Shown here piece after piece: positions 1 to 64,000 of a stretch of 64,000 nt of DNA. The translations under genes and the position numbers were made by a program. Every line of letters begins with the position of its first letter. The stretch's first letter is position 1. Below the pieces are notes generated by a model. It did not search any database. It was not told the DNA's origin and saw only the letters and a program-made list of their open reading frames with translations. Origin of the DNA: Promethearchaeia archaeon (GTDB taxonomy: Archaea; Asgardarchaeota; Lokiarchaeia; Sigyniarchaeales; SOKP01); contig JAWOCD010000017.1 in the NCBI GenBank assembly GCA_046483985.1, positions 32,001-96,000 on the forward strand. Direction: 5' to 3'.

Positions 1-70
1 CCTTTTCCTCAACCATATTTAAAGAAATAAAAAATTAAATATGTATTTAAGGGTTACGGAAAATACAAAA

Positions 71-343
71 TTAGCTATTCTTATTTTTTTCTTTGGAGTT
101 GATTTCCTCAGTGGTTTCTTCGGAGAAATAGACAAAAACAAGGGAAATCCCAAATGCAACGATTAGGGTAAACGGATCAGCACCGATCATTGAGATTACA
201 AAAATGGCAATACTTATTGTAATAAGAAGCGAGTAACCAATGATTTTCCATTTAGTTAGCTCCTCTTCTTCCGAGGGTTTCTCAATTTCGGCTTTCTTTT
301 TGACTGGTTTTGAATTAATAGGTTCTGATCCATTCATTTTCAA
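71..343 (-). CDS. small membrane protein (2 TM), unknown function
   Basis: 90-aa ORF with two hydrophobic segments flanked by charged termini. Confidence 0.6.
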   Translation of the reverse strand: MKMNGSEPINSKPVKKKAEIEKPSEEEELTKWKIIGYSLLITISIAIFVISMIGADPFTLIVAFGISLVFVYFSEETTEEINSKEKNKNS

Positions 344-473
344 CTATAATAAAAAAGTATCTGGAACATTTATATTTTCATCGTTTTCAAGAAAGAAATT
401 TTTAATATAAATAAAGGTTAATTAAAATTATATCATAATAAACATAAACTTAACAATAATCTTCCGAATTAAT

Positions 474-860
474 ATGAATATTCATATTCTAAATATTGGC
501 GAATGCGGCAAATGCAGCTCAATGTTGACTTCTTATTTAACTTCAAACCCTTATCCTTTTGATTTTACGGATGATCCAGAGAAATGTGATATCTTGCTCA
601 TAGTGGGATGTATGTTAAAGGTTCAGCGTGATCCTTTAATGGAGTTTTGGAAACAGATGCCGAAAGAACACAAAATCGTAAAAATCGGAAATTGCTCCAC
701 GGAAGAAAAAAGCATATTTAATCTTAATTGGGACTCCGGGCTTAAAAATAAGGCTATTGATAAAGATAATATCGCGGAACGTATTCCCATTGATAAATAT
801 GTAAAAGGATGTCCTCCAGAAATAGAAGAATTCCAAAAATGCTTTAACGAACTTGTCTAA
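474..860 (+). CDS. NuoB/[NiFe]-hydrogenase small-subunit-like Fe-S protein (Oxidored_q6 fold), stand-alone
   Basis: ECGKC...DILLIVG...IGNC...KGCPP match the four-Cys NuoB-family motifs. Confidence 0.75.
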   Translation: MNIHILNIGECGKCSSMLTSYLTSNPYPFDFTDDPEKCDILLIVGCMLKVQRDPLMEFWKQMPKEHKIVKIGNCSTEEKSIFNLNWDSGLKNKAIDKDNIAERIPIDKYVKGCPPEIEEFQKCFNELV

Positions 861-863
861 TCA

Positions 864-903
864 TAATCTGATCTAATCTAATTTGATCTAATTTAATCTA
901 ATT
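864..903. repeat. pentamer tandem repeat (TRATY)x8
   Basis: taatc tgatc taatc taatt tgatc taatt taatc taatt, between convergent genes and overlapping the stop of 893..2401. Confidence 0.8.
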
Positions 904-2401
904 TTGCGCCGCATTCTGGACAAACATAGACGGTTTTTATTGTGGCCCCGCAAATCTGACAGACCTTGATTTTATCCCTTTTTTTTGATTTTGGAGGGCT
1001 AAGTGATGTAATAGATCTCTTCGTGTCTTGTTTTTTCATTTTGATATTTTCTTGAGAAGATGTTCCTGGACTCCTTTTTTGTTGGGAATTGAAGATAACT
1101 TCTTGCCCGAGAAAGCCTCCTAGTTTTACCTTTCCTTGCACTCGAGATGATGGAGGAATGTCAGGGGGAGTCAAAGGATTTTTTAACGTACGTTCTTCTG
1201 ACCTTACCAAACACTCAGAATTGCTCTCTCTTTTCATTGCAGTTTCATCCTTATGACTTTCGGGTATATGCTCGTATTTATTTTGTTCTATTTCCGGTTT
1301 TACTTCTGTTTCTTTAACGGGATCATCAATTCCGTCTCCAAGATTTCTAAGCTCACTTGAATTATTCTTTTCGAGGTGGTCTGTGGGTGTTACTGACCCT
1401 TCCATGGATAAATCGGACGATTCCTCCCTCTTTTGATATAGTTCTTGATACTCTTCTTCTGAGTAAGATTCTTCCATTTCTTCTTTAAAAGCTTTTACAA
1501 ATTCTTTATCCAACTTGAGCAATGTGCCACATTGTGGACATCGGAAGATATGGTTAAAGCCGATATTATGAGTGAGAGAATGTTGGGCTGCGCAGCAACC
1601 GTGAAACTTCGCACCACAATTATAACATTTGTGAGTCTCATCTGAATTAGCAGTACAAATTGGGCAGAGTTCTGATTGGCATAAGCTACAACTTTTTTCT
1701 TCGTTGGGTTCTAAAGATAGTAATTCGGCAGCCATTTTCTCATAAAATATTTTATCCTTTTCCAAGATATTTTCCTCTTCGGGTTGGATTTTATTAAACT
1801 CTTGTTTGTTTTTGATTAGGGATAAAAAAATATTTTCAAACTGTTTTTCTGTCTGACAGTAAAAAATGCCCCCTTGAGTTTCAGAGCTGATGATTTTTAA
1901 TTTAATGTCATCTTCGTAAAATCTTTGATTTCCAATCCTTAGTATGTCAACGTAGGTGTGAAATTGTTTGGATTTTGAAATTAACTCATAGACTGCTCTA
2001 TGATAATCCTCCGAACGTTTACTAGGAGAATCTGTAAGAATAATTATCCGAAAAACTTTTGATTCCCTTTTGCTTTTCCGAAATATATATGAGAGTATTT
2101 CAAAAAGACCGTTTTCAAATCTACTCTGCTCTTGTTCTCTTTCTTTCCAAGCCTTTTTTATTGTATCTAACAACTCTTTAATCTCGGTTGTATCGTAAAT
2201 GGTGATCGGATTATCGTTTTCTAAAAATAAGACGCACCCATAAGATGCGTTCGATGAATAATATTTATGCTTCTCATGCATAAAATTACGGAGCATCGAA
2301 AGTAGGTTTTTTCTTTTGATATGATCTTCTAATAGGTCAAGATAAAAAATTACTTCCTCAACGGCTGGCTTTTCTATGGGGTTCATTACCTTTTCAAACA
2401 T
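893..2401 (-). CDS. vWA domain + RING/PHD-type Zn finger + disordered linker + C-terminal double CxxC Zn ribbon
   Basis: EEVIFYLD, FENGL, RIIILTDSP and ETQGG vWA elements; CSLC..CPIC..CYNCxxxxHxCC..CPQC; terminal CQIC..CPEC. Confidence 0.75.
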   Translation of the reverse strand: MFEKVMNPIEKPAVEEVIFYLDLLEDHIKRKNLLSMLRNFMHEKHKYYSSNASYGCVLFLENDNPITIYDTTEIKELLDTIKKAWKEREQEQSRFENGLFEILSYIFRKSKRESKVFRIIILTDSPSKRSEDYHRAVYELISKSKQFHTYVDILRIGNQRFYEDDIKLKIISSETQGGIFYCQTEKQFENIFLSLIKNKQEFNKIQPEEENILEKDKIFYEKMAAELLSLEPNEEKSCSLCQSELCPICTANSDETHKCYNCGAKFHGCCAAQHSLTHNIGFNHIFRCPQCGTLLKLDKEFVKAFKEEMEESYSEEEYQELYQKREESSDLSMEGSVTPTDHLEKNNSSELRNLGDGIDDPVKETEVKPEIEQNKYEHIPESHKDETAMKRESNSECLVRSEERTLKNPLTPPDIPPSSRVQGKVKLGGFLGQEVIFNSQQKRSPGTSSQENIKMKKQDTKRSITSLSPPKSKKRDKIKVCQICGATIKTVYVCPECGAKLD

Positions 2402-2516
2402 CCTTGCGGCAGAATCTTCAAAAAATTAAATCTTATAAAAATTATTTAAACTTCTCTATTAACAATACAAAAAGTCTTATTTAATTTTATTGATCTCAAG
2501 GGACTCTTGGGATCAG

Positions 2517-3911
2517 TTAAAAATTAGATAGGTCGCTATCACAGTTAGGGCAAGACCTCTCATCTCCTCTCAAGTGCGACCCGCATATTGGACAAATCTT
2601 TAACTTCGATTTAGAGTGATTAAATTCTTCATTATAACCGTCTTGTGTTGGGGTCCAAACTGACGATTTTCTATCACCTTGGGGGGACTCTCTCTCTTGT
2701 CTTTTTGTCCCTCCACTTTTGGTATCCCTCGTTCTTTTCTCTTGATATATAATTTTACCATTCTTTTTCCTAACTGTATATACACTTCCAAAAAACCCAC
2801 CCACTCTTATCTTCTTGACATTTTCCCCTCTCTCTTGAGGCTCGTTTCGTTTGATATTGGGAACAGTCCTCTTGCTTGGTTCTACTTTATTGGAGGTTCT
2901 TGGTTTTTCGAATTTATGGTTTTTCAAATCTGTGTCGACTTTGACCTCTTCTTTTGCTTGAGATTTAGGCTGGTTTAGTCCCATGACATCCTTAACAGTT
3001 TCGAGTTCAGTATCCATATCCTTTATCCTTTTAACTTCTCTTTCTTCTATTTGAAGTAAAATATGGCATTCCGGACAGCGGAAGATGTTTGGGATTCCAA
3101 TATTATTATCCATAACGTAGTTAGTTAGGCAACAATGATGAAATGCAGAACCACATTCTTCACATACTGAATGCACATCATTTATATCGACACATATCGG
3201 ACAAATAAGTTCTTCACAAAAGTAACAGGAGAGATTTTCCGTATTTTCAGGTTCCTCCAGAGTTTTTGCTAATTTTCGATAAAAATTATAATCGTCTTCA
3301 TCGATATGAATTTCGTTTCCTTTATCTTGAAATCGACGCACTAATTGCTTATTTTTTACTAATTTCTTAATAACATCTCGAAACTCATCTTTATCATGTA
3401 CATAGAAGATTTCGCCGTTTGTTTCGTCTACCAATACATTAAGTTTAACGTCATCCTTGAAAAACCGCTTTCCTTCTTCCTCTACTCTGATAATATCAAT
3501 AAACGTGGGAAAGATTTTAATTTTTGAAATCAAATTGAATAATGCGTCTTGATATTCTTCAGATAAATCACTGGGAGTGTCTGTAATTACAATAATTCTA
3601 TAAAATTTTGGTTTTTTCCGTACAGTCTCTGAAATGTAACTGAAGATATAAAACAAGCCGTTTTCGAAATGACTTTTTTTCTTAGGACGATTTTTCCAGT
3701 TTTCTTTAATAGCGTCTATAATAACCTCTGAATCCTTTTTATCCGTAATAAAAACCGGGTTTCCCTCCTCTTGAAAGAGTAAAGCTCCGTATCTTCCTTT
3801 CTGATTAACCTTTCGTTTATTTTCGATGTAAAACTTAATAGCTTTGGTAATATATCTTCTTTTCAAGAGCTTTTTTGATATATCAATATAAAAAAAAATA
3901 TCTTCTCCCAT
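2517..3911 (-). CDS. vWA + RING/PHD-type Zn finger + C-terminal Zn ribbon; tandem paralog of 893..2401
   Basis: EDIFFYIDIS, FENGLF, RIIVITDTPS, DDVKL, CYFC..CPIC..CEEC..HHCC..IFRCPEC shared with the neighbour. Confidence 0.75.
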   Translation of the reverse strand: MGEDIFFYIDISKKLLKRRYITKAIKFYIENKRKVNQKGRYGALLFQEEGNPVFITDKKDSEVIIDAIKENWKNRPKKKSHFENGLFYIFSYISETVRKKPKFYRIIVITDTPSDLSEEYQDALFNLISKIKIFPTFIDIIRVEEEGKRFFKDDVKLNVLVDETNGEIFYVHDKDEFRDVIKKLVKNKQLVRRFQDKGNEIHIDEDDYNFYRKLAKTLEEPENTENLSCYFCEELICPICVDINDVHSVCEECGSAFHHCCLTNYVMDNNIGIPNIFRCPECHILLQIEEREVKRIKDMDTELETVKDVMGLNQPKSQAKEEVKVDTDLKNHKFEKPRTSNKVEPSKRTVPNIKRNEPQERGENVKKIRVGGFFGSVYTVRKKNGKIIYQEKRTRDTKSGGTKRQERESPQGDRKSSVWTPTQDGYNEEFNHSKSKLKICPICGSHLRGDERSCPNCDSDLSNF

Positions 3912-4075
3912 GATTCATAAGTTCCAAAATTTAATATTATTAAATTGGTAAAATTGTTCCAATTTATAAAAATTTATCAAGATCCTAGAAGACATAAGCA
4001 ATTATTTTATTAAAAAATTGACTAAATTATTTTAGAGATCATGGCAAAATTCTTATTAAGAAAATAAAATTTATT

Positions 4076-6202
4076 GTGAATAATTTATACAAGAACGAGA
4101 AGAAGATGAAAAAGTTTTTAAACCAATTAGGACTCTCTGATGGGGCAATCAACTTGTATTTAAAAAGCTTAATCAATTCCCCATTAACATTTTATGAGAT
4201 AAAATCCATTATGCCAGATTCCTTGTCCCAAAAGGAGCTTAAGGAGACTTTAGCTGAACTTGAAGATCATAATCTCATAATAATTGTCAGACCTGATTCT
4301 TCTGAGACCTTATCGTTTTATTATTCAATTCCCCCAATTTCTCCTATCCTTAATTATTATTCAAATATAAATGAGAATTTACCAAATATTAATGAAAAAA
4401 TTAGAGAACTATTAAGCCAATCTTTGGAGAACATTTTTGAAAATGAAAATCCGGTGAAATTGGATTCCCTTTTGGAGGATTTTAATTACGTGTATAAAGA
4501 TCTTGATGAACAATATCTTATTCAAAAGCATGATGTAGATGATTTAATCAAAGACATCAAAGAAATAAAAAATCTAATGGAGACTATTCCGGAAATTTCA
4601 GAAATTTTTAGAAATGTTCATGAACGAATCCGAAGTATCTCCCAAATTCAATTTGCAAAGTTAATTAAGATATTGAAGAATATCAGGAAAAAAATCACAA
4701 AGCAAGTGAAAGAACTTGAAATGAGAAAGCACGAGGAGGAAATCATCGAGATTGTCGAGAATGTGTTTAAGGAAAATCTCCAAGAAATGGTTGACGATTT
4801 TACGAATGAACTCTTTGATTTGATCGATGAAGAATTTGATAAGGTCCAAGGACCCATCGATGAAAAGGTAAAAGGACCCTTAGAAGGATTTTTAAACAAA
4901 TCATTTAGCCAGTTAGACGAACTAAAGACATTATATTATAATACAATTGATCAATTTAAAGAAGAACTTGAAAAAATTAAAGAAATCATAGTTACCAATA
5001 AAGAAAATCTCGATGAGAATCTTGACCAATTAAAGCAAAACATTTCTGAAGGATTTAATGATGTGGTGTTGGAATCCTTAACTAACGTGTCACAGTTAAG
5101 TAAGCCGATTCAAACCGTGTTGGAGACCTATTATGAATCAATGCTCACTCCTGAGGCATTTTCCATCGAGAATTTCTGGGAGGTAAAGTCTATCACCCGT
5201 ATTAATGAAGAGATTTTTCAAATAGTCAACAATTCCAAGGATCAAGTAATGCTCATCCTTCCAAAATTAGAGCATCATATAAATTTAGATATGTTTGAAA
5301 AGGTTGATACAAGCATTAACTTTAAAATTGCGGCGGCGAACCCCCACACCAACAGCAAAGTAAAGAAATATAAGGAAAAATCAAATATCACTTATCGGCA
5401 ATTATCAAACAAGAGAATAATAGCTGTTCAGGGGGACGATAATCACATTCTTATTGCCGTGAAAAAGCCAGATACTGAAGATATCTTAGATAATTGTTTA
5501 GGGTTTAGTACAAATTATAAACCTTTGATAAAAGTCCTTACGTCTTCGATTAAGCCGATTTGGAAGGCTGCAAAATCCGAAAAGGTTTCAAGAACGAAAG
5601 TAGAAGCTGGGTCTTCTTCTAAATTTCAAAGAGAACGCCCCCAACTCACACCAGTTGGTAGAGAAACTAAAACACAGAATCAAACCAAACAGCCAGTTAA
5701 ACAGACTTCTACGGCCCAAGGACAAACGACTCAAAAGACTCAAACTAGCTCGCAACCATCAGAAGCCCCCAAGAATCAAAAAGGGGAGAAATCCGCTTTC
5801 AACCACGACCCAACAGCTACAACTTCCCAAAAACCCGAAACCACTTCACAGCAATCTACACAAAAGCCAGCCGAAGAGGCTCAGCCAACCCAAAATGCCC
5901 AATCAACTGGTCAGTTCAAGTCGCAGGTTCACCCCGATCCCTCCGATCCAGTCGCTGTTGCCATTGATAATGCATTTAATAAATTATTACAGAATCTTAA
6001 TTCTATGAATGGCATTCAATTCAGCCAACTTTTAGAGCAAGCCGCTGATGTAATTCTGGAACAAAAGGGATTTTCCGTAACTTTACATAACATTAGGAAG
6101 TGGATAAATTCCTATAAAAATAAAAAAGAACCCTTGAGCGGGGATGATAAATCACAAATCTTTTCTGCCATTGAAACATGGAAGAAGCGGATATTTGAAT
6201 AA
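4076..6202 (+). CDS. TrmB-like wHTH + long coiled coil + PLD-like/TrmB effector domain + Q/T-rich linker + helical C-terminal domain
   Basis: LNQLGLSDGAINLYL N-terminus; ~250-aa heptad region; INEEIFQIVNNSKDQVMLILP; start may be the ATG about 10 codons in. Confidence 0.6.
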   Translation: MNNLYKNEKKMKKFLNQLGLSDGAINLYLKSLINSPLTFYEIKSIMPDSLSQKELKETLAELEDHNLIIIVRPDSSETLSFYYSIPPISPILNYYSNINENLPNINEKIRELLSQSLENIFENENPVKLDSLLEDFNYVYKDLDEQYLIQKHDVDDLIKDIKEIKNLMETIPEISEIFRNVHERIRSISQIQFAKLIKILKNIRKKITKQVKELEMRKHEEEIIEIVENVFKENLQEMVDDFTNELFDLIDEEFDKVQGPIDEKVKGPLEGFLNKSFSQLDELKTLYYNTIDQFKEELEKIKEIIVTNKENLDENLDQLKQNISEGFNDVVLESLTNVSQLSKPIQTVLETYYESMLTPEAFSIENFWEVKSITRINEEIFQIVNNSKDQVMLILPKLEHHINLDMFEKVDTSINFKIAAANPHTNSKVKKYKEKSNITYRQLSNKRIIAVQGDDNHILIAVKKPDTEDILDNCLGFSTNYKPLIKVLTSSIKPIWKAAKSEKVSRTKVEAGSSSKFQRERPQLTPVGRETKTQNQTKQPVKQTSTAQGQTTQKTQTSSQPSEAPKNQKGEKSAFNHDPTATTSQKPETTSQQSTQKPAEEAQPTQNAQSTGQFKSQVHPDPSDPVAVAIDNAFNKLLQNLNSMNGIQFSQLLEQAADVILEQKGFSVTLHNIRKWINSYKNKKEPLSGDDKSQIFSAIETWKKRIFE

Positions 6203-6259
6203 CTGCTTCAAAAAACGTGAGAAAAGAGAATAAAAATACTTTTTTATTATTATTTTAAA

Positions 6260-7063
6260 TTAATGAGCGGAGGTTGCACTTGTGTTTTTTTCTGTTTCTT
6301 CGGGTACATCTATAAAAAACCCCCTGATGAGATATAACAGCTCGATTGTCAACATTACAAAGAAAAAAATACTGGCGAACATGGAAAGACCAAATCCCGG
6401 TTCCGTTATTCCGATAATTCCGAATATGGGAACCGCGGGGGCAAAGCAGATAAAAAGCATATACACGAATTTATCTTTTTCTTTGAAATGAATATGAGTC
6501 GTTATATTGAACCATCCAACCACAATCATTAAAAAGGATATTATGAGACTTGAAAAAAAGGGAAATGGTTCGGTCATTCCCGCTTGCCCTGGTCCACCTA
6601 ACGCATACGCCCAAAAGAAATTACCGAAGAAAAAGCAAATAAGCATTAATCCGGTAAGAGGTGTAGGGACTCCTTCATATCCCGGTTCCTCCGAGATATT
6701 AAATCGAGCTAATCTGAGTACTGCTCCTAATGAGAAGCAGACACAACCGATAATTAATATAATGTTCAGTTCAAAAATATTAGTTTTAAACGCTTGATAT
6801 GTTAATACCGCGGGGGCAATTCCAAATGTTAATGAGTCATTAAGACTATCCAGCTGAATACCGAGTTCATTTACCGTGTTTGTCTTCCGTGCAATATATC
6901 CATCCATTAAATCCGTTGCCACCGTCAGTGTGAGGAAAAAAAAACCGATACACAGAGATGCTCGATCTCCGATGGTAGCACAGATTAATGCAAGTATGCC
7001 TAGCGTTGTACCTGTTATGGTGACATAATCCTTCAATTTCATGAGTTTGGGCATGGAAGTCAT
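6260..7063 (-). CDS. pssA: CDP-alcohol phosphatidyltransferase (archaetidylserine/phosphatidylserine synthase-like)
   Basis: DLMDGYIARK..ELGIQLDSLNDSLTFGIAPA signature; LRLARFN; GVPTP. Confidence 0.85.
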   Translation of the reverse strand: MTSMPKLMKLKDYVTITGTTLGILALICATIGDRASLCIGFFFLTLTVATDLMDGYIARKTNTVNELGIQLDSLNDSLTFGIAPAVLTYQAFKTNIFELNIILIIGCVCFSLGAVLRLARFNISEEPGYEGVPTPLTGLMLICFFFGNFFWAYALGGPGQAGMTEPFPFFSSLIISFLMIVVGWFNITTHIHFKEKDKFVYMLFICFAPAVPIFGIIGITEPGFGLSMFASIFFFVMLTIELLYLIRGFFIDVPEETEKNTSATSAH

Positions 7064-7425
7064 ATAATCAAAATCATCAACTTTTTATTTCTATAATAAA
7101 TATTACCTTTTCTAATTAAAAATCTTTTTCTTAAGGGGTTTTGTTTCGCATTATTTAGAATTGATTAATTTTCGTGAAATGCCCTTTTTTATATATTATC
7201 AAGAAGTTATATTCGTATTTATCTCATTTTGTCTCGGAATTATCACACCCGCAAAAAAAAACCAAAACGCTCTAAAGATAATTCAAGGGCTCCTAAAAAA
7301 CCATAGTCCCTCCTCGAACGGGAACTTCGAAACGATTTAGCGGCAGTTGGGTAACAGAGAATGAGAACGTAAAAATTTAAAAATAAAATACGCAAAAGTT
7401 AAGTTAATATAAAAAAAATAATTAT

Positions 7426-8175
7426 GTGTATAAAATGTCAAATAAATTTTGTCCAAAATGCGGAGCAGAACTAGCGGATCCTACCCAGAAATTATGTGAG
7501 AATTGCGGCGCGGAAATTCCAGAGGATCAATTAAGCGAATCAGAGGAAAAGGATTCCTCTCAAACAATCCAAAACAATCCCTCTCCTCCCCCTAGTGAGG
7601 CGGGCTTGTTTGATATTAATAGAAACTATTATATATTAAAGGAAAAGTATTGGGATTGGGGTTCTGGAGATATTTTAGACCAAGAAAATCAAGTAATCGG
7701 AAAAATGAAACGGAAGCTCTTGAGCCTTCGAAGAAAGATTGAATTGAGGGAGAAAGATGGTTCGGTTTCTGCCACCATTCATAAAAAAATTCTGTCATTG
7801 CGCGGAGCCCATGATCTTAAAACACCTGATGGAGAATTAATTGCCCGGATTAAGAAAAAGTTTCTCAGTTTCTTCCGCCCAAAATTTTTCCTGGAAGACC
7901 CAAAAGGAAATCGATGGTTTGAAGCACAAGGGGAATTTATGGGCTTCTCTTTTAAGATCACGGATGCCCAAACAGGCGAATTGATCGCTGAAGTTGAGAA
8001 AGCAGATCGATGGCGGGATGTTTTCATGGGCGGCGTATTAGATTTTAAGGATACATATGCGTTACGTATCTTAGATAATGAAACTGATCGCAGAATTCTA
8101 CTTGGCTTTGTGATTACAATTGATAACGTAATCCACGATGATTCAAGCGGCGGAATTCTTAGCTCCTTAACATAA
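7426..8175 (+). CDS. Zn-ribbon + LURP-one/scramblase (Tubby-C-like) protein
   Basis: FCPKCG..CENCG; repeated 'G.LIA.I.KKFLS' beta units; DTYALRI. Confidence 0.8.
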   Translation: MYKMSNKFCPKCGAELADPTQKLCENCGAEIPEDQLSESEEKDSSQTIQNNPSPPPSEAGLFDINRNYYILKEKYWDWGSGDILDQENQVIGKMKRKLLSLRRKIELREKDGSVSATIHKKILSLRGAHDLKTPDGELIARIKKKFLSFFRPKFFLEDPKGNRWFEAQGEFMGFSFKITDAQTGELIAEVEKADRWRDVFMGGVLDFKDTYALRILDNETDRRILLGFVITIDNVIHDDSSGGILSSLT

Positions 8176-8368
8176 TTAAATGATTTAATTCATCTTTTCT
8201 TTTTGTTTTTATTTTCTTCCGAAGTATTGGAACTTCAATTGGTTTGCAAAAAATAAAATATAAATTGGTTAAATCTAATATCTTGTTAAGAGTATTTTAA
8301 TTAATAATTTGTATGATATTAATTCTATTTAAAGAATAGATCAGAATTAGAGAAAGTGATAAGATAGT

Positions 8369-9481
8369 ATGACTGAAGAAGAATTCGAAGGTCAGGACCA
8401 TTATGACCCGTTTATGATTTACGAGCTGGACGATTCGGGAGAAAGAATTCTGACTGATATAACTGAAGATGAATTCCGTGAAGATAACGGAAAAATTGTT
8501 TTACATCCCGAGCAAGTCGTGGTTATCGTGAAAGAAGATATCAGGCGTATTTACATTTGGAAAGGCTCAAAATCCCCGGTTCGAAAACGATTTATTAGTT
8601 CTCGGGTGGCCCAAGGACTTCAAGAGGAATTGGTAAAGGTTGCGGCATTTCATCGATGTAAAATCGTCTCTGTCGATCAGGGTGATGAACCCGTTGATTT
8701 TCTAAACGCGTTTGACTTCGAATCGATGGAAGTCACAGAAGTCTTGGAAGATATGAGATATGTCCGGAATGTCGATAGGGAAAAAGCTGTAAATGCTCCA
8801 GAACCAAAAAAGTCCAAGAAGAAGGTAAAATCAGAGTCCGATTCGGGGTATTATTCTCCTGCACTTGAAGAGCTTGAAGAGGAAACAGGCAAAAAAATTG
8901 ACACTGGCGTGAAGATGGCATCCAAGAAAAAGGTAAAAACCGTTTCATCACCGCCGAGCACACCAAAACCTACTTCCTCAAGGCGCTCAAGACGTCCCCG
9001 GCGGTCTTATTCTAGAAAGTCCCGTAAATCCGCTAAAAAATCAACATTATCTCAGGAAAGACGAAAAGAAATTATGGATAAAATTGTTGAAATGGATCTT
9101 CCCAAAAATCATAAGCGCCAAAACTTAGTGATTGGTCATACCCTTTATGGAGCAGTCTCAAAAAAAGTTGATGTATTAGGAAAAGAAATCCTTGAAACAG
9201 AATGGGAACCTGTGAAAAAGCTTCCGAAAGGAATGATTGAGTTGGATGATGTGAAATTACGGGTCTACTTTGACGAGGAAGAAGGAAAAATCGTGGAGGC
9301 GTTGGAAATTCTTAAAAAACAAGATTCTTCTGTTAAAGAAATAAAAGAAGAACCACAAGTTGTTCAACCTTCAAAAAAAGAAGAAAAAGAAGAAAAACCA
9401 GAAGAAGAGACGGAAGAAGAACAGCAAGAAGTTAAGGAAGAAAAGCGTGAATTACCAAAGATTCCAAGTGCTGAGGATTAG
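8369..9481 (+). CDS. single gelsolin/villin-domain protein with basic linker and extra C-terminal domain
   Basis: LHPEQVVVI..IYIWKGSKSPVRKRFISSRVA..VDQGDEPVDFL gelsolin repeat signature. Confidence 0.85.
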   Translation: MTEEEFEGQDHYDPFMIYELDDSGERILTDITEDEFREDNGKIVLHPEQVVVIVKEDIRRIYIWKGSKSPVRKRFISSRVAQGLQEELVKVAAFHRCKIVSVDQGDEPVDFLNAFDFESMEVTEVLEDMRYVRNVDREKAVNAPEPKKSKKKVKSESDSGYYSPALEELEEETGKKIDTGVKMASKKKVKTVSSPPSTPKPTSSRRSRRPRRSYSRKSRKSAKKSTLSQERRKEIMDKIVEMDLPKNHKRQNLVIGHTLYGAVSKKVDVLGKEILETEWEPVKKLPKGMIELDDVKLRVYFDEEEGKIVEALEILKKQDSSVKEIKEEPQVVQPSKKEEKEEKPEEETEEEQQEVKEEKRELPKIPSAED

Positions 9482-9521
9482 TATTTAATAGGATCTGAAA
9501 TTTCTATAGGGAATTTAAAGT

Positions 9522-9923
9522 TTATTTCAGAAATATGGTCTTTTCTAAATTCTCGAAATGAGGATCCCCAGAAACTACAGAAAGATCATTATGGAAAGCA
9601 GTTTCAATAATACTTGCATCTGCCAAACCTATCTCCTCCATTGATTCTCTTAATTTCCACTTTCTTGGACCTGAATTTTTTGCAACTTCGATTGAAAGGG
9701 GAACAATTTTAGAATTGGAGATAATAAATTTATAACGTTCTTTCCATTCAACATGCAGTCCTTCTCGATAATACTTATCGGATAATTCAGCAATTGAAAT
9801 GATTGAGGTATAGATTTTTCCGTTCTCAATTAAATTCTTAACCGTTTTTCCTTTCTTACTTCCAATAAAATATTCAATCCAAGCAAACGTATCCAAAAGA
9901 TATTTATTCTTCTCTGAAGACAA
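9522..9923 (-). CDS. vapC: VapC-type PIN-domain toxin
   Basis: LLDTFAWIEY, SIAEL, LADA, SGDPHF acidic PIN motifs. Confidence 0.9.
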   Translation of the reverse strand: MSSEKNKYLLDTFAWIEYFIGSKKGKTVKNLIENGKIYTSIISIAELSDKYYREGLHVEWKERYKFIISNSKIVPLSIEVAKNSGPRKWKLRESMEEIGLADASIIETAFHNDLSVVSGDPHFENLEKTIFLK

Positions 9924-10107
9924 TTCTATCCTCTCTTTTAAAATGTTGAAGTTTTCCTTTATCTATCCCAAACATGCTTTCAGGAATATTTTGAGACTTA
10001 TCGATAAGTTTATTGATAAGTTCATCATATGTAGATGTTTTAAAAACTTTCTTCAGTTGTTTTAATTTTTCCAAGGTATCTTTTGTAATTTGAATGGAAG
10101 TTTTCAT
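9904..10107 (-). CDS. RHH-like antitoxin (VapB) overlapping the toxin
   Basis: MKTSIQITKDTLEKLKQLK..TYDELINKLI; 67 aa, directly upstream of the PIN gene. Confidence 0.8.
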   Translation of the reverse strand: MKTSIQITKDTLEKLKQLKKVFKTSTYDELINKLIDKSQNIPESMFGIDKGKLQHFKREDRIVFREE

Positions 10108-10136
10108 ATATAATCTATAGCACTATAGTTATATAA
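10107..10136 (-). promoter_or_regulatory. palindromic operator overlapping the TATA box of the TA operon
   Basis: tatataa-t-ctatag-ca-ctatag-ttatata inverted repeat; TTATATAA on the minus strand ~22 nt before the ATG (leaderless geometry). Confidence 0.6.
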
Positions 10137-10232
10137 TTTTATCTAAAATATCTAGTATTTTTTAAATTTAGATGATTTAAAATTTTGAATTAGCCTTTAA
10201 TGATAAAAAAAAGAGATTAAGGTATGAATAAC

Positions 10233-12203
10233 TTAAATTGTGGTAAAAACCAACGTACCGGAATTATAAATACTCGGAAGCAAGACAGAAGCAAGCAACG
10301 CTAACAAAAATGAGGTAAAAACTACACCTGATATAATACATCGGGTCTTAAGATAAATCCACGAACTTATCATCGACATACCCAAGAAGAGCAAATAAAA
10401 GATTGGAATCACAAAAAATACAATTGTTGGGAAAAATTGGAGTGAAATTAATAGCAATAAATAGGAGATTGTGAGTCCTGTTCCACCGATAACTGTATTG
10501 AGTAAATTGGTGTAGAAAAGTTCTCGCCAGGAAGGTATCCATAAGAGTTTTTCCTTTTCATAGCGGGAATATTTAGATTGTATGAGACCATTGAAGAAAA
10601 GTCCATAGATAAAAGTAAAAGTAAAGATAATGCCCCAGATCTCTAAAAATCCAACAATTTTATAGATAATTAATGATTTTATTCCATATAGGGTTAAACT
10701 TACAAGCAATGGAATATATATGGCTAAAAATAAGCCCACTCCATAAAGAAGATTCCTTTGAAGTTGGTGGGGTTTTATTTCCAAACCGAAATCTGCCCAA
10801 GTTTCGTAATATGTTTTTCGCTCAGTATAAATAAGACCCAAAAGTACGGGAAGGAAAATTAAGGCATGAGTAAAGAGGAGTATCGTAAAGATATTGGTTA
10901 CCATAAAATCGGTAACAATTAATGTATTTAAAGAAAAGACAGAAATTAATGGAATCACTAAGGCGTTGGTTCCAAGGTATAAGGCAATATAAAGTAAGAT
11001 CTGTTTTTTAAAATCTTTTTTCTCAATCTCCTTAGCAGCCTTAATATTTGACTCCTCAGTGGAAACTTTATTGGCTAAATAGATAGATAACGGGATTGCT
11101 AGGAGAATAACACCAATTAGAGTGATCCTATTTCCTGTTTTTCGTTCCGTTTCATTTATGTCGTTAGAATCTAATTCGTTGGCATTTGGATCCATAAACA
11201 TGGAATTTTTCATCCATCGAATTGATTCTTCAATTGCTCCTTCATTTTGTCCTTCAGTTATATGGTCTTGTCCTTCTAGGATAACTAACCTTCGTGCGCT
11301 GCCATCTAAAAAGCTCCCGTAGGTTTTTTCGCTCTCGATTTGCTTGTAATCCGATGTTCCGAAAATAGAGTCTCTGCCGAGATTCCATACAAGTTCTTTT
11401 GCACTTTCAACTGTAAATATCTCATCACTATCGCCGACAATATTAAGGAAATTTCGGGGGATGTTGGTTTTACTTTCGTTCAATTTATCCTTAATGATAA
11501 TGTTTTCAAAGGCAGCATCGATATCATAAGTTAACGTCGGATAAAGCCAATTTTTTACCTCATCGAATCGTTCTAAATGACTGAGAACTCCGTCATTTAT
11601 ATCTTCATCTTGTACATCATATTGGGGACCTCCGACGGTGAGCGTGGTATTAATCCAATGATTTCCCAATTCATGATCTATAAGTGAGGCTAAGGTAACC
11701 GAGAAAGCTCCCATTGAGTGTCCCACCACTCCAATTCTGGAGAGATCGATATTATATTTGTCCGCATTCTCACGCAACCACTGAACCGCGCTCAGAGTTT
11801 CATTTTCCCAAGTAAATCCAAACTGTCCGCTACTTCCCCCGTGTCCTCTTCCTGAAATACAAAACCCGATAAATCCTCGTTTCCCGAATTCATTAGCAAA
11901 ACTTTTAAAATAGGTTTTACTGCTTGAAAATCCATGAACATAAACGATTGCGGGACGCTTCTCATATATGTCATTCCTTTCCTTTGGAAGATAAAGTGTA
12001 CTATCGATCTCAATATTTTCTCCAAATACTCTAAATTCTGGTGCCGTTTGTATTTGAAAGTGTTTTTCATTACATGAGAAAAAGGAACAATTGAAAAGAG
12101 TAGTCCAGCTAAGTCCAATTATTGTTAACAATAAACCCACAATAAAAAGAATTTTTTTTGCTTTTTCTATTGTGTTTTGTTTAATAGGAAGAATATCTCT
12201 CAT
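10233..12203 (-). CDS. membrane-anchored alpha/beta hydrolase with C-terminal multi-pass TM domain
   Basis: VHGF, GRGHGGS, GHSMG nucleophile elbow, GDSDE, QDHI; N-terminal TM and about 8 C-terminal TMs. Confidence 0.85.
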   Translation of the reverse strand: MRDILPIKQNTIEKAKKILFIVGLLLTIIGLSWTTLFNCSFFSCNEKHFQIQTAPEFRVFGENIEIDSTLYLPKERNDIYEKRPAIVYVHGFSSSKTYFKSFANEFGKRGFIGFCISGRGHGGSSGQFGFTWENETLSAVQWLRENADKYNIDLSRIGVVGHSMGAFSVTLASLIDHELGNHWINTTLTVGGPQYDVQDEDINDGVLSHLERFDEVKNWLYPTLTYDIDAAFENIIIKDKLNESKTNIPRNFLNIVGDSDEIFTVESAKELVWNLGRDSIFGTSDYKQIESEKTYGSFLDGSARRLVILEGQDHITEGQNEGAIEESIRWMKNSMFMDPNANELDSNDINETERKTGNRITLIGVILLAIPLSIYLANKVSTEESNIKAAKEIEKKDFKKQILLYIALYLGTNALVIPLISVFSLNTLIVTDFMVTNIFTILLFTHALIFLPVLLGLIYTERKTYYETWADFGLEIKPHQLQRNLLYGVGLFLAIYIPLLVSLTLYGIKSLIIYKIVGFLEIWGIIFTFTFIYGLFFNGLIQSKYSRYEKEKLLWIPSWRELFYTNLLNTVIGGTGLTISYLLLLISLQFFPTIVFFVIPIFYLLFLGMSMISSWIYLKTRCIISGVVFTSFLLALLASVLLPSIYNSGTLVFTTI

Positions 12204-12500
12204 ATATAGGGTTAAGAACGATTTTAATAAAAACTAACGAATTAAATTTTGCTGCAGCTATGATTAGAAGATATTTATCCAAATACCTTATCCCATCCTA
12301 CAGTTCTTTGAGCTTAATTTCATCCCATAAAAGGGGAGATCTTTTTATTGCCCATCTTTTTATTTGGATTGGTACTGAGGGCGTTTGCTTTAGAATAATA
12401 TCTCTTGATGAAAAAAAACTAAATATTTTTTTACATTTGTCGAAATCTTTCTATAATATAATCATAATTTTAATATGCAATAAGCATTAAAAGGTAACAT

Positions 12501-14183
12501 ATGCGTCATTATTTTGATTTCGATAGATCATTACAAGAGATTTTCAATTCCAAACTCACTGGAATGAAATTCACGTGGAGAGAATGGCTTAATATAACTT
12601 CTAAAGAGGAGTTTCTTGAGACTGCTTTAAAAAATTCTGGTTTGGATACAGTTGAAAATATATTTGATTTGATAAAATACGGCACTACTTCTAGCCGTGA
12701 ATTTACGTTAGATCCCCCGCAGCATCTATCTCAATGCGGGAAAATGGAAATCCCGATTTTTACTCATACCTCTGGTACCACGAACCCTACCATAGAAAAC
12801 CTAAAATGGTTTCATATGTCAAAAGAACTTATAGGCAGATTGTGGGCTCCTGGCATGCAAGCAATCTTTGAATCTGCCGATTTATCAAACAATTCATCCG
12901 CAGTAATATTTGTTCCGTCACGACTGAAAAAAGATGGGATTCAGAAACTAAATCAGAAAAAGTATATTTCCTTATACTCCTTGGAATTTTCACAGCGAAT
13001 TGCATTGGCAACAATTAATCCGCATTCTTATCTGCTAGCTCCCTATAAAGAATCGTATAACCTCCGAACAATCGCAAAAATCTTAGAGCTTAAGAAAATT
13101 AGCACCATCTCCACCTCCTTTTTGACTATCTTAGGATGGGCAAATCATGAAAAGATGAAACAAAAAATAAAAAATTCTCAAAAAGAAATTGATCCCTCCT
13201 CAGTACAGAATGACATGCTGGTAAAGTTACTGAAATTAATTAAGTATGAAGGAATTGATAAGGCGACTACAAAAATCCAAGAACGACTCTCAGAAAAAAT
13301 CAAGGATGCATATTTAATTTCCGGTATTAGTTCGTTAAACGTTCAGAAAAAGATAATTCATAATTTTATGCATTGGCAAGAGAACCGCGATAAATATATC
13401 AATTTATACGTTGCTTCAGAAATTGGTCCCTTTGCAGCCTCAATACGGGCGGCAGAAAAGTTAAAAGAAGGAGCTGACGGCCAAGTCTCTCAAACTATTA
13501 TGGATGTATTTCCACTAACACTCCCCGTCATTGAAAGACATGGCAAAATGGAATTATTAACAGGTACAAAACACAGAGTCGGAAAATTATTGACCTCACG
13601 GATGCATAACTCAAAACCACTTATTAATATTGATACGGGCGATGTCATCTTCATTGAAAATACCGCGGCGCAACCACAAATAGGCGGAACTATTCTGCGA
13701 GCGGGATTTAAGTTAGAATATCCTCTTAAATTAACTGACGAAGTTGAAATCCCCGAGAATTCCAATATATATGCTGGAGATTGTTTTACCATTGTTGATT
13801 TAGAAATCCTCAACCCAAAACATTTGTTAGATTGTATCATTAATAATTGTCGGATACAAACAGATTCCCTATTATTGGTAAGGACCGAAAAGGAAAAAGA
13901 TTCTTGGGATCTTGTACTTCCATTTGAGGGGAGACATGACCCTTCCTTTAAAAATACGCTCTTAGAGGTGATTGAATCATGTCCAGGAGGAAAAGGATTT
14001 ATTGATGCGATTGATCGTAATCGTATTACCCTTAAATTTACAGAGGAAGGACCAGTAGATTATCTACAAACTCGAGGAGAGATTCTAAAAAAAGTACGGA
14101 ATGGGCATATACCAAAGGGAATCCTGAAGAAATGGCCTCTTTATCTCGCTGTCTCGCCGAATTATGGGAAAAAGATTTGTTAA
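12501..14183 (+). CDS. divergent adenylate-forming enzyme (GH3/LuxE/PaaK-like)
   Basis: HTSGTT P-loop, YVASEIGP and IDTGD AMP-binding motifs. Confidence 0.65.
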   Translation: MRHYFDFDRSLQEIFNSKLTGMKFTWREWLNITSKEEFLETALKNSGLDTVENIFDLIKYGTTSSREFTLDPPQHLSQCGKMEIPIFTHTSGTTNPTIENLKWFHMSKELIGRLWAPGMQAIFESADLSNNSSAVIFVPSRLKKDGIQKLNQKKYISLYSLEFSQRIALATINPHSYLLAPYKESYNLRTIAKILELKKISTISTSFLTILGWANHEKMKQKIKNSQKEIDPSSVQNDMLVKLLKLIKYEGIDKATTKIQERLSEKIKDAYLISGISSLNVQKKIIHNFMHWQENRDKYINLYVASEIGPFAASIRAAEKLKEGADGQVSQTIMDVFPLTLPVIERHGKMELLTGTKHRVGKLLTSRMHNSKPLINIDTGDVIFIENTAAQPQIGGTILRAGFKLEYPLKLTDEVEIPENSNIYAGDCFTIVDLEILNPKHLLDCIINNCRIQTDSLLLVRTEKEKDSWDLVLPFEGRHDPSFKNTLLEVIESCPGGKGFIDAIDRNRITLKFTEEGPVDYLQTRGEILKKVRNGHIPKGILKKWPLYLAVSPNYGKKIC

Positions 14184-14366
14184 AAATTCTCATGTCTGTT
14201 GTAATATTAACTGTTTTTAAATAATAACCTCGATGGTAATAAGGGTGAAATGCTCGCAAATCTATTAAGGTTTCTCGTGGATCTGAGTGATTCCTATGGA
14301 GATTTAATTTCCTCTTGTTGGGAAAAATTAGTTAAATTATAATATTATTAAAATTGATAATAAAAT

Positions 14367-16184
14367 ATGAAAAAATCTTTCTCTTCTTCCCATGCCCTAT
14401 TGATGATTATTTTGGGAGCTTTATTGATGATATTTTTAAGTGCAAATCACATCACTCAAATTTCATATGCCCGTACCGATCCTTCGCTCTATAGAAATCA
14501 ACCCAGCGTGAACCATATTGATCAAGGCTATATTAACGATTCAGACAATGAATTGATTTGGTTTCTCCACGTAACTGACACCCAAGACATTTGGTATGAC
14601 GATGGGAAGATTGGACAGTGGCGCCAAATGCTAAATCAATCCTATCGCGAGATTAATCCTTTTTTAATTTATAACACCGGAGATTTAGTCAATAGCGATT
14701 ATGAAAATTTTATCACCGGAAATGAACGTGATCAGCGAATTGAGGAATGGGAGCGCTATAACCAGTCACTCTATGATAGTGGAATGAATTCTTCTATATA
14801 TATGGACGTGATAGGTAACCATGACGTGTACGGTGATCTTGGCAATTCATATTTTTTAAACTATTCGATGATGGGAAAAGAGTTAAATACTCTGCAATAT
14901 GGGTTCAACCGGAGTTTTTCTTTCGGTGACTACGCGTTTATTGGGCTTCACACAGCCGAGGATTACGGTATTCGTTATCCATTTGCACTATTCGGCTATT
15001 TAAATACGCAAGAATTGGATTGGTATGAACAAGAATTAACTCGTTTCCAAGATTGTGACCGAATTTTTCTTATGGGGCACCATCCTCCGTTTGAAATTTA
15101 TTCAACGAGAAGTTCTTCAGGAAAATCTTTTTTCCAATTGAATGAGGAGTTCGATGTTGATTATTATTTCATGGGACACGGTCATATAAATAGTTTTCAA
15201 AATGTAAATGGAATGCTTGCCATTGAAACAGAGAAATTTAGCAATGAAGGAGGCTCATATCGTATTGTTACTTTGGATAAGAACCAACTATCCACATCAA
15301 TTGAGCGGGTGGGACAATGGCCTCAAGGAATCATTACCAATCCCCCCCGAAGGGACTATTTAGAGGAGGAAACTTGGACCGATGGGGAACACATTCGGGT
15401 CCTTGCATGGGATCCAGAGGGCGTCAATTTTGTTGAATGGTCAGCATTTACTCCGGATGGAAGCAAACAGATTATTGATTGGGAAAACTTAGATAACATA
15501 TCAAGTACTGGACCTTTATGGGAGGGAGATTTCTCAAAATTAGAAGAAAAAATGGCAAAAAACTCAGATTTGGAATCATCCTTGATTAAAGTGAGGATAT
15601 CTGGTAAGTCTGGGGAAAACATTAAGGAAATCCTTTATTCCCCAACTCAACGAACCCCTTTTGGGTGGTATGAAGCAATCCCGCTCATTTATATCTCGTG
15701 CTTTTCCCTTATTGGGATTGCTATTATAGTCACGTATTATCTTCGCACTCGGGTACCGCGGTTTAAAAAAGATCCGGAACAGAACGTGGATAAACAACTG
15801 AGAAACCTTTTCTTGTTAAAATGTTTCATCTTTACCATAATTCCGTGGACACTTGGCGGGATGTTTGTTGATCAAGTCACGGTAGTTTTTGCATTATTTT
15901 ATGTCAACGGATTAGGTATCCATTTTAACGGCACTTTGTTAATTTACACCGGTGTTATTTTTTTCTTAGCGATTATATGGCAAGGTTTTACTCTCTCTTA
16001 CAAGAAGAGATATTTAATGGTCGGTTTGACGGTCTGGAATCTCTTATTTACTGGGTTCTATGTTGTTTTTTATATTTTGCATTTTCCTATGCTCTCTTGG
16101 CTCTCTCCAGGGTTGTACGGGATGCTAATAATAGATAGCTTAATTCTAAGACGTAGTTTAAATATGATTAAAAAAAAGCCATGA
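14367..16184 (+). CDS. TMEM62-like membrane metallophosphoesterase
   Basis: VTDTQ, TGDL, GNHD, GHHP, GHGH; YRIVTLD..WPQGIITNP..HIRVLAW; N-terminal TM and C-terminal TM bundle. Confidence 0.75.
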   Translation: MKKSFSSSHALLMIILGALLMIFLSANHITQISYARTDPSLYRNQPSVNHIDQGYINDSDNELIWFLHVTDTQDIWYDDGKIGQWRQMLNQSYREINPFLIYNTGDLVNSDYENFITGNERDQRIEEWERYNQSLYDSGMNSSIYMDVIGNHDVYGDLGNSYFLNYSMMGKELNTLQYGFNRSFSFGDYAFIGLHTAEDYGIRYPFALFGYLNTQELDWYEQELTRFQDCDRIFLMGHHPPFEIYSTRSSSGKSFFQLNEEFDVDYYFMGHGHINSFQNVNGMLAIETEKFSNEGGSYRIVTLDKNQLSTSIERVGQWPQGIITNPPRRDYLEEETWTDGEHIRVLAWDPEGVNFVEWSAFTPDGSKQIIDWENLDNISSTGPLWEGDFSKLEEKMAKNSDLESSLIKVRISGKSGENIKEILYSPTQRTPFGWYEAIPLIYISCFSLIGIAIIVTYYLRTRVPRFKKDPEQNVDKQLRNLFLLKCFIFTIIPWTLGGMFVDQVTVVFALFYVNGLGIHFNGTLLIYTGVIFFLAIIWQGFTLSYKKRYLMVGLTVWNLLFTGFYVVFYILHFPMLSWLSPGLYGMLIIDSLILRRSLNMIKKKP

Positions 16185-16261
16185 TTTTCCTTATCTAAGA
16201 GAGATTTGAGAATTGAAATTAGTTTGAAAACATTTTTACTTTTTTCTTCTTTTCTTATCAT

Positions 16262-16600
16262 ATGCCCAAAGAGTCTCAAGAAGAGAAAAAGAAGACAATC
16301 GATGATTACTTGGAATCTGTTGAATCATCGCGATACTATCATGATCTTTATTTAAAAGCTGTCAATCATCCCATTCGGCGCGCGATATTGAAATATATTC
16401 ATGAAAAAGGAAAAGTTTCTAAAAATAAACTTGGAGAGTTTCTAAAAGATCAGAATCTTCTCGATAAGGAATCCGATCTTACTTATCATCTTGATTTCTT
16501 GCAGAAGTCATTATGCATTAAAAAGGTAACACAGAAAGAAAGTTCGGCTGAAAAATATCAGTTAAGACAAGCTGGAAAGGTAATTGAATTTCTAAAATAA
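16262..16600 (+). CDS. ArsR-like winged-helix protein
   Basis: KAVNHPIRRAIL..LTYHLDFL..YQLRQAG. Confidence 0.8.
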   Translation: MPKESQEEKKKTIDDYLESVESSRYYHDLYLKAVNHPIRRAILKYIHEKGKVSKNKLGEFLKDQNLLDKESDLTYHLDFLQKSLCIKKVTQKESSAEKYQLRQAGKVIEFLK

Positions 16601-16619
16601 GTAAGATATATTTCAATTC

Positions 16620-19019
16620 TCATATTTCATCTACTCGAGCTTTTGGCGGATTTTCTTCTCCTTCTGGCTCTGGGAGTTCTTCTTTCTTAAATTCATCTGG
16701 CTTAATCGTTCCTATTTGTTCTAATTCTTCTGTGAATTCATCAATCACCTTAGCAAATTTCTCTCCTTCGCCAGCTGATACACTCACAATTCTTACCCGT
16801 TTTGGATTAATATTGCTCTCCCCTAACATATCTCGGATGCTCGCATATCGGGTACTTGCTTTATTAAACCCCTCATCATAATGACAATCTTGCGGATGAC
16901 ATCCTGCGATTAATACCCCATCAGCCCCATGAAAAAATGCTTGAAATACTTCAGCAGGGTCTATCATTGCTGTACACATTACCCGAATCGGTCTGACATT
17001 GGTTGGATAATTTAATTTACTGGTACCCGCCAAATCAGCCCCTAAATAGGAACACCAGTTACAGAGAAATGCAACTATTAAAGGGGCTTCCTTCTTTTCT
17101 TTCAAGACTGTCTGTATTTGTGCTTCCAATTGCTCTTTTGTAAATCCTGGAATAAATAATGCATCATTGGGGCACATCGCAGCACATGCACCGCATCCCG
17201 AACAATTTGCTGGGGTTAATTCCAGTTCTTTATCTTCAAATGTAATGGCATTATAAATACAGATATTTTCACATAATCGGCACATATCACACTTGTCAGG
17301 GTTATGATAAACGATATGAGGATCTAACTCCACCTCTTTTTTGGATAAGATTGCCATTGTTTTGGCTGCAGCGCTCTCTGCTTGAGCAATACTCGATGGG
17401 ATATCTTTAGGTCCTTGAATTACTCCCGCAAGGTAAATTCCATTTACAGAGGTTTCAGAGGGTTTTACTTTCAAATGGCGCTCCATAAGGAATCCGAAAG
17501 GATCTTGGGAAATATTTAAGATTTTTGCTAATTTCCTCGTTCCTTCGGCGGGTTCAATTCCAACTGCTAACACTACCATATCGGTATCATGTTCAAAAAT
17601 AGTACCTTCAATTACATCCTCGCCTCGGATAATTAGTTTATCCGATGTATCTCTTTTTAAAACTGCAGAGATATTGCTTTTAATAAAGCGTGCATTAAAA
17701 TCTTCACGGGCTCGATTATAAAATTGTTCACATTTTTTCCCAACAGCCCGAATGTCAATATAATAGAGATTAATATTAGTATCAGGGTGATCCTTTTTGA
17801 TTAGGGCGGCTTGTTTAATGGAAGCATTACAGCATACTTGGCTGCAATATTCATGGTCAATTTTCTTATTTCGGGATCCTACACAGAAGATAAACGAAAC
17901 ATCTTTCGGGATCTTGCCGTCCGATGGTCTCACTACTTCCCCGCCAGTTGGGCCATCATTATTTAAAAGGCGCTCCATCTGCATTGTGGTAATGACATTT
18001 TCATATTTATTGTAATTCAATTCTCCCAGAATTGACGGATCGAATGTTTTAAATCCCGTTGCAACAATAATCGTTCCAACTTTGAATTTGATAATTTCGG
18101 GCTTTTGGTCAAAGATGATTGCATCCCTGTCACACGCATCTTCACACGCTCTACATCCCACACACTCCTCTTGAATGATGTTAGGATATAAGGGAATTGC
18201 TTGAGGATAAGGAACGTCGATTGCTTTACGGGGATTAAACGTATCTGCAATATCAATCGGACATACTTCCCGACAGATATCTACGCATCCTACACATTCG
18301 TCCTCATCGATATATCTCGGCTTCTTCTTGATGGTAATCTTAAAATCTCCGATATATCCATCCACATCTAATACTTCCGAATAGGTATATAACTCAATAT
18401 TGGGGTGCTCATTTACTTCGGACATTAGCGGCCCGAGAATACAAATAGAACAGTCCAAGGTTGGAAAGGTTTTGTCAAATAATGCCATATGTCCGCCGAT
18501 CGTGAGATCTCGCTCGACCAAATAAACTTTAAAACCAGCATCGGCTATGACGAGAGCGGCCTTAATTCCGGCAATTCCGCCGCCAATAATGAGGGTTGAG
18601 GGTGTTACAGAAGATTTCTGAAGCTCCAACGGCTCTAAAAGTTTTACCTGCTCGATTGCCATCTCGATCTGATCGATTGCTTTTTGCGTTGCTTTTTTCG
18701 GTCGTTTTGCATGAACCCATGAGTTTTGTTCCCGTATATTTGCAAAAGAAATGAGAAATCGGTTGATACCCGCCTTTTCAACAGTTTTTCGGAATAATTC
18801 CCCATGAAGCTTAAAGGAACACGATGCAATTACCACGCGGTCAATATCATGTTCTTCAATATCTTCGGAAATTGTGGCTAAACCCAACTCAGAACACAAG
18901 TATATCTCTCTAGCTACATAAATGTCTGATCGTTTTTTAAAATATGAAACTAATTTCTCATTATCGATAACACCGCTAATGTTTTTCCCACAATCACAGA
19001 TAAATAATCCTATTTTCAT
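16620..19019 (-). CDS. hdrA: heterodisulfide reductase subunit A fused to MvhD (flavin-based electron-bifurcation module)
   Basis: FICDCG, NIREQNSWVH, IGGGIAG, KTFPTLDCSIC, ferredoxin motifs, GPKDIP; C-terminal FLCNWCSY..GCHPQDCHY = MvhD. Confidence 0.93.
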   Translation of the reverse strand: MKIGLFICDCGKNISGVIDNEKLVSYFKKRSDIYVAREIYLCSELGLATISEDIEEHDIDRVVIASCSFKLHGELFRKTVEKAGINRFLISFANIREQNSWVHAKRPKKATQKAIDQIEMAIEQVKLLEPLELQKSSVTPSTLIIGGGIAGIKAALVIADAGFKVYLVERDLTIGGHMALFDKTFPTLDCSICILGPLMSEVNEHPNIELYTYSEVLDVDGYIGDFKITIKKKPRYIDEDECVGCVDICREVCPIDIADTFNPRKAIDVPYPQAIPLYPNIIQEECVGCRACEDACDRDAIIFDQKPEIIKFKVGTIIVATGFKTFDPSILGELNYNKYENVITTMQMERLLNNDGPTGGEVVRPSDGKIPKDVSFIFCVGSRNKKIDHEYCSQVCCNASIKQAALIKKDHPDTNINLYYIDIRAVGKKCEQFYNRAREDFNARFIKSNISAVLKRDTSDKLIIRGEDVIEGTIFEHDTDMVVLAVGIEPAEGTRKLAKILNISQDPFGFLMERHLKVKPSETSVNGIYLAGVIQGPKDIPSSIAQAESAAAKTMAILSKKEVELDPHIVYHNPDKCDMCRLCENICIYNAITFEDKELELTPANCSGCGACAAMCPNDALFIPGFTKEQLEAQIQTVLKEKKEAPLIVAFLCNWCSYLGADLAGTSKLNYPTNVRPIRVMCTAMIDPAEVFQAFFHGADGVLIAGCHPQDCHYDEGFNKASTRYASIRDMLGESNINPKRVRIVSVSAGEGEKFAKVIDEFTEELEQIGTIKPDEFKKEELPEPEGEENPPKARVDEI

Positions 19020-19211
19020 ACTAAACAGAGTTGATGTGAATTAGTTTTAAGTCCATTATTTTAACAAAATGAATATTAGTTCTAAAAAATGATTCTTGCT
19101 AAATATAATTAAACCATTAAAAAATGATTTTAGATTATAACAAAGAATTTAATCTACAAACTTCAAATTTTGAACATCTCCCCGGCGAATTTTCTTTGAT
19201 CGGAATTAGTA

Positions 19212-19817
19212 TTACACGTGGTGAATTTCCTTGGAAAGAAACGGATATACCTTAAAAATATCAAATTCTGCCTCTTTTAGTTCTAAAAAATATCTCTCTT
19301 CTATTTGCTCCTCTCGTTGAATCCAATTCAATATTTCTTGATATGAGCGAAACTTTCCCTTATTTTTGCGCGATAATTTTAAGCCGGGACATTTGCGGGC
19401 GTATGTGAGAAAATTCTTCCGCTTAGTCATTAACATTTTCCACCCAATAGGAAAGGAACGGCATTGAAAGGGGCGAGCATCATAGACGCTGCATTCATCT
19501 CCCTTGAGAAATTGACATACCTCGTCCTCTCCCGTGAGTTTAAATGCTAACACCGTTATGTAATGGGTTTTTCCTCGTGATTTATTGGGCGGTCTCCAAT
19601 AATACGATTTGGTGACTGTTGCGACATACTTTCGAGCAAATTCCTTTAAACCTTTTGAACCTGTAAAGCCCAAATGCGCAGCTAGTTTCTGCACATCTTC
19701 ACGATATAAATAGATTTCTCCTTCGTTTAAGCCCCGACAACATTTACCGCACATCTGGCAGGTGAATCTTATACCCTTCTGATATTTCTTTGAAATTCTT
19801 CGGTTTTTGGTTGGCAT
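19212..19817 (-). CDS. YkgJ-family CxxCxxCC cysteine-cluster protein
   Basis: CQMCGKCC..CQFL..CSVYDARPFQCRSFP. Confidence 0.88.
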   Translation of the reverse strand: MPTKNRRISKKYQKGIRFTCQMCGKCCRGLNEGEIYLYREDVQKLAAHLGFTGSKGLKEFARKYVATVTKSYYWRPPNKSRGKTHYITVLAFKLTGEDEVCQFLKGDECSVYDARPFQCRSFPIGWKMLMTKRKNFLTYARKCPGLKLSRKNKGKFRSYQEILNWIQREEQIEERYFLELKEAEFDIFKVYPFLSKEIHHV

Positions 19818-19917
19818 GATAAATTACAATGAGTTAGATTAATCTGAACATGTTTTAAAATAAAATGACGAGGCTTCTGAATTTCTGGGGGGATAATTCC
19901 CTATGCTCATTCCCATT

Positions 19918-20187
19918 TTATTGCTCCTCAAACTTTTCTCTGAGAGGTTTGATGACGAGTAAAAATCCGAGCCAGATAAAAAAGATGAGAATTAACATTA
20001 TAATAAGCCAGACGCTCATAAGCAGCCAAAATTGAGAATCAAGGATATTTACTCCAAAGACTTTAAAATGAACAATTTCTGGAGTAAAATAATTACCAAA
20101 TAACATAATAGTACAAAAAATTGCAAAAATTAAAGCACCTATAAAAAATCTTAAACCATAATATGGTTCTTTTGGCTTTTCCGTCAT
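19918..20187 (-). CDS. small 2-TM membrane protein
   Basis: 89-aa ORF with two hydrophobic helices. Confidence 0.6.
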   Translation of the reverse strand: MTEKPKEPYYGLRFFIGALIFAIFCTIMLFGNYFTPEIVHFKVFGVNILDSQFWLLMSVWLIIMLILIFFIWLGFLLVIKPLREKFEEQ

Positions 20188-20487
20188 TTTTTTATCAGTA
20201 CTGATGGATAAGATAAATTATTTTAAATTATAATATAATTTATTTTAGATTTAAAAAAATCTTTGCTAACGGGAAACACGGGTTTAAATATTAACATCTA
20301 AACAATTAGCATTACTCTAACCCATTTTAATTAATTAATTAATTCAAGATAATATGAAAGATTATGGACTTATCATCCACTATTAGAAGATTTTAAGAGA
20401 ACTATTCGTGGCTTTTATTTAACAACATTTATCCGCTAGGATTTCTTTTTTGAATTATAGAAATTAAATATTGTTGCTGCGTGTTAC

Positions 20488-21291
20488 ATGAAGGATGAAA
20501 TAGTTATATTGGGATCGGGGGGCGGACGACACCACATCAGGACACAATATCGTGCCACAGGGGGATTTCTCTATAAATTTAATGGGATTCAAGCACATAT
20601 TGATCCTGGTCCTGGTGCAATTGTTCGTATCAATCAATTTAAGGAAGACCCCACAGAAACCAAATTGTTTATCGTTACCCATGTACATTTGGACCATTTT
20701 AACGATATTGGTGCCATTATTGAGTCCTCTCGGGAACAACTACATGACAAGAACCACCATTATTATAAGATCGGAACTCTCATCACGGCTCCTGATGTAC
20801 TGCCTTTAATCTCAGAGTATCATAAAAACATGATAGATAACATCGTACCTTTCAAACCAAGACAAAAATATCTTCATAATGGAATACAAATAGTGGGGAC
20901 TAAAATAAAACATGCCGATGTGCAAGGATTCGGCGTCATATTCAATTTAGCCGAGTATTCTCTTGGTTATACCAGTGATAGTACTGTATTTAGAGGATTT
21001 GCAGAGCAGTTTAACGGCGTTGATATTCTTATCTTGAATTTGTTACGGCCAGACTCCGTTACTTGCCCCCGACATCTCTGTACTGACCAAGTCATTCCGT
21101 ATTTAAATCGAATCCACCCCTCCCTCAAGGGATTAATCATAACTCATTTTGGCACCTATATGGATGGACCATTCAGTAAAAAAAATAATGTGCCCACTCA
21201 AGTTAGAAAATTAAAAGAAAAAACGGAGATACCTCATATTATTGCAGCTTATGACGGACTAAAAATTTCCCTTCAAGACCTCCTCGACTAG
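20488..21291 (+). CDS. metallo-beta-lactamase-fold hydrolase (archaeal type)
   Basis: LGSGGGR, HIDPGPGA, THVHLDH, YTSDS, ITHFG. Confidence 0.88.
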   Translation: MKDEIVILGSGGGRHHIRTQYRATGGFLYKFNGIQAHIDPGPGAIVRINQFKEDPTETKLFIVTHVHLDHFNDIGAIIESSREQLHDKNHHYYKIGTLITAPDVLPLISEYHKNMIDNIVPFKPRQKYLHNGIQIVGTKIKHADVQGFGVIFNLAEYSLGYTSDSTVFRGFAEQFNGVDILILNLLRPDSVTCPRHLCTDQVIPYLNRIHPSLKGLIITHFGTYMDGPFSKKNNVPTQVRKLKEKTEIPHIIAAYDGLKISLQDLLD

Positions 21292-21454
21292 TTAATTTTC
21301 TCACAATTTGATAATCAAATCATAATTTACTGAGGAATTTATCAATCCATTTTAGAACAGAAAGAAATGGTGTGATCAGTAATTAAAAACTGTCACAGAA
21401 AAAGAATAGAGAATAAAAAAATAAAAAAATATTGGAATTAAAATATTCGCATAT

Positions 21455-22543
21455 TTAGGCGAGATCTATATCATCAGAGAGATAAACATCTTGGACGGCG
21501 TGAATTATTTTTATACCTTCTTCCATTGGTCGTTGGAATGCCTTTCGACCCATAATAAGGCCCCAACCACCAGCTCGCTTATTGATAATCGCAGATTTAA
21601 CGGCTGCTTGCATATCATTCTCTCCAGACGGCCCACCAGAATTAATCAAACCGACTCGTCCCATGTAGCAGTTGGCTACTTGGAAGCGGTTCCATTCCAG
21701 CAATTTCGCACCTTCAGATAACCCTTCCGTCGGTGCCAATTCGTTGTAAATCAGTGGGCTGGTTCTACCGAAATCTAATTTCTGAAATCCTCGAGATTTC
21801 TTAGAAATCTTTTGCTTGATGATATCTGCTTCAATGGTTGCTCCAATATGGTCTGCTTGGGCACACATATCATTTGAATCGTGATAATCCACTCCATCCT
21901 CCACGAATTCAGCGGGATTTCTTAGATAAGCCCATAATACCGTAACTAAACCCAATTCATGTGCATATTCAAACGCTTCACTTATTTCCAAAATCTGACG
22001 GCGGGATTCAGGCGAGCCAAAATAGATGGTAGCTCCAACTGCGGCGGCCCCCATTTCGTATGCTTGATCAACGCTGGCAAATAAGGTCTGGTCGTAAAAA
22101 TTAGGTTTCGAGAGCAGCTCATTATGATTGATTTTCAAAATAAATGGAATTTTCCGGGAATATCTACGAGAGAGAGTTCCTAATACCCCAAGCGTTGACG
22201 CGACTCCGCTACAGCCACCCTTGATAGCTAATTCAATAATCTTCTCAGGGTCAAAATAAATCGGATTGGGCGCAAAGTCTGCTCCGGCTGCATGCTCTAT
22301 TCCGTGATCTACTGGTAAAATTGAGAGATATCCTGTATTTGCCAATCGACCCGATTGGAATAAGCGTTCCATATTATTTAGAACTCTATTATTCCTGTCA
22401 GATTGCTCTACTACCCGTTCTATAAAATCTGGTCCTGGAGGATATAAGTTATCTTTTGAAATTCCTTGACAAGTGTGATTTAGAAAGTCATCTGCTTCGT
22501 CTCCGAGGATCTCACGAATTTCATTGATTGATAATTGACTCAT
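21455..22543 (-). CDS. fbaB: class I fructose-bisphosphate aldolase (DhnA/FbaB, long bacterial type)
   Basis: [18 protein letters not shown] Schiff-base Lys, [17 protein letters not shown]. Confidence 0.93.
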
Positions 22544-22695
22544 TTTATTTCTTCCTCTTTTGTTGGTTTTACAATTATATGTAATAATTATCTATTGCTA
22601 TAATAAAATTATTACATAAGAAAGAATGTTTGAAATCATTAAAAATTTAATGCTTAAAAATCTTAAATGTAATGTCGAATAAACTAAGAATATTT

Positions 22696-23109
22696 TCAAG
22701 GCGTTTTCCTTTTTATTTCGGTGATCGTATCAAAATCCGCATCAAGGGAATAAATTATATGAACTTGATTTTCCAAGGCACATGCAACATGGATTAAATC
22801 ACGCGGTCTCAAATTATATTTCGATAGAAGTTTTTGCGCGCGATTTATAGTCGAATGTGAAATTTTTTTAAAGGAGAGATTCGGAAAAACCAAAAATTCT
22901 TTTCCCTTTTGTTCCGCGGCGGCTTTTCCCAATGTCTTCTTAAGTATCCATATAACTTCGTCCCATGTGAGAGTCGATGTAATTGCTTTAATCTTCTTTT
23001 GTATAATATCTTCTAAAAATATTGCGCATTTTTTTGCCGCTTCGATCTCCTCAAGAGAGTATAAGAGGGGATTCAAGAAAATATTGGAATCAATGTAGAC
23101 GGTATCCAT
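22696..23109 (-). CDS. vapC: VapC-type PIN-domain toxin
   Basis: YIDSNIF, TWDEV, PRDLIHVA, SLDADFD. Confidence 0.9.
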   Translation of the reverse strand: MDTVYIDSNIFLNPLLYSLEEIEAAKKCAIFLEDIIQKKIKAITSTLTWDEVIWILKKTLGKAAAEQKGKEFLVFPNLSFKKISHSTINRAQKLLSKYNLRPRDLIHVACALENQVHIIYSLDADFDTITEIKRKTP

Positions 23110-23112
23110 GAG

Positions 23113-23352
23113 TTATCCTCGTTTATATTGTTTATCAAGGATTTGTTTGAAACTAACGGGCTTCTTTAGTTTTTTTGGGGTCTTAAGAAATTCATCTAAA
23201 AATTCCTTATCTTTTTTCGCAGGTCGAAGGATAATCTCATCTTGACGGACCTCAAAAATAATTTCACTTCCCGCATTAATCTTAAAATAATCCCTAATGT
23301 CCTTCGGAATCACGATTTGACCCCTTGATCCGACTTTTCGTTTAATTATCAT
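23113..23352 (-). CDS. AbrB/MazE-type antitoxin
   Basis: KVGSRGQIVIPKDIR..GSEIIF..IILRP; 3 nt upstream of the PIN gene. Confidence 0.9.
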   Translation of the reverse strand: MIIKRKVGSRGQIVIPKDIRDYFKINAGSEIIFEVRQDEIILRPAKKDKEFLDEFLKTPKKLKKPVSFKQILDKQYKRG

Positions 23353-23642
23353 GTTTAAATAGAATAAGAATTCCTATTTATATTTATTCCAAATAAAAGA
23401 TCTGAATTTTTCATAATCAGTATTTCGCGTCACTGGGATCTTCTATCTTTAAGTCATATAAGACTCACATTTAACAAGAAATTTGCAATTTCAATAAGAT
23501 ATAAAGATAAATTTTTTATGTGATCATACAACGAACAGCCCACTTTATCTTATCGTTTTTTATAGTCTTAGGTTTTATTAATAATTAAGTAAACATGAAG
23601 GGATTTAGAAAAAGTACCGCAAAACATTGGATTTCGCCCTCT

Positions 23643-23665
23643 GCTTCACGCCTTTGGTGTGGAGC
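23643..23665. repeat. GC-rich hairpin resembling an IS200/IS605 subterminal palindrome
   Basis: gcttcacgcc-ttt-ggtgtggagc, 10-bp stem with two G-T pairs. Confidence 0.5.
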
Positions 23666-23872
23666 TTACTCTCCCTTTTTATATATTTAAGCGGGTTTTT
23701 CTTTATCCCTTTGTACTCTTTCTCTTTCTAAATGACCCTTGAATTTATAATGACACAGTAAATCTTTGCTCTCAAGATAAAGGTTTCTATTTCCTAAATC
23801 CTAGGAATAAAGCTGGTTCTCCAAATATAAAATGAAATAAATACAGAAAAAAATAAAAAAAAATCTAAGGAT

Positions 23873-24715
23873 CTATTTTTTCCACCAGAATTTACATGTG
23901 GGGCAGTAGTGGTGTGTTCCGTCATAGAGAATGCCACCAGAAGCGCATTTAGGGCATTTTTTTTCCACTTTCTGTATCTTCGATTCTAACTTGCTTTTTA
24001 ATCCAACTAATTTTTCTTTCCTTGCCTCAAGCTCTTTTTTTTCGCTTCTGTCAAAGAATCCGAGCGAATCGATTTCTTCCTCGAGTGATTCAATTTCCTT
24101 TTCGATATTTTCAACTTTTTCAATGGCACTTTCTTTTTTAGGCTTGCTCGCTTTGATGGGCTTTTCCTCTTCTTTTGCTTTCGGAGGTTCCTCCTTTTGT
24201 TCAGGTTTTTTCTTTTGGGGTTCTGGTTCGGTAACCTCTTTTGTTTTACCTTCCTTTGTGACTTTCTTTTCTAATTTCTTCTCCTCCTTCTCTTCTTCGG
24301 GAGGAGCGGCTTCGGGTGCCTCTGCTTTCTTTTCTACCTTGAGTTTCTTTTCACGCTGGTGTGTTTCCTTTTCCCTCTCCTTTGAGACTTTATATGCATC
24401 TTTACCCATCTCAGTGAGCCCGAATGAAGTATATTGGGTAAGCGTTTCTAACCGTTCTTCCGATATATCGTTTTTGCTGAGATTTTCTTCAAATTCTTTA
24501 ATTTCCTTCTTTGATGACTTATAGGGACTGAATTTATCAACCAAACCCATATCTATGAGCATATTAATTAATTTCCGTGGGTATACGCCTCTATCGACCT
24601 CCTCCACATAGAACCGCTTACTTTCATGGAAGTCGTCGATTATCTTTCGTCCGCTTTCTAGAAAACCCAATACATCAAATTGGTTTTCATCATCATTTTC
24701 GTCTAAATAGGGCAT
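23873..24715 (-). CDS. hypothetical protein: WH-like N-terminus, E/K/P-rich linker, coiled coil, C-terminal Zn ribbon
   Basis: LIDMGLV..FGLTEMG; CPKC..CPTC. Confidence 0.65.
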   Translation of the reverse strand: MPYLDENDDENQFDVLGFLESGRKIIDDFHESKRFYVEEVDRGVYPRKLINMLIDMGLVDKFSPYKSSKKEIKEFEENLSKNDISEERLETLTQYTSFGLTEMGKDAYKVSKEREKETHQREKKLKVEKKAEAPEAAPPEEEKEEKKLEKKVTKEGKTKEVTEPEPQKKKPEQKEEPPKAKEEEKPIKASKPKKESAIEKVENIEKEIESLEEEIDSLGFFDRSEKKELEARKEKLVGLKSKLESKIQKVEKKCPKCASGGILYDGTHHYCPTCKFWWKK

Positions 24716-24891
24716 ACTATATTATTTAAATAGCTTTTTAAATTAAAAAGTTTTCTTTCGCAGATCGTTAAAAGACGAGAAAACAAGGAAAATAAAGAGA
24801 GAAAGCCAACATTCCCGACGAAAAGACTAAATCCTACTAATTTAGGGAAAAATATCATTAGATGGTCATTCCCTTATTAATTTCAGAAATT

Positions 24892-26295
24892 CTAGACTTT
24901 TTCCAGTATACCCTTTGCCGCAATGATACCCGTCACTGCAGCACCCACGATTCCCCGGGAAAGTCCCGCCCCATCCCCCGCAAAAAAGATATCTTCGATC
25001 TGCTTTGCCTCGAGAAATTCGTTAGTCTCTACACGTTTTGCACTACGTTTAAATTCTGGGGCATAAATAAGAGTACTATCATTATTTACCCCAGGGATGA
25101 CCTTATCAAGTACCGCTAATCCTTCTAAAATATCGCATACAAATCTGTATGGATATGCCATAGCAATATCTCCTGGAGTGTTTTCCTTCAAAGTGGGTTG
25201 AACGGGATTTCGGTCAATTAATGATGTCCGCGACCTATGACCGCTCCGTAAATCACCAAGAGTCTGCAGGAGGGGTTTATATCCTCCCAATATGGATGTT
25301 TGCTTAGAAATCGAACGCCCATACTCGGTGGTATCCTCTAAGGGACTTGTAAGTTTTTGGCGGATTAAGAATGCAAAATTAGAATTGTCCGAATTTCCTT
25401 CCACGGTTAGTTGATGCCCGTTTACCCCCACAATATTTTTATCATAATGTTCTCTGACCACAGAGCCTTTATGGTTCACGCAGAAAGTTCTAACAAAATC
25501 GTTGTAAGTGGGAGTGATTATATGGAATTTAGGGTCCCGCTGAATGTCTTCGCAGATATCTTCCATGATAATGGCGGGAACCTCTACTCGTACTCCGATA
25601 TCTAATGGCATATACTGAGTCTCAATTCCCACCCGTTCACATTCTTCTGCCAACCAGACCATCCCCCATCGACCGGGCGCAACTAAAAGGTAATCAAACG
25701 ATTTTTCCTTACCGCTTTCTAAAACTACTTTTTTCTGCTCATTAAAACTCATGACCATAGTATTGGGAATAATATTAATATTGTGGTGGGAAGTTAAATA
25801 ATCTCTGATATTAATTAACACTTTTGGGGTGTTCTTCGATCCTAATACGCGTTGCTTGATTGGGATAAATTTAATATCCGCGGCTGCGCATTTTTTCCTT
25901 AATGCTCTTAACTTTTCCTTATTCTGATATGGATCAAAGTATTGCTCAGGGGCGCCATTCTTGACAAAAAAATCATCAATACTTGCAATAAGCTCTTCGG
26001 CATTTAATCCAACCCGTTCACATAAGTCTTCAATATCTCCGCCGATTTTTTTGTTCAAATTCAAGATTCCCGAAGAATAACAACCTGCTCCACCGACTCC
26101 GCTCATAATGCGGCAAGGGTCACATTTTTTGCATTCGATCTCTAATTCTTGATGGGGGCACATACGATTTTCAATATCGGGGCCCGCATCAAACATAGTA
26201 ATTTCAAGATCGTCATGGTTCGATTTTCCCAATTCGTTAGCTGCAAAAATTCCCGCACTGCCCGCACCGATGATACCGATTTTTATTTTACTCAT
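24892..26295 (-). CDS. FAD-dependent oxidoreductase (COG2509-like)
   Basis: IIGAGSAG, GVGGAGCYS, DIGVRVE, RTFC, VNGH, AGDGAGLSRG. Confidence 0.88.
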   Translation of the reverse strand: MSKIKIGIIGAGSAGIFAANELGKSNHDDLEITMFDAGPDIENRMCPHQELEIECKKCDPCRIMSGVGGAGCYSSGILNLNKKIGGDIEDLCERVGLNAEELIASIDDFFVKNGAPEQYFDPYQNKEKLRALRKKCAAADIKFIPIKQRVLGSKNTPKVLINIRDYLTSHHNINIIPNTMVMSFNEQKKVVLESGKEKSFDYLLVAPGRWGMVWLAEECERVGIETQYMPLDIGVRVEVPAIIMEDICEDIQRDPKFHIITPTYNDFVRTFCVNHKGSVVREHYDKNIVGVNGHQLTVEGNSDNSNFAFLIRQKLTSPLEDTTEYGRSISKQTSILGGYKPLLQTLGDLRSGHRSRTSLIDRNPVQPTLKENTPGDIAMAYPYRFVCDILEGLAVLDKVIPGVNNDSTLIYAPEFKRSAKRVETNEFLEAKQIEDIFFAGDGAGLSRGIVGAAVTGIIAAKGILEKV

Positions 26296-26482
26296 TTCAA
26301 TTCTAATTAATTTGCATAGTAAAATATATTTTTGGCTTAAAAAAATAAGATTCCCTATCTTGGTTTAAAATGAATAAGAATTGGAAAACAACCAAAAAGC
26401 AGCCCTTAATCATTCTTCTAAACAGAAAAACTTTCTCTAAAAAGAGCAAAAACGTAAATTTAACGATTTCAATATTTCCCTT

Positions 26483-27445
26483 CTATTGAACTGAAATATA
26501 CGTTTCATCCATTATATTCTCGCTGGTATCGACTTTCTCCACCAAACCTTGTGCTATAAATTCTTGAAGATGATGATAGATCATCCCACCATCCCATAAT
26601 AAATAGAGATCTTTAATCAGTGGATTAACGCGGTTTTCAGAGCGAAGTACCCACCTATAGGTCAGATCTCTAATCGATTTGGGCTCGCTTGGAGAGAGGG
26701 CAGCAAGTATTTTTTCTCCATTTTTGTTGATTTTGGTCCGTATCCTATCAAAAAAATCTTGTTCTTTTTCCAGATAAACCTTCCCGTGGGCAGGATTGAG
26801 AATATACGTATCAGCATGATAAATTTGTTCCAATTTATCAATAGAGTTACGATATTCTGGCAGATTGCTATTAAAGTCTCCATAATAGGGATGACTTCCG
26901 ATATCGCTAACATAAAAGACATTCGCGTCCGAGGAATTCTTTGCTTTAATGGCAAATGCCGTGTGTCCCGGGGAATGACCTGGAATGTGAAGTGCCTCAA
27001 TAGTATAATTGGATAACTCGACTATGTGCTGTGAAGGATTAAATGTGCTCACCTTTTTACACGGTTTAAATTTCATATAATCCTCAGCTAGGGATTTATA
27101 AGACTCAGTCAGCCCTAATTCGCTAAAACCCACTCTGTCCATTATATTTTTTAGGGAGGTGAGGTAACCTTTTTCTTGCTCAGGACAGAGAATCGTCCCG
27201 TCATAGTTTTCTTGTATGTAATATGCATGGGCAGTATGGTCCAGATGACAATGAGAAAAATAGCATACAGGATTAGGCAGGGCAGAATATAACTCATCGA
27301 TATTTGATAACGGGTAATTTCCATCAATTAGAAGATCAAGGTTTTTAGCATCATCTTGAATTAGTAAGCTGTTTAACTTATTCGTACGGTCAGACTTTTC
27401 TCGCACTAATGTAATTTCCTTAGAATATGACTTCCGCTCGAACAT
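26483..27445 (-). CDS. MBL-fold metallo-hydrolase with C-terminal WH
   Basis: SHCHLDH, PGHSPGH, SD, PAHG. Confidence 0.88.
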   Translation of the reverse strand: MFERKSYSKEITLVREKSDRTNKLNSLLIQDDAKNLDLLIDGNYPLSNIDELYSALPNPVCYFSHCHLDHTAHAYYIQENYDGTILCPEQEKGYLTSLKNIMDRVGFSELGLTESYKSLAEDYMKFKPCKKVSTFNPSQHIVELSNYTIEALHIPGHSPGHTAFAIKAKNSSDANVFYVSDIGSHPYYGDFNSNLPEYRNSIDKLEQIYHADTYILNPAHGKVYLEKEQDFFDRIRTKINKNGEKILAALSPSEPKSIRDLTYRWVLRSENRVNPLIKDLYLLWDGGMIYHHLQEFIAQGLVEKVDTSENIMDETYISVQ

Positions 27446-27657
27446 CGATTCTCTCTTCGTTTTTTTCCTTTTCCTTAAGATAGGTAGGTTTTTATAAGAT
27501 AGTATAGCGCAGTTTAAATTTTTTCATGTACTGAATGCAAGTTTAAAGAAGATCGTACAATAGAAACGAGGATTATTTGTTATCGTTAAAATATGCATAA
27601 TTTTTGAACATAGAAAGAGGTTGTACCATCAAGTTTTGTCCAATGGTGATGAGGCTA

Positions 27658-27849
27658 CTAATCTTTTTTCTTCCAGTTTCTACAAATAATGCATTGCCAT
27701 ATCTGGATGTACTTTTGACCAGAATCCGAGGAGGCAGATTTATCAACTATGGTTCTTTTGGCCATAGTTCCACCACACTTGGGGCAAAAAACCATATCTT
27801 CAGTTGTCTGTGAATTTTGAGTAGCCATTTTTTTTTCTCCTGAAACCAT
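27658..27849 (-). CDS. small Zn-ribbon protein (TFS/TFIIS-C-like spacing)
   Basis: CPKCG-x~24-WQCIICRNW. Confidence 0.65.
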   Translation of the reverse strand: MVSGEKKMATQNSQTTEDMVFCPKCGGTMAKRTIVDKSASSDSGQKYIQIWQCIICRNWKKKD

Positions 27850-28160
27850 TTTCCTATAAAAGTAAGGGTTTATCGCACCTATAAAAGACGATAATATCTA
27901 TATTAATACCTTAACAAATTTATAAAACCCTTTTATAAATATATATTTAATATATCATTTCTTTTATTTAAATGTTTGTTTAAGCAAAGGAAAATATTCC
28001 GACAAATCCAAATATTAAAAAGATTATTCACTTTGAGATAAGTTTGAAAGATCTGCTAATTTTGTCTAATATGATTTGAACCAAATATTACACTAACTCT
28101 TAAGTTGGGGAAACTTGGACTACTTATCAAATTCTCTAAATATTAATTATTTAACCATTA

Positions 28161-28186
28161 TCTTCCTCTAGGAGGGGAGGCTTCAA
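28161..28186 (+). mobile_element. degenerate IS200/IS605 right-end-like remnant
   Basis: tcttcctctaggaggggaggcttcaa: GC-rich hairpin remnant ending in TTCAA. Confidence 0.3.
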
Positions 28187-28243
28187 TCAAAAATTATTAA
28201 AATACATTAGGAATAATGTCTTATATTTATATGTGGTATTAAA

Positions 28244-28474
28244 GTGAACAAAAAGAAACCAAAATGCGTGGTCTGCGGAATGGAATTAGAATATAAGAGT
28301 TCCAATAAGCAGCTAAAATGTTCAAAATGCAATGCCTCGTATGACCCCGAGATTTTCGAAGTAGAAGAAGAAGGGAATAAGAAGAAAATTCAATTTAAAA
28401 GAATAAAGATAGTGGGCGCGGTGTTAGCTGCATTTTATCTGTTGTTCATACTGAGCAGACTAATTTTGTATTAA
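28244..28474 (+). CDS. small Zn-finger protein with C-terminal TM (tail-anchored)
   Basis: CVVC..CSKC; hydrophobic C-terminal helix. Confidence 0.65.
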   Translation: MNKKKPKCVVCGMELEYKSSNKQLKCSKCNASYDPEIFEVEEEGNKKKIQFKRIKIVGAVLAAFYLLFILSRLILY

Positions 28475-28586
28475 TGTTTATCCATATTTTTTCCTCTGAT
28501 TTTCTCTCCAGCAATACAATAATAAAACTAATAAACTTTAAAATCAAAATTAATACAAGTTTACAGAATAATACTTAATAAGAATA

Positions 28587-29462
28587 GTGAAGAAGATGCC
28601 GATTAGTGAAGATTTGATAATAATCGAGTCAAAAGCTTATGTGAATATGCTTTTACATGTGTTACGCTTCGGCTCCGATGAACTTGATAAGAAATTATGG
28701 AGAGAGGTAATGGGGGTTTGTGTGGGGGAAATTGATGAGAAAAACGACCAAGTGGTTATCCACGATGCTATTCCTATAACTCACGGAAAAAAGGTGGAAG
28801 TGGAATATTCTGAAAATGACTATGCACGCGTTGAAATGCTTCAAGAGGAGTTTCCCGAGGGACAGTTTATTGTTGGCTGGTATCATTCTCACCCCGGGAT
28901 GGGGCCGTTTCTTTCGGAAGTGGATAAGGTCAATCAAATCTATTGGCAAAATGTGAATGCAAAAGCAGTGGCATTAGTCTTTGATCACACATTGCTTTCA
29001 GATGAGGGGCACGATGGATTGGAGATTTTTCGTCTTACAGACGTGGAAAAAGGAAATAAGAGTGATTTCCATGGCGTTGATTACAAAGTCAAGCCCCCAG
29101 AAGATAAGTCAATTTATCGGAAATTCGTTGAGATAGCAAATAACGTCCATAGAGAAGATCCCATTATGATGGAGGAAGGCGAGGTGGTAGATATGTTTGA
29201 AAAGATGAGCATTGGCACGGCAAAAAAGCCTGAAGAAGATGATCTTAAATCATATGTAATCAATAACACCACGATGATGCTCCAAACTATCAGGGATTTA
29301 AAAAATTCCATGACCACCGGAGTTACCCGATTGCAGAATTGGTTTGAAAAGGGGCTGCGGGAAGGAATAAAGGATCCCCTCAACGACTTAGAATACGAGT
29401 TCTGGCAATTAAAGAAACAGATTAAGAAACAGACTGGAATCGAAGACGATGAAGATTCTTAA
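28587..29462 (+). CDS. JAMM/MPN+ metalloprotease, Rpn11/CSN5-like, with helical C-terminal extension
   Basis: REVMGVCVG; IVGWYHSHPGMGPFLSEVD (E..HxH-x7-S-x2-D); AVALVFD. Confidence 0.92.
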   Translation: MKKMPISEDLIIIESKAYVNMLLHVLRFGSDELDKKLWREVMGVCVGEIDEKNDQVVIHDAIPITHGKKVEVEYSENDYARVEMLQEEFPEGQFIVGWYHSHPGMGPFLSEVDKVNQIYWQNVNAKAVALVFDHTLLSDEGHDGLEIFRLTDVEKGNKSDFHGVDYKVKPPEDKSIYRKFVEIANNVHREDPIMMEEGEVVDMFEKMSIGTAKKPEEDDLKSYVINNTTMMLQTIRDLKNSMTTGVTRLQNWFEKGLREGIKDPLNDLEYEFWQLKKQIKKQTGIEDDEDS

Positions 29463-29737
29463 TTTTCTTTTTCTCTTTTAATTTTACCATCCTTCTAATG
29501 CTCTTATTTAGATTTGAACTATCACGTCATAAATTTCAATGAGCATAACGAAATGTACAAACTCTTTCGTTTTTAATGAAATCATTAGTTGAAAGTTGGT
29601 AAAAAGACTCAAGTATCGCTACGGGGGAAGCCTAAATTATTACTTTTAAAGTTTACGCAAAACTTTAAATATATTGCTTGAACTTTAAATATCGAGGGGG
29701 AAAGAGCCCTATTTTGTCACTATTTCAAATACATATA

Positions 29738-29745
29738 TTTATATA
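29738..29745 (+). promoter_or_regulatory. TATA box of the putative ncRNA
   Basis: TTTATATA ending 24 nt before the first base of the closing stem at 29770. Confidence 0.45.
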
Positions 29746-29769
29746 TCACCATAAGTTTTAAGATAATAC

Positions 29770-29880
29770 AATTGGAATGAGAAAATTGTTTACGAAAAAG
29801 TGCACTAGAAAGGTTCTATACCTTTAGAGTGCCGTTATAGCTGAGCTATAACTAGTAAACGAAAAAACTCGATTCCAATT
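29770..29880 (+). ncRNA. candidate structured ncRNA (~110 nt, three-way junction), family unknown
   Basis: five nested helices in an ORF-free gap, upstream TATA box, downstream T-tract at 29889-29899. Confidence 0.5.
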
Positions 29881-29971
29881 TATAAAACTTTTTTCTTTTC
29901 ACATCATTAGTGGTTCAATCGATTTAATCAATTTAAATTTTGAAAAACTTGATGGGGTTAAATCTTTTCAT

Positions 29972-30616
29972 TTACTTTTTCTTTAATCCTTTGCAGATCT
30001 TCAATAACCCTTCAAAACCCTCTAATGTCCATTTTCCATCAATACGTCGATATGGAAACTTTTGGCATGCAATAGGCTTTATGGGATGAAGAACACAGAG
30101 GGAATCTTCCAGAAATATACAATCTCCCGTGGGATCTGTTTGAGCAATATACGATAAGCCCAAGTCCATCGCGTGTAGCGTGGTTTGAAAATCTTTCGGA
30201 ACGAATTTAGGCCATGACCACTTATACGGTCTCGGAAATAGATAGATATCTCCCAAAGCTTTGTGTTTGCGATGTTTACCTTCCCCCATATATTCATGAT
30301 GGTTGAAAAGAAAATCGTAAATTTTTTCTGTCTTCGGGATATCAATTAGTTTCGCACATTTTTCAGGATTGTTTCTCACGTATGCCATAAAATCTTCGTC
30401 CCATTCCGATTTCCATGAAGAATTATTCAAGCCAATAATGGAAATCTTTCTCGGATCGACTTGAAGGTTCTTATATACACCAGTTCTACTTTCTTGTTTC
30501 CAAACAAGTAAATCTTCTTTAAAAATAGGAACGTACCACCCTTGACGACAACAATTGCCGCATTGCACGCACTTGAACTTGTACTCCGAATGCTTTGATT
30601 TTTTCATAACTTCCAA
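29972..30616 (-). CDS. YkgJ-family CxxCxxCC protein
   Basis: CVQCGNCC..CIFL..CVLHPIKPIACQKFP. Confidence 0.85.
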   Translation of the reverse strand: MEVMKKSKHSEYKFKCVQCGNCCRQGWYVPIFKEDLLVWKQESRTGVYKNLQVDPRKISIIGLNNSSWKSEWDEDFMAYVRNNPEKCAKLIDIPKTEKIYDFLFNHHEYMGEGKHRKHKALGDIYLFPRPYKWSWPKFVPKDFQTTLHAMDLGLSYIAQTDPTGDCIFLEDSLCVLHPIKPIACQKFPYRRIDGKWTLEGFEGLLKICKGLKKK

Positions 30617-30778
30617 AGTCTAAATTTTCTTAGAATCTTTCCAGGTAAAATAGTATTAAAATTCATTTATTTTTTTCTGTGGCAAATTCTGCTTGAATTT
30701 CGCGAAGAATTATTAGGATTTAATTCGTGATAAAAGAATTATGCAAGTTCATGTGCATTATCTGAAATTTAAAGGGAT

Positions 30779-32668
30779 CTACTTAGTTATCCAAATCGGT
30801 GAGAGCCAAGCCATGTGATTATCGGGCAAATGAATTCGCACATAGTAGAACATAAATTCCTGGGATTTTTCAGGATGCATAAATGTGTCTTGAAAAAAAT
30901 CGGAATTATCTATGAATGTTTCCTTAAATGAGTGAGTATCGGGCTCTAAACTTGCAAAAATTTCATTATTCCGAATTAATTCAACTTTTTTAATAGTTAA
31001 TCCGCTAAACACTTTAATAAGAATCTCTCTTTTCGTTTTAAGGTGTGAATTTTCTTCTAAGTCTATGATATCTCCTAAAGAATGTCTGTTAATCCAAAAA
31101 TTACCAATAATCCGTGGACCTGTAGTTCCGTAACATTTTCTGCTTTTCAGTGCTTCCCAAATATTCTCTTTGGTTAGATCTTTTGCCCAGACACCAAGAA
31201 TTCCGGGGGGATAGATGCCGTTGCGGACATCAATGGGTCCAGAAGGATAAATTCCATAGTGATCGTCCCCTCCAGCAGTAAATCCCAACTTATTCCCCTG
31301 CTTTAGGGCGGTTTGGACAAAGCCTTCTTCTTTTTCTAAAACGGGCCCCCTTTCATCACCGTATTTTCCCCAACTGTATAATTTATAACGTGGTGGAAGT
31401 ATATTTCCATCCCGATATGAGTTTTCTTGATTCCCCCATGAAGAATATATCTCCACTAGATCTTCAAGAGAATCGTCAGAAAAAGTCCAATCTCGGTAGC
31501 CAGGTCTTACCGCGGTATGATGAGCTATCAAAAGGACTTGATCCCGATATCTTTTGAGATACTTAAAGAGTTTTGGAATCGAATTATATTTATTTAGTTC
31601 TGACCTGAGAATCGGTAAATTGTCGGACCGGTGATAGATACAGACATCTCCAAATCCTCCAGTATACCAGCTTCCCCATTCATATCCGAAAAAGCTAACA
31701 AAATCGTCTCGTTTATTATATTTGCGCACTATCTTTTTGATGTGGGAAAAATCAGCATCGGTAGTTTCCCAAGAGTGATCGTGCTCTGAGCACGTTCCAA
31801 AATCCAACTTAGCGTTAATAAGATTTTGAAAATATTGTTCTGCACTGATCATTCCATCACTCTTTCGGGTATGCCCATGAAGAAAACCCCAGTATAACTG
31901 ACGGTCTTCACCTTTTAACTTATTGACACATAAAATCGGATTTGAGTCAAAACTTTGATATTGCGTAGAAACACGAATCTTAAAGAGTCCCGGTTTATGA
32001 ATTTTCTTACTTTCAATAGTCATTATTCCATTTTGCGGATTGGGTTTGAGCCTTTCACTAATTTGTTTAAAAATAGAGGAGTTATGAATTAGAGCAATAT
32101 TTAATAACTTTTGATATTTTTCAATGGGATTGTAATATTTGTCTTCAAATCGGATAATAAATTTAAAAGGTTCGCCAGCCTCCACCATGGAGGGACATAA
32201 GATTGTTAAGTGATCGAACTGCTCTGATTCAACCGTAACTGTTGGCGGATTTTCGACATATAACACCTCACCATTCGGTAATCGGACAATTATTTCAATC
32301 CGTTTGTTCTCTTCAATAATCGATTGAACTAACGTGTGGTGAATGTTAATTTCAAAGGTTGTCATCTTCTCAATTGGATCACTCATAACCAAATATTGGA
32401 CGTAAAATTCCTTCCCAGTACAGAGCATGGGAAATAACTGAGAAGCCGATTCCGTTTTAAGTTGGAAGTAACCATCAAACCCAGAATCAAAGGGTTGAAC
32501 CTTATACCAATCATTTTTATTATTTCTCCCTCCGCGAAAGCGAAAGGTAATTGTTGAACTATTCGGTAACGTTTGGGGGAATGTAAATTTCATGGATATA
32601 TCCGCTTTTGATCGAACTTGAATATGTTGAGGCTCGATTGTTTTATCAAAAATTTGAATATACTTCAT
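30779..32668 (-). CDS. DUF3604/PHP-family metallohydrolase
   Basis: WGFLHGHT..SDG, SEHDH, GYEW, AHH, GFTAGGDDH, YGTTG, AWLSPIW. Confidence 0.82.
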   Translation of the reverse strand: MKYIQIFDKTIEPQHIQVRSKADISMKFTFPQTLPNSSTITFRFRGGRNNKNDWYKVQPFDSGFDGYFQLKTESASQLFPMLCTGKEFYVQYLVMSDPIEKMTTFEINIHHTLVQSIIEENKRIEIIVRLPNGEVLYVENPPTVTVESEQFDHLTILCPSMVEAGEPFKFIIRFEDKYYNPIEKYQKLLNIALIHNSSIFKQISERLKPNPQNGIMTIESKKIHKPGLFKIRVSTQYQSFDSNPILCVNKLKGEDRQLYWGFLHGHTRKSDGMISAEQYFQNLINAKLDFGTCSEHDHSWETTDADFSHIKKIVRKYNKRDDFVSFFGYEWGSWYTGGFGDVCIYHRSDNLPILRSELNKYNSIPKLFKYLKRYRDQVLLIAHHTAVRPGYRDWTFSDDSLEDLVEIYSSWGNQENSYRDGNILPPRYKLYSWGKYGDERGPVLEKEEGFVQTALKQGNKLGFTAGGDDHYGIYPSGPIDVRNGIYPPGILGVWAKDLTKENIWEALKSRKCYGTTGPRIIGNFWINRHSLGDIIDLEENSHLKTKREILIKVFSGLTIKKVELIRNNEIFASLEPDTHSFKETFIDNSDFFQDTFMHPEKSQEFMFYYVRIHLPDNHMAWLSPIWITK

Positions 32669-32865
32669 CTAATTATTAAAATCCTCTCTGAATTAAAAAC
32701 TAAATTTTCTTGGGCATTCCATATCATTTTGAAAACATTAAGGAAATATTTATTTCCTATTTCTAACAATTGATAGACCGTTTGGCTATATGCGTAATAA
32801 ATATGATCTCTTTTTAATCAAGAAAGATTAATAGAAATAAAATCTAAAATAGCTTTTAATTTTTG

Positions 32866-32881
32866 AAAAAAAAAAAAAAAA
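32866..32881. repeat. A16 homopolymer upstream of the roadblock operon
   Basis: 16 consecutive A ending 21 nt before the ATG at 32903. Confidence 0.7.
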
Positions 32882-32902
32882 TATTGAACAGAGGTTTGGT
32901 CA

Positions 32903-33283
32903 ATGTCTCAAAAAATGGAAAAAGTAAATAATTTATTAAATGACCTTGAAAATAAAGTTCCAGATATTTTGGGTTCTGCAGTTATAAGAACAAACGGGTT
33001 GGTTATTGCTTCTGCTCTTCCGAGCGAAACAAATGAGCGTATGATTGCCGCAATGTCAGCAGCACTTCTTGGAACTTCGAAAAGAACTGCCGAAACCTTA
33101 TTTGAGGGTGGAAAGTTTAAAAGCTTAAATCTTGAACTTGATAAAGGGGATCTCTTTTTAATCGGTGCAGGAAGGGTGATATTGGTAGCACTCACCAAGA
33201 AGGAGCCTAATATCGGATTAGTTACACTCGAGATGGAAGATAAATCAAAAAATATTAGTCAAATATTCCAAATGGAGGATTAA
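32903..33283 (+). CDS. Roadblock/LC7 (MglB/LAMTOR-like) protein
   Basis: ILGSAVIRTNGLVIAS..IAAMSAALL..NIGLV. Confidence 0.92.
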   Translation: MSQKMEKVNNLLNDLENKVPDILGSAVIRTNGLVIASALPSETNERMIAAMSAALLGTSKRTAETLFEGGKFKSLNLELDKGDLFLIGAGRVILVALTKKEPNIGLVTLEMEDKSKNISQIFQMED

Positions 33284-33287
33284 ATAA

Positions 33288-33755
33288 ATGTCAGAAGAAA
33301 AAATAGGCGAATTAAAATTTATTGCATCGATGTTCCGGATGGCTATTGAGGAGTTTAACAATGTAATGGGACCTGAAACAATTCAGACGATCTTTAGACT
33401 TATTGGAGAAAATCAAGGAAAGGAAGTTGCCAAGCGAATGCGAGAGAAGTTTAATCTCGAAAACTGGACATCATCCGATTTTGCCGAGAAATTTCCTAAG
33501 GACGTGTTAGATCCTGTTCTTGGAGAAGGCAACACAATTGTAAATGTAGAAGGCAATAAAATTTCACTTGTCTTAAAAGAATGTCCATTCCAACGTGCTG
33601 GAATCGATATTAGCAACCAATTTTATTGCACATACACTACAGGATTGATCGAAACGACGGCTCACGAATTATTGGGAGATGTTGAATTTGCCACTCAAAA
33701 ATTGCGGGCCAAAGATGGAGTCGATTGTACTTTTACTCTGGAGATAAAAAATTAA
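33288..33755 (+). CDS. V4R/Bet3(TRAPPC3)-fold protein with three conserved Cys
   Basis: IGENQGKE, ECPF, YCTYTTGLIE, DCTF. Confidence 0.75.
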   Translation: MSEEKIGELKFIASMFRMAIEEFNNVMGPETIQTIFRLIGENQGKEVAKRMREKFNLENWTSSDFAEKFPKDVLDPVLGEGNTIVNVEGNKISLVLKECPFQRAGIDISNQFYCTYTTGLIETTAHELLGDVEFATQKLRAKDGVDCTFTLEIKN

Positions 33756-33823
33756 CAAAGGAATTACTTATGAGTCTATCTATAATTCTAAAAGATTAAC
33801 TTATTTTTGAATTTTTATTATTT

Positions 33824-35537
33824 TATGCCGACATAAACAGATTTATGTCGGGTCTTATGACCTATCAGTTCATATAATATAATTCACCCATCTCCTGTTT
33901 CATAAACAGATATAAAGGGTTTTAATAACTGTAGATTGGCCCTAGTTTATTGATCTGATTAGAATCTTTTTTTTCTCTGCTGATTGCGCCCCTTACCTTT
34001 AAATATTAACATGAATTAGAGAAGTTAAGGAGTATAAAAGTTTACTATGATTATATTGGAATATAAGCGAAAAGATTCGATTTATCAAAAACAAATAACG
34101 GATCGGCTCTATGGATTAGAAATACGGCGATTTAACGGAAACATTCCAAAAGAACGTTATAAAGCAGAGAAATTATTATCAAACGTGCCGCGTAAAAAGA
34201 AGAAAAAACGGGGGAGAAAAAAGAATTATCTCGACCAATTCTATAAAATTGATCATTTTCTCAAGCGAGGAGAGTTGACCGAGATAAAACCCCATTATCT
34301 TTTACGATTCCGACATGTAGAGATTTTACCAGCCTTTAAAGTAAAGGCTCAGGGCATTCGAAAGGTAGAATATCTGATGCTCAAAGAATATAAATCATTT
34401 ACGGGATTTTTTGAATATCTTACAATGTGTAATGATTTTACCTACTTCGATGCCCTTCAGGTGAAATTAGAGGGAGAGGGAATAACATTTCGGAATAAGT
34501 TTTTGCATGACATCATCCTTTATGAACTCGCACGGATTCAGATCGGCATAGATACCTATACGGGTTTTATGAATACCGTGAGATTTATGCAACCGTTATT
34601 TTTAAGGAACCTCTTACATGACCCGGATTACTTTCCCGATGTGGATACCGTCAGCCATGTGTTGAGAGCCGTTCCGCTTGAAGCCTTAAAGAAGTACTTC
34701 TTTAAGTTGGTGGATGAGGCATTTCAATTCAAGATTGCTAAAAGTCGAATACTGATCTGGGACTGCCAATTCGTGCATTCAAATAGCAGTGACCGGTATC
34801 ATGCAACAGAAGGGAGTTATACTGACGAAGATGCGAGGTTTTGTAAGCATAATGGAAAAAATTACGGTGTGGGCTATAAAGTCTCCACCATTTATGGTTA
34901 CTGCGGAACACGGTCGGTGCCTCTTTTTTGCAAGTTATTTCCGGGAAATCAAGACGAATATTCCGTATTTCGGGACACTTTCGAGCAGTATTTTCAATTG
35001 GGATATCCCAAACCACAGATCATTTTAGGCGACGGAGGTCCTTATTCCATTGAGATTTTACGATGGCTCTTTAATCTGGAGATTGTCCCTCTCATAAAAG
35101 GGAGAAAAAATATTAAACATCAGAACGTGAAGAAGTTAAGCGATAAATACTATGTAAATATGGATTTTGTCCCGTATAATTGGAGTAAGGATGAGCTTCT
35201 TACCATTATGAGAGTTAGATCCGAAATTGAGCGATGCTTCGCCCATAACACGGTAGTCTACAACGCTCGCCGGGCGAATGTGCGGGGTATTCAAATGGTT
35301 TCCAAACATCGCTACTTGATTTTAATCTTAGACCTTCTTAAAATTCTGACCGCCTACAAAATCGGGCGCCCCGACTTAATCGGGAAATGCCGTATCTTTA
35401 CACGGACAAAACATGTGAATTTTGAGGCGGTTTTCCCTCCGCTTGCGGAAGAGAAAGGATATCAGACATTCCCGCCTCGTGAACGAAAAATGGCGACGAA
35501 ATTCTTCCATCCATAATTGAGATTTCCGTCGGTCTTA
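33824..35537 (+). mobile_element. insertion sequence (IS4/IS5-like DDE); ends approximate
   Basis: transposase ORF; left tatgccgacataaac versus reverse complement of right end taagaccgacggaaat; no clear target-site duplication. Confidence 0.55.
34047..35516 (+). CDS. DDE transposase (DDE_Tnp_1-like)
   Basis: LIWDCQF (D), GYKV, LGDGGPYS (D), RVRSEIERCF (E). Confidence 0.85.
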   Translation: MIILEYKRKDSIYQKQITDRLYGLEIRRFNGNIPKERYKAEKLLSNVPRKKKKKRGRKKNYLDQFYKIDHFLKRGELTEIKPHYLLRFRHVEILPAFKVKAQGIRKVEYLMLKEYKSFTGFFEYLTMCNDFTYFDALQVKLEGEGITFRNKFLHDIILYELARIQIGIDTYTGFMNTVRFMQPLFLRNLLHDPDYFPDVDTVSHVLRAVPLEALKKYFFKLVDEAFQFKIAKSRILIWDCQFVHSNSSDRYHATEGSYTDEDARFCKHNGKNYGVGYKVSTIYGYCGTRSVPLFCKLFPGNQDEYSVFRDTFEQYFQLGYPKPQIILGDGGPYSIEILRWLFNLEIVPLIKGRKNIKHQNVKKLSDKYYVNMDFVPYNWSKDELLTIMRVRSEIERCFAHNTVVYNARRANVRGIQMVSKHRYLILILDLLKILTAYKIGRPDLIGKCRIFTRTKHVNFEAVFPPLAEEKGYQTFPPRERKMATKFFHP

Positions 35538-35670
35538 AAATAACAATTTTCAAAAATAAATTATTCTTATATCTTGATAGATAAACTCTTATTTGAAAAT
35601 CATTAAATATTTTTCTTTTGGTTAGTTAATATATTTAATATAATAATTTATCTTTAGGGAAGTTTTTGAA

Positions 35671-36447
35671 TTGATACATAACATCTTAATTTTAAAAAGA
35701 TCTGGAGAAAATCTGTTTGGGAAGGGTTTTCCAACGGAAAAGCATGAAGAAGATATTATTAAGTGGAATGATACCCTCACAAGCGGCTTTATATCAGCAA
35801 TGTTTGGATTTACACAGAAAACTTTTAAAGCAGATATAAACGATATTGAGATCGGTCCTTTTCGTGTACTGTTTGAAAGTGCTGGAGAAAGTGAAGAAGA
35901 TTCTGATGATCTAATTCTTGCAGCATTCTTTGATAGACAAGATTCTATCATTAATGTCAGAGAAAAACTGCTAAAACTCAAGAAAATAATTAATGAAGAT
36001 TATTGTGAAGCATTGAGTCAAAATCTCTGCGATAAAGAAGCTTTTGTGGGTTTAGAGAAGGATATTGAGAAAGTTATGGAGATTTCTTCGGATAAGAGAC
36101 TTAACTCAGAGACAGAAGATCAATTAAAAACCACATTAAATGATTTCCGTTCAAATTCAGAGATTTTAGACTGTGATCTTATTACTGTTTCAGGAGTACC
36201 TCTGGCAAAAGAATGGAAACGAGAGTTCTTACAATTATGCTTGAGGCAAATTGATGCTTTTTGGAAGTCTAAACAGTATGTCGTCGATCAAATCATAATC
36301 TCTTACCGAAAACGCCATGTTATCTTGTATAAAGTGAATGAGCAATTCGTATTGACAGCGCTCTTAAGGAGAAAAACTCCACTCGGGATGGCAACCCTCC
36401 TTGTTGAAGAGGCTGCAACGAAAATAAATAAAATAAGTGTGAAATAA
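35671..36447 (+). CDS. longin + roadblock domain fusion
   Basis: IHNILILKRSGENLF..LTSGFISAMFGF (longin); ILDCDLITVSGVPLA..TPLGMATL (roadblock). Confidence 0.75.
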   Translation: MIHNILILKRSGENLFGKGFPTEKHEEDIIKWNDTLTSGFISAMFGFTQKTFKADINDIEIGPFRVLFESAGESEEDSDDLILAAFFDRQDSIINVREKLLKLKKIINEDYCEALSQNLCDKEAFVGLEKDIEKVMEISSDKRLNSETEDQLKTTLNDFRSNSEILDCDLITVSGVPLAKEWKREFLQLCLRQIDAFWKSKQYVVDQIIISYRKRHVILYKVNEQFVLTALLRRKTPLGMATLLVEEAATKINKISVK

Positions 36448-36488
36448 TAAAAATTATTGACATAGGCAATACTGAGGGATAAAAAATA

Positions 36489-36899
36489 ATGGGATTATTG
36501 TCCAAAATATTTGGAAGTAAAGAGATTGAATCTGTAAAAGAGTTAGAGAAAAAACTTTCTTCGGTCCATAGAAATACTCAATGTACTATTCTCAGTTTTA
36601 TTGGACTAAAGGGCAGATTGAAGGGCTTACCTCTAATTTATGAGGCAAAAGATGAGAAAAAATTAAAGCAAATTACCGCCCAATTAATTGAATTTTTTCC
36701 CTCTCTTCATAAGTTAACACTCGGCGGAAACGTGGAGAAGTTTAATATTGAGTTTAAAAAAAACTCGCTTTTCTTTAAAGAAATTACGAATAAAATAGGC
36801 TTTTTTGCAGTTGCAGAAAAATTTGAATATTTAAACGAGGCTGACGAGTGGCTCAGTAATAATTTCAATTCAATTTATAACATATTTTTGGTAAAATAA
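36489..36899 (+). CDS. divergent roadblock/profilin-fold protein with N-terminal amphipathic helix
   Basis: MGLLSKIFG start; helix-beta-beta(GLPL)-helix-beta3-helix pattern. Confidence 0.55.
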   Translation: MGLLSKIFGSKEIESVKELEKKLSSVHRNTQCTILSFIGLKGRLKGLPLIYEAKDEKKLKQITAQLIEFFPSLHKLTLGGNVEKFNIEFKKNSLFFKEITNKIGFFAVAEKFEYLNEADEWLSNNFNSIYNIFLVK

Positions 36900-36916
36900 T
36901 AAGGAAATATATATAT

Positions 36917-37477
36917 TCAAGCCAATTTTAAAAAATCAGCATCGGTTATAATTCCGATGTACTTGTCAAACTCTTTTACCAAAACCGCGGGGTAATTCGT
37001 TAACAATTGGGAGACCGTACTGATTTTCCATGATTTCTGGATCTCCGGAAAAGGTAACTCTTTTAAATGTTCTATGCTAATATTCGACAGATCTGGATGC
37101 TCCGCAATGTACTTTTGTATCCGTTTGGCGGTGAGGCTCCCCAGATTTTGATTACTCTCTAAAATAGGCAGTTGGGAGATCTGATGTTTATTCATTAGTT
37201 CAATTGCCTCTGTTATGGTGGATTCTATGCCGATCGAAACAATTTCCTCCGTCATAATATTTTCCGCTGTCTTTTTAATTTTGTTTTTCTCTATTTTTTT
37301 ACCGATTAAAAAATTGTACACTAATTTCACCTTGGAGTAAGGAGGATCAATCCTTCCGGTTTCAATTCGAGATATACTTGATTGTGGAATATTCAATTCT
37401 TCCGCCAAATCAGTCTGAGAGATTCCCAATTGTTTCCTTAACTTTTTTAATTCAGATAATTGGGGCAAAAATTTCAT
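36917..37477 (-). CDS. XRE-HTH + tandem CBS transcriptional regulator
   Basis: LRKQLGISQTDLA..QSSISRIETGRIDP; ISQLPI; GIITDAD. Confidence 0.9.
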   Translation of the reverse strand: MKFLPQLSELKKLRKQLGISQTDLAEELNIPQSSISRIETGRIDPPYSKVKLVYNFLIGKKIEKNKIKKTAENIMTEEIVSIGIESTITEAIELMNKHQISQLPILESNQNLGSLTAKRIQKYIAEHPDLSNISIEHLKELPFPEIQKSWKISTVSQLLTNYPAVLVKEFDKYIGIITDADFLKLA

Positions 37478-37664
37478 TTTTATAAGCTATAGCTTTAGTT
37501 TTATTAAAATAATCCCTCCATATCAATTTGCAACTAATAAAAAATAAATATATATCTTAATAATTGATTGGAGACCATTTTTCATTCTTAGATTAGATAG
37601 GTTTTATTATCAAATAGAAAGGAATTGTTGCATGCTTTCAGTGATTTTTCAAATTATTTGATCT

Positions 37665-37750
37665 ATGCATATCTTATGCATTAAATGCATAATCTAAAAA
37701 TTAATATTTATATTTTAAAGATTTTTTTCTAAGATATCTCTCTAAGATAT
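37665..37750. promoter_or_regulatory. candidate operator: palindrome ttatgcatt-a-aatgcataa, three ATGCAT hexamers, tctaagatat direct repeat
   Basis: perfect 9-bp inverted repeat at 37674-37692; direct repeats at 37728-37737 and 37741-37750 in the divergent intergenic region. Confidence 0.55.
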
Positions 37751-37822
37751 TTTTTATACTCTTAACATTTAGAAAATATTAATATTAAATGTAATTAAAT
37801 ATTGTCTCACATAGGTGATTAA

Positions 37823-39301
37823 GTGACTAAAACTTATGCGGAAATAAATAAGAAAATTGAAAAAGGAACTGCTGTTGTAGTTACTGCAGAGGAAATGATT
37901 AATATTGTTGATGAACAAGGGGTAAAAGTTGCTGCAGAGGAGGTTGATGTTGTTACGACTGGTACTTTTGGTCCAATGTGTTCGAGCGGCGCTTTTTTAA
38001 ATTTTGGACATAGTGATCCTCCTATAAAGTTTGAACATCTTTGGCTAAATGATGTTCATGCTTATCATGGGAATGCAGCTGTAGATTGCTATATTGGAGC
38101 AACACGATTGGCTGATAAGAGTCCCTATGAATATGGGGGAGGGCATGTCATAGAAGACTTAGTTGCAGGTAGACCCGTTCGTTTACGGGGCAATTCTTAT
38201 ACGACAGATTGTTATCCCCTCGGTGAGATTGACACGGAACTCACCCTCAATGATCTGAACCAAGCTATTTTATGCAATCCAAGAAACGTATATCAAAGGT
38301 ATTCATGTGCCGTCAATAGTACTGAAAAAACACTTTATACATATATGGGCAAATTATTACCAGAATTCGGAAATGGCCATTATGCGGGTGCGGGATCCCT
38401 AAATCCTTTATCCAATGATCCCGATTATGAAACTATTGGTTTGGGTACACGCATCTTTTTAGGTGGTGGAAAAGGGTACGTTATTGGAGAGGGAACGCAA
38501 CATAATCCTAAAGATCGATTTGGAACGCTTTTTGTAAAAGGAAATCTAAAAGATATGAGTTCGGAATACTTGAGAGGAGCCACCTTCAAGAATTATGGTT
38601 CCACTATGTTTGTTGGGGTAGGGATACCCATTCCCATCTTAAATGAAGGATTAGCTAAGAAAACTGCAGTAAAAGACGAAGATATTATTACTGAAATAGT
38701 TGATTATGGTGTTCCCCGGCGCGATCGTCCTACACTTAAAAAGACAAATTATAAAGAACTAAAAGAAGGAAGTATTCAACTAAATGGGAAAACAATTAAA
38801 GTTTCTTCCTTATCTTCAGTCTATTATGCCAGAAAAATTGCAAACGAATTAAAAGAATGGATCCAAGACGGGGATTTCCTCCTATCTCAGCCGATAGAAA
38901 GATTATCTCGTGAAAGGGAGTTTAAACCAATGAGACAGACAAAAGAAATGGAGTTTGTGAAAGATTTAAAACGGAACGCGATGATATGTTACGAAGATTG
39001 CGATATTAAAGTGGTCGCCGAGAAGATAATTGAAGGGGATATTAATCATGTGATTGTCACCGATAAAGAACATCATTTAGAGGGAATTGTGACGAGTTTT
39101 GATATTACGCGAGCTATTGCAGAAGAAAAAAACGATATTAAAGATATTACTACAAAAAAAGTTATTACCGCTAAGGATGATGAACCCATCGATATTGCTG
39201 CCAGAAGAATGCGTGTAAATAATATTTCGGCTTTGCCTGTTATTGATGAAAATAACATAGTTACAGGAATTCTTACCTCGGAGGAGTTGATGTCAAGATG
39301 A
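37823..39301 (+). CDS. L-aspartate semialdehyde sulfurtransferase (homocysteine biosynthesis, DUF39 + CBS)
   Basis: DVVTTGTFGPMCSSGA, YGGGHVIEDLV, NDPDYETIGLGTRIFLGG; C-terminal CBS pair; GGTGA SD before the GTG. Confidence 0.93.
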   Translation: MTKTYAEINKKIEKGTAVVVTAEEMINIVDEQGVKVAAEEVDVVTTGTFGPMCSSGAFLNFGHSDPPIKFEHLWLNDVHAYHGNAAVDCYIGATRLADKSPYEYGGGHVIEDLVAGRPVRLRGNSYTTDCYPLGEIDTELTLNDLNQAILCNPRNVYQRYSCAVNSTEKTLYTYMGKLLPEFGNGHYAGAGSLNPLSNDPDYETIGLGTRIFLGGGKGYVIGEGTQHNPKDRFGTLFVKGNLKDMSSEYLRGATFKNYGSTMFVGVGIPIPILNEGLAKKTAVKDEDIITEIVDYGVPRRDRPTLKKTNYKELKEGSIQLNGKTIKVSSLSSVYYARKIANELKEWIQDGDFLLSQPIERLSREREFKPMRQTKEMEFVKDLKRNAMICYEDCDIKVVAEKIIEGDINHVIVTDKEHHLEGIVTSFDITRAIAEEKNDIKDITTKKVITAKDDEPIDIAARRMRVNNISALPVIDENNIVTGILTSEELMSR

Positions 39302-39693
39302 CAATTATAAATGTGACAGTTCCGTTTCGATTAATAAAAGAAATAAAGGACTACTCCGAAATTATCAATACGATCCTAGAACATGATGTCTCGTTTAATA
39401 TTTTGAAATTTTCTCTCGGTTCTAATGGCGTTTCCCTTCTATTGGATGTTCCAGAAGAGAAAATCAAAACCATAACTGAGTCATTAGAAAAAAATGAGGT
39501 TATCGTTAACCAAAAAGGACAGGTTATTATCGACTTTGAACTATGTACTCATTGTGGCGGGTGTATTTCCCTATGCCCTACTGATGCATTGCACTTCGAT
39601 GAGGAAGATAAACTGAATTATTCAGAAGGAAAATGTATCAGCTGCTTATTATGTTTGGATTCCTGTCCCAGAAATGCTATTGATGAGAGTTAA
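39298..39693 (+). CDS. NIL-domain 2x[4Fe-4S] ferredoxin partner of the homocysteine synthase
   Basis: ATGA overlap; CTHCGGCISLCP and CISCLLCLDSCP. Confidence 0.9.
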   Translation: MTIINVTVPFRLIKEIKDYSEIINTILEHDVSFNILKFSLGSNGVSLLLDVPEEKIKTITESLEKNEVIVNQKGQVIIDFELCTHCGGCISLCPTDALHFDEEDKLNYSEGKCISCLLCLDSCPRNAIDES

Positions 39694-39823
39694 TTTCCAC
39701 ATCAATCTTTCGATTTTCTATGGTTAGTTTATTTTGGAGATAAAATTACCGCGAAATGCACATTAACTAAAGTTGAAAAAGAAGAAAATCGGATTATCTT
39801 TGGTATGGAATGTTTTAACGATC

Positions 39824-39868
39824 TGCGAAAGAAGTCCCCATCCCTTTAGGGAGGGGATGAATTTCGTA
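39824..39868 (+). mobile_element. solo IS200/IS605-type terminal hairpin (copy 1)
   Basis: tgcgaaa-gaa-gtcccc-a-tccc-ttta-ggga-ggggat-gaa-tttcgta nested palindrome; no tnpA/tnpB nearby. Confidence 0.6.
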
Positions 39869-39928
39869 TATTATACAAACATTTTCTCTGGCGGAAAGAT
39901 ACAAAAAATAAAAAAATTAAATTGAGAC

Positions 39929-40702
39929 TTAGATTTTCCCTTTCCGTTTCATGATATAAAATATTCCGATCGTCAGCGAAACTCCTGAGATAACAAGTAA
40001 TGGAATTATCCAGAGAAAGGGATCTCCATTCTCTGAATCATCAGTGTTATTGTTATTTGATGTATAAGAGGAGGTAGATAATTCTACCTGGTAGATTACT
40101 GTACCATTGTGTTCGATAGTAAATCTGTTGGAGAGCCCCTTATCCGTGTAATACCAAGATAGATTATACTCTTTGTTGCTTTCATAACTGTGAAATTCTG
40201 TTAGTATCCCATCCGAAATAGTATAATAAGAGTCGTTGAATCGATTTTTAGTTTCATATGTTTCATTTAATGCATCCGCGTAGGCTTCTACGTGATTGGA
40301 AGGAATAAGAACTCCGGTATCCGTATCCCAACCTCGTGTAAAATTTAAGGTTTCTGATGATGAGTTAAAAAACACATATTGAGCATTTTCCATCACGATA
40401 TCCTCTATTTGGGAGGAACTATTATAGGCTGTAAGAGTTACATTAATTTGGGCTGTATCCAGCCCTGAACTAGTTATGGAATCAATAGTCATTTGAAACT
40501 CAGAATTTTCAGGAAGATATTTATTGGAACCGTTATTTTCCGTCACAGTCCACTCGTAAACTTGACCTTCATTGATTTGCCATTCTATATCTTCTGCAGA
40601 AACTTTAATCCCCCTTATAGGAGTAATGGTCATTCCAATTGCCATAAATATTATTAGGAGCCATGAAGTCAGAATTTTATGTGAATAATCCATAATAACC
40701 AT
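39929..40702 (-). CDS. secreted cell-surface protein with C-terminal TM anchor
   Basis: signal peptide, many N-x-S/T sequons, N-rich linker, TM followed by KRKGK. Confidence 0.8.
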   Translation of the reverse strand: MVIMDYSHKILTSWLLIIFMAIGMTITPIRGIKVSAEDIEWQINEGQVYEWTVTENNGSNKYLPENSEFQMTIDSITSSGLDTAQINVTLTAYNSSSQIEDIVMENAQYVFFNSSSETLNFTRGWDTDTGVLIPSNHVEAYADALNETYETKNRFNDSYYTISDGILTEFHSYESNKEYNLSWYYTDKGLSNRFTIEHNGTVIYQVELSTSSYTSNNNNTDDSENGDPFLWIIPLLVISGVSLTIGIFYIMKRKGKI

Positions 40703-40797
40703 ATTTTTTATTTGGTGATAAAAAAAAGGATGATCTATTTAAAAGAAATAAGGTATAATTTTTCCCACATCTGAAGAAAAGGGATTTAACTTATAAG

Positions 40798-40832
40798 GAA
40801 AGAAGTTCTTGTCCTTTAGGTCGGGGATGAAT
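40798..40832 (+). mobile_element. degenerate IS200/IS605-type terminal hairpin (copy 2)
   Basis: gaaagaagttcttgtcctttaggtcggggatgaat aligns with copy 1 gaaagaagtccccatccctttagggaggggatgaat. Confidence 0.55.
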
Positions 40833-40871
40833 AGTATATGCAATCCCTTTTTGGGAGTGCGTGTTCAATAC

Positions 40872-41894
40872 TTACTTCTCAGTAATGATTTCATAAATTT
40901 CATGAATACGAGGGGAATTTTTCCTCATGGAAATACATCTTTCCTCCTCGCATCCCCGAAGAATACTTATCAATTCATTAATATGAATGGTTGGAATATC
41001 CAATCTCTTATTAAATAGATCTTCCATATCATCCCTAAATTTGGGTTTACTTAACGTATATAAACACGTGGGACATGGCATTAAAAGGAAATCAGCTCCG
41101 GCATTTGTAGCACTCTCTAGTTTCTTGAAAGTAACTTTTAATGCATCTTCACTATGTAGTACAATTTGACTTGCCCCCCAACCACAGCACCCCTCATACT
41201 CTTTATAATCTACCGCCTCTCCGCCGAAAAGTGTAACAAAATCTTCCAATTTATGTTTATCCCCTAAATAGGACGTCATATTTTTCTTGTCCCTATCTAA
41301 GTTTAGATAATGGCATCCGTAATGAGAGGCAACTTTTAATCCCTTTAAATCAAACTTCAGAGTACTCAGCACTTGATTCCGGATAAGATAAAGGAAATCC
41401 AAGTCATGAACAATCCTTAAGGCGGGGTTTTCCAGAATTTCGTATTTTTTTTCATAATCTTCATCAAATTCCTCTTTCAACCCGTTTAAGATCTCTTGGG
41501 TCTTCCGATATACCTCTTTTTCCCTCAGAAAATCCCGCCCTCGTAATAATGAATTATAGCAGCCATTACAGGAAACCAAGAGAATATCTGCTTGTCTATT
41601 TATTTCATTCAAGTTTCTCTCATTAATTGCCGCAAATTGAGCTCTCGTGATGAGGTTTCTTTGGAAGAACGTTCCTGAACAGCATGATTGTTTATTACAG
41701 ACACTAACATTTAAATCTAAATCTTCCAATAAGTCATAAATGCCCCATCTTACCCCGGGAAAATATTTTTCCAAACAAGCCTTAAATAAACAGAGCCTTT
41801 TCTCTTGAAAAAACTCAAGAGGGTTATCGGGATATTCTTTGATTATCTCGTCTATATCCAGTGCAAAATTATCGATTTCCATACTCTTCAGCAA
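40872..41894 (-). CDS. hdrB: heterodisulfide reductase subunit B-like (CCG domains)
   Basis: SCCSG..CNGC; HYGCH..CCGWG..CPTC. Confidence 0.85.
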   Translation of the reverse strand: MLKSMEIDNFALDIDEIIKEYPDNPLEFFQEKRLCLFKACLEKYFPGVRWGIYDLLEDLDLNVSVCNKQSCCSGTFFQRNLITRAQFAAINERNLNEINRQADILLVSCNGCYNSLLRGRDFLREKEVYRKTQEILNGLKEEFDEDYEKKYEILENPALRIVHDLDFLYLIRNQVLSTLKFDLKGLKVASHYGCHYLNLDRDKKNMTSYLGDKHKLEDFVTLFGGEAVDYKEYEGCCGWGASQIVLHSEDALKVTFKKLESATNAGADFLLMPCPTCLYTLSKPKFRDDMEDLFNKRLDIPTIHINELISILRGCEEERCISMRKNSPRIHEIYEIITEK

Positions 41895-41906
41895 CTATAC
41901 GTTTAA

Positions 41907-42509
41907 TTATGAATTTTTAGCTGTTTCTTTATTTTCTCTTCTTTGTTTAAGGTTTTCTAATTCTCCATATTTTTCACTTGCCTTAAACACGTATTTTATC
42001 CTGGCGAAGTCGCATATTTTATCAATCTCCTCCATGCGATCAATCGGAATTGCTTCGCCTAAAGGATCCTCTAAAACAGTCCCGTTGGTGAGAAAGCGCT
42101 CCGCCATCTTAACATATTTTGTCAAATCATTATATTTTGGACCATAACCGCGTTTAAAAGATTCATTTCTCAAATTTATTATTAACAGCGGAATATTAAT
42201 CCCTTCTTTGGGACAGACTCGCTTACATCGCTCGCATAAAAAACAATACCAGATATCAGAATCCTTAAGTACACTTGTATCCCCCTTTAATACTTTTTCA
42301 ATAATGTTTCGACTGTTATAATGCGAAATTTTTGCTGCGGGACAATCTCCAACACACCGACCGCAGGATATGCATTGTTGTATGTTTCTGTTTTCGCTTA
42401 CATCATCTACCAGTTCTTTAAAAAAGGTTCTATCCCAATCCTCGTCAGTTTCAATTCTACTATCAAAAATCTTCTCTCCTTTTTCCTCTTTTTCTGACTT
42501 TTCTGACAT
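41907..42509 (-). CDS. hdrC: heterodisulfide reductase subunit C-like
   Basis: CISCGRCVGDCP; IWYCFLCERCKRVCP. Confidence 0.88.
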   Translation of the reverse strand: MSEKSEKEEKGEKIFDSRIETDEDWDRTFFKELVDDVSENRNIQQCISCGRCVGDCPAAKISHYNSRNIIEKVLKGDTSVLKDSDIWYCFLCERCKRVCPKEGINIPLLIINLRNESFKRGYGPKYNDLTKYVKMAERFLTNGTVLEDPLGEAIPIDRMEEIDKICDFARIKYVFKASEKYGELENLKQRRENKETAKNS

Positions 42510-42634
42510 CGTATTATTTTCAATTCTTATTGTTTCTACTTCTAGGAAAAAACATTATTAAATTTTAATTCTCACATTTTTTTGTATAAAAAAATCTCTA
42601 CTATTATCTTATATTTATAACCATTCGGTTAGTT

Positions 42635-44215
42635 TTAATTTTTCTCTAAATTACGTACTCCTAATTTAATTTGCTTGGAGAACATTTCGTTTCCATTCTT
42701 GGAAGGGTTTTGAAATTTGATAATACAGTGGAAAGTAACTTTCCCCTCGTTTTGTTTTGATAAAATGTATTTCCTCTGTAATTTTTCATGGAGATCTAAT
42801 GCTTTAATAAGTTCATTTTTTGCGCTCAGTTTAATTCGGTTAGGTGGTTTCCAATTCAGTCGATAGGAAAAATTTCTGAAAACAACATTACCCTTGTTTC
42901 TAATCGTTAAAGTTAATATGAGTTTTTTATTTTGTCGTCTTATCTTATAGTTGATTTGTAGTATTTGGGAGAAAATATGAGTTTTCAGCGCGAGATCCGA
43001 AAGCTCATCAATATTTTTGATCTGAGCACCGATGTAAGCAGAAGTAGAAAAAGTATTAATTTCATTTATTAGTGCATGGAGATCTTCTGGAAGGAAAGTA
43101 AAATCGAGTAAGTTTTTTAGGGTTTTTTGGGAAAGCATTGTGAAAACCAAAATTAGAAATCGCTCTTTATGCTTTTTGGAGTTCCTGTCTAGTTCGTAAA
43201 GGAGGCTTTTCTCGTAAGATTTAATGAAAATCTTTAACAGAAAATTATATAGTGTACTCTGCTTAGAAGAGGAGAGAAGGAGGCTTTTGGCTGAAAAATC
43301 ATCACATACCCCGAGATAAAATGAAAGGAATTCAAGTCTGTTAATTTTCAAGCCACATTTACCCAAAAACATCAATGTTCGAAAAATATTCTTTAAAAAT
43401 TTAAATGTGTCATTTTTGGAAATGGAATCGGATTCTCTTTGTAAGGTATTAATCATTTTGGCTGTCAATTCTATTTTCTCTTCTCCTAGATTTAGAAAAA
43501 GTTTTTGATTCCCCGTTAAAATTTTGAGAATTAATTTGGTATATCGTCCCCTCGCATAAATATTTGTTAAAAAAATGGCCAAATCATAAATAACAAGATT
43601 CGTTTCCTTGTCTGAAAGTTCTATGAGCAGATACTTTTTCAATAAATGGAAGAAAATCTCCCGATTTATAATAAAATCCAATACTTTTTTCTTATAGAGT
43701 TTGGCCGAAATCTTGAGGACTTTATTTCTTGTATATTTTACCCCTATAGACCTATTTTTCTTTAAATGCATATGGGCATCTGCCTCTATTACAAAAGGGA
43801 GTGTTAGATTTAACCCAAAATTCTGATTTACCTTTGTTAAGCTTCCCGTAAATTTTTTCCGGAAATGCCGGGTTATATCATGTATGGTCGTTTTTTCTTT
43901 TTCTTTTGGTAAGGAGTAGTGTTTTGTAGTGGCTTCCTTGATTTTTTTGAATTTCTTTGACTCCTTCTCAATATTTTCCCCTCCTACCATTTGAGCGTTT
44001 TTAGAGAAAAGATAAACTCTCGCTTTTCTAGCGTATTCCACTAAAACAACAAATTGAATACGTCCGAGTTGCTTGACATCTAATGAAGGAAGGACACCAC
44101 GGGTGAAGATGCTTTTTGCCTTCACTCTTAATACTTTCACGGTTTTCGGTCGTTTCTCTTCATATTCTTTTTGAGCAAATTTTACAATATCCTTTAAGTG
44201 ACTCCTTCCCTTCAT
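42635..44215 (-). CDS. basic hypothetical protein with helical core and C-terminal Ig-like beta domain
   Basis: 526-aa ORF; LTLTIRNKGNVVFRNFSY beta-sandwich pattern. Confidence 0.6.
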   Translation of the reverse strand: MKGRSHLKDIVKFAQKEYEEKRPKTVKVLRVKAKSIFTRGVLPSLDVKQLGRIQFVVLVEYARKARVYLFSKNAQMVGGENIEKESKKFKKIKEATTKHYSLPKEKEKTTIHDITRHFRKKFTGSLTKVNQNFGLNLTLPFVIEADAHMHLKKNRSIGVKYTRNKVLKISAKLYKKKVLDFIINREIFFHLLKKYLLIELSDKETNLVIYDLAIFLTNIYARGRYTKLILKILTGNQKLFLNLGEEKIELTAKMINTLQRESDSISKNDTFKFLKNIFRTLMFLGKCGLKINRLEFLSFYLGVCDDFSAKSLLLSSSKQSTLYNFLLKIFIKSYEKSLLYELDRNSKKHKERFLILVFTMLSQKTLKNLLDFTFLPEDLHALINEINTFSTSAYIGAQIKNIDELSDLALKTHIFSQILQINYKIRRQNKKLILTLTIRNKGNVVFRNFSYRLNWKPPNRIKLSAKNELIKALDLHEKLQRKYILSKQNEGKVTFHCIIKFQNPSKNGNEMFSKQIKLGVRNLEKN

Positions 44216-44287
44216 AATAATTTTAATTAATAATTGGTAATTTTAATTAATAATTAGTAAACCCAAATAAATTTTTAATAAAATTAG

Positions 44288-45172
44288 ATGTGTGTGAAAA
44301 TGTCATTAGATGGTAAAAACGTGATTATTACTGGTTCGGGACGGGGAATAGGAAAGCAGATAGCAAAAGCATGCGCAAAAAAAGGGGCAAATGTGGGAAT
44401 CACCTCTAGAACGTTAGAAGAATTACAACAAGTCAAGGAAGAAATACAAGATATCTCTGATGTCAAGGTAGTTATAAAAACCGCTGATATCACAGATTAC
44501 GATGCTGTGGAACAAATGTTTAAAGAATATCATAAGGATTTAGGAGAGTTGTTTGGGGTGATTGCTAACGCGGGAATGTCTGGGCGATATGACACCCATA
44601 AATTTACAGCAGAAAAATTTGCAAAAATCATAGACGTAAATGTAAACGGGGTCTTTCATACATTTAAGGCATCTTATCCGTATTTAAAGAAGGATAATAA
44701 GAAAGATAAAGCCCGGTTTATTATTACCGGAAGTGCTGCCTATGCAGCGGCAATGCCAAAGTTTGCGGCGTATACTGCCTCTAAATATGCGGTTGTCGGT
44801 CTGCAGAAGGAATTAAATCTCGAATACCGCCGTGAAAACATTAATTTCAATATGGTCTTGCCTACTATGGTTGATACTCAACTTTTACGAGGGGAAAAGG
44901 CAGGTGACGGAAATGCTCCTCCCAGTATCATGGATCCTGAAGATTTAAGAGAGTATTATTTGTTTCTTCTCTCAGAAGATGCAAATCGGGTTTCTGATGA
45001 GTTGATTTTTACAAACGAAGTCAAGGCCTTTAAAAAGGCTCTGAAAGATGCTCCCGATGATTTGCAAGATGATTGGAAGAAATATAAGGATTATCTTAAA
45101 GAAAACGATAAAAGTGCCTACAAAGTGGTTAAAAATTACAAGAAGTTAACCAAGTATCTTTTCAAAAATTAA
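44288..45172 (+). CDS. short-chain dehydrogenase/reductase
   Basis: TGSGRGIG, NAG, YTASK. Confidence 0.92.
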   Translation: MCVKMSLDGKNVIITGSGRGIGKQIAKACAKKGANVGITSRTLEELQQVKEEIQDISDVKVVIKTADITDYDAVEQMFKEYHKDLGELFGVIANAGMSGRYDTHKFTAEKFAKIIDVNVNGVFHTFKASYPYLKKDNKKDKARFIITGSAAYAAAMPKFAAYTASKYAVVGLQKELNLEYRRENINFNMVLPTMVDTQLLRGEKAGDGNAPPSIMDPEDLREYYLFLLSEDANRVSDELIFTNEVKAFKKALKDAPDDLQDDWKKYKDYLKENDKSAYKVVKNYKKLTKYLFKN

Positions 45173-45209
45173 TCATACATTTTTTATTTATTTTCATTCT
45201 TCTTTCTCT

Positions 45210-45797
45210 ATGACTATTGAAAAGCAAAAGATTGCTAAAATTATTCACATTGAGGAGTATATAGACGAGCCTACAAAGTTTTCCCACCTTTTTGAAGTCC
45301 AATTACCACCAGAAAAAATTAATCTATGGAAACCTCGGAGGAATTTCAATATGGGAACGCCCTTAATAGGAGATTTATATCTTGATTTAGAAGAAGAAGA
45401 TATGCTGGAAATCCATCCATTTCCAGAATGGGTTGTTCAACTATATTATCCAGCCAACCAAAAAAGTATCCCTTATCTTGTTGTTCCTAATCTCCCGAAA
45501 GCAAAAATCAGAAAATTAAGAAGAAAATCTATAGATCAAAAAATAGACATTATCGACCAAGAGATTAAACATATTAAGATTGAAAATCTGATCGCTTTTG
45601 AATATAAAGTGGGCATTAACATAATGGTGCGTGCCTTTATCCCTCATTTTTTTATATCATCGCATATAGACAAAGAAAAAGGTGAAAACCCGCCTTATCT
45701 TCAAGTTTTTGAACCTGAACTAAGTGCCTTAACCGAAAACCTTGAAATTAAGACAAGTTATTTCTTTAGGTTACCCTATAAGGTTTATATATCTTAA
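45210..45797 (+). CDS. hypothetical protein
   Basis: 195-aa ORF co-oriented with the SDR gene; no recognised motif. Confidence 0.55.
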   Translation: MTIEKQKIAKIIHIEEYIDEPTKFSHLFEVQLPPEKINLWKPRRNFNMGTPLIGDLYLDLEEEDMLEIHPFPEWVVQLYYPANQKSIPYLVVPNLPKAKIRKLRRKSIDQKIDIIDQEIKHIKIENLIAFEYKVGINIMVRAFIPHFFISSHIDKEKGENPPYLQVFEPELSALTENLEIKTSYFFRLPYKVYIS

Positions 45798-45809
45798 GAG
45801 ACATTCAAA

Positions 45810-46037
45810 TCATTCTTTTAATCTGTTTATAACAAATATATTGATGAGAGAAGGGAGTACAAGCCAAACCAGCAAAATTGAAATTAAAATTTCGCCAAAT
45901 GTACCGGGTGTTCGATAGAAAATATTACTAAAGATATTAATAAGGAAATGAATAAAAATTATCGGAATTAAGCTTAACGTCCATTAGAAAATAATGCCGA
46001 AAACTACTCCCAATATCATGGCGTAAGAAGATTCACT
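45810..46037 (-). pseudogene. C-terminal remnant of a CPBP/CAAX (Rce1/Abi) intramembrane protease
   Basis: manual translation SYAMILGVVFGIIF*WTLSLIPIIFIHFLINIF..RLKE*; HxxxN motif; in-frame TAA at 45984-45986. Confidence 0.6.
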
Positions 46038-46038
46038 A

Positions 46039-47130
46039 TTAGATGATTTCGTAATTTACGGGGAGGCCATCCCTTTGTTTTTCCATAAATTCATTAATCA
46101 ATTTAAGATGTTCTGAAAATTGATTAAAGGAAATTTGTTCATCTTTATATCTCTGAGTTATATTCTGGATGATATAGGCGGGAGTAAATTTAATAAACCG
46201 AATATCGGAGAACAAGATGACCTTCCCTTGCCCTTCAAAAATATAATTCCCCTTGAGTAAATCGTCTAAGACATCTTGTCTATTATTGAGAATATTTAAA
46301 CATTCGTTCACGGTGAGAACTTCGTTTCTCAATTTTTTAATTAAGGAAAATATGGGTTTATCCATTAAAAAGTGCAAGATTCTCTTATTTTCAATTTCGG
46401 ACGTACAGTCGAAGGTTGCGTAAAATTCTTGAAACTCATTTATATACGTATCATACAGTCCCCCATCCTTGTCTGAAATCGTAAGCTCATGGGGAGGGAT
46501 TCTAATACAAGATAAATCCTTTATAAGAAAGTAACAGTTGTCACACCCGGGGATATTTTTCTTTTTAACTAAACCCTCGCGTATAAATGTACTAAGAATT
46601 AAATCAATATTTGAGGTTGAGAATCCATATTGTTTCCTTAAAAGGGATTTCAATTGAATCTTGGAGAGGACCCCTTTTTGGAGAATCTTTAAAATGGTGT
46701 GTTTAATCTTATCGCGGAAAAAACTCAGAAGATTTTCTTCTTTATCTAATTTTGTATAGTTTTTAAGCGTGGTATATGCTTCACTAATAGCCCTTGTAAT
46801 TTTATTGGAATTGATTAACTCCACTAAATTCTTACTTATAATACCGATTATATCTGGATTATCTTGGATTACATCTTTTACATGATCTTGATCTGTATAT
46901 TCCACCATTAAAAAATAAATCTCGCCCTCAAATTTATGGATAACCGAGATATAACTGTGCTCATTTTTCTCTTCAGGGGTATAATTAATCATAGATTCTG
47001 CTTTATTCAATTCGTGTTTTGCCCAGATTTTTAGAAAAAGATCTTTAGAAGGGAAATTATGTTCTGGGGGATACTGGATAATTGCCTCAGGACCTGTAGA
47101 TTTATTCCAATGCACAATTATAAGTCTTAT
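46039..47130 (-). CDS. uDENN/NPRL-type longin + tandem winged-helix protein (probable ATA start at 47130; ORF track starts at GTG 47115)
   Basis: IRLIIVHWNKSTGPEAIIQYP longin beta1-beta2; two WH-like regions; GGGGTGAT SD 5 nt before the ATA. Confidence 0.6.
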   Translation of the reverse strand: MRLIIVHWNKSTGPEAIIQYPPEHNFPSKDLFLKIWAKHELNKAESMINYTPEEKNEHSYISVIHKFEGEIYFLMVEYTDQDHVKDVIQDNPDIIGIISKNLVELINSNKITRAISEAYTTLKNYTKLDKEENLLSFFRDKIKHTILKILQKGVLSKIQLKSLLRKQYGFSTSNIDLILSTFIREGLVKKKNIPGCDNCYFLIKDLSCIRIPPHELTISDKDGGLYDTYINEFQEFYATFDCTSEIENKRILHFLMDKPIFSLIKKLRNEVLTVNECLNILNNRQDVLDDLLKGNYIFEGQGKVILFSDIRFIKFTPAYIIQNITQRYKDEQISFNQFSEHLKLINEFMEKQRDGLPVNYEII

Positions 47131-47132
47131 TT

Positions 47133-48929
47133 CTAATCACCCCTCCCTTCTGCTTTAACCTCAACGAGTTCTGGGATTTCTGGTATCAATTCGAAATATT
47201 TTCTTTGGAAATGCCGTTCAAGAATAGGATCAATCCGTTTTTTCCATAAATTTACATCAACTCCGGAAAAGGCTTTATCTTTAAGAGAGAACTTCCGTTC
47301 AATATCTTCTATAAAATGATCTAACTTATTCCTTAAAATTCGTAATTCTTCTGTTAAAATTAGAGCAAATATCAGTTTCTTGTTTTTGCTGAATCCAAAC
47401 AATATTTTTTTTCCGCCGTGATCGATTACCCTTAATTTTTTTTCTTCTTTCGTAATTTCTTGTAGCATGGTAATGAGTCCGATAAAACCCCCACTTGCTA
47501 AGTCTGATTCTATCGCATCTTCATCAATGGGTTTAAATGACTTTTCATAGAGGAGCATTCCAGATTCATGAATTACAAACAAATGAATGAGATAATCGGG
47601 CCAGTTTTGTTCCTTGGGATTTACTGTTTCCTCAATATTAGAAAGTAGAAAGAGACTAATTATTGAGCCTAAATTAATTACTCCAATTATAAAGATTTCA
47701 CGGGTGTATTTATTCGCAAAAAATGTTGTTGGGATATTCATCGCAGTGAAAAGACCCAGAATGATACTAAAAAGCATAACAGCGAAAGAAATGCCAAATA
47801 CCTTTCCTAAGTCTTTTCGCTCTGTTATGTCACTCATTAACAAGGGAACTGTCATAAAGCTCGCTAAAAATGCAGCAAAAAATACGGTCAGTCCGAAATA
47901 AGGTATATTAATCTCAAATAATCTGAGGAAATTCACAATTGAAATCGCTAAAATGATGCTTGAAACCGTGGTTTTTCTTCCATAAAAATCGAACACAGCA
48001 CCCACACTGATTCCTGTTATTAAAGAAAACGAGACAGCAATAAAGACCACTACAAATGTGAGAACACTTGGCCATTCTCCAAAATAAAAAATCTCAATAT
48101 CTACTATAAAAAAATTGGTAAGCATTCCTATTGTAAAACCAAAAAAGGCGATCATTATGATATATTTGATAATTCGAATATTGATTTCGGTTGAATCTTT
48201 ACCAATAACTATTGGTTTGTAGGGCTTTTCTTCTTCTTTATTTTTATAGAGATAAATAATGGCGCCAATAATGATTAAAACGGGCAGCGTGATAAGGATT
48301 TCATTAGCTATTAAAAAGAACATAATACCTAGGGTAATAATTAGTAAGATAATTAAATATGAATATACACGACCACGTTCTAATATTGTGGTGAAATCAA
48401 TAAAATAAGTCGCTAAAAATATGTAAAGTATCCCTGCAATGACACTATTGGTAAGAAAAAAGAGAGAAGGAACTAAATCTCCGGTTCTTCTAAAGAATCC
48501 TATATGCAAAGTAGTAATTAATACAGATAAGAGTAAAATTTTGAAAAGCAATGGATATCTTTTTCCTTTAACTTTATCTAAAGTAAAGCCGCCGATCAAA
48601 AAACCAATTGCCACACCGATAATAATAAAAAAACCCGATTGTAACGGGAAATTCCTATAAGCTCTCGTACCAAGATCTATGGTCAAAAATATGTCAATCA
48701 TAAGTGTGGAGGCAAAACAAACAGCTATGAGATACAGCGTAAGAAACTGCTTTTTTGTGATTTCGATATCTTTAAATAATCCTTTATACGTCTTCTCCGT
48801 TTGTTTTTTAATATATTCTCTAATTTTCTCTTCATAAATCTCTTTTTCGAGGCTGTGTTTTGAATCCTTAATCTTCTTCTGATTTTGATCCTTCCCGTTT
48901 TCTTGCTGGTTATTTTCCATTTTTTTCAT
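47133..48929 (-). CDS. MFS-fold 12-TM transporter fused to a C-terminal longin domain
   Basis: GFTLDKVKGKR and GAVFDFYGRK motif A; HLFVIHESGMLLYEKSF..DLASGGFIGLITMLQEI..IDHGGKKILF longin. Confidence 0.8.
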   Translation of the reverse strand: MKKMENNQQENGKDQNQKKIKDSKHSLEKEIYEEKIREYIKKQTEKTYKGLFKDIEITKKQFLTLYLIAVCFASTLMIDIFLTIDLGTRAYRNFPLQSGFFIIIGVAIGFLIGGFTLDKVKGKRYPLLFKILLLSVLITTLHIGFFRRTGDLVPSLFFLTNSVIAGILYIFLATYFIDFTTILERGRVYSYLIILLIITLGIMFFLIANEILITLPVLIIIGAIIYLYKNKEEEKPYKPIVIGKDSTEINIRIIKYIIMIAFFGFTIGMLTNFFIVDIEIFYFGEWPSVLTFVVVFIAVSFSLITGISVGAVFDFYGRKTTVSSIILAISIVNFLRLFEINIPYFGLTVFFAAFLASFMTVPLLMSDITERKDLGKVFGISFAVMLFSIILGLFTAMNIPTTFFANKYTREIFIIGVINLGSIISLFLLSNIEETVNPKEQNWPDYLIHLFVIHESGMLLYEKSFKPIDEDAIESDLASGGFIGLITMLQEITKEEKKLRVIDHGGKKILFGFSKNKKLIFALILTEELRILRNKLDHFIEDIERKFSLKDKAFSGVDVNLWKKRIDPILERHFQRKYFELIPEIPELVEVKAEGRGD

Positions 48930-49240
48930 TACTCAGATTTTTTAACGTATGTTTTTATATATCAATGAATTAAAATTGTTTTTTAAATAATTTAGGTAAT
49001 TATTTTTCTTTTACCTTAACCAATATAAGTAATAAATTAACGCTAAAGAAAAAAATTTATTCAACCTATAACCGAGTATATAAGAAATTATGTAGAAGAA
49101 GGGACTGATTCGACTGATATAATATGGGTATAAATAAAAATATTCTTTAAGAAAAAAGAGACTCCCTGGAAAACCCTCCGTAGGAAATTCGGAAGTAAAA
49201 AATCCCAAATTTGATATGGGCGGATGGGGTACATAGAATT

Positions 49241-50662
49241 TCAAGCAGGAATTTCGGCGATATCGTGAGTGGTGTCGTTTAACCAATGTTGCATTAATTT
49301 TAATGTATTTTGAGTCGCTTGAACTTCTGCATAACCCGAAATTTTAGGATCTAGATTACCCCCTACCCCATTTAACACATAATGGGTTCCGTTGATTAGA
49401 TTATGTTCATAAGAATGACCATGTCCAAAAAAGACGAGACTCACATTGAATGTATCGGCTAAATCTGTCACTCGAGGCATCCGATTATTTATGTTATCAT
49501 TCTTTCCCCTGAGTGGCGGAGGATGTAAACATATTATTCTAAAGGTTTTATTCATCGATTTCTGTAAATCTTCTTGGGCCCATTCCAATTGATCATCGTC
49601 CAGTTTATCAAATCCGCCTTCTTCATCCTTCGTAATATTCCATGGATCTAACATCGTAAAATGGATTTGACTATAATTAAATGAGTAATAGAACTGCTTA
49701 TTAGTTTGCCTTTCCAGCGGATAAAATTTTGCAAAAATGTCCCCTTCAGTATCATCAAAGCGTTCATGATTTCCTACAACGTCTACTAGAGGAGCAGAAG
49801 AAGCTAATTCACTATGTACAGAAATATCATCAAACCATGATTTCCAAGTAGGATAACGGGTTCCCTTCGAAGTAATATCTCCGGTGACGATGGTAAACTC
49901 TGGAAAGTTACCCTCCGAAGTGGCTTTTTCAGCCATATATTTGGGAACATTAGGCCCGAGCAAGCAACCTAGATCAGCACTATTTTGTCTAGGATCTGAA
50001 AAAACCAAAAAATTGAAGGAAGAATTAAGTGAAGGAGCAGTCATGAAGCTATGGATGGTTTCATCAAATTCGTTTATCCGATAATAGTAGGTAGTATTGG
50101 GATTCAATCCGGTTATGCCGATTTGATGCCATTCGACCAATTCACTATCCTCCGATATATTCAGAGAACTTTCACTAAATTCCTTATCCGAGGTAAAACT
50201 TATACTTGATTTGGCTGGATCCACTGTTCGCCACATTATTGTGACCTCTGTTGAAGGGTCTTGACCAGAACCCCAAGTTAATATGGGTCCAGTATTATAA
50301 TGCCTCGCACTATAGAAAAAATTGATCTCCCAGATACCAATTGTGCTTGCTGTAATACCAATGATTAGAAAAAAAATAAAGGTCGCTGGCCAGATTTTCT
50401 CTACGTTTTCTTTTTTCTTGATTTTTAAAATCATCACTCGAATGGAAATAAATACCATTCCAATGATAAAAATTGCTACAGCAGGAAGGATGATCCCTAC
50501 AATATTAAATCCAGAAAGGTATAAATATTCCGCATAGGCAGATAAAAATAAGGGTAAAATAATTAGAAAAGCTAGCGGAACAATTAAACTGATTTTAAGT
50601 AAAGTTAACTTAAATTTTGTAGATCTGAAAATCTTCATATGATGTGTAAAACGTGAATCCAA
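49241..50662 (-). CDS. membrane-anchored purple-acid-phosphatase-like metallophosphoesterase (FN3 + catalytic)
   Basis: 3 TMs; GLNPNTTYYY; SDPR, TGDI, GNHE, HPPP, GHGHSYE. Confidence 0.85.
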   Translation of the reverse strand: MDSRFTHHMKIFRSTKFKLTLLKISLIVPLAFLIILPLFLSAYAEYLYLSGFNIVGIILPAVAIFIIGMVFISIRVMILKIKKKENVEKIWPATFIFFLIIGITASTIGIWEINFFYSARHYNTGPILTWGSGQDPSTEVTIMWRTVDPAKSSISFTSDKEFSESSLNISEDSELVEWHQIGITGLNPNTTYYYRINEFDETIHSFMTAPSLNSSFNFLVFSDPRQNSADLGCLLGPNVPKYMAEKATSEGNFPEFTIVTGDITSKGTRYPTWKSWFDDISVHSELASSAPLVDVVGNHERFDDTEGDIFAKFYPLERQTNKQFYYSFNYSQIHFTMLDPWNITKDEEGGFDKLDDDQLEWAQEDLQKSMNKTFRIICLHPPPLRGKNDNINNRMPRVTDLADTFNVSLVFFGHGHSYEHNLINGTHYVLNGVGGNLDPKISGYAEVQATQNTLKLMQHWLNDTTHDIAEIPA

Positions 50663-50706
50663 AAAAATATTTTTATAAATGAAAAGAATTCAGTCTTAGC
50701 GGGTAA

Positions 50707-53502
50707 CTAAACTTGAATAAGGATTTTTAGTGTCTTGATCTCAAACTTATTGAAGGAAAGGGTAATTTTATGTTTTCCTTGTAATTTGTAGGTTTGTTTT
50801 TGCTGGTTCTGTAAATCACGTTCCAGTAAATCCGTTTCCACTACATTTTTAATTTCTAGGGCATCATGACATTGAAGTTCCACATTTTCTTGCGTCTCGC
50901 CCGCGGTTTCAAAAAGTCGGAGAATCAGAAAGGTTGTGCTTTCTTTCATTTTTATGCCATCGTCCCCTAAATGATTGATCATTATCCGTTCTGGCGGCTT
51001 AATCGTTTGCAAAATTATGTTTGGATTCGTTACATGAACAAGTGAGCATGGCTCCTTAAAAATCCTTTTAAAGCGTTTATGTACGTAAGGGTCACTCAGC
51101 TGAATTTTATTTTGGAGGTTTTGATCGTTTCGTGCAGCTGTCAAGAGTGGATAATTATATTCGTATCCGTTCCTCCATGCAGCTGCTTCTTTGAAGCCTC
51201 CTTTATGGATTTTAATTGCATAACTGGTCCTATTCAATCCAATATCAACATATTTGGTACGCTCCTGTTTAGGAACGAGATCTAAGTGAGAAAAGAAAGG
51301 ACTACTTGCCCGGGCTGGCGTGTGCACCAACGTTAAATAAATTCCCTTTTCATTTGCACTAAAGCCGTACTTCGAATTGTTAACAATAGTAATGCCTCTA
51401 TCCTCCTCTGAGACATCTACGTACTTTTGAGCGGGAAATTCCCATTTCCCTTCTTCCATTTTCGTGTTGGGGATAATTTTCCGTTTCAAGTACCCATAGG
51501 GGATCTCTCCAGCGAGTTCATTTGTATTAAGATTGAAGGGAAACCGCGTTTTGAACAAAAGATATTTATCATGTACGTCGATATCGGTCTGCAAGTCAAT
51601 TTGAAGAGAATCAGGGCGTAATGAGACATAATGTTCGATTTTAGTATTCCGAAAAGTGTAGATTATTTTAATCTTTTTTAGGCTCTTGGAATCCTCCACT
51701 ACCTTAATTCCCTTGACCATCCCGATGTCTACGGGTAACTGGGTATATCCCGAATAGATTGACCAAGCGGGATGTGCGATCTTTCTTTCTTCATAGACAT
51801 GTACACCGATACCATCCCTTTCTCTTATATACTCTCTCTTATTCTCTTTATGAATCAGCGAAACTATTTTCCCAGATTCTTTTTCAACAGTGAATGAGAT
51901 CAATTTATTTTCAAAAATGAATTTATCGGAAACGTTCCACAATTTTAGTACCGATTCTTTCCGTGATTGCTCATGTTTTTTCAGAAGCTCAGATTTTTTT
52001 AAAATTTGAAAAGAAAGCGGCTCGATTTCTCTTAATTGAATTGGAACAGACCGATTATTGTCGTCTTTAATATGGATAAGTCCGTTTCGTTTCCATGGAA
52101 TGGTATTGACAACGATTAGATAATCATTCTGCTCTTGTTCTTTAATTTCATTCAAGTTGAGATATGTTTGCAAAAGTAATTGCAAAGCTTCGGAGATATA
52201 AGCAGTTGCGTCATCGACCACATTCTGTAATTCCTCTTCTTGCTCATAATAAACGTCTTGGATACTCGATCCTGGTAAAATATCGTGGAACTGATTGAAA
52301 AGGACATGTTTCCACAGTTTTTTTATTTTTTCATAGGGGTAGAAATATTCCCGGAATATTACGGACAAAAACGTCAATATCAACTCACAATTCCTCATTT
52401 TAACTTCACAGAGCCGATTTAAACGCTTAGTTTCCGCTTGTGAAGTGTAGATTCCTCTGTGAAATTCTAAATAGAGCTCATCATTCCAAACAGGTAATAA
52501 ATCTCCGCACTCCTTCCGTAAGGTTTTGAAATATTGTCCCACTGTACAAAATTTCATATGCCCTGCCCGTGCAATATTGGTCATTATATCTATTTCCTCA
52601 ATCCACGGACCCATTCCACCGTCTCCAAAACCATAAAAAATCCCGCAAGTCTTAATTCGCTTCTCGGTCAGTGCATTCTCAAACTCCTCCATTGTGTTAG
52701 AAGAATCAAAGACTAATCCTCTCTCATTGACTTTTCGACTTGTTCTTTTATAAAGATCGAGGCTTAATACCGAATTCCAATTGAATAGAAACATATGCGT
52801 AAATATTTCCGATCCGTCTAGCCCTCGCCAGAGAAAATTGGCAAATGGAAACTCATTATAGTCATTCCACGTGATTTTAGTTGTCCAAAATGCTTCTCCC
52901 CCGGATTTTTTAAGAATCTGAGGTAATTGAGCATTAAAACCGAAGGTATCGCTTAAGGATTCTATTCTCGACAATTTGCCAAAATGTTCAAGATAAAACA
53001 ATTGCCCGTATAATCTCTGCCGAACCAAGGATTCCCCACTCGGAAGATTTGTATCAGGTTCAACCCACATTCCACCGATGATTTCCCACCGGTTCTTTTT
53101 TTCGTACTCTTGAATCTTTTTAAACAATTTTGGCCGAAGCATCTTGACCCAGTCATAATATTGGGGTGTGGTCTGTGAGAAAGTAAAATAGGGATATTGC
53201 TCGAAATGATCTATAGCTTGTTGAAACGTAATGATTGCTCGTCGAATTGTGGATAATTTTGTCCATAACCAACACGCGTCCAAATGAGATTGCCCAATAG
53301 CATAAAGGTTGAAATTCTTTAATCGAAAATTCTTTTTATACTCTGAAAATTTGGCTATTGCCATATGCAGATAATAGTTGATGTTGTGGTTCTGAGAAAA
53401 TTTCCAACATTTTCGCCACGCCCTATTGTGTAACATGGCTTCCAAGGGGCGATCTAATTTGGTTCGAAGTTTAAGTCTTTTTTCGTCGAATTTGTTCAGC
53501 AT
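50707..53502 (-). CDS. alpha-mannosidase, glycoside hydrolase family 38
   Basis: SHLDACWLW, GGMWVEPD, GESLVRQ, SDTFG, GDGGMGP, NQFHDILPGS. Confidence 0.93.
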   Translation of the reverse strand: MLNKFDEKRLKLRTKLDRPLEAMLHNRAWRKCWKFSQNHNINYYLHMAIAKFSEYKKNFRLKNFNLYAIGQSHLDACWLWTKLSTIRRAIITFQQAIDHFEQYPYFTFSQTTPQYYDWVKMLRPKLFKKIQEYEKKNRWEIIGGMWVEPDTNLPSGESLVRQRLYGQLFYLEHFGKLSRIESLSDTFGFNAQLPQILKKSGGEAFWTTKITWNDYNEFPFANFLWRGLDGSEIFTHMFLFNWNSVLSLDLYKRTSRKVNERGLVFDSSNTMEEFENALTEKRIKTCGIFYGFGDGGMGPWIEEIDIMTNIARAGHMKFCTVGQYFKTLRKECGDLLPVWNDELYLEFHRGIYTSQAETKRLNRLCEVKMRNCELILTFLSVIFREYFYPYEKIKKLWKHVLFNQFHDILPGSSIQDVYYEQEEELQNVVDDATAYISEALQLLLQTYLNLNEIKEQEQNDYLIVVNTIPWKRNGLIHIKDDNNRSVPIQLREIEPLSFQILKKSELLKKHEQSRKESVLKLWNVSDKFIFENKLISFTVEKESGKIVSLIHKENKREYIRERDGIGVHVYEERKIAHPAWSIYSGYTQLPVDIGMVKGIKVVEDSKSLKKIKIIYTFRNTKIEHYVSLRPDSLQIDLQTDIDVHDKYLLFKTRFPFNLNTNELAGEIPYGYLKRKIIPNTKMEEGKWEFPAQKYVDVSEEDRGITIVNNSKYGFSANEKGIYLTLVHTPARASSPFFSHLDLVPKQERTKYVDIGLNRTSYAIKIHKGGFKEAAAWRNGYEYNYPLLTAARNDQNLQNKIQLSDPYVHKRFKRIFKEPCSLVHVTNPNIILQTIKPPERIMINHLGDDGIKMKESTTFLILRLFETAGETQENVELQCHDALEIKNVVETDLLERDLQNQQKQTYKLQGKHKITLSFNKFEIKTLKILIQV

Positions 53503-53631
53503 CTTTGTAAACGTTTAAAATTAATCTTATTACATGTGAAAGATATCCCTTTTCTTTAAACATTTCTATTTCCGTCAACTGGATTAACTAAAGCCTAATT
53601 CCTTCAATTTTAAAAAATAAGAAAAATTCTT

Positions 53632-55254
53632 TTAAATAATATCAAAGGCTCTGCATAACCAATAGACCATCGTATAGGAGGTTCCTGGCGGTTCTTCGAG
53701 CCCATTTCCATTTGGATCACCGCCTTCTTTCTGTAACGGATTTGTCTGCCAGACATTATGTTGTGAGGGATATTCTGAGACTGTGCGTGGCTCTCTATAG
53801 ATTTTATCCTCCATGCTAAATAGGTCTACCATCCAGGAAAACATCCAACCTCTGGGATTTTTTTCGATAAAATCCAACCATTTTTGCCTCGACGGGTCTA
53901 AGACCTTCTTTCTCATTTCTGGGTTTGTACTGGTAGCGCGGGTAGAATGCGGACGTTCCGTTAAATTGTAATTTCGAACGGGACACCAATTACTGGTATG
54001 GAATCTCCATAATTGATCGCATACATCCCATGTGACTTTTTCGTAATCATACTTCGGATTATCAATAGCCTTCCTTTGTGCATCGGGGAGTAACTTCAGA
54101 AATGCGAGGTGGACTGAATTAAAAAAGGCATTGCGATGATAGCGAACGATGGGATAGAAATTTTGCTCAAAGTTCTTTATATAAAGATATTGTAACTGAG
54201 GATCATCTTCTAAAATAATTAACGGAAACATCGATTTACATGCACCCATAAACGCGAAATACTCCATCCCTGCGTTCCAGAGTTGTCCCATATTTGCCCT
54301 CCTCATTCGAAGCATTTTAGCGGCGGTATAATGATAAAGGTCCCCATATTTTTCTGGAAAGGCAGTTGCCGCTATTCGCAAGGCAATGAGTTTCCACGGA
54401 GGTGTATTGATATCCGAGCCAGTTGGAGATCCATCATAATCTAGAACGAGCCAATTTGATTCTTCCTTCCAATGGTGAATAACTTGTCCGATCATTTTTT
54501 TTGTGGTATTAACTGCATATTTAGAATCCTCATTTACAGAAGAGTCAATAAATTTCAAAACGGACGCCCACCCGAGGTACATCCCTGATACTTCATCTCG
54601 AGATGTTTTTAAACGGACCCGCCAGTTACTATATACTCCAGTCCCATTATGGTGTCTTGGATGAGGTTCAAGCATGAAGGGGTGATATTTCTTTGCGTCT
54701 TGGTAAGAGCAAGCAAAACGAGCGATAATTCCGGGATACCATTCCCCGTTGGGTTTTTTCCCTAACCCGCCGTTCGGTGCGGCGATCAACTTGGCAAATG
54801 CATCCACAAAAAATCTCACATCGCTACTCGCGTTTTCTAACATTTCCCCGTCTCCACTATCTAAGGCCGTTTTGTATTTAAAACACGCAGCTGCAAGCGC
54901 ATAGGAAGCATGGGCTGCCCCATTATCTGTATGGTGCCATTTTTCAATAGCGTCATATGTATAGGATCTATTTTTAAAGGTCACTTTTACGGGATAGCCT
55001 ACGGGACTGTTTATCTTCCGATTCCGCCAATCAAATTTTTCTGCCATTTCTTCCAATCGAGTCATATTAATGCTTTCTTTATCTTCGAAATACTCTGTAT
55101 TGGGTTTCTCCAGCTCATAAGTGAAGGAATTGATGTCATATAGGATGTAAAGAACCGCAGAGCCATAAGAAAGGACCCCTAATAATGGCAATAAAAAGAG
55201 AACTACTATAACTATATTTTTATTTTTGATATTTTTTCTTTTTCGAATTCTCAT
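53632..55254 (-). CDS. membrane-anchored extracellular protein, possibly an (alpha/alpha)-barrel glycan-active enzyme
   Basis: N-terminal TM; TDNG and TSRDEVSG acidic motifs; Trp-rich; next to GH38. Confidence 0.45.
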   Translation of the reverse strand: MRIRKRKNIKNKNIVIVVLFLLPLLGVLSYGSAVLYILYDINSFTYELEKPNTEYFEDKESINMTRLEEMAEKFDWRNRKINSPVGYPVKVTFKNRSYTYDAIEKWHHTDNGAAHASYALAAACFKYKTALDSGDGEMLENASSDVRFFVDAFAKLIAAPNGGLGKKPNGEWYPGIIARFACSYQDAKKYHPFMLEPHPRHHNGTGVYSNWRVRLKTSRDEVSGMYLGWASVLKFIDSSVNEDSKYAVNTTKKMIGQVIHHWKEESNWLVLDYDGSPTGSDINTPPWKLIALRIAATAFPEKYGDLYHYTAAKMLRMRRANMGQLWNAGMEYFAFMGACKSMFPLIILEDDPQLQYLYIKNFEQNFYPIVRYHRNAFFNSVHLAFLKLLPDAQRKAIDNPKYDYEKVTWDVCDQLWRFHTSNWCPVRNYNLTERPHSTRATSTNPEMRKKVLDPSRQKWLDFIEKNPRGWMFSWMVDLFSMEDKIYREPRTVSEYPSQHNVWQTNPLQKEGGDPNGNGLEEPPGTSYTMVYWLCRAFDII

Positions 55255-55390
55255 TTAATATGATCTTATTCATCTCTTTTATTATATATTTTTAAAAAGA
55301 GGAAATCATATTGAACGCGGGGGCAATAAATAAATTAAGAATTTTTAATCAGTAAACTATATAATATTTAGGGAGCTGTAATACGCAATT

Positions 55391-55897
55391 ATGCCTCAGA
55401 AAAACAGAAAAAAGCCGATATTTATTATGACCATAGGAATTCCGGGTTCAGGGAAAACTCATTGGGTAAGAAATAATATACCAAATAATAAATTCAATAT
55501 TGTTTGTCCGGATTTGATAAGGAAGGAAGTGACGGGAAGAATCTCTGATGTCTCTCAAGATGATCTTGTATGGGATATTGCAAAAAATCGAGTTACCGAT
55601 GCCCTTAAAAAAGGAATGAATGTCGTATTGGATGCAACTAATGTGAATCAAAAGGATCGGCGAAAATTTGTTAAAACATTACCGCCCCATCAATTATTTG
55701 CCAAACGGTTTGAAGTTTCCCCAAAAACTGCAAAAAAACGAATCCAAAAAGATATTGAGTCACAAAAAGACCGTTCCCATGTCCCTCAAGATGTGGTAGA
55801 TTCTATGCATGAACAGTTCGTAAGAAGTTGTTCAGCGGAAGATTTACACGAGGAAGGGTTTCAATTAATAGAAGGTATTGAGCAGATACTACCCTGA
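55391..55897 (+). CDS. P-loop kinase (AAA_33/polynucleotide-kinase-like)
   Basis: GIPGSGKT, PDLIR, VVLDATN..R, R..VP..V. Confidence 0.88.
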   Translation: MPQKNRKKPIFIMTIGIPGSGKTHWVRNNIPNNKFNIVCPDLIRKEVTGRISDVSQDDLVWDIAKNRVTDALKKGMNVVLDATNVNQKDRRKFVKTLPPHQLFAKRFEVSPKTAKKRIQKDIESQKDRSHVPQDVVDSMHEQFVRSCSAEDLHEEGFQLIEGIEQILP

Positions 55898-57355
55898 TTC
55901 GGGAACTTTTAATCTACCTTGCTTCTTTAATTGTTTTAAATATTTCCGCCTCTTTCTTTCGTGTATCTCCATAAGATGTTTCTTCTTTTGGATCCATTCT
56001 TCGCCAGCGAGCGGATAAAATGTCATAGATAATGCGCTGATACCTAAAAATATGCCCGGAATTAAACAAAATGCCACCATAATGCCAATTAAAGCAAGTT
56101 CTGTCTGAGGCTGTTTATACGGAACGCCACTAATGACCTCAGGAGATTTGAATCCGAATGCAACGATCACGGTTAAGAAGAGCCAATTGGCTATTGAAAT
56201 TGGATATTTGGTGACAATTGCGTTTACGCCACCGTAGATTGCTTCTCTCCGTTTTCCAGTGATTAATTCATCGTTGTCAATTATATCTCCCATAATCACC
56301 GTTTGTAATATTAACGCGCCCGCAAGGCCCACCCCAAGAATAAAACCGGGAATACTTGCCAAAATGGCACTAAATCCGATGAAAAAAAGTAGAATAAAAC
56401 CAAAAGAGATTAATGATAAAAGTATCATCATTAATTTTTTTGGTCCCCAATCATCAACCTTATTAAGAGTAATTAGAAAACCTAACAAAACACCGCACAT
56501 TAAAGAAATAACTAAATAGGTAAAATTTTGACCCACGATAATGTAATCAATATAATAAAGTATTCCTGTCTGTAAAACCGGCAACACCAACGCAATACAA
56601 AAAGACGGAATCATAAATATCCAGAATGGCTTGTTCTTGAGTGTTAATTTTAAGCCTTCAATAAATCCGACCCTCTCTTGCATTTGTGCAAACATATTTT
56701 CCTTTAATCCATATGAGGTTATAAATAGGGTGATTGCCCCACCAATTCCAATTATCACCATTAAAGGTAAAAAGAAAGGATGGACCCCATCTTGTCCCGT
56801 TAAAAAGAGAATCGGAATAATAAAGCCCATAGCTACTGCAACAAAATTAAATATTGAGGAGAAAAAAGAAAGTTCTGCCCTTCCTGGAGCTGTAAGCGCA
56901 ATCTCATTGGGTAAACAAAAAAAACAGCAGCCTATAATAGTAAAAACAGTGTCTAAAAGAAATAAAGCCAATATAAAGTTAAAAAATAATCCAAGCGGAG
57001 TATGCCATATCGGAAACCAACAAAATATAAAAGCCAGACCGTAAAATATACTTCCAAACCGGATAAATGGAATACGTCGTCCGATTTTGGTTCTCGTATT
57101 ATCAATAAAATAGGAAGCAATGGGGTCGTTAATTACATTCCAGAAGCCAAAAAGCAACCACGCAATTCCGATTAAGCTCGGATCTGCACCGATTTTTTCC
57201 ACATAATAGAAGGTTATATTCGCAAAAACAAGCCCTTGCAACAGAGCATTAGCCAATGCACCAAAACCGAAATTTATTTTGATTTTAAGGGGGATTTGTT
57301 CTTTTGGGAGTGTTTCCTTCTCATCCGAAGGCTGTTTCTTATTTATTTCACTCAT
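55889..57355 (-). CDS. GPH-family (MelB-like) sugar:cation symporter
   Basis: WNVINDPIASYFIDNTRTKIGRRIPF; DIIDNDELITGKRREAIYGG. Confidence 0.92.
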   Translation of the reverse strand: MSEINKKQPSDEKETLPKEQIPLKIKINFGFGALANALLQGLVFANITFYYVEKIGADPSLIGIAWLLFGFWNVINDPIASYFIDNTRTKIGRRIPFIRFGSIFYGLAFIFCWFPIWHTPLGLFFNFILALFLLDTVFTIIGCCFFCLPNEIALTAPGRAELSFFSSIFNFVAVAMGFIIPILFLTGQDGVHPFFLPLMVIIGIGGAITLFITSYGLKENMFAQMQERVGFIEGLKLTLKNKPFWIFMIPSFCIALVLPVLQTGILYYIDYIIVGQNFTYLVISLMCGVLLGFLITLNKVDDWGPKKLMMILLSLISFGFILLFFIGFSAILASIPGFILGVGLAGALILQTVIMGDIIDNDELITGKRREAIYGGVNAIVTKYPISIANWLFLTVIVAFGFKSPEVISGVPYKQPQTELALIGIMVAFCLIPGIFLGISALSMTFYPLAGEEWIQKKKHLMEIHERKRRKYLKQLKKQGRLKVPESG

Positions 57356-57501
57356 TTGATTTAGAACACTTTTGTTTTTCTATATTTCTATAGAAAGAAT
57401 GACAAGTTAATCATATAATAGGGTTGAAATGTATATATATTTTCAAGAAGTCTTTTTTTAAAGAACTCAAGGGAGGGCAAGATTCGCATTCAAAATGAGT
57501 T

Positions 57502-57840
57502 TCACTCTTGAACTTTGCAATACAAATGTTCGGTTTTTACCTCAAAATTAGCTTTTCCCTCATTTAATCTCTTAATTATCTGCTCTAAAGTTGTAATGGG
57601 AAGAATTTTACGAGCAACTCCAACACATTCCCGAAGATAATATTCTTCATCTAATTCTTGTATGGGAAACATCTTACATTCCTTTGTCTTATCGGGATGA
57701 TTACATTCTCCATCTTTAAAATGTGACCCCTTGCAATAGCGCAAGCAGCACTCCCCGCAATCCTTGCACGCATCCATCTTCAATATGATATTGACCACCT
57801 TAATCCCCTCTCTTAGACTCCTCCTTAATGTGTAAGTCAT
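57502..57840 (-). CDS. small CxxCxxCC cysteine-cluster protein
   Basis: CKDCGECC..C..C..CKMFP; true start may be the internal MDAC. Confidence 0.65.
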   Translation of the reverse strand: MTYTLRRSLREGIKVVNIILKMDACKDCGECCLRYCKGSHFKDGECNHPDKTKECKMFPIQELDEEYYLRECVGVARKILPITTLEQIIKRLNEGKANFEVKTEHLYCKVQE

Positions 57841-58714
57841 TTTCTGATTTCCTATGATCTGCTAACCAATTATTGATTAATTCATACGCTTCATAAATAG
57901 ACTTGGACCTTTTTACCAATGAGGTGAATGGATTAAATTTGGAGACAGTTGAAGTTTTAAACCAAAAGATTTTAGTGGAAATTTCTTGCAAGTTTACTTC
58001 CGTTCTTCCAATTGTGTGTTTTCCGCGAAACCCATCTAATGCCATCTGCAAGGCTTTATTAGATCGGGAAAAAAATTTATTGCGTTCCCGAAATGTATTA
58101 ATCACTCTTAATAATTTCAAATCCTTCTCGTTTATCCAACTACTTCCCACGAGACCTTTCATTAATTTGATAGAATGCAAATTTTGTTCAAATTCCTTGG
58201 GAGTAATCCCTCCCGCTATACCCGGACCAATAATACAGAGACGATTCTCAACTTTTAGTAAATTTAATAATGCAAGCGATAATGAACCCAGTGCAGGACT
58301 TAATATTTCCTTTTCCAATCCGCTACATACGAGATTACCACCCCCATTCACTCCTAAAACATATTTAATCTTTTCACGTTTTAAGATTTTTTCAAATTGG
58401 GTAAATGTATGGCGTAACCCAGATTGAAAAGTTACGACCATAAAATCTTCTCTAATAAATTCCAATAATTCCTCAAAGAAGGGCACATAGATAGTAGACG
58501 AATTATAAAAATCACATATATCCGCATTTAATATCGATTGACATGTTCCATAAAGCACTTTATCAAATTTCCACGATTCAAGTTTTCGCTTCATCAGATA
58601 TGCGCTTGTAAGGTCTCCCCCACCAGACATTCCCAATATCAAGATGGGAGAATCTCTCTCTAAAGTTTCGAATATATAATTGTCCATATTTTTATTATAA
58701 AATATAAAAATCAA
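57800..58714 (-). CDS. DUF1152-family protein
   Basis: GMSGGGD; GVNGGGN; GLEKEILSP; GPG. Confidence 0.65.
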   Translation of the reverse strand: MIFIFYNKNMDNYIFETLERDSPILILGMSGGGDLTSAYLMKRKLESWKFDKVLYGTCQSILNADICDFYNSSTIYVPFFEELLEFIREDFMVVTFQSGLRHTFTQFEKILKREKIKYVLGVNGGGNLVCSGLEKEILSPALGSLSLALLNLLKVENRLCIIGPGIAGGITPKEFEQNLHSIKLMKGLVGSSWINEKDLKLLRVINTFRERNKFFSRSNKALQMALDGFRGKHTIGRTEVNLQEISTKIFWFKTSTVSKFNPFTSLVKRSKSIYEAYELINNWLADHRKSENDLHIKEESKRGD

Positions 58715-58775
58715 ACTTCAATATAAACGTGATTTTTAGGAAAGAATAAAAAAACCAAGAAAATTAAGATGAAAA

Positions 58776-59246
58776 TTACTTTTTTACTAACTCTTTCCCT
58801 TCTTCTTGCCACTTTTTGATTGATTCCGCTGAAGCTCCCTTGACAATGGCGGCCAACTCTTCGGGATCTTCCCGTAATATACCTTGGACGGAATTAACAC
58901 CTACAAGTTTGAGCTTCTCATCAGTCGCAGAACCTAATCCATCTAATTCGGTTAAATCGACCGGTTCTCGTTTCACCTTTGGCTTACGCCTCTTCTTTGG
59001 TTTTTTAGCTCTTGGTACGAATGGTTCTCGCTTCTCTTCCTCTTCGGGTAATTCGAGTTCTTTTAATTTCTCAATATTCCATTCATACGCACTCCGTCTT
59101 CGTATATCAACTCTTATGCCATGCTTTTTGAGATCCTCAACGCTGTGTCCGGATTCCTTAACCTCCTCAATCGAAAATCCGTAACCTTCTCGTGGCTTTT
59201 TGGTCCGATGGGGCGATTTAACGATCGGTTTAATTTTATTTTCCAT
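58776..59246 (-). CDS. rpl13e: 50S ribosomal protein eL13 fused to a C-terminal helix-hairpin-helix domain
   Basis: PIVKSP..REGYGFSIEE..VDIRRRS..NIEKL; DLTELDGLGSATDEKL HhH. Confidence 0.88.
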   Translation of the reverse strand: MENKIKPIVKSPHRTKKPREGYGFSIEEVKESGHSVEDLKKHGIRVDIRRRSAYEWNIEKLKELELPEEEEKREPFVPRAKKPKKRRKPKVKREPVDLTELDGLGSATDEKLKLVGVNSVQGILREDPEELAAIVKGASAESIKKWQEEGKELVKK

Positions 59247-59331
59247 TTCGTATTCACTTTTCTTAATTTCTAGTTAACAACACAAATAAGATATAGAGTA
59301 TAATTTAACGTGGATATTATAATTTTCTATT

Positions 59332-59973
59332 TCATGATGAGAATGAAATGATATCCAAATCCTCTAGCTTTTTAAGAATTTCGTTAACCTTGCTCCGACT
59401 AGTGGCCAACTTTCTGGAAATAGCCAAAGGTGAATTTTTCCCGTCACATAGTAGCGCGACTTGAAATTCAAAATCTTCAATCATACCCATAGAAAGAATT
59501 TTCTCCAAAACGTTACGTACCAAGAGCAATTTAGGAAAAACTTCGGCAATCTTACCCCCTAAGGTGAGATTTTCAATATCTGCGGTGAATGATTGGAATC
59601 TCGTCTTTTCCGTGGTGATGCGATAGGTTTTTAGATCAGATTGATGTTTTTTCCAAAACCGCTGCCCGATTTTATGAAGGACTTCTTTAATCTTTTCTGT
59701 CTTATCATCAGCGTCTGAAATTGCACAAAATAAAATTCGGGAGAGGGGATGAAAATAAATAACAACGGTTGATTCTTCCGAACGGATTTCCCTGGTCATT
59801 TCATCGATACGCCTTCCCTTTGCCATTGCTTCTTGCAAATTATCGATTGTACGGTTGACGATATTGAAAAAATTAGTTATGAGGGTATCATCGATCTTTT
59901 TTAATTTGACGAAGGTGGTCTCTAAGAGGGAGATTCCACCGTCACCGTCAATAAGATAAACCTTATAAATCAT
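59332..59973 (-). CDS. longin + winged-helix protein, NPRL2-like
   Basis: KVYLIDGDGGISLL longin start; HPLSRILF..SDADDKT; LLCDGKNSPLAISRKL..ILKKLEDLDII WH; GGTGAGG SD. Confidence 0.7.
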   Translation of the reverse strand: MIYKVYLIDGDGGISLLETTFVKLKKIDDTLITNFFNIVNRTIDNLQEAMAKGRRIDEMTREIRSEESTVVIYFHPLSRILFCAISDADDKTEKIKEVLHKIGQRFWKKHQSDLKTYRITTEKTRFQSFTADIENLTLGGKIAEVFPKLLLVRNVLEKILSMGMIEDFEFQVALLCDGKNSPLAISRKLATSRSKVNEILKKLEDLDIISFSS

Positions 59974-60102
59974 TTCTGCCTCACCAATAGAAGTACTTCA
60001 GAGAAGTGCTTGAAAGGACCATCTTTTCTCAAAAAACTAAATTATATTAAAATAAATAATTTTACTAATTTTATAATTAAGTATTTCATTTTATAGATTT
60101 GT

Positions 60103-61440
60103 ATGAAGAGAGTAAAAGTTTTTATTTTTTTCTATCTGATTGGTTTTTTCCCCTCAATATCGACTTATTTTCTCGTAACAACCCCAGATATTTCTAATCA
60201 CGCCACATTTCATTTACAAAATGAAAACAGCGTCAGCAAGTATGAAAATCCGCAAAATGTAACCTATAAAATCGAGACATCATTAGTTTTACAAAACTCC
60301 ATCGAACTAGGAGACTATTATTTTAAAAATGCCAGGGTCGACAATAGAACTTTTGATTCGCAATTAACGCCGCGTGTCCCTCCATATCAGATTTCTAATT
60401 GTGAGTCCCTCAACATTAATGGTAATACCACGTCAATACAGTTTCAACAAGATAGATTCAATAATACCTATGATTCATTTAATTCGACCTCCCTTAACGA
60501 AGGAAGCGAAATTACAATCGATTACGAATATGAAGTGACCCTCAATGAAATCTTGTTTGATAATATTACGGAAAACGATATTGGCGAATATGATCAATCA
60601 GAAAAAATCTTTGACTTGTACTGCAATAAATCGGTGGAATATTTTAATACATCGGATCCCGATTTAATCAATCGTGCGGACTCCATTGTTGATTCCGGTG
60701 ATAATCCAGTCGAGAAGGCAGAAAAGATTTTTGATTGGATAATCGAAAATATCGAATATGATGAAACCCTCGATGAAGAAAAAGGCGCTACCTACGCATA
60801 TGCAAACAGAACGGGAGATTGCAGTGAGTTTTCTGATTTAATGGTCACGCTTCTAAGAATTCAAGGCATTCCGGCTAGAAAGGTTACAGGGTTTGTATTA
60901 ACTAATAATCCATTGACTGAACTAGAGGAGGAACAAGAATGGAACTACGATCTATCATATGATTCTAATAGCCAAACTATTAGTTCAGATAATCCATATC
61001 TGGGTCATGCATGGATAGAATACTATGTTCCTCAAGTGGGGTGGATTGCATGCGATCCCACGTGGGGCGTCCAAGCAGAAGAGCAAGAGGAAATGGACTA
61101 CTTTAACCGAATTGATTATCTTCATTTCGGAACGACTGTAGGGTCTCACATTCCTTATCCTCCTGGTGAAAATTGCAGTGAATTTCCATTTTTACCAGAA
61201 CCGGTTGTATTAATAGGGGGTTCAGAATATCTTTATGAAGTAAATACCAAAATTACTATTTTAGAAACCAATTTAAGCCTTTCGGATAGGGAACCCGAGT
61301 TATGGATGATAGTTTTGAGCATTATCCTTGTCTCCGCAATAATAGCGGGCATTATTGGGACGATAGTTATCATTATAAAAAAAGTCTATAAAAACGACGA
61401 GCGTCACGAAGTCAATACAAGTGAGAGATCTTATATGTAA
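60103..61440 (+). CDS. secreted, membrane-anchored transglutaminase-like protein
   Basis: GDCSEFS, GHAWIE and CDPT catalytic triad; signal peptide and C-terminal TM. Confidence 0.9.
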   Translation: MKRVKVFIFFYLIGFFPSISTYFLVTTPDISNHATFHLQNENSVSKYENPQNVTYKIETSLVLQNSIELGDYYFKNARVDNRTFDSQLTPRVPPYQISNCESLNINGNTTSIQFQQDRFNNTYDSFNSTSLNEGSEITIDYEYEVTLNEILFDNITENDIGEYDQSEKIFDLYCNKSVEYFNTSDPDLINRADSIVDSGDNPVEKAEKIFDWIIENIEYDETLDEEKGATYAYANRTGDCSEFSDLMVTLLRIQGIPARKVTGFVLTNNPLTELEEEQEWNYDLSYDSNSQTISSDNPYLGHAWIEYYVPQVGWIACDPTWGVQAEEQEEMDYFNRIDYLHFGTTVGSHIPYPPGENCSEFPFLPEPVVLIGGSEYLYEVNTKITILETNLSLSDREPELWMIVLSIILVSAIIAGIIGTIVIIIKKVYKNDERHEVNTSERSYM

Positions 61441-62840
61441 GTTTTGATTAACTCGTGAATAATATTAGAGAATTCGGGAATTTCCTCTTCGATTTGTTCT
61501 ATACTTTGGAATTCTTCCATAAAGAGCATGAGGTATAATTTATATTTCCCGACGTTGATTCGTTTAAAGACCACTTTTTTAGCCTCATCGGTTATTCCGG
61601 ATGAGACAATAAAATTTTGCTTGAGTAATTTGAATTCCTTAAATGTTTTATATAGGGTTTTAAAATGAGGTGCTGACAGTTCAAACACTTTTCCAAATAC
61701 CTCATCCTTTGCATAATTGGCCAGAATAATGCCATTTTCATTTAATAATAAGATTGCGTCAGAATCAGTTTTATTGGCGAATATTCGTAACTGCTGCTCA
61801 AACAAATCTCTATTTGGGCTTAACTGCGATAACCCAAAGGAATATGCAGAGATTAATGACCATCGATCAAAAATAGAGGTTTTAAATATTTTAATAAAAA
61901 AGTCTTCGGAATATTCGTTGAGCTTATCCTTCAATTTATCAATGTTGTTGTTAATTTCCGTAGATTCTTGTAAGTCGGGGTCGTATTTGTTTAAACAAAT
62001 AACAATTGGGGGTGATTCATTTAATTCTTTTAAAGAATTGATAATATCTTTATAAAGCTTTAATGCCTCATTCATTCGTTCACTATCTTGTACATCAATA
62101 ATATAGAATAAAAGATCGATATTATACAAGTAGATCTTACTTTGTTTAATATATTTATCCCGGTAGCGCTTTTGACCCCCGAGATCCCAAATAGAAATTT
62201 GAGAATTTTGTTGGGAGAACAATTTTTCCTCACTTCTATCTAATCCCTTGGTGGGAAGAAGTTTTATAATTTCGGAATATTTTTCTTTTATCGCTTTGAG
62301 GAAGGACGTTTTTCCCGCGTAATCAAGACCTGCATAGACTATCTTAATTTTTCGCTTTGCGGAGAGCGGATTTTCCAAATCTTGGGTAAATTCCATCAAT
62401 TCCTCTTTAAGCGCGTCCATTATTTTCCTATATTCCTCTAAGTCTCCAGCAGCTTGAAGAAGTGAAGCGGTTTTATCGATGATAATCCTTAAGTATTTCA
62501 TATTTTCATAAAAAAAGCTGGTGTTATCCTCGTCTATTAAGACGGTAATTGTGCTGGCTTTTGCTTGCCCCCTGGCTTTTTCATCAGCAATCAAGAAGAA
62601 ATATGTTAATCCAATTAATCCTAAATCAGGAAATGGAAGTATTCCAAAATAATTTACGCCTTTAATTTCTGTGCCGTTTTGATAAACAGCATCACCCATC
62701 AAAAGGGAAATTGTTTTCATTGCAATCAATAAACGATGAGCTTCATCAATATCTTTAGGCCAATAAACCTTGGGAGTAGGTCCATCGTCATCAAAGACAG
62801 AAAGAATAATTGATTTAATTACTGTATCATTCTTTTCGAT
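61431..62840 (-). CDS. folliculin/SMCR8-type longin + Rag/Arf-like small GTPase + roadblock fusion (probable ATC start at 62840; ORF track starts at 62729)
   Basis: G1 GLDYAGKTS, G2 PTKG, G3 WDLGGQ, G4 NKYD, G5 TSIFD; Rag-like C-terminal roadblock; longin IILSVFDDDGPTP..FLIADEKARG; SD AAGGAGGAG at 62855-62847. Confidence 0.85.
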   Translation of the reverse strand: MEKNDTVIKSIILSVFDDDGPTPKVYWPKDIDEAHRLLIAMKTISLLMGDAVYQNGTEIKGVNYFGILPFPDLGLIGLTYFFLIADEKARGQAKASTITVLIDEDNTSFFYENMKYLRIIIDKTASLLQAAGDLEEYRKIMDALKEELMEFTQDLENPLSAKRKIKIVYAGLDYAGKTSFLKAIKEKYSEIIKLLPTKGLDRSEEKLFSQQNSQISIWDLGGQKRYRDKYIKQSKIYLYNIDLLFYIIDVQDSERMNEALKLYKDIINSLKELNESPPIVICLNKYDPDLQESTEINNNIDKLKDKLNEYSEDFFIKIFKTSIFDRWSLISAYSFGLSQLSPNRDLFEQQLRIFANKTDSDAILLLNENGIILANYAKDEVFGKVFELSAPHFKTLYKTFKEFKLLKQNFIVSSGITDEAKKVVFKRINVGKYKLYLMLFMEEFQSIEQIEEEIPEFSNIIHELIKTYI

Positions 62841-63111
62841 TGTATACTCCTCCTTTATGAATTAATAGAGATTCGATTATCAGCGTGAAAATCTCAATTT
62901 TTTTCTCAAATATGCGTTTCCTTCTAATCAAAGTTTACGTTTTTTATAAATTAGTTTTCCATTTAAAGGTTTTTTTCCTTAAAATTTTTAACGAGTTTGG
63001 TTAAATAATTTTCAATATTTAATAAAAATATCCAAAATATCCAATTACTATGAATAAAGAAATAATTTAATTTTAAAAATTTAATCTCATGGTTCATTTC
63101 TCTATTTTTTT

Positions 63112-64000
63112 TTAAATCCGGAACTGGACGCATGAAGGGGATAATTCACCTAAAATATCCTCTAATATGTCATTAAAACCATTTTGGGAATCAATGTTAA
63201 TACGTATAAAGGAATTAATGATATTAGAATTCAAAATTGATTGCGTTTGCAGAGATTGGATATTATCAAATCGTAAACTTCTTTTTAATTGGGCAGAATT
63301 GAGATACCCCTTTTTTGACTTGAGATTATCGTTGTTGATGAATCGTTTCACCTTTTTTGGGAAGTGGCGAGTATCCAAGTTTAGAAATCGCTGATTTATG
63401 TATGTCGAGAAGTTTTCAAGAAGGACAAACTTTTTATTCTGTTCTTGTGTAAGCTTTTTGCATTTTTCTCTAATAAATTCGAGTACTTTCTTTCCCAAGA
63501 GAAACGAGCTTTCATTATCTTGGAGATATGCCCCAGTTAAGTTATAAACTGTCCTATTTAATCCAATAACGCTAATAGCTAGTTTTTGGCCCCTTAAATT
63601 CAGAAGATTGGTACCATTTAACGATCCGCTGCATAGAGGTAAGTGCCCCGAGTTAATCCGATTTTGGATGATTTCATATTTCTTTAAGAGGATATTGGCA
63701 CAAAGATCTAAACTCTCCTGAAGAGAGTCAAAAAATTTGGTTTCAGAATGGGTTTTATAACTTATTCGGGGAAGATTAATGCTTATATTTTGCAAGGTAC
63801 CGTAATTCAAGTATCCTGATTGCTCGATGATCTCATGTAAATTGGATTTTTGATGGAAATTTTTAAAATACGGAGATTCCGCATTCTTGATTTCATCCCA
63901 GAGTTGAGAATAATCATCTCTGCTTGAGTTTATCTTTTCCGGAGTAAAGCATATTATATGTTTGGGATTATTAAAGGGTTCTGAATTATAATCGCCTTCT
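63112..64000 (-). CDS. class III ribonucleotide reductase (NrdD)-like barrel, degenerate; 5' part lies outside the window
   Basis: frame open to the window edge: EGDYNSEPF..SPYFKNF..GTLQNISINLPR..SVIGL..RFLNLD..YLNS; no finger-loop Cys, Zn ribbon or glycyl-radical motif. Confidence 0.65.
   Translation of the reverse strand, partial: EGDYNSEPFNNPKHIICFTPEKINSSRDDYSQLWDEIKNAESPYFKNFHQKSNLHEIIEQSGYLNYGTLQNISINLPRISYKTHSETKFFDSLQESLDLCANILLKKYEIIQNRINSGHLPLCSGSLNGTNLLNLRGQKLAISVIGLNRTVYNLTGAYLQDNESSFLLGKKVLEFIREKCKKLTQEQNKKFVLLENFSTYINQRFLNLDTRHFPKKVKRFINNDNLKSKKGYLNSAQLKRSLRFDNIQSLQTQSILNSNIINSFIRINIDSQNGFNDILEDILGELSPSCVQFRI

What the first reader, a model, noticed from the sequence alone, without database searches (positions are those of the whole stretch)
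29738..29899. Unannotated ~110-nt structured RNA with its own TATA box and T-tract terminator
Seen in an ORF-free 509-bp gap between convergent genes: P1 aattggaatgag (29770-81) with ctc-g-attccaatt (29868-80); P2 ttgtttac (29786-93) with gtaaacga (29855-62); P3 gcact/agtgc enclosing aaaggt/accttt via an AG/AG loop (29802-32); P4 gttatagc-tga-gctataac (29834-52). The G-U pair and A-rich loops favour the plus strand. TTTATATA ends 24 nt upstream and a T-tract follows. The UGA/GAU at the P1 top could alternatively form a kink-turn-like (L7Ae-binding) motif. I do not recognise a known RNA family.
Basis: partly seen in the sequence, partly recalled or inferred. Interest (0 to 1): 0.7.

Follow-up and report, generated by a model that had tools for sequence, protein, structure and literature searches.

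The report
Orphan folded small RNA gene candidate
A single-copy 111-base stretch between two genes of an Asgard archaeon folds into an unusually stable four-helix shape and carries the promoter and terminator signals of a small RNA gene, but nothing like it was found elsewhere and no transcript could be checked.

Summary
All four helices sit at the stated coordinates. The 111-nt core (29770-29880) folds at -39.0 kcal/mol, z -7.8, and 0 of 1000 shuffles reach that energy. After GC correction it is the 4th most stable distinct locus among 17,374 intergenic windows of this genome.

Strand-specific signals favour a plus-strand transcript:
- An exact TTTAWATA box ends 24 nt before P1 and a T6CT4 tract starts 9 nt after it. 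This combination occurs at 114 of 988,216 intergenic positions.
- The plus strand has no T run longer than 3, whereas the minus strand carries T6, T5 and T4 runs.
- Unpaired bases are A-rich: 19 A against 6 T.

It is single-copy and has no abutting target duplication, so the MITE alternative is not supported. No Rfam family, tRNA, K-turn, C/D, H/ACA, SECIS or Ro partner fits.

No homologue was found in 134 family genomes, a 150-genome phylum sample, or metagenome, viral, phage and plasmid collections. No genome of the same genus was among those searched, so covariation cannot be tested. The two sequencing runs found do not cover the element.

Verdict: a credible but unproven orphan small-RNA gene of unknown function. 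Earlier scan notes report other orphan RNA genes in other Asgard genomes.

The parts
29738..29745 (+). Exact TATA-box consensus (TTTAWATA) ending 24 nt before the first paired base
   Evidence: Read. An exact box ending 22-27 nt upstream occurs at 3,070 of 988,216 intergenic start positions.
29768..29771 (+). Predicted transcription start (pyrimidine-purine step C29769/A29770 at the first base of P1)
   Evidence: Inferred from TATA spacing, using general knowledge of archaeal promoters (recalled). Not measured.
29770..29880 (+). 111-nt folded core: P1 and P2 form a 20-pair rod with an all-A 4x5 internal loop, closing a three-way junction that bears hairpins P3 and P4
   Evidence: It remains a separate domain when the whole gap is folded.
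29770..29781 (+). P1, 5' arm
29868..29880 (+). P1, 3' arm (G29871 bulged)
29786..29793 (+). P2, 5' arm
29855..29862 (+). P2, 3' arm (holds the single G-U pair, which is plus-strand specific)
29802..29832 (+). P3 hairpin with a symmetric AG/AG internal loop; the apical loop TTCTATA on a GG/CC-closed stem loosely recalls a T-loop (untested)
   Evidence: The T-loop likeness is recalled and was not tested.
29834..29852 (+). P4 hairpin, 8 perfect pairs, 3-nt loop
29889..29899 (+). T6CT4 tract, a candidate archaeal oligo-T terminator 9 nt after P1
   Evidence: Read. A T6 run within 20 nt after a 111-nt unit occurs at 50,681 of 988,216 positions; together with the TATA box, at 114 of 988,216.
29664..29691 (+). 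Two further exact TATA-consensus boxes (29664-29671 and 29684-29691) inside a 12-nt direct repeat spaced 20 nt apart; possible extra starts or a regulator site
   Evidence: Their role is inferred.

Best explanation
The stretch is a single-copy, stand-alone gene for a non-coding RNA of about 120-130 nt, read from the plus strand. Transcription would start at about 29770 from the TATA box at 29738-29745 and stop in the T6CT4 tract at 29889-29899. The RNA would fold into a rod (P1 and P2, both ends paired) closing a three-way junction with two hairpins, and would keep a short U-ended 3' tail. Eighty of its 111 core bases are locked in helices and the free bases are mostly runs of A. I therefore think it more likely acts as a compact, nuclease-resistant protein-binding or scaffold RNA than as a seed-pairing antisense regulator. 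What is shown: the fold, its rarity, the strand-specific signals and the single copy. What is inferred: transcription, the RNA ends and any function.
For: Fold: the MFE equals the centroid with four nested helices, z -7.65 to -7.81, and 0 of 200 and 0 of 1000 shuffles reach the observed energy. It is the 4th distinct locus of 17,374 intergenic windows by GC-corrected energy. The loci ranked around it are real elements: 8 of the top 20 belong to repeat families of 38-53 copies, and one is a tRNA.

Strand:
- An exact TTTAWATA box ends 24 nt upstream and a T6 run starts 9 nt downstream. Jointly these occur at 114 of 988,216 intergenic positions.
- I read no TATA-like box at that spacing and no T5 run after the element on the minus strand.
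- The longest T run inside the element is 3 on the plus strand, whereas the minus strand has T6, T5 and T4 runs that would act as internal oligo-T terminators.
- Unpaired bases are 19 A, 6 T, 5 G and 1 C (one-sided binomial 0.0073 for A against T).
- There is one G-U pair.

Both flanking genes have their own T tracts within 30 nt of their stop codons, so the element lies outside their 3' ends (read). No ORF of 20 aa or more overlaps the element. It is single-copy.
Against: No transcript evidence: the one RNA run that holds this organism covers part of the JAB gene but not 29760-29843.

No homologue, and hence no covariation:
- BLAST in 60 relatives gave only short A/T-rich flank matches.
- The covariance model found nothing credible in 100 relatives, 134 family genomes, 150 phylum genomes or the nearest genus G009.
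- It found nothing with filters off on 13 loci around relatives of the two flanking genes.

Thirty-nine of the 40 pairs are Watson-Crick and both strands fold almost equally well. That is also what a young DNA palindrome would look like.

The promoter check against this genome's own tRNA genes is weak. Of 29 ARAGORN predictions, 12 have a box within one mismatch of the consensus, only 3 of these end 22-27 nt upstream, and only 8 of 29 have a T5 run within 30 nt downstream.

The TATA and T-tract criteria were set after seeing the element, so the 114 of 988,216 figure is optimistic.
Confidence: 0.5

Rival explanations
1. A DNA-level palindrome cluster. It would be a relic of a lost mobile, plasmid or viral element (for example a decayed transposon end or a single-strand origin) that folds on paper but is not a functional RNA gene.
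For: The complementarity is almost perfect (39 of 40 pairs Watson-Crick) and both strands fold nearly equally well. The genome is rich in hairpin-bearing repeat families: 8 of the 20 most structured intergenic loci have 38-53 copies (earlier notes call them IS200/IS605 mini-elements). A DDE transposase gene lies 4 kb away at 34047-35516. Gene order here is not kept in the nearest genus.
Against: It is single-copy by BLAST and by covariance model. The P1 arm 12-mer occurs only 3 times in the genome, which by my own estimate is about the chance number. No direct repeat abuts both ends. There is no match in phage or plasmid records, in viral contigs or in 185,579 species genomes for the P1-gap-P1 pattern. 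This reading does not explain the plus-strand-only TATA and T-tract geometry or the A-rich unpaired bases.
Confidence: 0.2
2. A young or neutral local structure, for example from small inverted duplications in an AT-rich spacer. It would have no function, whether or not it is spuriously transcribed.
For: It is an orphan in every collection searched. The helices are very clean, as expected for something recent.
Against: Four separate perfectly nested helices, z about -7.8, rank 4 of the intergenic loci, and correctly spaced promoter and terminator signals are a lot to arise together without selection.
Confidence: 0.15
3. A cis-acting spacer element that insulates or terminates the two convergent transcription units.
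For: It lies between convergent genes. On the minus strand it carries T6, T5 and T4 runs, and on the plus strand it is followed by T6CT4.
Against: Both genes already have T tracts within 30 nt of their stop codons. Archaeal termination needs oligo-T and no elaborate fold (general knowledge; PMC8716108 seen only as a listing with the start of its abstract). This reading does not explain the consensus TATA box just upstream.
Confidence: 0.08
4. A near-leaderless mini-mRNA for a 16-residue basic peptide (ATG at 29777, stop at 29825-29827).
For: The ORF exists and its ATG lies 7 nt after the predicted start.
Against: The start codon and most of the frame are buried in P1-P3. The ORF is very short, no Shine-Dalgarno-like sequence is seen, and no relatives exist to test coding conservation.
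Confidence: 0.04

Closest known systems
Stand-alone intergenic small RNAs of archaea (as catalogued in Haloferax, Methanosarcina and Sulfolobus; recalled, no paper read here)
   Same: Own TATA-type promoter, oligo-T end, about 100-200 nt, non-coding, often restricted to one genus.
   Different: No transcript has been shown here. The core is almost fully paired, and the only free stretches are runs of A, so no obvious seed region is exposed.
Closed-rod RNP RNAs such as Y RNA and vault RNA (recalled)
   Same: About 100 nt, 5' and 3' ends paired into a long stem with an internal loop, a U-tract end, single-copy.
   Different: No Rfam match. No TROVE/Ro60 gene was found in this 97%-complete genome. 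The bulged-helix Ro site is not evident. The vault protein was not searched for.
MITEs and the gene-less IS200/IS605 mini-elements (PATEs) of this genome
   Same: Short, non-coding, hairpin-rich, intergenic. Such families fill 8 of the 20 most structured intergenic loci.
   Different: One copy against 38-53. It shares no sequence with those families, has no target duplication and shows no terminal-repeat family.
Orphan RNA genes noted earlier in this scan in other Asgard genomes (e1-5628637, about 170-190 nt, kept within one genus; e1-5577964, about 355 nt, within one family)
   Same: Gene-free gap, own TATA box, U-tract terminator, no catalogued family, Asgard host.
   Different: Those had relatives to compare. 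This one has none, because no genome of the same genus was among those searched. No sequence relation to them could be tested, since the notes give no sequences.

Membership tests
Any Rfam 15 family | Covariance-model score at or above the family's gathering score | tested here: not met
   0 matches in the whole window. Lax scans of 601 and 139 bases give only noise; the best is ncS54 at 20.4 bits against a 43-bit cut-off, on the minus strand.
tRNA / tRNA-like | Cloverleaf recognised by ARAGORN or by Rfam RF00005 | tested here: not met
   ARAGORN finds 0 genes in the window. No RF00005 match even at E up to 10.
Kink-turn (L7Ae-binding) RNA | Canonical stem, 3-nt bulge, then tandem sheared G-A / A-G pairs | tested here: not met
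   Read. The P1/P2 internal loop is all A. The P3 loop is a symmetric 5'-AG/5'-AG loop without a bulge. The UGA/GAU alternative at P1 gives a 1-nt bulge only. The motif definition is recalled.
C/D box sRNA | C box RUGAUGA near the 5' end and D box CUGA near the 3' end | tested here: not met
   No RUGAUGA in 29760-29900. The only CUGA is in the P4 loop. No Rfam C/D match above noise.
H/ACA sRNA | Hairpin with a pseudouridylation pocket and an ACA box about 14 nt 3' of it | tested here: not met
   No ACA follows P1, and the internal loops are 4x5 all-A and 2x2. The definition is recalled.
MITE | Many copies | tested here: not met
   One copy by BLAST at E up to 10 and by covariance model. None in 134 family genomes apart from one chance hit inside an ORF.
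MITE | Terminal inverted repeats shared with a family, flanked by a target-site duplication | tested here: not met
   The P1 arm 12-mer occurs 3 times in the genome. The P1-gap-P1 pattern has 0 matches in species genomes and viral contigs. No direct repeat abuts both ends.
IS200/IS605 omega-RNA end / PATE | Sequence relation to a tnpB 3' end or to the genome's PATE families | tested here: not met
   No BLAST relation to any other locus of the genome, while the structured repeat families have 38-53 copies. No tnpB is next to it.
Y RNA | A Ro60 (TROVE) partner encoded in the genome | tested here: not met
   PF05731 gives 0 matches in the own genome (97% complete); the control rang in 2 of 14 control genomes.
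SECIS element | Lies in the 3' region of a gene with an in-frame UGA | tested here: not met
   Reading TGA as U leaves both flanking genes and the DUF3604 gene unchanged at 291, 214 and 629 aa. Their lengths match their homologues.
Stand-alone archaeal sRNA gene (generic kind) | Own promoter and terminator signals | tested here: met
   An exact TATA consensus ends 24 nt upstream and a T6CT4 tract starts 9 nt downstream. The joint chance frequency is 114 of 988,216.
Stand-alone archaeal sRNA gene (generic kind) | A discrete transcript is made | not testable with these tools
   Two runs hold small shares of the region, and their contigs do not cover 29760-29843.
Stand-alone archaeal sRNA gene (generic kind) | Conserved, with compensatory base changes | tested here: inconclusive
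   No homologue was found anywhere. No genome of the same genus was among those searched (G000 is the only genome of genus g1), and the nearest orthologue of the JAB gene is only 66% identical in protein.

The most novel reading that the evidence does not exclude
The element is a lineage-specific Asgard ribonucleoprotein RNA. It would be a compact RNA with both ends sealed in a rod, a three-way junction held together by its A-runs, a T-loop-like hairpin and a U-ended tail. It would be bound by a dedicated protein or an Sm-like protein, and would be analogous in design to eukaryotic Y or vault RNAs but unrelated to them in sequence. Together with the other orphan RNA genes noted in Asgard genomes, it would point to a fast-evolving set of structured RNAs in the archaeal relatives of eukaryotes.
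Probability: 0.1. Interest if true: 0.55.

Novelty: new member of a known kind. Interest (0 to 1): 0.3.

Why it matters
In the two literature searches made here (listings only) I found no catalogue of small RNAs for Asgard archaea. If this element is transcribed, it adds a well-defined, easily testable structured RNA to that blank. It also shows that ranking intergenic folds by GC-corrected energy and then checking TATA and T-tract spacing picks out such genes in these AT-rich genomes. On present evidence it is one unverified orphan candidate from a metagenome-type assembly. Its value is as a target for RNA sequencing, not as a finding in itself.

Tried and rejected
- **Expression.** One search for runs gave two small-share holders. 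Laid on 28500-31000, the DNA run X1 has an identical 189-nt contig at 29553-29741. The RNA-library run X2 has an identical 188-nt contig at 28800-28987, inside the JAB gene. Neither covers 29760-29843, and the 40-nt pieces at 29898-29937 carry 6-7 differences. This says nothing either way.
- **Synteny.** The JAB gene has one clear orthologue (G009, 66% identity), and it is followed there by a different gene. The CxxCxxCC gene has only 26-41% relatives. The covariance model with filters off on these 13 loci gave only E values of 0.59 or worse. The best hit, next to a paralogue in the own genome (L068), overlaps a gene end and folds at z -2.3.
- **Family search.** The one weak hit (G132, E 0.59) lies inside a 475-aa ORF and does not fold alike.
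- **Metagenome contigs.** The JAB protein found no relative. The P4 19-mer found one unrelated terminator-like hairpin in L070, where only the 19 bases match.
- **Pattern scans.**
  - Species genomes: two patterns, 0 matches.
  - Viral contigs: three patterns, 0 matches.
  - Phage and plasmid records: no match.
- **Families.** The K-turn, C/D, H/ACA, SECIS, Y RNA, tRNA and omega-RNA readings were rejected, as set out in the membership table.
- **Repeats and extra helix.**
  - The 12-nt repeat shared by 29651-29662 and 29788-29799 (one mismatch) is about what chance gives in 800 bases, by my own estimate.
  - The 13-pair purine/pyrimidine helix 29694-29706 with 29888-29900 in the whole-gap fold is G-U rich and low-complexity. 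I give it no weight.
- **Literature.** Two searches found no Asgard small-RNA catalogue (listings and abstract starts only; no paper was opened).
- **Method note.** A 6-mer inverted-repeat prefilter and RNALfold on the whole genome (too slow) were dropped in favour of folding all intergenic windows.

Full report
**What is there.** The window's 509-bp gap 29463-29971 lies between a plus-strand JAB/MPN-domain gene (28587-29462) and a minus-strand CxxCxxCC-domain gene (29972-30616). RNAfold returns them as both the MFE and the centroid structure:
- P1: 12 pairs with one bulged G.
- An all-A 4x5 internal loop.
- P2: 8 pairs, including the single G-U pair.
- A three-way junction bearing P3 (5 + 6 pairs around an AG/AG loop) and P4 (8 pairs, 3-nt loop).

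In all there are 40 pairs, 39 of them Watson-Crick, with a mean pair probability of 0.96. When the whole gap is folded, the element stays a separate domain.

**Is it more than chance?** Dinucleotide shuffles give z -7.65 (0 of 200 as stable) and z -7.81 (0 of 1000).

As an empirical yardstick I folded all 17,374 intergenic 120-nt windows of the genome (step 30, plus strand) and corrected the energies for GC content. The element is the 4th distinct locus; by raw energy its window ranks 99th. On its own 110-kb contig, coding DNA included, it is the third lowest local energy.

The company it keeps is real biology. Of the top 20 loci:
- 8 belong to repeat families of 38-53 copies.
- 5 have 2-6 copies.
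- 7 are single-copy: this element, an intron-bearing tRNA (the only Rfam hit among the other 19) and five unknowns.

**Which strand, and is it a transcription unit?** The fold itself is nearly symmetric (minus strand z -7.14, -8.13). Four other features favour the plus strand:
1. An exact TTTAWATA box (29738-29745) ends 24 nt before P1, with a C/A step at 29769/29770. A T6CT4 tract starts 9 nt after P1. Across 988,216 intergenic start positions on both strands, the box at 22-27 nt occurs at 3,070, a T6 run within 20 nt after a 111-nt unit at 50,681, and both together at 114.
2. Reading, the minus strand has neither a TATA-like box at that spacing nor a T5 run after the element.
3. Inside the element the longest plus-strand T run is 3. 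The minus strand carries T6, T5 and T4 runs, which would act as oligo-T terminators.
4. The 31 unpaired bases are 19 A, 6 T, 5 G and 1 C (binomial 0.0073), although the gap as a whole has slightly more T than A.

Two more exact TATA boxes lie upstream at 29664-29671 and 29684-29691, inside a 12-nt direct repeat. Both flanking genes have their own T tracts within 30 nt of their stop codons, so the element is not simply their 3' end.

There are caveats. I chose the criteria after seeing the element. A calibration on this genome's own tRNA genes was noisy: only 3 of 12 near-consensus boxes end 22-27 nt upstream, and a T5 run follows only 8 of 29 predictions. Promoter geometry and U-tract termination rest on general knowledge of archaeal transcription. 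PMC7289017 and PMC8716108 were seen only as a search listing with the start of their abstracts.

**Not a MITE.**
- BLAST at E up to 10 finds only the element itself in the 4.06-Mb genome, and so does the covariance model.
- The P1 arm 12-mer occurs 3 times in the genome and 58 times within one mismatch, which by my own estimate is about chance.
- No direct repeat abuts both ends.
- The P1-gap-P1 pattern has 0 matches in the 185,579-species genome collection and in viral contigs.

Earlier notes of this scan describe 24-45-copy IS200/IS605 mini-elements in this genome. I saw such families, and the element shares no sequence with them.

**No relatives anywhere.**
- BLAST in 60 relatives gave only short matches in the A/T-rich flanks.
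- A covariance model built from the single sequence and its fold (R1) found nothing at E up to 1 in 100 relatives.
- At E up to 5 in 134 genomes of the same family it gave one chance hit, inside an ORF.
- It found nothing at E up to 10 in the nearest genus, and nothing at E up to 1 in 150 genomes drawn across the phylum.
- Metagenome contigs, viral contigs, phage records and plasmid records gave nothing related.

This absence is weak evidence. No other genome of this genus was among those searched, and the best orthologue of the neighbouring JAB gene is only 66% identical in protein and sits in a different gene order. A single-sequence model run with speed filters has limited reach at that distance. 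Covariation, the decisive computational test, therefore cannot be run.

**Known families.**
- Rfam gives nothing at gathering scores and only noise in lax scans.
- ARAGORN finds no tRNA.
- The kink-turn suggestion fails on reading. No 3-nt bulge sits beside tandem sheared G-A pairs, and the loops are all-A or a symmetric AG/AG loop.
- There is no C box and no ACA box.
- There is no Ro60/TROVE gene in the genome.
However, reading TGA as Sec changes none of the neighbouring genes, so a SECIS element has no client here.
- The host is an Asgard archaeon. My own check is four actin-family hits above the cut-off, the best at 439.6 bits. Earlier notes call it Lokiarchaeia-type.

**Expression.** Only two runs hold small shares of the region. 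Their contigs match the organism exactly at 29553-29741 (DNA run) and 28800-28987 (RNA library) but do not reach the element. This is no evidence either way.

**Reading.** The best-supported explanation (about 0.5) is a stand-alone, single-copy gene for a plus-strand non-coding RNA of about 120-130 nt. Both ends are sealed in a 20-pair rod, 72% of the core is paired, and the free stretches are runs of A that suit tertiary packing more than target pairing. I therefore favour a protein-binding or scaffold role over antisense regulation, but that step is inference only.

Rivals:
- A DNA-level palindromic relic of a lost mobile element (0.2).
- A young neutral structure (0.15).
- A cis-acting spacer or terminator element (0.08).
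- A 16-codon mini-ORF starting at 29777 (0.04).

**Novelty and weight.** It belongs to no described family, but the kind (an orphan intergenic archaeal small RNA) is known, and earlier notes of this scan report similar orphan RNA genes in other Asgard genomes (e1-5628637, e1-5577964). Without a transcript or covariation it remains a good candidate and not a discovery, so I score interest at 0.3.

Noticed in passing
window 39791-39910 (G000:C126:71791-71910): A strongly folding intergenic stretch that is one copy of a repeat family with 53 BLAST matches in the genome. Other loci in the top-20 list also give 53 matches and carry the same hairpin. It is probably the IS200/IS605 mini-element family described in earlier notes.
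   Followed up: partly
G000:C70:93-179: A single-copy intergenic fold with the same overall design (a 13-pair closing stem around two hairpins). It is strongly strand-asymmetric (-36.3 against -24.8 kcal/mol) and a TTTTAAAA box ends about 19 nt upstream. No Rfam hit. Possibly another orphan RNA gene.
   Followed up: partly
G000:C17:80071-80190: A single-copy structured stretch (-34.5 against -25.2 kcal/mol) lying directly in front of an ATG-started frame at about 80203. It could be a structured mRNA leader.
   Followed up: no
G000:C81:511-630: The most stable intergenic fold of the genome: a GC-rich, roughly 110-nt near-perfect hairpin (-60.6 kcal/mol), single-copy, no Rfam hit.
   Followed up: no
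window 29645-29692: A perfect 10-pair hairpin (29645-29654 with 29660-29669) overlaps the first of two 12-nt direct repeats (AACTTTAAATAT, 20 nt apart), each of which holds an exact TATA consensus. Possibly a regulator site or extra promoters for the same unit.
   Followed up: partly
window 29694-29706 with 29888-29900: In the whole-gap fold a 13-pair, G-U-rich purine/pyrimidine helix joins the stretch just after the first upstream TATA box to the T-tract terminator and encloses the element. Probably a low-complexity coincidence.
   Followed up: no
window 34047-35516: A 489-aa ORF with a DDE transposase domain (PF01609), 4 kb from the element. Its ends were not compared with P1 beyond the genome-wide arm count.
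   Followed up: partly
window 28587-29462 and relatives: The JAB/MPN gene has many paralogues in this family of genomes, often as tandem pairs of roughly 450-500-aa open frames. The 291-aa form here has only one clear orthologue (G009).
   Followed up: no
G000:C17 and C37: ARAGORN predicts tRNA-SeC genes, in line with earlier notes on selenoproteins in this genome.
   Followed up: no

Follow-up and report, generated by a model that had tools for sequence, protein, structure and literature searches.

The window, by which we mean the whole 64,000-nucleotide stretch of DNA that was analysed, carries a gene for a longin-Rag-roadblock GTPase (P0164), a membrane-anchored transglutaminase-core gene, the gene of a longin/winged-helix (WH) protein that we call P0001, and rpl13e, in which L13e is fused to a helix-hairpin-helix domain (Table 1). 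The frame of P0001 is open over its full length, and the two peptides that an earlier, sequence-only reading of this DNA had quoted from the product were found at residues 72-103 and 145-202. A search returned 423 homologs of P0001 at E<=1e-3, nearly all of them 205-228 aa long, and we therefore consider the gene to be real. Identity to P0001 was 63-87% among the 120 matches listed, and those of them with a source name were each a 'hypothetical protein' of Promethearchaeota or Lokiarchaeota. As described before, P0001 runs in the same direction as the upstream Rag-like GTPase gene, which stops at 61431, 1457 bp away, and as rpl13e 85 bp downstream, the sole L13e match in the genome. Between the GTPase and P0001, on the opposite strand, lies the transglutaminase gene, which is divergent from P0001 and shares 10 bp with the 3' end of the GTPase gene. 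Within the window, the P0001 gene is preceded by its own AT-rich upstream region. Sequencing runs gave small shares only (<=0.14). A salt-lake metatranscriptome contained one 271-nt contig inside the GTPase gene (62159-62428), and no sequence of the RNA library covered P0001, an observation with no bearing on expression either way.

Table 1 Features of the P0001 locus, with positions counted from the first nucleotide of the window.
Feature	Position	Strand	Basis
P0001 gene, 213 aa, longin + winged helix	59332..59973 (stop codon included)	-	ORF and translation, homologs, AF2 model
P0001 longin domain, residues 1-137	59563..59973	-	DSSP of AF2 model, VIA-align, profiles
P0001 winged helix, residues 146-213	59335..59538	-	Pfam, AF2 model, VIA
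Codon (CGA) of Arg79, which ends the β4-β5 turn HPLSR	59737..59739	-	Sequence and AF2 model
Longin-Rag-roadblock GTPase P0164, 469 aa, ATC start	61431..62840	-	Pfam, PDB sequences, ortholog alignment
N-terminal longin domain of the GTPase	62448..62840	-	20-ortholog alignment, AF2 pLDDT 84.3, Foldseek
Membrane-anchored transglutaminase-core gene	60103..61440	+	Pfam Transglut_core 1.3e-24
L13e fused to helix-hairpin-helix domain	58776..59246	-	Pfam L13e 6e-8, HHH_5 1.1e-5; NCBIfam PRK12277 2.6e-17

To describe the molecular architecture of P0001, we employed an AlphaFold2 (AF2) model computed from an alignment of 42 family members. The model reached a pLDDT of 90.3 and a pTM of 0.80 and, together with fold searches, bore out the longin plus winged-helix architecture that had been read from the sequence. 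P0001 is a cytoplasmic two-domain protein in which a short linker separates the longin domain from a small winged helix, modelled at 146-212. The longin domain is formed by five β-strands (i.e., β1 2-9, β2 15-20, β3 59-64, β4 68-75 and β5 80-87) and three α-helices (i.e., α1 29-51, α2 92-120 and α3 124-137) as assigned by DSSP, in the topology β-β-α-β-β-β-α-α. Pfam matched only the C-terminal winged helix of P0001, through TrmB (2.2e-5; 24.6 bits against a cut-off of 25.6) and HTH_24 (1.3e-4; 21.9 bits at a cut-off of 21.9). A near-invariant C176-x-G178 motif precedes the helix-turn-helix, and VIA-align superposed this domain on the winged helix in 3k9t with a Z-score of 9.7 and an rmsd of 2.1. 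Across the family, TrmB was matched by 29 of the 42 members, with further matches to ArsR, MarR and Rrf2; Longin was matched by 8/42 (best 5e-4), Clat_adaptor_s by 2/42 (1.8e-6) and DUF742 by 3/42 (best 2.6e-4), P0001 itself giving no DUF742 match.

A closer look at the longin domain by VIA-align ranked Sec22b on top (Z 14.8, 127 residues aligned, rmsd 3.2), followed by synbindin and VAMP7 (Z 13.9 each) and Ykt6 (Z 12.6); Fuzzy, the sigma- and mu-adaptins and SRX scored at Z 10-12.5, and NPRL2 (Z 9.1) as well as Lst4 and C9orf72-SMCR8 (Z 9.1-9.8) came lower. The family profile searched against PDB sequences gave weak but consistent matches to a VAMP7-type longin (1e-3) and to AP-2 sigma (1.6e-3), and for the winged helix it retrieved several regulators (ZitR, MarR, ArsR and Lrp; E 0.003-0.2). 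Judging from this structural ranking and from the family-profile and Pfam matches, the modelled longin of P0001 is of the classical SNARE/coat/tether type. Residues D87, D90, F106 and G140 are invariant throughout the family, and the two aspartates make up the helix cap behind β5 that is common to SNARE and adaptin longins.

The coordinates assigned to the neighbouring GTPase by the sequence-only reading (61431..62840) proved correct, including its unusual start. The open frame reaches back to 62861 and offers no ATG, GTG or TTG, the ATC at 62840 is preceded by a AAGGAGGAG Shine-Dalgarno site, and an alignment matches the 37 N-terminal codons thus added to the N-termini of every one of the 19 orthologs. 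The protein matched Pfam Gtr1_RagA (2.3e-27) and, among PDB sequences, the 'GTP-binding protein' chains 8yl2 (9.4e-41) and 8zla/9m28 (7.1e-27), of which 8zla/9m28 is LokiRagM, a Lokiarchaeota Rag-like GTPase. Human RagA was matched at 1.9e-14 over the G domain and the roadblock. The genome has a second Rag-like GTPase on contig C126 (99360-100376).

N-terminal to its G domain, the GTPase carries a longin domain of its own. Two motifs of this domain are invariant in 20/20 GTPase orthologs, one of them at 32% identity: G20-P21 (62778-62783) at the start of β2 and A89-R90-G91 in the β4-β5 loop (R90 = 62571-62573). The best Foldseek match was the Lokiarchaeota Roadblock-Longin protein 8yqg (5.7e-7, TM 0.75), followed by NPRL2 (1.9e-4) and then by DENND1A, Npr2, Lst4, FLCN-FNIP2 and SMCR8; the first 21 rows held no SNARE or coat longin, and a TRAPPII subunit appeared at rank 22. 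A weak, sub-threshold Pfam Folliculin match covered the same profile region in the window's GTPase and in four orthologs tested. A profile of this longin returned nothing from PDB sequences at E<=10, and a literature search turned up no publication on the PDB structures 8yqg, 8yl2 and 9m28. The structural matches of the two longins of the locus differ, with NPRL2, FLCN and DENN proteins on the side of the GTPase and SNARE and coat proteins on that of P0001, and we thus conclude that the two are of different types. No similarity emerged when the profile of the P0001 family was compared with that of the GTPase longin (probability 0.2). As far as motifs can tell, the marks of a GAP-type longin sit on the N-terminal longin of the GTPase itself and are absent from P0001. 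A complex prediction for the GTPase and P0001 gave ipSAE values of 0.02 and 0.00, which count neither for nor against binding.

We then compared the locus with 20 others, drawn from the window's own family f1 (7 genera) and its sister family f2 (2), the window being the 21st. The GTPase, P0001 and L13e were found together in 20/20 comparison loci, so that the proposed linkage of P0001 to the GTPase holds in 21/21 genomes of the window's order. The arrangement GTPase-[transglutaminase]-P0001-L13e, with L13e co-oriented downstream, is kept in 18/20 comparison loci; in the two f2 loci the L13e match lies on the opposite strand. Five loci lack the transglutaminase gene, and there the GTPase lies directly upstream of P0001 on the same strand at a gap of 102-176 bp. 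The view of the sequence-only reading that the transglutaminase gene looks like an interruption was not supported. This gene is present in 16/21 P0001-bearing loci and beside the GTPase in 3/3 genomes of genus g10. With these 19/24 loci spread over f1 and f2 alike, it seems to be a long-established resident and not a recent insertion.

The GTPase ortholog is restricted to f1 and f2, with a best E of 1e-52 or lower in 68/75 genomes and weak paralogs only elsewhere. Two f1 genomes have the GTPase and no P0001 match, and their contigs end just past the GTPase. P0001 and the GTPase show comparable sequence constraint: identity to the window copy ranges over 44-69% for P0001 and 58-67% for the GTPase in 18 comparison loci and falls to 34% for each of them in the two f2 loci. 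The flanking transglutaminase, L13e and NrdD-like genes reach 29-62% in local alignments, mostly 31-46%. In genus g10, which belongs to the same order and includes one closed genome, a full-length longin-WH gene is absent and the GTPase and transglutaminase genes are kept; an Arf-like GTPase of 206 aa occupies the slot corresponding to P0001. The GTPase therefore does not strictly need P0001. Synteny alone, moreover, does not single out the GTPase, since the linkage to rpl13e is equally constant (20/20) and P0001 has an AT-rich upstream region of its own.

Distant homologs of P0001 occur in other Asgard families at 20-32% identity. In an alignment and a midpoint-rooted tree, the GTPase-linked orthologs formed a clade of their own, drawn from the same order only, and a second longin-WH gene of the window's genome, on contig C37, grouped with the distant Asgard homologs. 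Judging from these sequence comparisons, P0001 is one branch of an Asgard-wide longin-WH family and confined to the window's order of Lokiarchaeia, and the distant homologs are not its orthologs. The Atlas cluster nearest to P0001 is composed mostly of Thorarchaeota. At 20 loci of other Asgard families that carry the paralogous branch, neither L13e nor a transglutaminase was found as a neighbour, and all 20 together held a single small GTPase, 7 kb off in one locus. Instead, the paralogous longin-WH gene adjoins a conserved polytopic membrane protein of 220-290 aa without a Pfam family in 19/20 loci, convergently in 18 of the 19. The homolog of this membrane protein in the window's genome lies on contig C18, away from any longin-WH gene. 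No ORF fusing a P0001-type longin to a GTPase domain was found in this genome, and we therefore set aside Atlas shape matches to Arf/Ras-fused Asgard proteins (TM 0.56-0.60), which were not used as evidence.

With this information at hand, we asked what P0001 might do. The sequence-only reading had taken it for a minimal NPRL2-like GAP that would insert Arg79 into the nucleotide pocket of the Rag-like GTPase, a reading that we now consider very unlikely. Its starting point was sound: Arg79 is encoded where it had been placed and, by the secondary-structure topology of the model, falls into the β4-β5 turn, the loop that serves as the site of longin-type arginine fingers (bioRxiv 10.64898/2026.01.05.697756). 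The conserved synteny with the GTPase fits such a role, as do the fold searches in part. Foldseek placed Npr2 and NPRL2 at ranks 2-4 among PDB entries (E 1.7-2.6e-4) and aligned only these across both domains of P0001, and VIA paired 187 residues of P0001 and NPRL2 (model 1..212 to NPRL2 6..236, Z 9.1). However, the Foldseek alignments, which run over ~255 columns of longin and winged helix, have a TM of ~0.34 and an rmsd of 13-15, and the longin of P0001 is clearly nearer to the SNARE/TRAPP/adaptin type, with Sec22b, VAMP7 and synbindin as its closer relatives in shape.

The residue itself is also less constant than a catalytic role would suggest. Of the 21 synteny-verified GTPase-linked orthologs, 17 have Arg, 2 have His and 2 have Lys at position 79; members of the wider family show H, N, K, E, D, L or P there. 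Variability of Arg79, which the sequence-only reading had itself counted against its proposal, was thus found in part: 17/21 linked orthologs retain Arg, and the other 4/21 keep a basic residue, whereas Arg90 of the GTPase is invariant. A GP motif is present in FLCN, NPRL2, SMCR8 and C9orf72 and absent in FNIP2, NPRL3 and further longins that are not GAPs (PMC12290439). The β1-β2 loop of P0001 (IDGDGGIS; consensus IDGDNGIS) lacks it, and none of the 17/21 orthologs with a recovered N-terminus has a Pro in this loop. Npr2 further employs an auxiliary Asn directly after its arginine (R84-N85; PMC12999518), a position at which all P0001 orthologs have Ile, Val or Met (residue 80). PF06218 (NPR2) had no match at E<=1 in P0001, in the 42 family members or in the whole genome. 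Finally, the VAMP7-type longin also has an Arg at the column aligned with Arg79 in the HMM alignment, yet it is no GAP. We conclude that a longin cannot be called a GAP on the strength of an Arg in its β4-β5 turn alone, and that the catalytic claim for P0001 is not supported.

The winged helix invites a different explanation, namely that P0001 is a DNA-binding regulator, e.g. of its own divergent promoter or of rpl13e, with the longin serving as sensor or dimerisation module. The TrmB match and the HTH_24 match at its cut-off point this way, as do the TrmB, ArsR, MarR and Rrf2 matches across the family, the PDB profile matches to regulators such as ZitR and Lrp, and the position of the gene at a divergent intergenic region (59974-60102) and directly upstream of rpl13e. 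The domain, however, is a minimal one, as P0001 ends at the first wing strand in the AF2 model; it is about neutral (11 K/R against 10 D/E), and the polar residues with which its recognition helix begins vary within the family. Winged helices make protein contacts in NPRL2/3 and in ESCRT-II, and we know of no longin domain that acts as the ligand sensor of a transcription factor. We therefore rate a regulator as unlikely. It is decidedly unlikely, in our estimate, that the linkage to the GTPase is incidental and that P0001, like its paralogs, serves some other partner as an adaptor, e.g. a membrane protein or, via L13e, the ribosome. The habitual membrane-protein neighbour of the paralogous branch (19/20 loci) would fit, and P0001 stands beside the sole rpl13e in 21/21 loci and near the membrane-anchored transglutaminase in 16/21. 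Against it, the membrane-protein homolog of the window's genome is encoded on another contig, C18, and P0001 shares both its narrow taxonomic range and a similar sequence constraint with the GTPase.

The NPRL2/folliculin-type marks on the N-terminal domain of the GTPase make it more likely that P0001 is a non-catalytic partner. We thus tentatively propose, as the best-supported reading, that P0001 acts through its longin/WH architecture as a non-catalytic partner or adaptor of the Rag-like GTPase encoded nearby. The synteny, the shared restriction to one order and the comparable constraint described above speak for it. The longin of P0001 would then provide a binding platform for the GTPase. 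It may bind the G domain, by analogy to the docking of SRX, MglB or Ragulator, or it may pair with the GP- and Arg-bearing N-terminal longin of the GTPase, comparable to NPRL3-NPRL2 and FNIP-FLCN, while the winged helix might link this complex to an additional partner. Should the GTPase be acted on by a longin arginine finger at all, the most likely one is the invariant Arg90 of the GTPase itself and not Arg79 of P0001. A more specific version, which we regard as unlikely, sees a GAP pocket built from two longins, in which the catalytic half (GP and Arg90) would be fused to the GTPase and P0001 would be the non-catalytic, NPRL3/FNIP-like half. Several observations speak against the partner model: g10 retains the GTPase without P0001, the winged helix matches profiles of DNA-binding TrmB/MarR-type helix-turn-helix proteins, the paralogous branch has no linkage to a GTPase, and the genome has no longin-GTPase fusion ORF.

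Among known systems, P0001 resembles NPRL2/Npr2 in its N-terminal longin and perhaps in the winged-helix-like part behind it, in the basic residue that occupies the β4-β5 turn, in the Rag-family GTPase encoded beside it and in a Foldseek E of ~2e-4 across both domains. It differs in its length of 213 aa as against ~380, its single winged helix, the missing PF06218 match, GP motif and Asn after the Arg, an Arg79 that is not invariant, and a Z-score that is higher for Sec22b (14.8) than for NPRL2 (9.1). Unlike in GATOR1/SEACIT, no NPRL3- or DEPDC5-like subunit was identified here. With NPRL3 and FNIP, P0001 shares a longin that has neither GP nor a strictly conserved Arg and is encoded together with a longin bearing both, here the N-terminus of the GTPase. 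No sequence match or specific structural match of P0001 to these proteins was seen, and the role would be one proposed by analogy; the catalytic-type longin is here fused to the GTPase itself, an arrangement for which we know of no eukaryotic counterpart.

Sec22b, VAMP7, Ykt6, synbindin/TRAPPC4 and the sigma-adaptins score highest in structural alignment (Z 12.6-14.8 over 117-127 residues), and P0001 shares with such longins the D-x-x-D cap after β5 and the hydrophobic pattern of α2; it has no SNARE motif, transmembrane anchor or coat/TRAPP context and carries a C-terminal winged helix instead. The bacterial conservon combines CvnB (Roadblock), CvnC (a DUF742 wHTH) and CvnD (a small GTPase), and MglB-MglA is another system for comparison. 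Here, too, a platform of the Roadblock/longin superfamily and a small wHTH are encoded with a small GTPase, and the 3/42 members that match DUF742 may hint at a wHTH of this type. In contrast to the conservon, the modules of P0001 are fused, its platform is a longin and not a roadblock, the GTPase is of Rag type, and the neighbouring genes showed no obvious CvnA-like sensor kinase. The text of Liu et al. (bioRxiv 10.1101/2020.10.19.343400) describes Asgard 'NPRL2-like' proteins that have a longin with a small C-terminal domain, in most Thor and a few Loki genomes. The paralogous branch of the P0001 family is likewise common in other Asgard families, and the family that they describe may be this one; the Rag-linked Lokiarchaeial branch is not described there.

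Longin proteins from Asgard archaea have been published before, and so have NPRL2-like longins and fusions of longin and Rag (bioRxiv 10.1101/2020.10.19.343400; PMC10933270; PMC12290439). For the Rag-linked longin/WH branch, our literature search found no description, and the database names all read 'hypothetical protein'. Our analysis also corrects a tempting over-reading, in which an Arg in the β4-β5 turn of a longin is taken as the mark of a GAP. Rag GTPases and their longin-domain GAPs, GATOR1 and FLCN-FNIP, are central to eukaryotic nutrient sensing. If P0001 were indeed the non-catalytic half of a two-longin pocket, the Lokiarchaeial locus would encode a minimal and in part self-contained precursor of the Rag GAPs GATOR1 and FLCN-FNIP. 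Taken together, the locus offers a small, testable system, in which a Rag-like GTPase that carries its own FLCN/NPRL2-type longin has a strongly conserved longin/WH neighbour, and whether the two proteins bind, and which Arg, if any, drives hydrolysis, would bear on how longin-based control of GTPases worked before eukaryotes.

In this order of Lokiarchaeia, the longin-winged-helix (longin-WH) gene that neighbours the gene of the Rag-like GTPase is always flanked by the gene of an L13e homolog fused to a helix-hairpin-helix domain, which is the sole L13e homolog encoded in the genome. The transglutaminase gene is convergent with the GTPase gene, and their 3' ends overlap by 10 bp (window 61431-61440). 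Upstream of the GTPase lies an NrdD-like gene, whose position is retained in 11 of 20 comparison loci from the window's family and its sister family. Genus g10 of the same order shows a variant arrangement: the genes of the Rag-like GTPase and the transglutaminase are separated by that of an Arf-like small GTPase, and a search of three g10 genomes found no full-length longin-WH gene at any position.

A paralogous longin-WH branch is present across many Asgard families. Its gene adjoins that of a conserved polytopic membrane protein of 220-290 aa in 19/20 loci, the two being convergent in 18 of these 19. No Pfam family was found for this membrane protein, and in the window's own genome its homolog and the paralogous longin-WH gene are unlinked.

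Elsewhere in the window, directly following the gene of an MFS transporter-longin fusion, a 358-aa protein is encoded that consists of an N-terminal GP-type longin strand pair (HWNKSTGPEAIIQYP) and a longer C-terminal region. In size and GP motif, this protein is nearer to NPRL2 than the longin-WH protein is; it has no Pfam NPR2 match.

The genome also holds further Rag-like GTPases. One of them, comprising a G domain and a roadblock domain (Gtr1_RagA, 1.2e-25), is encoded ~3.4 kb past the window's end, and in most orthologous loci it is found ~3-5 kb past the first. It may be a Rag heterodimer partner. Moreover, the genome encodes a second full-length longin-Rag-roadblock protein (E = 4e-96 against the GTPase profile) and about eight other Rag-like proteins of G domain and roadblock; to our knowledge, none of these has a neighbour of the longin-WH type.

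Features of the locus, its variants and related genes
Feature	Location	Strand	Remarks
L13e-helix-hairpin-helix fusion	window 58776-59246	-	
NrdD-like gene	window 63112-64000	-	continues past window edge; PF13597, 4.9e-25
Shine-Dalgarno (SD) site of GTPase gene	window 62847-62855	-	AAGGAGGAG
N-terminal longin of Rag-like GTPase	window 62448-62840	-	GP and A-R-G motifs
GP-type longin protein	window 46039-47115	-	358 aa
MFS transporter-longin fusion	window 47133-48929	-	
Second Rag-like GTPase	own genome, C126:99360-100376 (= L052:3360-4376)		339-aa open frame
Longin-Rag-roadblock paralog	own genome, C96:3174-4715		514-aa open frame
Arf-like small GTPase	L049:8900-9520		206 aa; g10, closed genome G210
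Polytopic membrane protein gene	L029-L048, ~9600-10500 in each		
Its own-genome homolog	C18:6608-7465		

The gene of the Rag-like GTPase itself appears to start with an ATC codon at window 62840 (-), behind a strong AAGGAGGAG site. Its 37 conserved N-terminal codons, which include no ATG, GTG or TTG, encode β1 and the GP motif of the longin domain. The GP and A-R-G motifs of this domain are both invariant (20/20 orthologs), and its structural matches include the longins of NPRL2, Npr2, FLCN, SMCR8 and DENN proteins. The GTPase may carry a built-in longin of the GAP type.
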